Made by a program: the position numbers and the translations under genes. Shown here piece after piece: positions 1 to 31,903 of a DNA stretch of 31,903 bases (positions within the stretch are counted from its first letter, which is position 1; every line of letters starts with the position of its first letter). Source of the DNA: Candidatus Helarchaeota archaeon (GTDB lineage Archaea; Asgardarchaeota; Lokiarchaeia; Helarchaeales; RDOG01); contig JALGVI010000056.1 of NCBI GenBank assembly GCA_029838215.1, positions 1-31,903 of the forward strand. The letters are read 5' to 3'. Under the pieces are notes generated by a model. The model was not told the origin of the DNA and made no database searches. It saw only the letters and a program-made list of their open reading frames with translations.

Positions 1-417
1 GTTGAAATCTACGTCATGGAAAAAGAAGCAACACGTGAAAAAATCGCAGATTTGACGGGTCACGACCGATACAAATATTGCCCCATCATCTTGTTGGTTT
101 GCATAAATAAAAAGCGAGCGGCAATCAAATATGGAAGAAAAATAGGTTCGTATTTAGCAACCATTGATGCCGCAATTGCCGTGCAAAATATGATGCTTGT
201 TGCGGCTGCTCATGATCTGGGCACGTCTTGGGGCGATGTGTTGGGCTCGCAAAAAAAATTGGTTCGAGATCTTCTGAAAATGCCTGAAAACCTAGACCCA
301 TTTACTTTCATTCCAATTGGTTATCCCGCATATGATGAAAAAAACGGTGGACCAAGAGCCGAACGACGACCTTTGAAGGACATGGTTCATTCGGAATTAA
401 ATCTTTTTGAGTTCTAA
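1..417 (+). CDS. Nitroreductase family protein, 5'-truncated by the window edge
   Basis: Frame is open from base 1 (VEIYVMEKEATREKIA...). Contains DAAIAVQNMMLVAAAHDLGTSW and IPIGYP, typical of the nitroreductase C-terminal half. Confidence 0.85.
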   Translation, partial: VEIYVMEKEATREKIADLTGHDRYKYCPIILLVCINKKRAAIKYGRKIGSYLATIDAAIAVQNMMLVAAAHDLGTSWGDVLGSQKKLVRDLLKMPENLDPFTFIPIGYPAYDEKNGGPRAERRPLKDMVHSELNLFEF

Positions 418-622
418 AAATTTCAAGCATGCCATGTTTTGCACGAATCATTTTAGACTTTACCAGCAAATCACCTTGTGGAGAAAATGATCGCATTCTA
501 CCAGTCCACGAAGACATAACCATTGAATATGACAATGTTCGCCTGCTTAAAAGATATATTGCCAAAATTATACTCCAAGCTTTACTCTAATATGAATTAA
601 ATGTGTAATATTTGGCAAAATA

Positions 623-630
623 TTTAAATA
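623..630 (+). promoter_or_regulatory. Candidate TATA box for the MNT-HEPN operon
   Basis: TTTAAATA preceded by an A-rich stretch about 60 nt upstream of ATG 692. The region is AT-rich, so specificity is low. Confidence 0.35.
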
Positions 631-691
631 CTGTTGCTATATATATTATTTTGAGTCCTACAAATTCGCATCATTCGGAAAGTATAAAAAA

Positions 692-1096
692 ATGGAGAAA
701 CAAAATTTTTTTTCAAAAATGATAAAATTGCTTGCTAAAGAGAAAAATATTAGTTTAGGATACGTTTTTGGGTCTTTTATAAAAGTTTCATCATTTAATG
801 ATATTGATATAGGCGTGGTTTTACAAAAAAACTCCAAAATATCAAATAAATTAAAATATTCCATGCATTTAGGGCATAAATTTGAAAAAGAATTTGATTT
901 TAAATGGATTTTTGACGTAAAAATCCTAAATTTCATGCCAATTCACTTTCAATTTGCCGTAATAAAAGATGGAAAATTATTTTTCAGCCGGGATGAGAAA
1001 GATCGCATTTCATATGAGAAAAAGGTCATCAATTTATATCTCGATTTCAAGAATGTTCTTCTTTGGCACGAACGACAGATTTTGGAGAGAGCTTAA
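692..1096 (+). CDS. Minimal nucleotidyltransferase (MNT), MntA-type antitoxin
   Basis: YVFGS-x8-DID motif; C-terminal YLDF helix; stop TAA abuts the HEPN ATG (TAAATG). Confidence 0.88.
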   Translation: MEKQNFFSKMIKLLAKEKNISLGYVFGSFIKVSSFNDIDIGVVLQKNSKISNKLKYSMHLGHKFEKEFDFKWIFDVKILNFMPIHFQFAVIKDGKLFFSRDEKDRISYEKKVINLYLDFKNVLLWHERQILERA

Positions 1097-1525
1097 ATGT
1101 ACGACCGGGAAGGCATAATTGACCATGTTGAAGAACTCGAACAAGCCATTTCTGATTGGGAACGATATCAGAAAATTTCTTTGGATGAATTCAAAAAGAA
1201 TCGTGATAAAAAAAATATGATTTTACATGCTTTGCTGATCTCCATTCAATCTGCAATTGATATAGCAAATCATTTAATAGCTGAAAATCGATTAAGGCGG
1301 CCAACGACTTATAGGGAATGTTTTGAAATACTTGCAAATGCTGAGATGCTTCCTTCATATCTTGCAGATCAACTATCCGATTTAGCTGGTTTTCGCAATA
1401 TTTTGGTTCATATATATTGGAACCTGAATTTAAATGAAGTTCACGAAATTTTGATGAATGATCTTCAAGTTTTGAAAGAATATTTGAAATGGACAAAAGA
1501 TCTCTTAAAAAAATCGATTGATTGA
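1097..1525 (+). CDS. HEPN/DUF86 RNase toxin (HepT type)
   Basis: LAGFRNILVHIY matches Rx4HxY; AIDIANHLIA...RPTTYRECFEIL is typical of DUF86; paired with MNT. Confidence 0.9.
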   Translation: MYDREGIIDHVEELEQAISDWERYQKISLDEFKKNRDKKNMILHALLISIQSAIDIANHLIAENRLRRPTTYRECFEILANAEMLPSYLADQLSDLAGFRNILVHIYWNLNLNEVHEILMNDLQVLKEYLKWTKDLLKKSID

Positions 1526-1527
1526 TG

Positions 1528-1890
1528 TCATTCTCTTGGGATGATGTATAGTTGTCTTCCTTCGACCAATGTCTGAACTATTTTACGGCGACCACTTTGC
1601 AAAAGACGCCAGATCGTTCCGCGCGAGATGTTCATGACTTGTCCTGCTTCGTCCTGAGTGGCATTTAAGAGATCTACGAGGCGTATTGCTTCAAATTCAT
1701 CTTCGAATAGGTACATTGGTGTGGTGTTTACTTCATCGACGTGTTCGGGAGGAACGACGGGTATGAAATGCGTGAAAATTGGTCTTTTAATATTTCGCGG
1801 TATGATGGGACGACCGCGCCCGCATTTAGGTCCGAATCCTCTTCTTCTTCCTCTACCTCCGCCTTTTCCTCTTCCTTGCACGATAATCAC
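1528..1890 (-). CDS. DUF134 (UPF0251) predicted DNA-binding protein with Gly/Arg-rich N-terminus
   Basis: GRP..PR, EFEAIRLVDL...TQDEAGQVMNISRGTIWRLLQSGRRKIVQTLVEG; overlaps the upstream ATPase by 4 nt. Confidence 0.88.
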   Translation of the reverse strand: MIIVQGRGKGGGRGRRRGFGPKCGRGRPIIPRNIKRPIFTHFIPVVPPEHVDEVNTTPMYLFEDEFEAIRLVDLLNATQDEAGQVMNISRGTIWRLLQSGRRKIVQTLVEGRQLYIIPRE

Positions 1891-2786
1891 TTGTCCTTTA
1901 ATATTTCTATGAGATTTTCGTAGATGTCTTTAATGGCTTTTGAAGCCAAGCCATCCGGATTAAACTCCACCACGGGCTTGCCTGCCACGATTGAATTTGG
2001 TATGTCATCCGTTACTGGTATTTGACCAAGTAAGTCCAAGCCTTCTTTTCTTGCATAGGAAATTAATCTTTCAGTATTTTCCTTGTTAATGTCTGCCTTA
2101 TTAATTACCAACCCAATATCATTGCAGAAGTGTCTTATCACGCCGAGAGCACGTTTCACGTCATGTATTGCAGCGGGTGTGGGTTCTGTAATGAGAATGG
2201 CATAATCGATACCTGAAGCCGTTGCAATAACTGGACATCCCGTTCCTGGTGGTCCATCAATTAATATGAAATCAATATCCTTATCTTTTGCAATGTTTTT
2301 AGCAAATTCTTTGGTTTCACTTACGATCTTGCCCGAACTACCTTCACCAATCTTGAGATCTCCTGAAATCGTGGGGATCCCTCTCGGTGTCTGGATGTGT
2401 TTTATGGTACCGCATTCAAATTCCTCAAGAGAAAGAGCCTGTTCGGGGCAAATGATCGTGCAAATTCCGCATCCTTCGCACAGCATGATGTCAATGTCCG
2501 GACGGTCATTCACGGAATCCCACGTGATCGCTTCATGAGGACAGGATTCAATACATGCTTGACAACCACTGCAGGCATTTTCATCAAGAACTGCCTTCTC
2601 GGATGCCTTCAGAATTTTTTCGGAAATGATCTTTCCATCCATGAGCAAAAGCAAGTTTGGAGCATCCACGTCGGTATCCACGGAGATGATTTTTTGATTA
2701 TTTCTCGCAAAAAGTGAAGTTAATGAAGCCGAAAGTGTTGTCTTACCAACGCCTCCCTTTCCGCTTAACGTTGCTATTGTTTTCAT
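1887..2786 (-). CDS. MinD-superfamily P-loop ATPase with inserted 2x[4Fe-4S] ferredoxin domain (COG1149-like)
   Basis: SGKGGVGKTT deviant Walker A, DTDVDAPN, CSGCQACIESCP and CEGCGICTIICP, DGPPGTGCP, TEPTP. Confidence 0.92.
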   Translation of the reverse strand: MKTIATLSGKGGVGKTTLSASLTSLFARNNQKIISVDTDVDAPNLLLLMDGKIISEKILKASEKAVLDENACSGCQACIESCPHEAITWDSVNDRPDIDIMLCEGCGICTIICPEQALSLEEFECGTIKHIQTPRGIPTISGDLKIGEGSSGKIVSETKEFAKNIAKDKDIDFILIDGPPGTGCPVIATASGIDYAILITEPTPAAIHDVKRALGVIRHFCNDIGLVINKADINKENTERLISYARKEGLDLLGQIPVTDDIPNSIVAGKPVVEFNPDGLASKAIKDIYENLIEILKDK

Positions 2787-3703
2787 GCTAATACCTCCAA
2801 TTTATCCACGAGTTCTTTAAGAGCCATTGCCGCTTTCGACTGCGGTGCGTGTTTCACCACGGGCAACCCCAAAGAATGACTTTCTAGAACTGCAATGTCA
2901 TTCGGAATTGAAGAAATGATGTTCACGTCGAATTTACTTGCGGCTTTTTCTATTAACGAGTTTGATTTTATCAGGTCCGAGCGATTCAAGATAACGTGGA
3001 CGTTTTTTGCCGTGTTTATGGTTTTCAATAATATGAGTATGCGTTCTAAGTCGTGCGAACCAAAGGGAGTGGGTTCTGTCACGCACAATACCGTTTGTAC
3101 ACCATACAACGCCCTTAAGACATCGCAGTGAGCACCAGGAGCCGTATCAATGATGATGAAGTCATATTTTCTCTCCTTTGCTTTTTCAAGAACTCGTGCC
3201 TTTACATCTTCGACAACCACTGCAGATCTTGCTTCTCCAAGCTTTAATTCTCCCACGATCATGTCAAGATGTTTGTTGGGAGATGCCTCGAATAATGCTC
3301 CGAATATTTTCTTGTCTTCTGCAATTGCTTCATGCTTACAGGCGATCCGACATGCTCCACAGCCCGCACAGACTTCCGGAAAAATCAATGGAAGGGTATC
3401 CTGCACGGCAAGAATGGCGTGTTCTCTACAAGCCCTGCTACAATCTCCACAAAAAATGCATTTATCTTTTAAAAATTTCGGTAGAAATCTAGTAACGTCC
3501 TTGTACTTCTGAAGGCTTGCTCCCAATAAAATACCTGTATTTGGTGCATCAACATCAAAATCAACGAGCAATACATCTTTTCCCTTGTCTACAAGAAGCT
3601 GGGTTAGATTTGTTGCAACCGTGGTTTTACCCGTGCCACCTTTTCCGCCCGTGATTCCAATCGTTGGAATTTCTAATTTTAACCACTCTTTCAAAGTTCC
3701 CAT
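2783..3703 (-). CDS. MinD-superfamily P-loop ATPase with inserted ferredoxin domain (second paralogue)
   Basis: GGKGGTGKTT, DFDVDAPN, CIFCGDCSRAC and CAGCGACRIAC, DTAPGAHC, TEPTPFGSHDL; 4-nt overlap with the next gene. Confidence 0.92.
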   Translation of the reverse strand: MGTLKEWLKLEIPTIGITGGKGGTGKTTVATNLTQLLVDKGKDVLLVDFDVDAPNTGILLGASLQKYKDVTRFLPKFLKDKCIFCGDCSRACREHAILAVQDTLPLIFPEVCAGCGACRIACKHEAIAEDKKIFGALFEASPNKHLDMIVGELKLGEARSAVVVEDVKARVLEKAKERKYDFIIIDTAPGAHCDVLRALYGVQTVLCVTEPTPFGSHDLERILILLKTINTAKNVHVILNRSDLIKSNSLIEKAASKFDVNIISSIPNDIAVLESHSLGLPVVKHAPQSKAAMALKELVDKLEVLA

Positions 3704-3756
3704 TATCGGGTTCCTTCTTTATTTCCTATTTTCTTAACTAATGATCGAAATATTTT

Positions 3757-4233
3757 TTATCTACGACGTCCCATACCTCTGCCGCCGCCCATGCCTCTGC
3801 CGCCGCCCATTCCTCTGCCACCACCCATGCCCATTCCGCCTCCCATTCCTGCATGAGGACCTACGGTAGCATCTGAGGGCTCGTTTAATTTACCTTGCAA
3901 GTAGGCTTCAACTGCACCTTTTACGGTCATTCCCATGGCGCCCGTGACCATTTTCAATCCGATCGAATTTAAAGCACTGAATGCGTTTGGTCCTAAATGC
4001 CCGGTAATGATGACCGAAGCTCTTGTATTTCCAACAATTTCAGCAGCGCGAATACCCGCGCCTCCCATTTGACTGGCAGCATCATTTTGGATTACTGTTT
4101 TTTCCGTGATAGTTCCATTTGAATCTACCGACACAAGCGTGAAGCAACCACAACGTCCAAACCGCCCATCTACTTGGGCATCTAATCCACCTGGACTCGT
4201 GGATGAAATTGCAATTAAAGTTTCTGAACTCAT
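3757..4233 (-). CDS. NifB/NifX-family (COG1433) FeMo-cofactor-binding-like protein with Gly-rich tail
   Basis: IAISS...VDGRFGRC..F, GGAGIRAA, ITGHLGPNAF; C-terminal (GGGRGM)n. Confidence 0.88.
   Translation of the reverse strand: MSSETLIAISSTSPGGLDAQVDGRFGRCGCFTLVSVDSNGTITEKTVIQNDAASQMGGAGIRAAEIVGNTRASVIITGHLGPNAFSALNSIGLKMVTGAMGMTVKGAVEAYLQGKLNEPSDATVGPHAGMGGGMGMGGGRGMGGGRGMGGGRGMGRRR
3771..3842 (-). repeat. In-frame 18-bp tandem repeat (3 copies plus 1 degenerate) encoding GGGRGM
   Basis: + strand ccatacctctgccgccgc / ccatgcctctgccgccgc / ccattcctctgccaccac / ccatgcccattccgcctc. Confidence 0.85.
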
Positions 4234-4320
4234 TTTACTATCTCCTGACTAATCCATTAAATAAAATCATTTCTTAATGACTTTTTAGATGGTTATTTAT
4301 GTGAATATGCACGTAATTCC

Positions 4321-4336
4321 TATTTAAACTTTTTTG
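4321..4336 (-). promoter_or_regulatory. BRE + TATA box for the nifX-minD-minD-DUF134 operon
   Basis: Minus strand reads AAAAAAAG-TTTAAATA about 90 nt upstream of ATG 4233. Confidence 0.5.
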
Positions 4337-4694
4337 TGTTCCAACGAGATCACGCAGACTTTACTAAAAGAAAGCAATTGAACTTAAAATAGAATCAAAA
4401 ATATTTGAAGATTTAATGAATAACCCTTTCATGTTCAAGTTCACACTTTTATTTGATGGTATTTATTCTTTGAAATTGAGAAATATAACAATGTAAATCG
4501 CTTCATAAAAAACAGCAAGATTTTAATTTGTATGATGTTATTATATATTTACGGATGAACAAAAATTATTTCCAGAGACAAGGTCCATGAAAATCGCAAA
4601 AAAGACTCTCAATGATACACTCGTCTCGTTAAATGGAATTTATCAAGAAATAAACGAAAAAATACAAAAAAAATCAAGTCGGAGATGAAAATCC

Positions 4695-5090
4695 TTGAAA
4701 ATTGCAATATCAACCGATTCAGGAATGGTATCTCAACATTTCGGAAGATGTCCTGAATTTACAATAGTAGAAATAGAGAATAATAAAGTGATAAGTCGAA
4801 AAGTCGTTCCAAATCCAGGTCATCAGGTGGGTGCTCTTCCAAAATTCATGAATGAAAACGGCGTCAATTGCATGATTGCAGGTGGAATGGGACATCGAGC
4901 CATCGGCTTCTTTTCTGATTATGGAATCAAACCGATATTAGGAATAACCGGTCCTGTTGACGAAGTAATTGAAAAATTCATGAAAAATGAACTCGTGAAT
5001 GGAGAGAGCCTTTGTAACCCACGGAGTGGTAAAGGATATGGACTGGATCGTACAGACGTAGATCACGAGCATCACCATCATCATGAATAA
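4695..5090 (+). CDS. NifB/NifX-family protein with His-rich C-terminus
   Basis: TTG start with GGAGA upstream; MKIAIST..VSQHFGRCPEF, NPGH, IAGGMG; tail DVDHEHHHHHE. Confidence 0.88.
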   Translation: MKIAISTDSGMVSQHFGRCPEFTIVEIENNKVISRKVVPNPGHQVGALPKFMNENGVNCMIAGGMGHRAIGFFSDYGIKPILGITGPVDEVIEKFMKNELVNGESLCNPRSGKGYGLDRTDVDHEHHHHHE

Positions 5091-5277
5091 CAACGCGTTT
5101 TTTATCATTCAACACGTTTTTATAAAAAGAATCATTCATTTTCTTATTCTTTTTCACTGGAGAAACTTGTTGAATTCTCGTTGAAATCTAAAAAACGTCA
5201 TGACGACTTCTTCTAAAAAAGATTTTTTAGCACAAAAAGAAGTGAACTTTAAGAAAATAAATCAAACGTGAATTCCG

Positions 5278-7017
5278 ATGGATGAAGTTGAAACGACGTT
5301 TTGGGCAGACAAATTAGCAGAGTCCTTAATGAATCGAAAGAAATTCAATTATTTAGATAAGAAAGTTTCTTATTCAAAACACGTGATCAAGAGTAGCACT
5401 TCGATTTCGGGTGTTCCTCACGTGGGTAATGCTTCCGATGTTTTTAGGGCTGAAGCTGTCGTCACTGCATTAAGAGATAAAGGTGAGAAAGTTCGATTTA
5501 TTTGGGTTGCTGAAGATATGGACCCATTAAGGAAGGTTCCTGCTGGAATACCCGAACGCTTTAAAGAATTTATTGGACGACCTGTAAGTGAACTACCCTG
5601 CCCTGAAAACTGCTGTAATTCTTATTCGGATCATTTTGTCACGCTGTTTACTGACAGCCTCAAGGACAAATTTGGCGTGGACTTTGAGGTGTTATGGACA
5701 TCCAAGGAATATCAAAAAGGAAATTTTTACGAACAGATCAAGGTCGCAATTGAAAATGTTTCCAAAATCCGTGAAATCCAAAATAAATACAAGCAACATC
5801 CACTTCCCGAGAATTGGATCCCCTACAAGCCGGTGTGTGAAAAGTGCGGCAAGATCATCACGACAGTAATGACGGGACTGGAAGGCGAGAACATCACGTA
5901 TAAGTGCTTGGATTATAAGTTTGCACACGCCCTTGTAAAAGGATGTGGACACGAAGGCGTGAGTGATATTCGAAAAGGATTTGGAAAGTTACTTTGGAAG
6001 ATCGAGTGGGCGGCTGAGTGGCACGCGTGGAAGGTAAACTTCGAACCATTTGGAAAAGAACACGGTGTTAATTGTCCTCATGATGAAAAAACAGGCTCGA
6101 TAATTGGAGCGGGTTCTTTTTGGGTTGCGGGAACCATTTCGGAGTTAGTTTATGACTGGCCCGAACCGAACCCAACAAAAGGTCCAAATCATATTCAACC
6201 TTATGAATATATTCTAATCGGGAAAGAAAAGATGTCCGCGTCTAAAGGGAATAATATTGCAACTTGGGACTGGCCGAAACTTGCCCCTCCGGAATGCTTG
6301 AAATTGTTTTTCTTGAGAAAACCTGGTGCGCAGCAAAATCTCATGGAAATTCAAAAGAATAAGGATGGAACATTCAAAATCATTGACAAAAACTTTGACA
6401 TCCCCAAGCTATTCCAAGAGATGGAGATGTTAAGACGAATTTACTACGGTTTGGAACAAACTGAAAAACGAAGCCAGTTCAAAAAGCGGTTATACCGCAC
6501 GTGTCAGGTTGGTCCCATTCCAGACCAAATTCCTCTAAAATTACCGTTTCGATTTGCAATTAATATGACACAATTTGACCAAATAATGACTTGGGAAAGA
6601 ATCTTGAAAAAATCCTCGGAGTTGCTTAAAAAAATATATGGCGTGAAAAAAATCCTACCGGAACATGTTGTTGAATGCGAGATAACGCTAAATCAAGCCC
6701 GATATTGGCTCGAGCATCATGCTCCTGAGAAAGCCAAATTCAAGATCACGGCTGAAATACCTGCGGCAGAATTTTCTGAGAAACAAAAAGCCGGAATACG
6801 TGAGCTCATCCAAGTACTACTCGAAAAAGATTGGGACGAACAAGGACTTCAGAATAAAATCTTTGAAATCGGTAAAAATATCGTAGGAAATCCTAAAACA
6901 CTCTTTCAAGCCATCTATATGGCTTTAATCGGTCAAAAATATGGTCCAAGATTGGCACCTTTTCTTTTGTCTCTCGAAATGGAATGGGTTATTCAACGAC
7001 TAAAGAGAGTTTCGTGA
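5278..7017 (+). CDS. lysS: Lysine--tRNA ligase, class I
   Basis: SGVPHVGN (HIGH), DPLRKVP, PYKPVCEKCG, KMSASKGN (KMSKS), C-terminal YMALIGQKYGPRLAPFL. Confidence 0.96.
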   Translation: MDEVETTFWADKLAESLMNRKKFNYLDKKVSYSKHVIKSSTSISGVPHVGNASDVFRAEAVVTALRDKGEKVRFIWVAEDMDPLRKVPAGIPERFKEFIGRPVSELPCPENCCNSYSDHFVTLFTDSLKDKFGVDFEVLWTSKEYQKGNFYEQIKVAIENVSKIREIQNKYKQHPLPENWIPYKPVCEKCGKIITTVMTGLEGENITYKCLDYKFAHALVKGCGHEGVSDIRKGFGKLLWKIEWAAEWHAWKVNFEPFGKEHGVNCPHDEKTGSIIGAGSFWVAGTISELVYDWPEPNPTKGPNHIQPYEYILIGKEKMSASKGNNIATWDWPKLAPPECLKLFFLRKPGAQQNLMEIQKNKDGTFKIIDKNFDIPKLFQEMEMLRRIYYGLEQTEKRSQFKKRLYRTCQVGPIPDQIPLKLPFRFAINMTQFDQIMTWERILKKSSELLKKIYGVKKILPEHVVECEITLNQARYWLEHHAPEKAKFKITAEIPAAEFSEKQKAGIRELIQVLLEKDWDEQGLQNKIFEIGKNIVGNPKTLFQAIYMALIGQKYGPRLAPFLLSLEMEWVIQRLKRVS

Positions 7018-7124
7018 TTTTCACGATGGAAATTCTTCGCAAAGCCAAAGAAACAATCCTACCAAGTATTTTTTATATCAAGAAAACACAAACCTAATAA
7101 ATCCGTTCTAATGGTGATTCTTCC

Positions 7125-7919
7125 GTGGTCTCAAACCGCCTTCGAAAATTCCAAGCCAAGTTGGAGCCTTTTGCAAGAATCCTCACGAAAGCAGGATTTA
7201 CTCCAAATACTATAACGGTAATCGCACTAAGTTTTTCAATCATTGCCAGTATTTTGTTCATGATATCGGGTTATTTCATGCATTATCTCTATTGGACTGG
7301 TTTTTTCAATATTTCATGGCTTTTAATCTTATTGGCGGGTTTTTTTGTCTTTCTATCTGGTTTTAGCGATGTTTTGGATGGTGCCATTGCCCGATATCAA
7401 AGTGGCATCACGCGCTTTGGTGGATTCCTCGATAGCGTCCTTGATAGGTATGCTGACGCCATCATCTTGATTGGAATCATTGTGGGAAACCATTGTAATT
7501 TCTATGTTGGAATTGTTGCTCTATTCGGTTCGATTTGTGTTTCGTATTCTCGAGCAAAGGCAGAAAGTGCAGGCGTGCCTGGAAAATATATGGCAACAGG
7601 CATGGAAAGAATGGAACGACTGGTTCTCATTTTAGTATGTTGCATCGTTCAGGGAATACAGTTACTATGTCATGCCATGATCAATACCCCATTCGTTCTT
7701 GGTGTCTATGGCTGGGATCCTGCTCTTGGATATGCTCATCCATTCTTCCTAGGTGAAACATTGGGGATCGGAGTGATAATCCTTGCAATTACTACACACG
7801 TCACCGTCGTTCATCGTATATATGTCGCATACTGCCGATTACCAAAGAAAAAATACTCAAAAGAAGAATACAATAAATTGCTGGAAGAAAAAGAAATTAA
7901 AGTGGAAAAAGAATTTTAA
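7125..7919 (+). CDS. CDP-alcohol phosphatidyltransferase (archaetidylinositol-phosphate synthase-like)
   Basis: TPNTIT, D..DG.IAR...T.FGGFLDSVLDRYAD signature, SYSRAKAE, MERMERL; several TM segments. Confidence 0.92.
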   Translation: MVSNRLRKFQAKLEPFARILTKAGFTPNTITVIALSFSIIASILFMISGYFMHYLYWTGFFNISWLLILLAGFFVFLSGFSDVLDGAIARYQSGITRFGGFLDSVLDRYADAIILIGIIVGNHCNFYVGIVALFGSICVSYSRAKAESAGVPGKYMATGMERMERLVLILVCCIVQGIQLLCHAMINTPFVLGVYGWDPALGYAHPFFLGETLGIGVIILAITTHVTVVHRIYVAYCRLPKKKYSKEEYNKLLEEKEIKVEKEF

Positions 7920-7945
7920 AAACAAGAATAATGAATAACTCATTT

Positions 7946-8350
7946 TTACGTTAGATCAAAAACATCTTTTATTAAAGTCTCAAGATATTCCTTCGCATTT
8001 TTCATGCTCTTGCGACCCAGATCTGTTATAGTGTAATATGTACGATTTGGTTTTCCCGTTTCCTTGTTTTCTTCTTCTTCAATCGAAATTTCCTCAATTA
8101 ACTTATCATTTTTCATCTTATAAAGAATGACATATCCGCTGACCGTTGCCGGACTAAAACCAAACCTTTCCTTTATGTTTTTTCGAATTTCGTATCCATA
8201 ATGTGGTTTATCTTGTAATAATCTTAAAATGTAAATCCAAAGATTTTCTTTCGTTATTTTCTTCACTAATCGATCGATCGCCTCTGGTTTTTCGGAATCC
8301 CCCTCGACATGATACGTTGCGTTTAATTCCTTAATCTTCGGCATGTTCAT
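7946..8350 (-). CDS. PadR-family transcriptional regulator
   Basis: LWIYILRLLQDKPHYGYEI, YVILYKMKNDKLI, RTYYTITDLGR. Confidence 0.9.
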   Translation of the reverse strand: MNMPKIKELNATYHVEGDSEKPEAIDRLVKKITKENLWIYILRLLQDKPHYGYEIRKNIKERFGFSPATVSGYVILYKMKNDKLIEEISIEEEENKETGKPNRTYYTITDLGRKSMKNAKEYLETLIKDVFDLT

Positions 8351-8374
8351 ACCTCTCGGGATTGAATGAAAAAA

Positions 8375-8650
8375 TCATCGACTCTTTGACTTTCTATCAC
8401 TCTTTGACCTAATCTGTACCTTTCCCCGATGAACTGCACAACTAATACAGTAGTATTCAATAACATTTTGCCGAGGAATGATCGCTCCTTGTTCTCGTAA
8501 CTCTTTGACCATTTTATATTCTACTAAAGAAATTTTTCTTGTCGATTTTTTTGCTTTATCTCGTGGAACCGTCCTTCCACACTTCGAACATTTAACAACG
8601 CCCGTTGAGCCGCTCTTTGACCGACCGCCACTTCGTCTTTTTTTCGGCAT
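8375..8650 (-). CDS. rps26e: 30S ribosomal protein S26e
   Basis: MPKKRRSGGRSK, VKCSKCGRTVPRDKAK, YCISCAVHRGKVQIRS; ATG at 8650 preferred over the upstream start. Confidence 0.95.
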   Translation of the reverse strand: MPKKRRSGGRSKSGSTGVVKCSKCGRTVPRDKAKKSTRKISLVEYKMVKELREQGAIIPRQNVIEYYCISCAVHRGKVQIRSKSDRKSKSR

Positions 8651-9041
8651 GCTTATCAACACGATTATTCTACGTTATAATTGCAAGTTTGAATGTTTTA
8701 TGAATCCAATTTAAAATATTCATGAAATAGATCCTTACCCTGAAGAACATTTCAAGTTATTTAAAAATTTAAAGTGAAATTATAAAGTTTTTGTTTTTTG
8801 ATTTTCTAGACCATGCAATCTCCCGTGTTAAACAAAACGTGACATTTTCAGGTTGTAGCAAGCCGTAATACTTCGGAGCTCTGTCAAAAAATGCGATTTT
8901 TGGTAAAAATTTGCCTGAACCTGATTTCTTGTCCGTTTAAATTTGTCTTGCGTTTTTTCTTGGAAAAAAATAATATATGATAGGATTATCTAAACAATAA
9001 CACGTAAAAAATTGAAAGCAACGACTCATTGACCATGCGAA

Positions 9042-9467
9042 GTGTTGTTTTTGTCCGCAACTAAAGAGAATATTCTGGAAGAATTTCAACGGATAAAGGG
9101 AATCGATAAGAAAATCGCACTTGCGTTATATAATGCAAGAATTCGTTCTCTTAAGGAACTTGAAAACGTTGAAGTTTCTAAATTATCAAAATTAATTGGA
9201 ATCGAACAAACTACGATTAAAGAGTGGATTGAAAAAATTCCTCAACAACTTGTAACTTCTGAAGTTGAAGATTCCATTCAAATATTAAGCTCATTTCTAA
9301 ATATTTCTGAAGAAATTGCTGAGAAATTGCGAAACGTTGGCGTGTTCTCAATCAAACACCTTTCTGAAGAAGTCCCCGAGTTGCTAGCAGACGATTTGGA
9401 AATGCCGGTAAAGACCGTCTTGGAATGGATAAAAAAAGCAAAAACTCATGTTCGTCAAAAAAAATGA
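9042..9467 (+). CDS. Protein made of two tandem helix-hairpin-helix domains (RadA-N / NusA-AR / HHH_5-like)
   Basis: Two ~58-aa repeats: FQRIKGIDKKIALALYNARIRSLKEL...IKEWIEK and LSSFLNISEEIAEKLRNVGVFSIKHL...VLEWIKKA. Confidence 0.7.
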   Translation: MLFLSATKENILEEFQRIKGIDKKIALALYNARIRSLKELENVEVSKLSKLIGIEQTTIKEWIEKIPQQLVTSEVEDSIQILSSFLNISEEIAEKLRNVGVFSIKHLSEEVPELLADDLEMPVKTVLEWIKKAKTHVRQKK

Positions 9468-9532
9468 TGAAGTTGCCATCTAAGACGTTTTACAATGAAG
9501 TTCAATATTCATGATCGAAAACGTGATGATTA

Positions 9533-9889
9533 ATGTCTCAAGAAAAAGATTGGATAATTCGGTATTCTTATGCTGAAATGCTAAAAGAAATTGTAATGGA
9601 TTTCATGGATATACTGAATCGATATGAAGATTTTTCAAAAACTAAGAAAGCAGAACCCAGTGGAATGGTTATCATCGACTGGATGTTCGATAAGGTGCAG
9701 AAAAACATTGCACTTGCTTCAAATATTGGAAAGGGAGAATATTTTCAGGCTGCTGAAGAATTGATTGAAGAAGCACGAAGCCAATTCAATCTCTCAATTC
9801 ATTCCATCGATGATGTCATCCAAAAACTTCGTGAAGCAATAACTAAAATTACCACCGAAGGCGCGAGATCTTCAGAAAAACTATTCTGA
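9533..9889 (+). CDS. Hypothetical all-helical protein
   Basis: 118-aa ORF with GTGATGA SD-like motif upstream, amphipathic helices, tight spacing in a run of + strand genes. Confidence 0.7.
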   Translation: MSQEKDWIIRYSYAEMLKEIVMDFMDILNRYEDFSKTKKAEPSGMVIIDWMFDKVQKNIALASNIGKGEYFQAAEELIEEARSQFNLSIHSIDDVIQKLREAITKITTEGARSSEKLF

Positions 9890-9900
9890 CTCGTGATGAC

Positions 9901-10797
9901 ATGTGGGACATCGTCATAATTGGGCATACGTGCATTGATCGCTTCAACGACCCTGTTGCAACCAGACTTGGAGGAACCACATTATACGGTGGATTGACAG
10001 CCGCCAATTTAGGAAAAAAAGTCGGCATTCTCACGCCAATTTCTTCTAAGCTTTCTCCTGATCTCCTGCAAGAATTCCAACATCCCAATATCACGTTGCA
10101 CGCATTATCGACTAAAGAACAGACTGAATTCACACACGAGCTTCGCGGCGACCTGAGAATCCTCTCTTTAGAACGGAAAAGTTCCATCATTGAAGCGAAA
10201 CACGTCCCTGCTTCTTTTTACGAAACCAAATTATGCTTGATCGCTGCCGTTTGTAATGAAGTACACATCTCCGTTCTTGAAAGTTTTAGTGAACGTGGCA
10301 TTCCAATGGCTCTTGAATTGCAGGGATTCGTGAGAAAAATTCACAAGAATGGAAAAGTGGAGTTAAAAAAAGTCTGGAATGAAGCTCCTCAATTCCTTAA
10401 ACACGTAAAATATGTAAAAGGTGCAATTGGGGAAGCAATTGCTTGTTTGGGCGTGAGCCCAAAGACCGGCATTTTAGAAATCGCTAGGGGACTCTCACAA
10501 CTGGGACCTGAAGTTGTTGTCATCACATCTGGTCGTAAAGGTTCTCATGTTTTTAGAAAAAACTTCCTGATTCACATACCACCACTTCATCTTCATTGCG
10601 TGGATCGAACCGGTGCTGGCGACACGTTTTTCACTTCATTCATACTGCACGCAATGCAAACGGCGGATGAAGATATACTCGAATCGGGCCTATTTGCCTC
10701 TGCTGCCGCATCTTTCGTGATTGAAGATTACGGTGCAAGAAATTTTGGTTCGGCTGATGCCATACAAAAACGCATTCGTGATTTCATGCAAGAGTAG
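9901..10797 (+). CDS. PfkB/ribokinase-family carbohydrate kinase
   Basis: IGHTCID, LGGTT, VVITSGRKGS, VDRTGAGDTF signature. Confidence 0.92.
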   Translation: MWDIVIIGHTCIDRFNDPVATRLGGTTLYGGLTAANLGKKVGILTPISSKLSPDLLQEFQHPNITLHALSTKEQTEFTHELRGDLRILSLERKSSIIEAKHVPASFYETKLCLIAAVCNEVHISVLESFSERGIPMALELQGFVRKIHKNGKVELKKVWNEAPQFLKHVKYVKGAIGEAIACLGVSPKTGILEIARGLSQLGPEVVVITSGRKGSHVFRKNFLIHIPPLHLHCVDRTGAGDTFFTSFILHAMQTADEDILESGLFASAAASFVIEDYGARNFGSADAIQKRIRDFMQE

Positions 10798-10867
10798 AAA
10801 AACAAGCTATGAAATACATTTGAGATAAAAATCTTAAAACTCATTTCTCCGTGACATTTTTAAGAAC

Positions 10868-11323
10868 ATGATCGTGAGGATAAGATCGGTGTCAAAGATC
10901 ACGCAGTTACTTGGGAAAGTTCATTACGTATTTACGAATGAAATCATCCGAATTCACATTACAATAATGCGAATATATGGACGCTCTAGCGTGTATCTCA
11001 TGCGTGACCGTATTGAGGAGATTGTTAAAACATACGTGGAAGCGGAAGGCGACATTTACAAGAAAGCCGCAATTCTCCTGAGAGAATTCATTGCTGGTAA
11101 ACCAAGACCGTTCATTGATGGACATAAACGCACGGCTTGGGTAACCACGGTCCGATTTCTCTCTAAAAATGGATATTTCTTTCGAAATTATCAAAAATTA
11201 AAAGACAAAGAATACGTTGAGAATGAAATAGTTAATGGATTTCTCGTTCCAATTCAACGAAAAGAAATAAGAAAAATAGGAGAAATTAAAGATTGGCTTA
11301 TAAGCAAATTTGAAAGGGTCTGA
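10868..11323 (+). CDS. Fic/Doc-family protein with a non-canonical active-site motif
   Basis: EIIRIH..IMRIYG, DIYKKAAILL, RPFIDGHKRTAW (canonical HPFxDGNKRTA), FLSKNGY. Start codon uncertain. Confidence 0.82.
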   Translation: MIVRIRSVSKITQLLGKVHYVFTNEIIRIHITIMRIYGRSSVYLMRDRIEEIVKTYVEAEGDIYKKAAILLREFIAGKPRPFIDGHKRTAWVTTVRFLSKNGYFFRNYQKLKDKEYVENEIVNGFLVPIQRKEIRKIGEIKDWLISKFERV

Positions 11324-11329
11324 TGAACG

Positions 11330-11713
11330 ATGAAAAGAAAATATGAAAAAATCAGGATTAGCCCCGAACACCGCAGCATTATTAGAACATTCATTAGCCT
11401 CATTGATCCTTTAAACTTGCCTCGCCTGATAATCAATGCCATGACTTCGGACCGGTTCTTTTTTGATGAATCATTCTTCGAACAACGTGAACGATTGCGC
11501 CATTTCTTTGACATGTTCGTACCTATAAAATTTGAAGAAATTTCAGATGCCATCTATTTGCGACTCGTAAAGATCCTTAATCACTTATTCAATAAATCAT
11601 ATGAACTTGAGATAGACGTGGATGGCGTGAAAAGACTCATCATTAAGCTTTACCCAAATCGCAAGATCATCCAAGAACACAGGCTGATTCTGGACACGCT
11701 TGCTGACATGTAA
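11330..11713 (+). CDS. Hypothetical protein, possible Doc antidote
   Basis: 127-aa ORF 6 nt after the Fic gene; C-terminal KIIQEHRLILDTLADM resembles antidote tail helices. Confidence 0.6.
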   Translation: MKRKYEKIRISPEHRSIIRTFISLIDPLNLPRLIINAMTSDRFFFDESFFEQRERLRHFFDMFVPIKFEEISDAIYLRLVKILNHLFNKSYELEIDVDGVKRLIIKLYPNRKIIQEHRLILDTLADM

Positions 11714-11764
11714 ATCAGTAAAGCTAAAATCAAAAAATAAAAACGAAATTTTTGGGCGATTTTA

Positions 11765-13060
11765 ATGAATCCGTTAGCAAATGAACTGAATACACTCATT
11801 CAAAAACATTCCCCTGCAATATTCGAGATGCTTTCTAATTTCGGTAAGGAAATCTATTTTCCAAAGGGAATTTTGTCACAATCAGCCGAAGCAAAGCAGG
11901 GTGCTCACAAATATAATGCTACAATCGGTATTGCCAAGGAAAAGCAAGGATCCATGTATTTGCCGTGTATAATGCGTCATTTCAAGGATTTAAAACCCGA
12001 ACAGGTAGTAAATTATGCTCCAGGATCGGGAATTTTGGAACTTAGAAAGGAATGGAAAGCGAAGATCATTCGTCAAAATCCCACGCTGAAGGGTGCTCCA
12101 ATAAGTATGCCCGTAGTGACAAATGGCCTAACACACGGACTATTTCTTGCAGGTGATTTATTCGTAAATCCCGAAGATTTGATCATCTTACCGGATAAAA
12201 TATGGGGAAATTATAGGTTAATTTTCGAAGTGCGCAAGAATGCTCTTCTAAGACAATTTTCCTTCTTTTCAGGTGATGGATTAAACCTCCAAGCAATTAA
12301 AGATGTCTTGGAAACCGAAAAATCACGGGAAAAAATCATTCTTCTTCTAAACTTTCCAAATAATCCGACCGGTTATTCGATCAAAACACGAGAAGCAAGT
12401 AAATTAACGCAGATCTTGACTGACGTGGCAAAATCCGGACAAAAAATTATCACCATTATTGATGATGCCTATTTTGGTATGTTCTACGAAGAAGATGTCC
12501 TGAAAGAATCCATTTTCGCAAGTTTGGCAAGCACTCACGAAAATCTTCTGGCAATCAAGCTGGATGGTGCCACAAAAGAACAATTTGTTTGGGGTTTCAG
12601 AACGGGGTTCATGACATTCGGAATCAAGAACGGAAATGATGAAATGTATGATGCCATGGTTCGTAAGCTCATGGGATGCATCCGAAGCTCCATATCCAAC
12701 AGTTCAGTGACCTCTCAAAATGTCGTCCTGAGTGCCCTAAAGAATCCTACCTTCCATGAAGAACAACAAGCAAAAATACAAATTTTAAAAGGACGAGCCC
12801 TAAAAGTCAAAGAAGTCTTGTCTTCAAGCAAGTATGACGATGCGTGGGACCAATACCCCTTTAACGCCGGGTACTTCATGTGCTTGCGATTAAAAAATAT
12901 AAATGCCGAAAAACTACGCCAGCATCTTCTTAAAAAATACGGCATTGGCGTGATAGCTGTTAATGAAACCGATGTCCGAATTGCTTTCTCTTGTTTAGAA
13001 GAGGAATTCATTCAAGATTTGTTCGATACCATGTATAAAGCAACGAAAGACCTTTCTTAA
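11765..13060 (+). CDS. PLP-dependent aminotransferase class I/II
   Basis: YNATIG, VVTNGLTHG, NFPNNPTGY, DDAYFG, KLDGATKE (PLP lysine), RIAFS. Confidence 0.93.
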   Translation: MNPLANELNTLIQKHSPAIFEMLSNFGKEIYFPKGILSQSAEAKQGAHKYNATIGIAKEKQGSMYLPCIMRHFKDLKPEQVVNYAPGSGILELRKEWKAKIIRQNPTLKGAPISMPVVTNGLTHGLFLAGDLFVNPEDLIILPDKIWGNYRLIFEVRKNALLRQFSFFSGDGLNLQAIKDVLETEKSREKIILLLNFPNNPTGYSIKTREASKLTQILTDVAKSGQKIITIIDDAYFGMFYEEDVLKESIFASLASTHENLLAIKLDGATKEQFVWGFRTGFMTFGIKNGNDEMYDAMVRKLMGCIRSSISNSSVTSQNVVLSALKNPTFHEEQQAKIQILKGRALKVKEVLSSSKYDDAWDQYPFNAGYFMCLRLKNINAEKLRQHLLKKYGIGVIAVNETDVRIAFSCLEEEFIQDLFDTMYKATKDLS

Positions 13061-13100
13061 GCTTCAAAGTTCCAAAATTAATGCAACAGAAGCACGGCTT

Positions 13101-13448
13101 TCATGCAATTTCAATCTTTTTTATATTTTCTAAAACATGCTGATTTCCTTGAGCTCCTGCGCTAATGGCACCATCTTCATCAACGATAGGATCTGGAATG
13201 AGCTTTTTTTCATTAAACACGCCCGTTATCACGATTTTTCTGTTTAAATATTCGTCACTCCACTCACGAACTCCCACGATATAAATGACTTCACCATTCC
13301 TTAGAGTAATGCAGGCGCCTCCTTTCGCATTTGCTGCAACTCCAAGAAATGTTGTTTCTTCACCGATGGTTGTCCCAATAATTGAATCTCTTATCATTGG
13401 CTTATCGATATTATAAAAGATCCATTCATTTAAGATTATTCCTACCAT
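13101..13448 (-). CDS. Hypothetical beta-rich (possibly OB-fold) protein
   Basis: Convergent ORF fills the gap cleanly; GVAANAKGGACI...IYIVGVREW..EYLNRKIVITG pattern. Start may be the internal Met (MIRDS). Confidence 0.65.
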   Translation of the reverse strand: MVGIILNEWIFYNIDKPMIRDSIIGTTIGEETTFLGVAANAKGGACITLRNGEVIYIVGVREWSDEYLNRKIVITGVFNEKKLIPDPIVDEDGAISAGAQGNQHVLENIKKIEIA

Positions 13449-13497
13449 GAGAATGAATTATTGAACAAATTATAAAATATAATTTGCATCAAATCAC

Positions 13498-14217
13498 TTG
13501 ATGCATCTCGTAAAATTCCTTCGGCAACTTCCGTTTTCGATTAAAGACATTCATCTCTTCAGGAAGGCATTAGTTCACCCATCTGCAGAAGCATGTGAGA
13601 ATGGAACGCCATTTCAACGGTTGGAGTTTCTCGGGGATAGCGTTTTGGGCTTGGTTATCGGAGAAATGCTTTTCAAGCAGTTTCCGGAGAGCGATGAGGG
13701 CGTTCTCACGAAAATTCGCTCATTCTTGATTGAAGATGCTTTTCTATTTCAAGTTAGCGAAAAAATTGGACTTAAAACAATATTAACGGTGGGTCAAGGA
13801 GTTACCACAAAGGACTGGAAAAAAATCCTTGCAGATTCTTTTGAAGCATTCATCGGAGCCATCTATCTTGATCAATCTTATGATATCGTCCACGATTACG
13901 TGATACAAATCTATAATGAAATATTTCGAGAAGAAGGAGGCATTATCGTGTTGAAGGAAAGAATAAATTCTTTTAATTTACAACAAAATCCAATAGGACA
14001 AATTCAAGAGCAACTCCAAAAGGAAGGATTTCCCGTGCCAACTTATGACATCATGGAAGATTCCGATTTGAACGATGGGCTGCCTGTTTTTACTGCAACC
14101 ATTTCTTTCGAGACAAATCGTGGTCAATTCTCTTACAAGGGAACTGGGCGTAATAAAAAAAATGCACGCAAGATTGCTGCTCAAGAAGCCCTATATCACG
14201 AAAATGAATGGAAATAA
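13498..14217 (+). CDS. rnc: Ribonuclease III (RIIID + dsRBD)
   Basis: KALVHPS, QRLEFLGDSVLGL signature, DEGVLTKIRS, LADSFEAFIGAIYLD; dsRBD NPIGQIQE...PTY...GTGRNKKNARKIAAQEAL. Confidence 0.93.
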   Translation: MMHLVKFLRQLPFSIKDIHLFRKALVHPSAEACENGTPFQRLEFLGDSVLGLVIGEMLFKQFPESDEGVLTKIRSFLIEDAFLFQVSEKIGLKTILTVGQGVTTKDWKKILADSFEAFIGAIYLDQSYDIVHDYVIQIYNEIFREEGGIIVLKERINSFNLQQNPIGQIQEQLQKEGFPVPTYDIMEDSDLNDGLPVFTATISFETNRGQFSYKGTGRNKKNARKIAAQEALYHENEWK

Positions 14218-14223
14218 TATTAT

Positions 14224-14646
14224 TCAAGCCAAGTTCTCTTTTAAAAACAACCTCACTTTCTCCAAGATTTTATCACGAGCCACGCGAAATGCATCTAGCT
14301 TTTCTTCTCTGCTACCGACAACTCCTGCAGGATCTTCTATATCCCAATGGATCATCTTGGTCTTTCCTGGAAAATAAGGACAAGCCTCCCTTGCTTGATG
14401 ACAAGTAGTTATGACGAAATCAAAATCTTGTTTTAAAAAGTCTTGAACGCTTTTTGAGGATTGAGATGAGATATTCACGCCCATTTCTTTCATTACCTCG
14501 ATTGCAAATGGATTGACACCAAAACCCTTACGTAATCCTGCACTATGTACCTCTATACGATTTCCTGCCAAAGACTTCAAAAAACCTTCACCTATTTGAC
14601 TCCGACAAGTATTTTCGATGCATAAAATCAATACTCGAATTACCAT
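14224..14646 (-). CDS. arsC: Thioredoxin-coupled arsenate reductase (LMW-PTP fold)
   Basis: LCIENTCRSQIGEG P-loop, resolving Cys pair TTCHQAREACPYFPG, HWDIEDP, FRVARDKI. Confidence 0.9.
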   Translation of the reverse strand: MVIRVLILCIENTCRSQIGEGFLKSLAGNRIEVHSAGLRKGFGVNPFAIEVMKEMGVNISSQSSKSVQDFLKQDFDFVITTCHQAREACPYFPGKTKMIHWDIEDPAGVVGSREEKLDAFRVARDKILEKVRLFLKENLA

Positions 14647-14665
14647 GTATTCACTTCAAAATACT

Positions 14666-16318
14666 TCACGTGCCATGCAACTTCTTAATTTCTGCTTCCA
14701 AAAAATCTTTCAAGATCTTTTCGTTCAATTCCCGGAGAGATACCTCGAATTTTGTATAGAATTCCTCATCATGGACATCCAGACCATTCTCATGAGAAAT
14801 TTCATGTGATATTAATGGACTTAAAAGAAATTTGCATATGAATGGATAATTAATGGCTTTCTTTGCTAAATTGAAAATCCGACTATTGCGTTGTATTCGA
14901 ATTTCACCTTTTATATGTTCAGCCTCATCAACTTCATCACCCTCCATGATGAGAACCTTCAGATCGGTCATTTCTTGAGCAAGTTTTAATGTTTTGCGTT
15001 CCAATGTAGTCATTCTGTCCTCAGGAATCATCACTCGGTTGCCCAATCCTGCCTTCTTTCGGGCGAAGTCAGAAATTGCATTATGGATTTCAAATTGATT
15101 TTTTGCCGCAATCATTCGAATTATATCAAGTTCTCGTTCTGACGGGTTTATGAGGACCAAATAATCCCGCTTGCGTAGTCTATCCACGATCAAGTTACGT
15201 TTCTCGGAAAAAAATATGATTTTTTTGGGACGCGCAAGCTCCACGACTTTTTCAAGTGTAATGCGTTCAGACTGTCCACTCATCTGGTAAATACGTGCGT
15301 TCCAAACGTAGATATGCGATTTTTTCGAAATGGCATAATTTAACAAAGCCTGATAATCGTCTTTTTGCGGATTTCTCGATAGTTTTTTCATCACTTCATC
15401 GCATTTACGAGTCAAAACATTAATGAAGAAATAATAATCCTCATTTTGAACGAGTGCATCCCGACTGGGAACAACCTGAAGCTTGTTATAGTTGATATAT
15501 CCGCAGACGGAGTCCACTGGGGATATCAGGTTAAGAACCTTGATGTTGTGAACGAAAGCCTGGATCATGTTATTTGAGGTTTGATAAGCCAAACAACCGT
15601 TGATGCGCTTGTTGTCATCGAGAATATCCGACTCATCAAAATCGACAATGGCACGATTCATCGGATTTTCTTCGATTGCCTCTCGAAAAGTCTTATTTAT
15701 TCGTGCACCATTTATATAAAGTGGAATGTCAAAAAAAACACAGGTTTTTCTGAGATAATCTTCAATCTCTTTAATTGGAAATTTACGTCCTTTTGAAATA
15801 ACTATGAGAAGAGTTCCATGCTCCGATAGATCTGATACAAACTTACGGAATTCTGAAGGAATTTCATCCAAAGAAATCTCATCGCAACTAAACCATTTCT
15901 TATCAGGATACACTTTCAAAAATACTCTATCGCGTTTCGGACGTCGCGTAAAGACATATACTTGAGATGCTTCCTTAAAAATGGCAAAGAATCCTCGCCC
16001 GAATATTCCTGCCCTGTCTCGACCTTTCTTATCCGTGCCATATAATCTCAATAGATACTGATTAATTTCTTTACTTGCAAGACCAATCCCATTATCCCAG
16101 ACAGTAATGAAGGAAGGAAACAAGGCGACGCGGATCGTGCCGTTAAACTTTTTATCCTTTCTTCCATAATAATCTTTATAATCCTCAATTGCGTCTGCTG
16201 CATTCTGTAATAACTCTCTAAAACCCGCGTGATAATCTCCATACTTGTAAATGACTTCTTCACTTAGTGATTCTAGGTCTATTGTTATTTGTCTTTTCTT
16301 CACCATTTCAACAAGCAC
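14666..16318 (-). CDS. Hsp90-like GHKL ATPase fused to a C-terminal HExxH zincin-like motif
   Basis: FRELLQNAADA, WDNGIGL, AGIFGRGFFAIF, EHGT, GYINYNKLQVVPSRDALVQN; C-terminal SHEISHENGLDVHDEEFY. Start is GTG 16318 or ATG 16306. Confidence 0.85.
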   Translation of the reverse strand: MLVEMVKKRQITIDLESLSEEVIYKYGDYHAGFRELLQNAADAIEDYKDYYGRKDKKFNGTIRVALFPSFITVWDNGIGLASKEINQYLLRLYGTDKKGRDRAGIFGRGFFAIFKEASQVYVFTRRPKRDRVFLKVYPDKKWFSCDEISLDEIPSEFRKFVSDLSEHGTLLIVISKGRKFPIKEIEDYLRKTCVFFDIPLYINGARINKTFREAIEENPMNRAIVDFDESDILDDNKRINGCLAYQTSNNMIQAFVHNIKVLNLISPVDSVCGYINYNKLQVVPSRDALVQNEDYYFFINVLTRKCDEVMKKLSRNPQKDDYQALLNYAISKKSHIYVWNARIYQMSGQSERITLEKVVELARPKKIIFFSEKRNLIVDRLRKRDYLVLINPSERELDIIRMIAAKNQFEIHNAISDFARKKAGLGNRVMIPEDRMTTLERKTLKLAQEMTDLKVLIMEGDEVDEAEHIKGEIRIQRNSRIFNLAKKAINYPFICKFLLSPLISHEISHENGLDVHDEEFYTKFEVSLRELNEKILKDFLEAEIKKLHGT

Positions 16319-16432
16319 CGTTTTTTCAAAGAAAGTACCCTACTTTTAACTATATGCTCATGTTCATACTACAAATAAATAAACTTGAATATTAATATTA
16401 GATTTCTCTCTTTTTTTCTAATAGTGATCGAA

Positions 16433-16882
16433 ATGAGTTCTCTTAACGGAATACTAACAGAAGACGATGAAGAATTAGCAAAAATTCGCAATAAGAAAAA
16501 AAGAGCACTCGAAAAATTCATCTTGCAGGGAAAAACAACTCAAGGACAAGGTCTGCATGCCGGTGACGTGATTGATCTTAACTTGATGAATTTTGATGAA
16601 ATAATTAAAAAATCTGATCGCATTATCGTTGACTTCTGGTCGCCGACCTGTGTCCCTTGCCGATTGATGGAGCCTGTTTTCAAAAAACTTGCACTTGAAT
16701 ATCGCGGCAAAGTCACGTTCGGGAAAATTAACGTTAGTGCGAATTCTTTAATAGCAAGCAGGTATGGTGTCATGGCAGTACCTACGTTCTTGCTTTTCAA
16801 AATGGGAAGACCCGTTTATAGGTTTTCAGGCGCAGTAGGTGAAGCGAGTCTAAAAAATACTATTAATAGGTTTCTTCAATAA
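16433..16882 (+). CDS. trxA: Thioredoxin with archaeal N-terminal helical extension
   Basis: DDEELAKIRNKKK extension, VDFWSPTCVPC, KINV, YGVMAVPTF, GAV. ATG 16433 is preceded by GTGATC. Confidence 0.9.
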   Translation: MSSLNGILTEDDEELAKIRNKKKRALEKFILQGKTTQGQGLHAGDVIDLNLMNFDEIIKKSDRIIVDFWSPTCVPCRLMEPVFKKLALEYRGKVTFGKINVSANSLIASRYGVMAVPTFLLFKMGRPVYRFSGAVGEASLKNTINRFLQ

Positions 16883-17002
16883 TTTGGTGAAGTATTGGGC
16901 GAAAATCCGCTGAACCAACTGTTTATTACATCGAAATTGCTTGGAAATGTTTTAATTAATCTTTTAAAATTGTGAACCAAGTAATGATTTTATCGTGTTT
17001 GC

Positions 17003-19360
17003 TTGGTGGACAACGTGCGAATTGGGGTTTTCCTATGCCATTGCGGGTCTAATATTGCCGGCGTGATCGACATTCCTCGGGTTGCGGAAGAAATTAGAAA
17101 ACTTCCGGATGTCGAGATTATTGAAAATGAGTATGTTTGTAGTGAATCGGGTTTATTACTGCTTAAAGAAGAGATTGCTTCGAAAAATTTGGACCGCATC
17201 GTGATTGGGGCTTGCTCTCCCAAAATGCATGAAAGCCTGTTCCAAAGTCAGTTAAAACAAGCAGGGATCAATTCATACCTCGTTGAAATTGCCAATTTGA
17301 GAGAACAAGCTTCTTGGGTTCATAAAGATCAAAAAGAAAAGGCAACAATGAAAGCAATAGACCTTGTAAAAATGGCCATCGCAAAAGCACGTTTTCTAGA
17401 ACCCCTTCAAAAAAAGAAAGTACCTGTTGAAAAATCTGCCTTAATAATTGGTGGAGGCGTGGCTGGCATCCAAGCCGCCTTGAGTCTGGCAGAATTGGAC
17501 ATACAAGTATATCTCGTGGAAAAAACTCCGAGCATTGGCGGTCACATGGCACAATATGACAAGACATTCCCCACGCTTGATTGTAGTATCTGCATTCTCG
17601 CACCTTTAATGGTCGAAGCCTCCCTAAATCCAAAAATTGAAATCATAACACGTGCAGAAGTGCAGGAAGTATCCGGATACGTGGGAAACTTCGAAGTACA
17701 AGTCTTGAAGAGGCCAAAATTTACAGATCCTGAGAAATGTACATCGGGATGCATAGAAGATTGTTCGACCAATTGTCCCATTGATGTTCTCGATGAATTT
17801 AACTTGTTTGGAACTCATAAAGCAATATACATTCCATTTCCGCAAGCAGTACCGCTCCAAGCAATCATTGACGATGAATATTGTATTGGTTGTAGAAACT
17901 GCGAGGTATTTTGTAAAAGGGATGCTATCGACTATAATCAAAGACCCGAGCAACTTGAACTGAAAGTCGGAGCAATCATCGTTGCAACAGGGTTTGAAAC
18001 ATTCGATCCATCGATCTTGGGTGAATATGGTTATGGTCGTTATCCAAATGTCATTACCGGTCTGGAATTCGAAAGAATATTAACACCTTTTGGTCCAACT
18101 GGAGGAAAATTGATCCGCCCTTCTGATGGCAAGGACGTTCAAAGCGTTGTCTTCGTTCAATGCGTGGGGAGTCGGGATGAACGCATCCATCGTGAGTATT
18201 GTTCGCGCGTTTGTTGCATGTATGCAATGAAACAAGCATTTCAGATCAAGGAAAAAAACCCCAATGCAGATATTTCTGTTCTCTTTGTTGATGTTCGAGC
18301 ATCGGGAAAGGGATATGAAGAATTTTACAATAGAGCACTACGTGAACGGGTTCGTTTTATTAAAGGACGCGTGAGTCGAATAGTCGAAAATCCTGAAAAC
18401 CAAAATCTCATTGTAAAGACAGAAGATGCCTTAATGGGACGGCAAATTGAAATTGAAACTGATATGGTAATTCTTTCTGTAGGAATGGAGCCTAGTAAAG
18501 AAGCGACAGAACTGGCAAAGATCCTAAAAATTTCTCAAACAAATGATGGTTTTTTTCAATCCAGCCACCCTAAACTTCGACCTGCAGAATCCGGAACGCA
18601 AGGGATATTCATTGCCGGGTGTGCACAAGGTCCTAAAGAAATTGAAACCAGCACGGTTCATGCTAGTAGAGCCGCTTTAAAAGCAGCCATAATCCTCAAT
18701 CGTGGTGAAGTTGAAATTGATCCGATCGTCCCTGATATCGACCGTGAAAAATGCGTCAAGTGCAAGCTTTGTATCAGCCTGTGCGATTCAAACGCAATTG
18801 AATTTAAAAACGACGAGATTCAAATCAATGAAGCCGCTTGCATTGGATGCGGAGTCTGCACGGGTGGGTGTCCTGCGAATGCCCTGTCCCAACCGGGATT
18901 TACTTCCACGCAAATAATGGCTGAACTCGAAGCCATTGAAGAAAAACCCGAGTACCCCTTCGTGATTGGATTCTTTTGTAATTGGTGTGCCTACGCAGCA
19001 GTAGATCTGGCAGGCACGTCGAAGCTTGAATACCCAACAAACATACGGATCATTCGTGTAAGGTGCACTGGTGCTGTAAATCCATTATACATCTTGAAAG
19101 CATTCGAAATTGGAGCTGACGGCGTGCTGGTTGCAGGTTGCCACGAACAGACTTGTCATTATCGAACGGGATTTACTCACATGCTTCAAAGAGGAACAAA
19201 TCTCAAGCAAATCTTGGACGAAATTGGCATATCTCCTCAACGTCTTCGCATCGAAAGCGCGTCCGCAGCCGAAAGCATCGAAATAAAAAATATCATTGAA
19301 GAATTCATTGATGAATTGCGGGAACTGGGACCCATAGGAAATGAATTCTCTGAAAAATAG
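17003..19360 (+). CDS. hdrA: Heterodisulfide reductase subunit A fused to MvhD (HdrA-MvhD)
   Basis: GVFLCHCG, GACSP, IIGGGVAG, KTFPTLDCSIC, ferredoxin motifs, QCVGSRD...YCSRVCC; C-terminal FFCNWCAY...RVRCTG...GCHEQTCHY is MvhD. Confidence 0.95.
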   Translation: MVDNVRIGVFLCHCGSNIAGVIDIPRVAEEIRKLPDVEIIENEYVCSESGLLLLKEEIASKNLDRIVIGACSPKMHESLFQSQLKQAGINSYLVEIANLREQASWVHKDQKEKATMKAIDLVKMAIAKARFLEPLQKKKVPVEKSALIIGGGVAGIQAALSLAELDIQVYLVEKTPSIGGHMAQYDKTFPTLDCSICILAPLMVEASLNPKIEIITRAEVQEVSGYVGNFEVQVLKRPKFTDPEKCTSGCIEDCSTNCPIDVLDEFNLFGTHKAIYIPFPQAVPLQAIIDDEYCIGCRNCEVFCKRDAIDYNQRPEQLELKVGAIIVATGFETFDPSILGEYGYGRYPNVITGLEFERILTPFGPTGGKLIRPSDGKDVQSVVFVQCVGSRDERIHREYCSRVCCMYAMKQAFQIKEKNPNADISVLFVDVRASGKGYEEFYNRALRERVRFIKGRVSRIVENPENQNLIVKTEDALMGRQIEIETDMVILSVGMEPSKEATELAKILKISQTNDGFFQSSHPKLRPAESGTQGIFIAGCAQGPKEIETSTVHASRAALKAAIILNRGEVEIDPIVPDIDREKCVKCKLCISLCDSNAIEFKNDEIQINEAACIGCGVCTGGCPANALSQPGFTSTQIMAELEAIEEKPEYPFVIGFFCNWCAYAAVDLAGTSKLEYPTNIRIIRVRCTGAVNPLYILKAFEIGADGVLVAGCHEQTCHYRTGFTHMLQRGTNLKQILDEIGISPQRLRIESASAAESIEIKNIIEEFIDELRELGPIGNEFSEK

Positions 19361-19371
19361 AACGTGATTTA

Positions 19372-20233
19372 ATGACCGAAGAAGAAATATCCGTAGAATT
19401 TGACATGCTTGATGAAAATACAACCGTGCTTTCTTGGAAAAGCTCTGATAATCAAAAAAATCTCATTTTTGATAACACGAAGTGCATAGGTTGTGGAATG
19501 TTCCGTGGTTTCGGGCCTTTTCGAAGCCCCATTTCAACTGTTCGATGCTGAAAAATGCATTTTCTGCGGTTTATGTGCTGCTTTTTGCCTTTCAAATGCC
19601 ATTCTTTTCAAATTTAATGAAAAATCCGTGCTGGATTTTGATGATTTCATTCAACTTGCACGAAAATACGAATCAGGTGATCCTCACAAGATTAAAATAA
19701 CACCCGAAATCGAAAGCCTGAAGAATTTTGGATCTCCCATAATCGGTGAATTGACGTTTCATGAAATGGAAAAATGCGATCCTGTCGGATGTGTTGTTTG
19801 TTACAAGATCTGTCCCACGGATGCTCTTTCATCTCCAAAAATGTCCAAGGATAAGATCGTTCTTGACGAGGCTCGCTGCATATATTGCGGAGCCTGCGAG
19901 ATCGGCTGTCCTGAACACCTGATTAAAGTGCGTCGAAAAAAAGTCGATTTCAAAGGTGGAATCGATGCACCATGGGCGAATTCTTGGCTCCAAGCCATTG
20001 AGAAGATCACGGGCACGACATTCTCCGTTCCTGAAATTCGAACAATACCAAAGAAAATTGAAGAAATCACGCAAAAGATCACGGGAAACCAATCCGTCCC
20101 ACGAGTCAGTCCTGAAGCCTTCGCAAAATTAAAAGAACGCCTCGATTTCGTGGCAAAAGACTTGCAAACAATAAAAACACGATTTTGGGTCGAAGGGAGA
20201 ACAAAAAAGAAAGTCAAATATCAATATAAGTAA
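19372..20233 (+). pseudogene. Multi-[4Fe-4S] ferredoxin (FwdG/polyferredoxin-like) with an apparent frameshift near 19501
   Basis: ATG 19372 (GTGA SD) gives MTEEE...LIFDNTKCIGCGM, then runs to TGA 19549-19551. The +1 frame continues SVVSGLFEAPF..DAEKCIFCGLCAAFC, CDPVGCVVCYKICP, CIYCGACEIGCP. May be an assembly error. Confidence 0.75.
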
Positions 20234-20243
20234 GAGAAATTCC

Positions 20244-21680
20244 TCATTCTTCTAATAAATAAGAGACTAACGTGATTAGTCCAAGAGCCGCAGTGACGAA
20301 CCTTATCCCAACTTTTGGCAACAATTTACTACGGTGAGAAATGTGATATTCCAAAGGATTTACTCCCATCTTGGCTGTCTTCATTTCATCACAATAATCT
20401 TGGAAGGTTTTCGTAGGGAATTCTATACCATATTTATCTCCGTGAAAAAAGATGAATGATCCTGGTGATATGTGGATTGGTTCCATCAACAACATGTTAC
20501 GATATTTAACTGCTCGTAGTGCTTGAAGGCTATTTTTAATGATGTCAATACCCGTTTCACGCGGATAACCAATATCCCAAAATAGGAGAATTGGTATTCG
20601 ATGCTTTTGAAATGTTTTTAATAAGTCCCAGAGTTGCTTATTGGTAAAACGGAATGACGAATCAAATTTTCCAAATATCCTGTCCATTTTCTTCCGTTGT
20701 GATTCGGAGAAAATCCTAGGACTAAAAATTATCAAGGATTTCTTCTTGAATGTCTTGAGATGATCAAGGATGTAGTGCTTGCTCACGGGCAATCGCCATA
20801 TCTCTTGATCTACCCCTAATTCCAATCCTTCCTTTCGAATTAATCGATTTATCTCCATGAAATATTTCTCCGTGGCAGGATATATTCCATGTCCATAGAA
20901 AAAACGCTCTATCTCGGCTAATTCCGTTATTTCCCTGAGATCGTCAACGACACGTTGTGGAGAGCGGAAGACAACTCGGTTTCGATTTGATATGATTCTT
21001 GCAGAAAATCGCCCGCCTCCACAGAAAATACAATCATTAGAACAGCCTCGAGCAACTTCAACGGGCCACCTAAATCCCATCTTTTTCTCGGAATAATACA
21101 AATATTCCTTCCAATGTTCTAAATATTGAATTCTTGAAAAATTCAATGAATCTAATTCATTTGCTACGTAAGTTAGATCATTTTTCTTGATCTTTCCATT
21201 TTCTCTATATGTTAAATTCGGCACGTTTTCGAGAGAGTTCAAGTTTTTCATCAATTCAACAATTGGAACCTCTGCATCCCCACGAATGACACCGTCAACA
21301 TAATCATGGTGAGTGATAATTTCATCCGAGAAAAACGATGCCGTATATCCTCCAAGTAACGTGAAACAAGAAGGAAAGACTTTTTTTACCACTCTTAATA
21401 TCTCCGTTGCTCCATGGGCGTGTAATGCCCAGTGTAAATCTACGGCAAGGACTTTGAAGTTGTATTCTTTCAGTTTTCTAATGAGCGAAAAATTTGAATT
21501 AATAATAAATTCAAGCGGATAGTCGAAAATCTTTACTTCAAGACCATTTTTAGCTAAAAGATCCGCAAGACCAAAAACCCCCATCGGAATCGATAAAAAT
21601 GCTGTCCGATATCGTGAAGCATGTTTTAAAGATTGAAAATTTATTGGTGGATGAACAAAAATTATATCTACATCTTTCAT
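20244..21680 (-). CDS. Cobalamin-binding radical SAM protein (class B methyltransferase-like)
   Basis: DIIFVHPP, PMGVFGLA, AVDLHW, LLGGYTAS, GVIRGDAE, EVARGCSNDCIFCGG (CxxxCxxC). ATG 21680 avoids overlap with the divergent gene. Confidence 0.9.
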   Translation of the reverse strand: MKDVDIIFVHPPINFQSLKHASRYRTAFLSIPMGVFGLADLLAKNGLEVKIFDYPLEFIINSNFSLIRKLKEYNFKVLAVDLHWALHAHGATEILRVVKKVFPSCFTLLGGYTASFFSDEIITHHDYVDGVIRGDAEVPIVELMKNLNSLENVPNLTYRENGKIKKNDLTYVANELDSLNFSRIQYLEHWKEYLYYSEKKMGFRWPVEVARGCSNDCIFCGGGRFSARIISNRNRVVFRSPQRVVDDLREITELAEIERFFYGHGIYPATEKYFMEINRLIRKEGLELGVDQEIWRLPVSKHYILDHLKTFKKKSLIIFSPRIFSESQRKKMDRIFGKFDSSFRFTNKQLWDLLKTFQKHRIPILLFWDIGYPRETGIDIIKNSLQALRAVKYRNMLLMEPIHISPGSFIFFHGDKYGIEFPTKTFQDYCDEMKTAKMGVNPLEYHISHRSKLLPKVGIRFVTAALGLITLVSYLLEE

Positions 21681-21752
21681 TGTATCATGTTTACGAACAA
21701 ATTCCTTTAAAGAATTTACTGATGTTTTTTTACGAATAATGAGCCTGAGACC

Positions 21753-22289
21753 ATGGATGAACATGACGATGATTTTTGCATGAATAAATGCGACGGGCAT
21801 TGTTGTTCCAGTTACACGGTCCTGATCACCAGTGAAGATGCAATCCGCATTTCTCAAGGAGTAAAATTAGACCCCGAAGAATATCTGGTAATTTACGATT
21901 CCTCCGTTGAAAATCAGAATTTTTATCCGACGATTACAATACAGGAGAACAACGTGGTTCTTGGCATTCGTTTTAAACCCGATTCAACAACCTGTTTCTT
22001 TTTGGGTGATAATGGTCTCTGTTCAATACACGAATTCAAACCGCGCGTTTGTCAAACATACCCGTTCACGATGGATGTTGAAGGAAATCTCATCCGAATG
22101 GAAGGATTATCCGAAGTATGTCCATATCAATGGTGGCCGCATTCGTCCGAGATGACGGAACGCATTCGTTCTAATTTATTGGCATCATGGAAAGAAATCA
22201 AAATATATAGAGAAAAAGCAATGGCTTGGAATAAAAATGGAAAGAACGGTGACTTCACGGAATTTCTCAAATTCATTGGATGTAAATGA
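21753..22289 (+). CDS. YkgJ-family cysteine-cluster protein
   Basis: CMNKCDGHCC, CFFLGDNGLCSIHEFKPRVCQTYPF, CP. Confidence 0.88.
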   Translation: MDEHDDDFCMNKCDGHCCSSYTVLITSEDAIRISQGVKLDPEEYLVIYDSSVENQNFYPTITIQENNVVLGIRFKPDSTTCFFLGDNGLCSIHEFKPRVCQTYPFTMDVEGNLIRMEGLSEVCPYQWWPHSSEMTERIRSNLLASWKEIKIYREKAMAWNKNGKNGDFTEFLKFIGCK

Positions 22290-22295
22290 AGAAAA

Positions 22296-23333
22296 ATGCC
22301 ATCAGCAAACTCTCTTGTAGATACTAAATGTATAAAAACCGCCCTCCTGAAAACCACGGAGAACGGAAAAATCCGTTGTCGTACATGTGAACAAAAATGT
22401 TTGTTGGATGAATCACAAATTGGTCTGTGCAAGACACGGAAGGTAATCGAAGGAGATCTAAAAACACTCATATATGGGAACATTTCATCCATTTCAAATA
22501 ATCCGATCGAGAAAAAACCTTTTTACCATTTCTTTCCCGGGACATTCGCTCTTACAATCGGGAGTTGGGGATGTAATTTCGCTTGTCCATGGTGTCAAAA
22601 CTATCACATCTCTAAAACATCTCCTAATTCGCATCCCTGCACTTACATGTCACCTGAACGGTTGATTCAAAGAGCAATTCAATTGAAATCACGGGGTCTC
22701 AGCTATAGCTTTAATGAGCCAACTCTAATGCTCGAGCACGCCCTGGATACGTTCCCGAAAGCAAGACAGAAACGATTATACAACACGTTCGTCACAAACG
22801 GCTACATGACATTGAAAGCCCTCGATCTCCTAATCTCAAGCGGGCTTGATGCAATGAACGTTGATATTAAAGGGGATGAGAACGCCGTCAGGAAATTCTG
22901 CCGTGCTGATGTTAATAAGATTTATAGAAATTGTGCTCATGCAATTAAGAATGATGTTCACGTGGAAATCACGACTTTGATCATACCTGGAGTGAATGAC
23001 GAAGAATCTCTGTTGAAAAAAATTGCGAGTAGAATAAAAACTGAGCTTGGACCAAATACACCGTGGCATCTTTCCCGATATTATCCGCAATACGAATTCA
23101 GTACTCCGCCTACTCCACTCTCAAGCCTCAAACGTGCAAGAAAAATCGGTCATGATGAAGGATTAAACTACGTTTATCTGGGTAACGTGTCGGGACATGA
23201 AGAAGAGAACACGTATTGTCATAATTGCAAAGCTCTGCTCATAGAACGACATGGTTATAGCGTGCGTATTACCGGTCTCAAGGAAAAAAACAAATGTAAA
23301 AAATGTGGCGAAGAAATTCCCATTATCCTTTAA
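22296..23333 (+). CDS. AmmeMemoRadiSam-system radical SAM enzyme (PFL-activase-like)
   Basis: CRTCEQKC...GLCKTR, NPIEKKPFYHFFPG, GCNFACPWCQNYHIS, SFNEPT, WHLSRYYPQY, YVYLGNV, TYCHNC..CKKCG. Confidence 0.92.
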   Translation: MPSANSLVDTKCIKTALLKTTENGKIRCRTCEQKCLLDESQIGLCKTRKVIEGDLKTLIYGNISSISNNPIEKKPFYHFFPGTFALTIGSWGCNFACPWCQNYHISKTSPNSHPCTYMSPERLIQRAIQLKSRGLSYSFNEPTLMLEHALDTFPKARQKRLYNTFVTNGYMTLKALDLLISSGLDAMNVDIKGDENAVRKFCRADVNKIYRNCAHAIKNDVHVEITTLIIPGVNDEESLLKKIASRIKTELGPNTPWHLSRYYPQYEFSTPPTPLSSLKRARKIGHDEGLNYVYLGNVSGHEEENTYCHNCKALLIERHGYSVRITGLKEKNKCKKCGEEIPIIL

Positions 23334-23359
23334 AAAAACAAAATAAATTCATCTTGCAT

Positions 23360-24151
23360 TTATTGAATGACGTGCGCACGATCGATGAAGTTCTTTAAAG
23401 ACCGTAGGATCTTGATTAGCTCCCAGATCTTTACTTGATCTCCTTCGGTTAATAAATTCTGCAAGAATGATTCAAAATCTCCTCTTGACACATATTTTGA
23501 GAATTCTCCCAATTCCCAGAGGAGGTTTTTCATATCGGTCTGGGAAGCAGCCGTTGCCCAAGTCGAGCTCGGAACTGATTTGGCAGCTTCCATTGAAATG
23601 GGTTCTTCTATTTGTGGCGTGGGTGCAGGTGTTGGGGTTGGTTCTGGTATGGGTTCTGGAGCAGGAGCCTCTGCTTGAGAAGGAACAGGGGTTGGTGCTG
23701 CTTTGCTTAATATGGACATGACGTTATCATTTGCTCTTGCCACGTCCATATATGCCACGCCTGCTCCACCTTCTGGTGTGACGTAAGCAATCATTATTTG
23801 TTGATCTCTATTATTTGTTGCCACTATATGTCCCATTCCCATGACATTCGTGCCAACTAATCTTTCAGGCGTGCATTGTAATATGGAGTATTTTATGCCT
23901 TGAACGGTAATGGATGGTGCCTGTTGTCTCCATGAGTTCAACAATAAAATTATGTCCGATGTAATGTCCCAATTAGAAGTTTGGAAGATGACTTCCCCTT
24001 GTCCATTTGTTATGGTTACTGCCGTTACTGAATTGTTTTTATCCATCAAGCCTCTAATTTCTTGCTCAATTTCACTGGTTTGTATTTGGTTCACTTTTGG
24101 GCGACCTTCCAATGGAGATTTTTGCCTATCTTGAGGAATCAGTAAATTCAT
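23360..24151 (-). CDS. Asgard-type profilin with Pro-rich linker and extra C-terminal helical domain
   Basis: AVTITNGQGEVIFQTSNWDI...W....ITVQGIKYSILQCTPERLVGTNVMGMGHIV...IAYVTPEGGAGVAYMDVARA matches the Asgard profilin pattern; ~115 aa follow it. Confidence 0.82.
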   Translation of the reverse strand: MNLLIPQDRQKSPLEGRPKVNQIQTSEIEQEIRGLMDKNNSVTAVTITNGQGEVIFQTSNWDITSDIILLLNSWRQQAPSITVQGIKYSILQCTPERLVGTNVMGMGHIVATNNRDQQIMIAYVTPEGGAGVAYMDVARANDNVMSILSKAAPTPVPSQAEAPAPEPIPEPTPTPAPTPQIEEPISMEAAKSVPSSTWATAASQTDMKNLLWELGEFSKYVSRGDFESFLQNLLTEGDQVKIWELIKILRSLKNFIDRAHVIQ

Positions 24152-24190
24152 CGGATATGTATGAATCGTTCATTATTCCAATTTCGTTCA

Positions 24191-24206
24191 TATTTAAAGA
24201 ATTTTT
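24191..24206 (-). promoter_or_regulatory. BRE + TATA box upstream of the profilin gene
   Basis: Minus strand GAAAAATTC-TTTAAATA about 40 nt upstream of ATG 24151. Confidence 0.5.
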
Positions 24207-24251
24207 CTTTAGAATTAAAATTATCAGATGATATATGATAAAATTGCATCT

Positions 24252-24497
24252 TTAATGGTTCTTGAAATCTTTCAAGAGTTCGATGCGATTTTTCGTTTTT
24301 GTTATGCGGGAAACGTTAATAATACCTTGAATTTCTAAACTCATGATGTTTTTCGAGAATTCAGAAGGAGATAGGTCTTTAAATTCCTTAAGAAGATTGT
24401 TGTATAGATCTGTATCTACGCTAATACCCTTATTTTTAAGAAGAATTTGAATTATTGTATTTTTTATGGGTAACGTGTTCCATGTAATTTTTCTCAT
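24252..24497 (-). CDS. Small winged-helix protein downstream of cdc48
   Basis: PIKNTIIQILLKNKG..VDTDLY...SEFSKNIMSLEIQGIINVSRITKTKNRIEL has wHTH topology. An alternative ATG at 24569 abuts the cdc48 stop. Confidence 0.75.
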   Translation of the reverse strand: MRKITWNTLPIKNTIIQILLKNKGISVDTDLYNNLLKEFKDLSPSEFSKNIMSLEIQGIINVSRITKTKNRIELLKDFKNH

Positions 24498-24569
24498 GAT
24501 CGTTCTTCCGTTTAAAAGCAATTTTGATTTACGAGTTTTAAAAAGAATAAAAATATTGTGGACTTGCAT

Positions 24570-26765
24570 TTACATGACGTGCGAGGGTCCTGAATAATCA
24601 CCCGAGGATTTCTTAATTATTTGTGCTTGGCGCTTGTAATACTTAATGATCTGGTCGTTCACGGTCGGATGTATCTTTTCCATTGCATTCTTGAAATCTT
24701 CCATGGTTACTTTTTCAACATCAAAATCCCTTCGTAATGCCAAGATACCTGCTTCTTGGCAGACTCCTTCAATGTCAGAACCAACAAAATGCTTGCTCTC
24801 TCTTGCTAGTCGATCTACGTCAACGTCGGGAGCTAATGGCATCTTTTTCGTATATATCTCAAAAATTTGACGGCGTTCGTGTTCATTCGGTGGCTCGATC
24901 AGGATTACCCTGTCAAATCTACCGTGTCGAATTAATGCTCTATCAACGATATCTAAACGATTCGTTGCTGCCATGACGACCACGTCTTTCAATGTTTCTA
25001 ATCCATCAAGTTCCGTCAGAATTTGGCTTATGACTCGAGAAGTGACATTTGAATCTCCAAAACTCATCCCTCTAGTTGGCGCAATGGCATCAATTTCATC
25101 AAAAAATATGATGGCGGGTGATGCGGTCCTTGCCTTCTTGAACACCTCACGAATTGCTTTTTCCGATTCTCCGACCCACTTGCTAAGAACCTCTGGTCCT
25201 TTGACGCTAATGAAATTAGCTTCGCTTTCCGTTGCTGTTGCTTTTGCAATGAGTGTTTTACCACAACCTGGAGGACCGTAAAGCAGTATGCCCTTCGGTG
25301 GTTTTATTCCAACTTTAGCAAATTTTTCAGAATGTTTTAAGGGCCATTCCACGGCTTCTACCAGCTCTTGCTTGATGTAATCTAGTCCTCCTATATCCTC
25401 CCAATGGACATTTGGATTTTCTATCATTACCTCACGAATTGCAGAAGGTTGAATTTCCTTAAGAGCACTATAAAAATCATTTGCGGTGACTTCTATTCTA
25501 TTCAAGATTTCAGTTGGAATTTCTTCATCTTCTAAATTTATCTCCGGAAGATAACGACGAAGGCATTTCATTGCGGCTTCACGACACAAGGCGGCAAGAT
25601 CTGCGCCTACAAAACCGTGAGTAATGCTGGCAAAATCCTCCGTTTCAACATCTTTACTCAATGGCATTGCTCTTGTATGAATTTGTAAGATTTCTAACCG
25701 ACCTTTCTTGTCAGGTACTCGAATTTCAATTTCGCGATCGAAACGACCGGGTCGCCTCAAGGCAGGGTCCAAGGCATTAGGACGGTTGGTTGCTCCAATC
25801 ACTATGACTTTTCCTCTTCCGTGAAGCCCGTCCATCAATGCAAGTAATTGTGCTACTACTCGGCGCTCAACTTCTCCCGTTACTTCTTCCCGCTTTGGAG
25901 CAATGGCATCCAATTCATCAATGAACACGATGCTGGGGGAATTCTTATCGGCTTCTTCAAAGATTTTTCTGAGCTTCTTTTCACTTTCACCATAAAACTT
26001 GCTCATTATTTCAGGACCGTTTATTGGAATGAAGTGCGCATCTGATTCATTAGCAACAGCGCGTACTAATAAAGTCTTGCCACATCCTGGAGGTCCTGCA
26101 AGAAGAACTCCCTTCGGCGGACTAATTCCAAGCTTCTTAAAAAGCTCGGGATGTTTTAACGGAAGCTCCACCATCTCCCGTATCCTTTGTATCTCTTCAT
26201 TCAACCCTCCTATATCTTCGTATGTTATGAGGGGAATACCTCCGGGAGTTTCCTCAAGAGCACTCTCACTAACACGAAGCACGGTCGAATTTTTTATGAC
26301 AACGACACCATTAGGTCGAGTTGATATGATCTGAAATGGGACTTCCTTCTTTATACCGATAGGAATGTAAATGATGTCATCTTTTGTCACGGGACAATTC
26401 AACAATTTCTTCTTGACAAAAGTTTCCACGTAAGGATCTGCCCGTATATTCACTGTTGTTGGTGCAATGATTATCGTTCTTGCCGTCTTTTCTTCTGCCT
26501 TAATTACTTCAACTGTTTCTCCGATTGTTACTCCGGCATTCTTTCGTAAACGACCATCCATTCGGATTATGTTCTGTCCGCGATCTTCTGAGTAGGCTGG
26601 CCAAGCCATTGCTGCAGTAACTCTTTTTCCCTTTATTCCTACGATATCGCCTGACTGGATCATCAATTTATCCATGAGATTTTGATCAATTCGGATGATA
26701 GATCGTCCAACATCTCTGGGTTTCGCCTCGGCGACCTTTACTAGTTCGAAGTCCATTTCAACCAC
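24570..26765 (-). CDS. cdc48: CDC48/VCP/p97-family AAA+ ATPase
   Basis: N-domain [11 protein letters not shown], two AAA modules with [32 protein letters not shown]. Start is GTG 26765 or ATG 26756. Confidence 0.97.
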
Positions 26766-26896
26766 TTCATTTAATGATCATCATTCATATTAACAAATTC
26801 TTGTCCAAGTAAAATGATTCAATTTGTATAGGAAAAGACTATTATTTTTTTTTAATTGTTTTTTTTCAACATGAGTTACTAGGATAGGATCGAAAG

Positions 26897-28108
26897 TTGG
26901 TTATTGATATTGCCTGTATTGGTGCAGGACCATCAATTTCATTCGCAGTTTTAGAAATTCTAAAACATGAGTCACAAAAATATAACATTCAGATTTTTGA
27001 AGAGCATCCTCAAGTTGGAATACCCATTCAATGTGCAGGATTAATCAGCACGACGGGATTTCAACGCTTAAAAATTCGATTGCCTAAAGAATGCATTCAA
27101 AACGAGATAAAGGGATCTCGATTTTTTTCTCCTTCCGGTCATGAGCTCTTCATCAAGCGCCCCGATATTCAGGCATACGTGATAGATCGGGCAATATTCG
27201 ACCAATTCCTGATGGATAAGGTCGTGGATCTTGGCGGCAAGCTATTTATCAATACTCGCGTTCAAGATCTTCAAAGGAATTCCTCGAATGGAATGACGCT
27301 GTCCATTCAGGATGGGCGTGAAAAAAGGACGTTAGAAACGCGGCTTGTAATTGATGGTGAAGGTGTTCGAGCGAAATTCATTAGAAAAATGAACTTGATT
27401 CCACCCAGTCGTCATTGGAATGTTCCTGCTCTACAACACGAGTTTACTCACGTGCGAGACATCGATCCTGATCATGTTGAGCTTTATTTCGGTCGCCGTG
27501 TTTCACCCGGCTTTTTCGCATACATCATACCTAAATCTGAAACTACGGCTCGCGTGTGTGTAGCCAGTAATCAAGGTAACATCCGGGCTTACATGAAAAA
27601 TTTTATCAATAAACACGCCATTGCTTCAGAAAAACTTGCAAATGCTCGCATTGAAGGCACGTCGGGTGGAATCATCATGACAGGTGGTCCCATTAAAAAA
27701 ACTCATTCGGATAACTTTCTTGGCGTTGGAGATGCCGTTGGACATGTCAAACCAACGACAGGTGGCGGGGTCGTCTTAGGAGGTCTTTGTGCAAGAATTG
27801 CAGGACAAACTGCACTAAATGCTTTAGAATCAAATGATACTTCTGCTCACGTGCTATATAATTATGATAAATCATGGAAAAAACAATACTTACGTGAATT
27901 TCAACTGCAAAAGCTCGTGCGGTTTCTCTTAAACAACGTTCCTGATAAGCTTCTTGATGCTCTATTTCACACCATTGATGAAAACATGCGAGACGAAATT
28001 CAATCGATCGGGGACATGGACATGCAATCCGCGGTCATAAAACGGATACTATTCTCACCAAAACTGTCGATACTTCTCGTTAAATTATTGTCCCACCTGA
28101 TATTCTAA
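26897..28108 (+). CDS. Geranylgeranyl reductase-family FAD oxidoreductase
   Basis: IGAGP, EEHPQVGIPIQCAG, YVIDRAIFDQFL, IDGEG, PGFFAYIIP, VGDAVGHVKPTTGGGV. Confidence 0.9.
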   Translation: MVIDIACIGAGPSISFAVLEILKHESQKYNIQIFEEHPQVGIPIQCAGLISTTGFQRLKIRLPKECIQNEIKGSRFFSPSGHELFIKRPDIQAYVIDRAIFDQFLMDKVVDLGGKLFINTRVQDLQRNSSNGMTLSIQDGREKRTLETRLVIDGEGVRAKFIRKMNLIPPSRHWNVPALQHEFTHVRDIDPDHVELYFGRRVSPGFFAYIIPKSETTARVCVASNQGNIRAYMKNFINKHAIASEKLANARIEGTSGGIIMTGGPIKKTHSDNFLGVGDAVGHVKPTTGGGVVLGGLCARIAGQTALNALESNDTSAHVLYNYDKSWKKQYLREFQLQKLVRFLLNNVPDKLLDALFHTIDENMRDEIQSIGDMDMQSAVIKRILFSPKLSILLVKLLSHLIF

Positions 28109-28313
28109 TTTGAGCCACCAAAACCCAACATTATTATCGAACTAACTGAAATATCTCACCTTGTTATCTTGATTTCCCATTGAATTAACTTTAAATAAAT
28201 TTAATAAAACCAAACATTTTTAGATTTACAAGTAGTCTTGAAAGTCAAACATGTTCAGCTTCACTTGAGTCATGTTTCTGAAACGACTAAAATTCAAGCA
28301 TGGAAGTAAGAAA

Positions 28314-28487
28314 ATGTCATCAATTCGCATTAATTGCAATGGATGTTCCAGATTAATTTCACCAAATGAACGTGCTGTTAAATTTGCGTGTCCGAATTGT
28401 GGAAAGATAATAATCTGGCGATGCGAACGTTGCAAGATTTTCGCACGTACATACCGTTGTCCAAATTGTAACTTTTTGGGACCATAG
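28314..28487 (+). CDS. Small zinc-ribbon protein (DUF1610/HVO_2753-like)
   Basis: CNGC, FACPNCG..IIWRCERC, YRCPNCNFLGP; usual position upstream of aEF-1beta. Confidence 0.9.
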   Translation: MSSIRINCNGCSRLISPNERAVKFACPNCGKIIIWRCERCKIFARTYRCPNCNFLGP

Positions 28488-28497
28488 AGGTGTTAAG

Positions 28498-28779
28498 ATG
28501 GCAAAAAGAATGTTATTAGTGATGAAGGTCCTGCCTGAAGGCACGGAAGTAGATCTTGAGAAATTGCAATCTGAAGTTGAGAAGTACATGCCCGAGGGCT
28601 TTGAACTCCAAAAAAACACGTTCTCCACGCAAGATTTAGCCTTTGGTCTAAAAGCTCTTAAATTTCGATGTTTCAGTCCAAATCAGGAAGGAGTCACGGA
28701 CATAATCGAAAAAGCTTTAGGTAAAATGCCTGGCGTACAACGAGCTGAAGTAGAACTTATGTCTTTAACCGATTTATAA
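28498..28779 (+). CDS. ef1b: Translation elongation factor 1-beta
   Basis: MKVLPEGTEVDLEKL, DLAFGLKAL, EGVTDIIE, PGVQRAEV. Confidence 0.93.
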   Translation: MAKRMLLVMKVLPEGTEVDLEKLQSEVEKYMPEGFELQKNTFSTQDLAFGLKALKFRCFSPNQEGVTDIIEKALGKMPGVQRAEVELMSLTDL

Positions 28780-28843
28780 ATATAACGTGCTTACACGGTC
28801 TGATTTCTTTTCATTTTATTTTTAATTTTAAAATTGATGGTTT

Positions 28844-29746
28844 GTGTCTCGAATGGAACCCGAGATTCAAGAAATATACATTCGAGCGGGAAAAATCGTT
28901 GCAAGAGCTTTAGAAGAAGCTCGAAAATTAATAAAACCAGGTACAAATTTGATTGACGTTTGCAATTCTGTCGAGGGATACATTCGGGAACACGGTGCTA
29001 TACCGGCATTCCCATTAAATATCGGAATAAACGAAATAGCGGCTCATTATACCAGTCCGCCAAATGATAAAAGCGTCATTCCAAATGAGTGTGTCGTTAA
29101 ATTAGATTGCGGGGCTGCAATAGACGGTTACACGACAGATATGGCTATTTCATTAGCTGTTGGAACCGAAAAATATGATTACTTGATTACCGCAGCTCAA
29201 GCAGGTTTGGAAAAAGCCATTTCGCTCATAAAACCTGGCATCGATGTTCGAAAGATCGGTGTCGCCGTTCAAGAAACCATCCGAGATCATGGTGCTCGAG
29301 TCATTTCAAATCTAATGGGCCATCAAATGAAGCAATTCAATCTCCATGCGGGTGTCTCGGTTCCAAACGTGAAAACTGTTGCTGGAGAATCTTACACGTT
29401 TAAGGAAGGGGATGTATTTGCCATTGAGCCATTTTCAACAAATGGTACTGGATATGTAAAAAATGGTCCAAAGGCCTACATATATGCCCTCCTCAAGAAA
29501 AATCCGAAAAATGTTTCACGAAATCTTGTAATGGAAATCAATAAAATTTGGCAAGATCGCCAAAGATTACCATTTGCTCCACGATGGTATCATCGAATTA
29601 AACCTGCAGATTTAAATCAGTTGCGTTCGCGCCACGTCCTTACATCATATCCAATTCTTGTTGAAGTCAAAAAAGGAGTCGTGGCACAAGCCGAGCATAC
29701 TGTTTTAGTAACAAAGAAAGGTTGTGAAGTCGTCACGACCTTATGA
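28844..29746 (+). CDS. map: Methionine aminopeptidase, type II
   Basis: AFPLNIGINEIAAHY, KLDCGAAIDGYTTDMA, LMGHQM..LHAG, AIEPF, VAQAEHT. Confidence 0.96.
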   Translation: MSRMEPEIQEIYIRAGKIVARALEEARKLIKPGTNLIDVCNSVEGYIREHGAIPAFPLNIGINEIAAHYTSPPNDKSVIPNECVVKLDCGAAIDGYTTDMAISLAVGTEKYDYLITAAQAGLEKAISLIKPGIDVRKIGVAVQETIRDHGARVISNLMGHQMKQFNLHAGVSVPNVKTVAGESYTFKEGDVFAIEPFSTNGTGYVKNGPKAYIYALLKKNPKNVSRNLVMEINKIWQDRQRLPFAPRWYHRIKPADLNQLRSRHVLTSYPILVEVKKGVVAQAEHTVLVTKKGCEVVTTL

Positions 29747-29762
29747 AATAATAATTTGATAT

Positions 29763-30278
29763 CTATTTTGTTTCTAAATTCTTGATCATTAAATTTGCTA
29801 TTGTTTTAAACGTTTTCTCGACATTCTTCCCCGTTTTTGCCGAGCTGAAGAAGCAAGGCATGTCCTGAGCATGCATTTTTAGGTCCTCTAACGTGACTTT
29901 CTGATTTTTTAAATCCATTTTGTTTCCAATAACCACGTATGGAACATCTCCTGCATGAGTCAAGATCTCTTCCAACCAATCCGTGATGTGTTCCGCTGAC
30001 ACGGGACGCGTGAGATCACAGATAATAATTGCTCCATTTGCTCCTTTCATGTAAAGATTCATTTTGTTCTTCCAAGTATCTTGTCCACCAATGTCCCAAA
30101 TGACCATTTTTGCTTCCACGCCTTCTTCTAATTTGACGTTTTTTACGAGAAAGTCTACGCCAATCGTTGAAATGTATTCTGAATTAAAGCGGTCTTCGAT
30201 ATAACGTTTTATTAACGAAGTTTTTCCGACTCCTTCATCACCTACTACTGTTAATTTCATCGTGTATTGTTTCGACAT
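29763..30278 (-). CDS. Rab-like small GTPase (Asgard type)
   Basis: G1 GDEGVGKTS, G2 TIGVDF, G3 WDIGGQD, G4 NKMD, G5 SSAK; no C-terminal Cys. Confidence 0.93.
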   Translation of the reverse strand: MSKQYTMKLTVVGDEGVGKTSLIKRYIEDRFNSEYISTIGVDFLVKNVKLEEGVEAKMVIWDIGGQDTWKNKMNLYMKGANGAIIICDLTRPVSAEHITDWLEEILTHAGDVPYVVIGNKMDLKNQKVTLEDLKMHAQDMPCFFSSAKTGKNVEKTFKTIANLMIKNLETK

Positions 30279-30289
30279 GTTAAATTCAC

Positions 30290-31039
30290 CTAATAATCAG
30301 GACGCTCATAAACGGATGGTGTTGGACGTCCTTCTGGATTCTTCATTTGTACGTGTTTGATGTATTCGTCTAATTTAAGTTTCGCTCCTAGAAGCGAAGC
30401 ATCAATTTCTTCGTCTGGATTATCAATAAGGGGACCGTGACCGGGATATATGGTCTTTATTCGAAGGGTTTTCAGTTTATAGAGGGAGTTGATGTAATCT
30501 GCAAGACTACCAGACTCATAAATATTTGAAACATACCCATTTGCAAATACCGTGTCACCACCAAACATGTAATACTTGTACGGGTCATATATGCAAATAC
30601 ATCCTGAAGTATGTCCCGGAGTGTGAATTATCTTGAGATGTTCATTTCCTAAATCAAAGATCATCCCATCTTCTAACCAAATATCTGTTTTTAAATCTGT
30701 AACATCGAAATCACATTCCTTGGCTCGAATTACATATTCATCTTGCAATTCAATCTTAGAAGCAGCCGCAGAATGAGCACAAACCGGGCACTTGAAGAAA
30801 TGATTTCCCGATAGATGATCCCAATGTTCATGCGTGTTGATGACAATGTTAATTTCTTCAAATTTGATTCCAATTTCTGAAAAAACGAGATATACAAAGG
30901 AATTAAATTTCTCATAATTTCCTGTATCAATTAAAACATTCATGCGATCTCCTAAGATTAAATATAGATGGCATCCGCGACCAAACGTTTCAAATTGATA
31001 CACGTTTTCGCGTAGTTTTTTTAAAGTGTAATCTTCCAT
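30290..31039 (-). CDS. MBL-fold metallo-hydrolase (glyoxalase II-like)
   Basis: LIDTG, THEHWDH (HxHxDH), HTPGHTSG, GGDTVF, YPGHG. Confidence 0.92.
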   Translation of the reverse strand: MEDYTLKKLRENVYQFETFGRGCHLYLILGDRMNVLIDTGNYEKFNSFVYLVFSEIGIKFEEINIVINTHEHWDHLSGNHFFKCPVCAHSAAASKIELQDEYVIRAKECDFDVTDLKTDIWLEDGMIFDLGNEHLKIIHTPGHTSGCICIYDPYKYYMFGGDTVFANGYVSNIYESGSLADYINSLYKLKTLRIKTIYPGHGPLIDNPDEEIDASLLGAKLKLDEYIKHVQMKNPEGRPTPSVYERPDY

Positions 31040-31084
31040 TTGGTTCCAAATCCCCTCAAGGTGTCTAAATTTATGATCTTATTA

Positions 31085-31672
31085 TTATCCCGCTTTTATT
31101 TTTTGTAATAACCAGGCAATGTTATGTCCCAAATTTTCCATTGTCTCTTTTCCTTCTGTATCATCTTGTACCGCACCAGGTTCAAGTCCGATGCCCAGAT
31201 TCCAATAACTTGAACATACGATTATCATCTGCATGATACCAAAGAAAAAATTTAAGTCAGCATATACCATGCACGCGCCCTGTCGGCGGACGGCAATAAC
31301 GGGAGCTCCGATCTTCCTTTTAAACATGTGATTGTTTGCAATTGCTACTAACCCGACTCGATCAATGAAATTTTTCATGGAACCCGTGACATTTGCAAAA
31401 TAGGTCGGACTTCCCAAAAGAATGACATCAGCATCAAGCAAATCAGAAATGATCTCATTCAAATCATCATCTTTCACGGAACATTGCTTATCTTTATAAT
31501 TAAAACAACGGAAGCAAGCAACGCAAGGGTTGATTTTTTTTCCCTTTAGCTGAATTATCTTCGTTTCAACGCCAGGAAGATCCGAACGAATGGCTTCAAA
31601 AACCATTTCGATCAATTGGGTCGTATTTCCGATCTTTCCACGAGCTGAGCCATTTATTGCCACGATTTTCAA
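31085..31672 (-). CDS. Flavodoxin-fold NADPH-dependent FMN reductase / iron-sulfur flavoprotein
   Basis: INGSARGKIGNT, CVACFRC-x7-C, DDLNEI, LGSPTYFANVT..MKNFIDR, YWNLGIG. Confidence 0.9.
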   Translation of the reverse strand: MKIVAINGSARGKIGNTTQLIEMVFEAIRSDLPGVETKIIQLKGKKINPCVACFRCFNYKDKQCSVKDDDLNEIISDLLDADVILLGSPTYFANVTGSMKNFIDRVGLVAIANNHMFKRKIGAPVIAVRRQGACMVYADLNFFFGIMQMIIVCSSYWNLGIGLEPGAVQDDTEGKETMENLGHNIAWLLQKIKAG

Positions 31673-31903
31673 GTTTCTAGCCTCGGAATAGCAATTTTTT
31701 CTAATATTACAACGTATTTAATACGATATAAAAAATTTTTTTGTAATAAGACAATCTGTCAAATGGAAGATACATGTATGCCAAAAAAGTTGAAAAAAAA
31801 TCAATTTAAAACGTGATAAATCCGCTTTTAATGCTGACCTGAAATCGTTTTTGATAAAAAATAATCATCATTTTCAAGAAATCAAATGGCATCAAACATC
31901 AAG

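Follow-up and report, generated by a model that had tools for sequence, protein, structure and literature searches.

The window analysed here, that is the whole 31,903-nucleotide stretch of contig JALGVI010000056.1 of a Candidatus Helarchaeota archaeon (assembly GCA_029838215.1), encodes on its minus strand a protein in which a profilin domain is followed by a disordered linker and a three-helix C-terminal domain (hereafter the long profilin and its tail), with a small ORF and a gene for a CDC48/p97-type AAA ATPase upstream of it (Table 1). Candidate partners are present in the same genome (3.6 Mb, 94% complete), where Lokiactin (378 aa) and an actin-related protein are encoded along with several gelsolin-domain genes. 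Another candidate is the genome's second profilin (L006:1501-1866 (+), contig C75), a single-domain protein of 121 aa that shares 33% identity with the corresponding domain of the long profilin.

Table 1. Features of the long-profilin locus, with positions in the window
Feature	Coordinates	Strand	Remarks
Whole ORF, P0001	23360..24151	minus	263 aa from ATG at 24151; stop codon within coordinates
Doubtful N-terminal 19 residues	24095..24151	minus	ATG start versus GTG start at 24094
Profilin domain, residues 20-151	23699..24094	minus	phmmer, Foldseek, AF2
Disordered low-complexity linker, residues 152-192	23576..23698	minus	XP-type; pLDDT 36-59
Short motif VPSSTW, residues 193-198	23558..23575	minus	V, P, S and W invariant
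Three-helix C-terminal domain, residues 203-263	23363..23545	minus	AF2 helices; predicted homodimerisation module
Conserved 81-aa winged-helix-like ORF	24252..24497	minus	immediately upstream of profilin; context, candidate only
CDC48/p97-type AAA ATPase	24570..26765	minus	Pfam CDC48_N, CDC48_2 and two AAA domains; co-directional

Gene model and neighbourhood

The locus is on record in two versions, one of 263 aa, which contains both peptide strings quoted in a preliminary description of this DNA, and one of 244 aa, the alternative gene call P0002, which begins at the GTG. A GGAAGGT stretch lies 10 nt upstream of this GTG, and a TTTAAATA box at 24191-24198 is compatible with either start. The 19 residues that separate the two versions have no counterpart in 33 of the 35 orthologues aligned, which start approximately 7-12 residues ahead of the first helix, and are disordered in the AlphaFold2 (AF2) model (pLDDT ~54); a comparable but shorter N-extension occurs in the closest relative, P0003 (71% identity), only. 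The N-extension of about 25 aa proposed in the preliminary description thus shrinks to at most 19 residues, and its existence hinges on preferring the ATG over the GTG. Beyond it the AF2 model divides the chain into the profilin domain (20-151), a disordered stretch (152-202) and helices at 203-223, 226-236 and 239-262.

The succession of CDC48, small ORF and profilin is kept in relatives at 49-58% identity, with a radical-SAM gene next in three of four loci, and synteny between CDC48 and the profilin holds in L001, L007, L008 and L009. The small ORF, located between the two, adjoins the profilin in three of the four relatives' loci, two other genes standing between them in L007, and is 47-65% identical across these loci with weak similarity to Fur-type winged helix-turn-helix proteins (E 0.01-0.1). 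A longer reading of this ORF, 105 aa from the first ATG, finds no support in the orthologues.

Domains of the long profilin

Comparison with all PDB chains using phmmer matched residues 41-141 to the Odin profilin 5zza_P (E 8e-19), followed by 7pbh (E 5e-14), Loki profilin-2 5zzb (E 3e-13), Loki profilin-1 5yed (E 3e-12) and 6yrr (E 8e-5). The full-length AF2 model, for which the 35 orthologues served as alignment input, has pLDDT values above 90 over residues 20-151 and a topology of helix, two strands, short helix, five strands and helix (helices 20-38, 64-75, the short one, and 130-151, with seven strands in all). Its best structural match in Foldseek is again 5zza_P (E 2e-11, TM by target 0.89, rmsd 1.5 Å, 33% identity), and the top 16 rows are all profilins of Asgard or eukaryotic origin. 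The preliminary description had named roadblock, longin and PAS folds as the alternatives to a profilin. Roadblock and longin domains have a five-stranded sheet and a full central helix used for dimerisation, whereas profilins place N- and C-terminal helices on a seven-stranded sheet with an extra three-strand motif missing from the former. The model has seven strands and a half-length central helix, and roadblock and MglB chains enter the Foldseek list at rank 17 with E ~1e-5 or weaker, so that the N-terminal domain is a genuine Asgard-type profilin, as that description had proposed. Presumably it binds monomeric Lokiactin, by analogy with its solved relatives, which bind actin.

The Pfam profilin model PF00235 scores this domain below its cut-off (15.4 versus 25 bits) in a match beginning only at model position 13; the cut-off is also missed by the second profilin of the genome and by the Loki-type long profilins described below, and the low score is a matter of detection threshold. 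Besides this sub-threshold match, Pfam gave two weak ones of low complexity (E up to 10) across the full protein, and no FH2, EVH1 or EVH2 domain. A conserved aromatic residue on the N-terminal helix, which together with the C-terminal helix carries the aromatic poly-proline site of eukaryotic profilins, is absent from the 35-orthologue alignment. Such an aromatic site is not a requirement for Asgard profilins: those of Loki and Odin are reported to lack poly-proline binding and that of Heimdall to bind poly-proline weakly (summarised in PMC9433394).

The linker was described beforehand as Pro-rich, which is accurate for the composition of the window's copy (30% proline) and misleading for its pattern and for the family. 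Every proline is isolated in an XP pattern, giving a longest run of one; orthologue linkers of 31-56 aa contain 8-30% proline (8-13% in several of them) with longest runs of 1-3, and the bulk of their composition is Q/A/E/T/Y. Profilin recruitment by formins and Ena/VASP proteins uses runs of about five or more prolines, and a poly-proline tract in this sense is absent from the linker of the window's copy and from those of its orthologues. The VPSSTW motif that follows is unfolded in the full-length and the tail-alone models (pLDDT <50) and lies outside the dimer interface predicted for the tail.

The tail is modelled as three helices with pLDDT 84-92 when folded alone and 68-81 within the full-length model (pTM 0.52). 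Its profile (A2), searched against 1.84 billion representative proteins, recovered its own family and three other matches, none of which qualifies as an outside relative: P0038 is a fragment, P0039, a plant retroelement-like protein, matched spuriously through a repeat, and P0037 comes from a contig of 590 nt. The latter (165 aa, from ENA) is ABC-permease-like except for its last ~33 residues, which correspond to residues 186-218 at 97% identity, and is most likely a chimeric assembly. Pfam and NCBIfam gave no match to the tail, a profile search of the PDB nothing better than E >0.1, and Foldseek against the PDB no rows; in the ESM Atlas a shape search stayed at TM <0.5 and a feature search gave no usable match. 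A wide VIA-align search reached a best Z of 4.8 with generic helical hairpins, the best of these weak fold matches being the dimerising hairpins of RILP, SYCE3, TraM and DNTTIP1. The tail, present once in the window's own genome, is therefore a helical domain without detectable relative outside its family by sequence or fold, which bears out the earlier suggestion of a novel helical C-domain.

Orthologues and distribution within the class

The 35 orthologues (189-251 aa), whose MAGs carry the labels Helarchaeota, Lokiarchaeota, Hodarchaeota or Promethearchaeota, all have the three-part plan, in which mean column identity is high in the profilin domain (0.78) and the tail (0.77) and low in the variable linker (0.40). 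Because linker and tail are kept in every one of them, a lost stop codon, the artefact against which the preliminary description had cautioned, is excluded and the fusion is real; judged from these alignments it is ancient and conserved. No short single-domain close relatives were found at E <=1e-5.

Among 400 genomes of the phylum, the tail profile of the window's type (Hel-type) matched all five genomes of families f1 and f2, both of the window's order, and no others. A search with the profilin domain revealed proteins of about 200 aa with the same plan in other families of the class, and the profile of their tail (Loki-type) occurs in 153 of the 154 genomes of families f4-f7, with no match in the window's order or outside the class. 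Both f3 genomes lack either type, as do the approximately 240 genomes sampled outside the class. Hel-type proteins and Loki-type ones, the latter including UYP46361.1 and, from Ca. Harpocratesius, MCF2139023.1, share the arrangement of profilin, linker and three-helix tail in the same register, and can be aligned over their whole length (hhalign E 2e-36, 198 columns, A1 4-243 versus A5 13-212). The tails alone align weakly (P 0.013, 46 columns, 24% identity, same helix register), and the two tail profiles, A2 and A4, do not detect each other's members in genomes. The Loki-type linker is also shorter and bears a different conserved motif. The complementary distribution of the two types within the class and their collinearity would be explained most economically by one long profilin ancestral to the class, the tails being possibly homologous.

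The two types differ in their surroundings, a zinc-finger gene and a membrane-protein gene in one against CDC48 and the winged-helix ORF in the other. More specifically, a conserved zinc-finger-like gene (162-208 aa) flanks the Loki-type long profilin in L031, L032 and L025, and a membrane-protein gene (233-245 aa) also adjoins it in L031 and L032. Many Loki-type genomes contain 2-4 matches to the Loki-type tail profile (e.g. G267:C118:3483-3662 and G230:C172:13103-13270), some within open frames of 355-480 aa, so that paralogues or further fusion proteins may carry this tail as well.

The Loki-type family comprises 583 cluster representatives, all labelled 'hypothetical'. As database copies of long profilins are all recorded as 'hypothetical protein', the family is effectively unannotated. 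One member, UYP46361.1 of Candidatus Lokiarchaeum ossiferum, is listed as B35_Pro1 and was detected in the proteome (supplementary tables, 10.1101/2025.11.30.690169). Its enrichment in the Lokiactin co-immunoprecipitation of the same study was apparently weak and non-significant (~0.31 log2, p ~0.17), compared with 1.07 (p 0.002) for the short B35_Pro2, both values being read from supplement columns that are unlabelled, and the authors note a bias of the method against membrane-associated proteins (10.1101/2025.11.30.690169). The main text of the preprint never names B35_Pro1 and mentions no tail on any profilin.

Solved Asgard profilins (5zza_P; 5yed, 5yee and 5zzb, which are Loki profilin-1 and -2; 7pbh; 6yrr) share the fold of the N-terminal domain and are chains of 119-148 residues, essentially the profilin domain alone; the long profilin is extended beyond this domain by a disordered linker of 40-50 residues and the conserved helical tail (about 60 residues). 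A literature search returned no description of an Asgard profilin with a C-terminal domain, an earlier mention being possible in BioEssays 2023 or a 2018 Nature paper. Further fusions were observed in sister genomes. A different kind of multidomain profilin is an 853-aa protein of the sister-family genome G127 (L033:392-2953 (+)), in which approximately 600 aa of coiled coil and a low-complexity linker containing LLG/LLT repeats precede the profilin domain at the C-terminus. A 509-aa protein of G126 (L034:829-2358 (+), contig C118) joins TrmB-like winged-helix repeats through a Pro-rich linker to a C-terminal profilin domain; on the same contig the Lokiactin gene (C118:27045-28178) is about 5 kb away and a further profilin about 10 kb. 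The single-domain premise consequently holds for the characterised profilins and fails for a class in which long profilins are nearly universal, with coiled-coil and winged-helix fusions in its sister genomes.

Predicted dimerisation of the tail and possible roles in actin assembly

Two copies of the tail modelled together with the alignment gave ipSAE values of 0.49, 0.47 and 0.48, compared with 0.00-0.01 for three controls with unrelated partners. Among solved proteins, 20 of 30 homodimers attain the pass mark applied and one of 23 monomers does, a calibration that allows for as many as about 19 passes per 100 monomers. The dimer runs had at least 82% of their contacts in common and a partner pLDDT of at least 67, and the result does not reproduce a known structure since no similar one has been solved. 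The predicted interface is symmetric and formed by helix 3 against helix 3' (L245, I248, L249, L252 and F255) and helix 3 against helix 1'; the five residues named align with hydrophobic residues of the Loki-type tail. The tail is thus predicted to dimerise, on a model confidence score rather than a measurement, in keeping with the oligomerisation option of the preliminary description (ipSAE 0.48 versus 0.01 in controls). Interface columns show no extra conservation (0.72 versus 0.76 elsewhere, p 0.55), and 11 invariant residues (V193, P194, S196, W198, K208, W212, K219, D238, V240, K247 and R250) lie outside the interface, which means that dimerisation cannot be the whole story and points to a further binding surface.

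We posit, with about an even chance of being right, that dimerisation of the tail makes the long profilin a bivalent, tethered profilin and that an invariant second surface probably docks the resulting hub. For the window's copy we infer actin binding, docking and any effect on polymerisation: by homology the profilin heads would load actin monomers, the linker (31-56 residues) would act as a flexible spacer between profilin and three-helix domain, and the three-helix domains would pair through the predicted contacts of helix 3 with helices 3' and 1'. In the working particle, a small helical hub would then hold two flexible arms, each ending in a head that loads actin. To judge from its invariant residues, the second surface (VPSSTW, K208, W212, K219, K247 and R250) may dock the hub on a protein or membrane site, and docking would concentrate polymerisation-competent actin there.

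It is possible, if rather unlikely, that the tail is instead a monomeric docking module for another partner, such as a lineage-specific protein or a membrane, where it localises profilin-actin, and that the dimer is an artefact. The predicted interface leaves out many invariant polar, aromatic and basic residues along with the unfolded VPSSTW motif, the surfaces of the Hel-type and Loki-type tails are strongly different, as expected with a co-evolving partner, and the reported co-immunoprecipitation bias would affect a membrane-associated protein; however, the dimer test was passed with clean controls, and the sole conserved neighbours that might supply a partner, CDC48 and the small winged-helix ORF, possibly reflect inherited gene order. 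A tail that serves as a second actin-binding element, contacting the side or end of a filament so that the protein feeds profilin-actin to it, we regard as improbable. A precedent of a kind is the Thor protein 1DGelX: its gelsolin core is extended at the C terminus, and the extension includes domain X, a predicted coiled coil hypothesised to bind the filament side (PMC7444086). Like the long profilin, it places an extension after the core of an Asgard actin regulator, the core being gelsolin rather than profilin, and domain X has no similarity to known actin-binding proteins (PMC7444086). The high conservation of so small a domain would also suit a second actin-binding element, yet the tail resembles no known actin-binding fold or motif, and Lokiactin is 80-81% identical between the window's genome and Loki-type genomes compared with ~24% for the tails, an argument weakened by the profilin domains themselves being only 30-42% identical.

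The two remaining readings concern contacts within the chain. Auto-inhibition, in which the tail would pack against its own profilin domain until released, would be permitted by the long flexible linker and would fit the exclusive co-occurrence of the two domains, but the full-length AF2 model contains no confident interdomain packing and models the tail with lower confidence than in isolation, and we hold this to be very unlikely. We give next to no credence to the proposal, made in the preliminary description, that the linker is a cis ligand of the protein's own poly-proline site, so that the protein would either work by itself like a formin or VASP or be auto-inhibited. The proline content of the window's copy, from which that proposal arose, is not conserved and is not arranged in tracts, and the N-terminal helix lacks the conserved aromatic residue in a group whose Loki and Odin members are reported as non-binders (PMC9433394); the absence of a poly-proline tract and the variable linker composition likewise speak against auto-inhibition through the linker.

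The tethered, bivalent profilin that we favour recalls in concept Ena/VASP proteins and the FH1 region of formins, in which an oligomeric hub gathers profilin-actin units on flexible arms. The likeness is an analogy only, because those systems recruit profilin non-covalently by poly-proline tracts, whereas the long profilin carries its profilin in the same chain and has no poly-proline. Taken further, the long profilin could be an Asgard stand-in for the absent formin/VASP class, a dimeric hub at membranes or filament ends that delivers two tethered profilin-actin units. We consider this a doubtful extension with only a small chance of being correct; if true, it would represent a site-directed device for actin elongation or nucleation in Lokiarchaeia that predates poly-proline recruitment.

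Asgard archaea are not known to possess machinery that sets where filaments grow, although actin, profilins and gelsolins are all present in them. Such nucleation machineries have been described as yet to be discovered in these organisms (PMC9433394). Profilin is already a module of multidomain proteins in Asgard archaea, in the long form and in the coiled-coil and winged-helix fusions. What was known is the Asgard profilin domain, and what is new is a conserved, predicted-dimeric helical tail fused to it by a disordered linker. Nearly universal in one Asgard class and expressed in a cultured species, the long profilin is a testable candidate for the spatial control of actin assembly.
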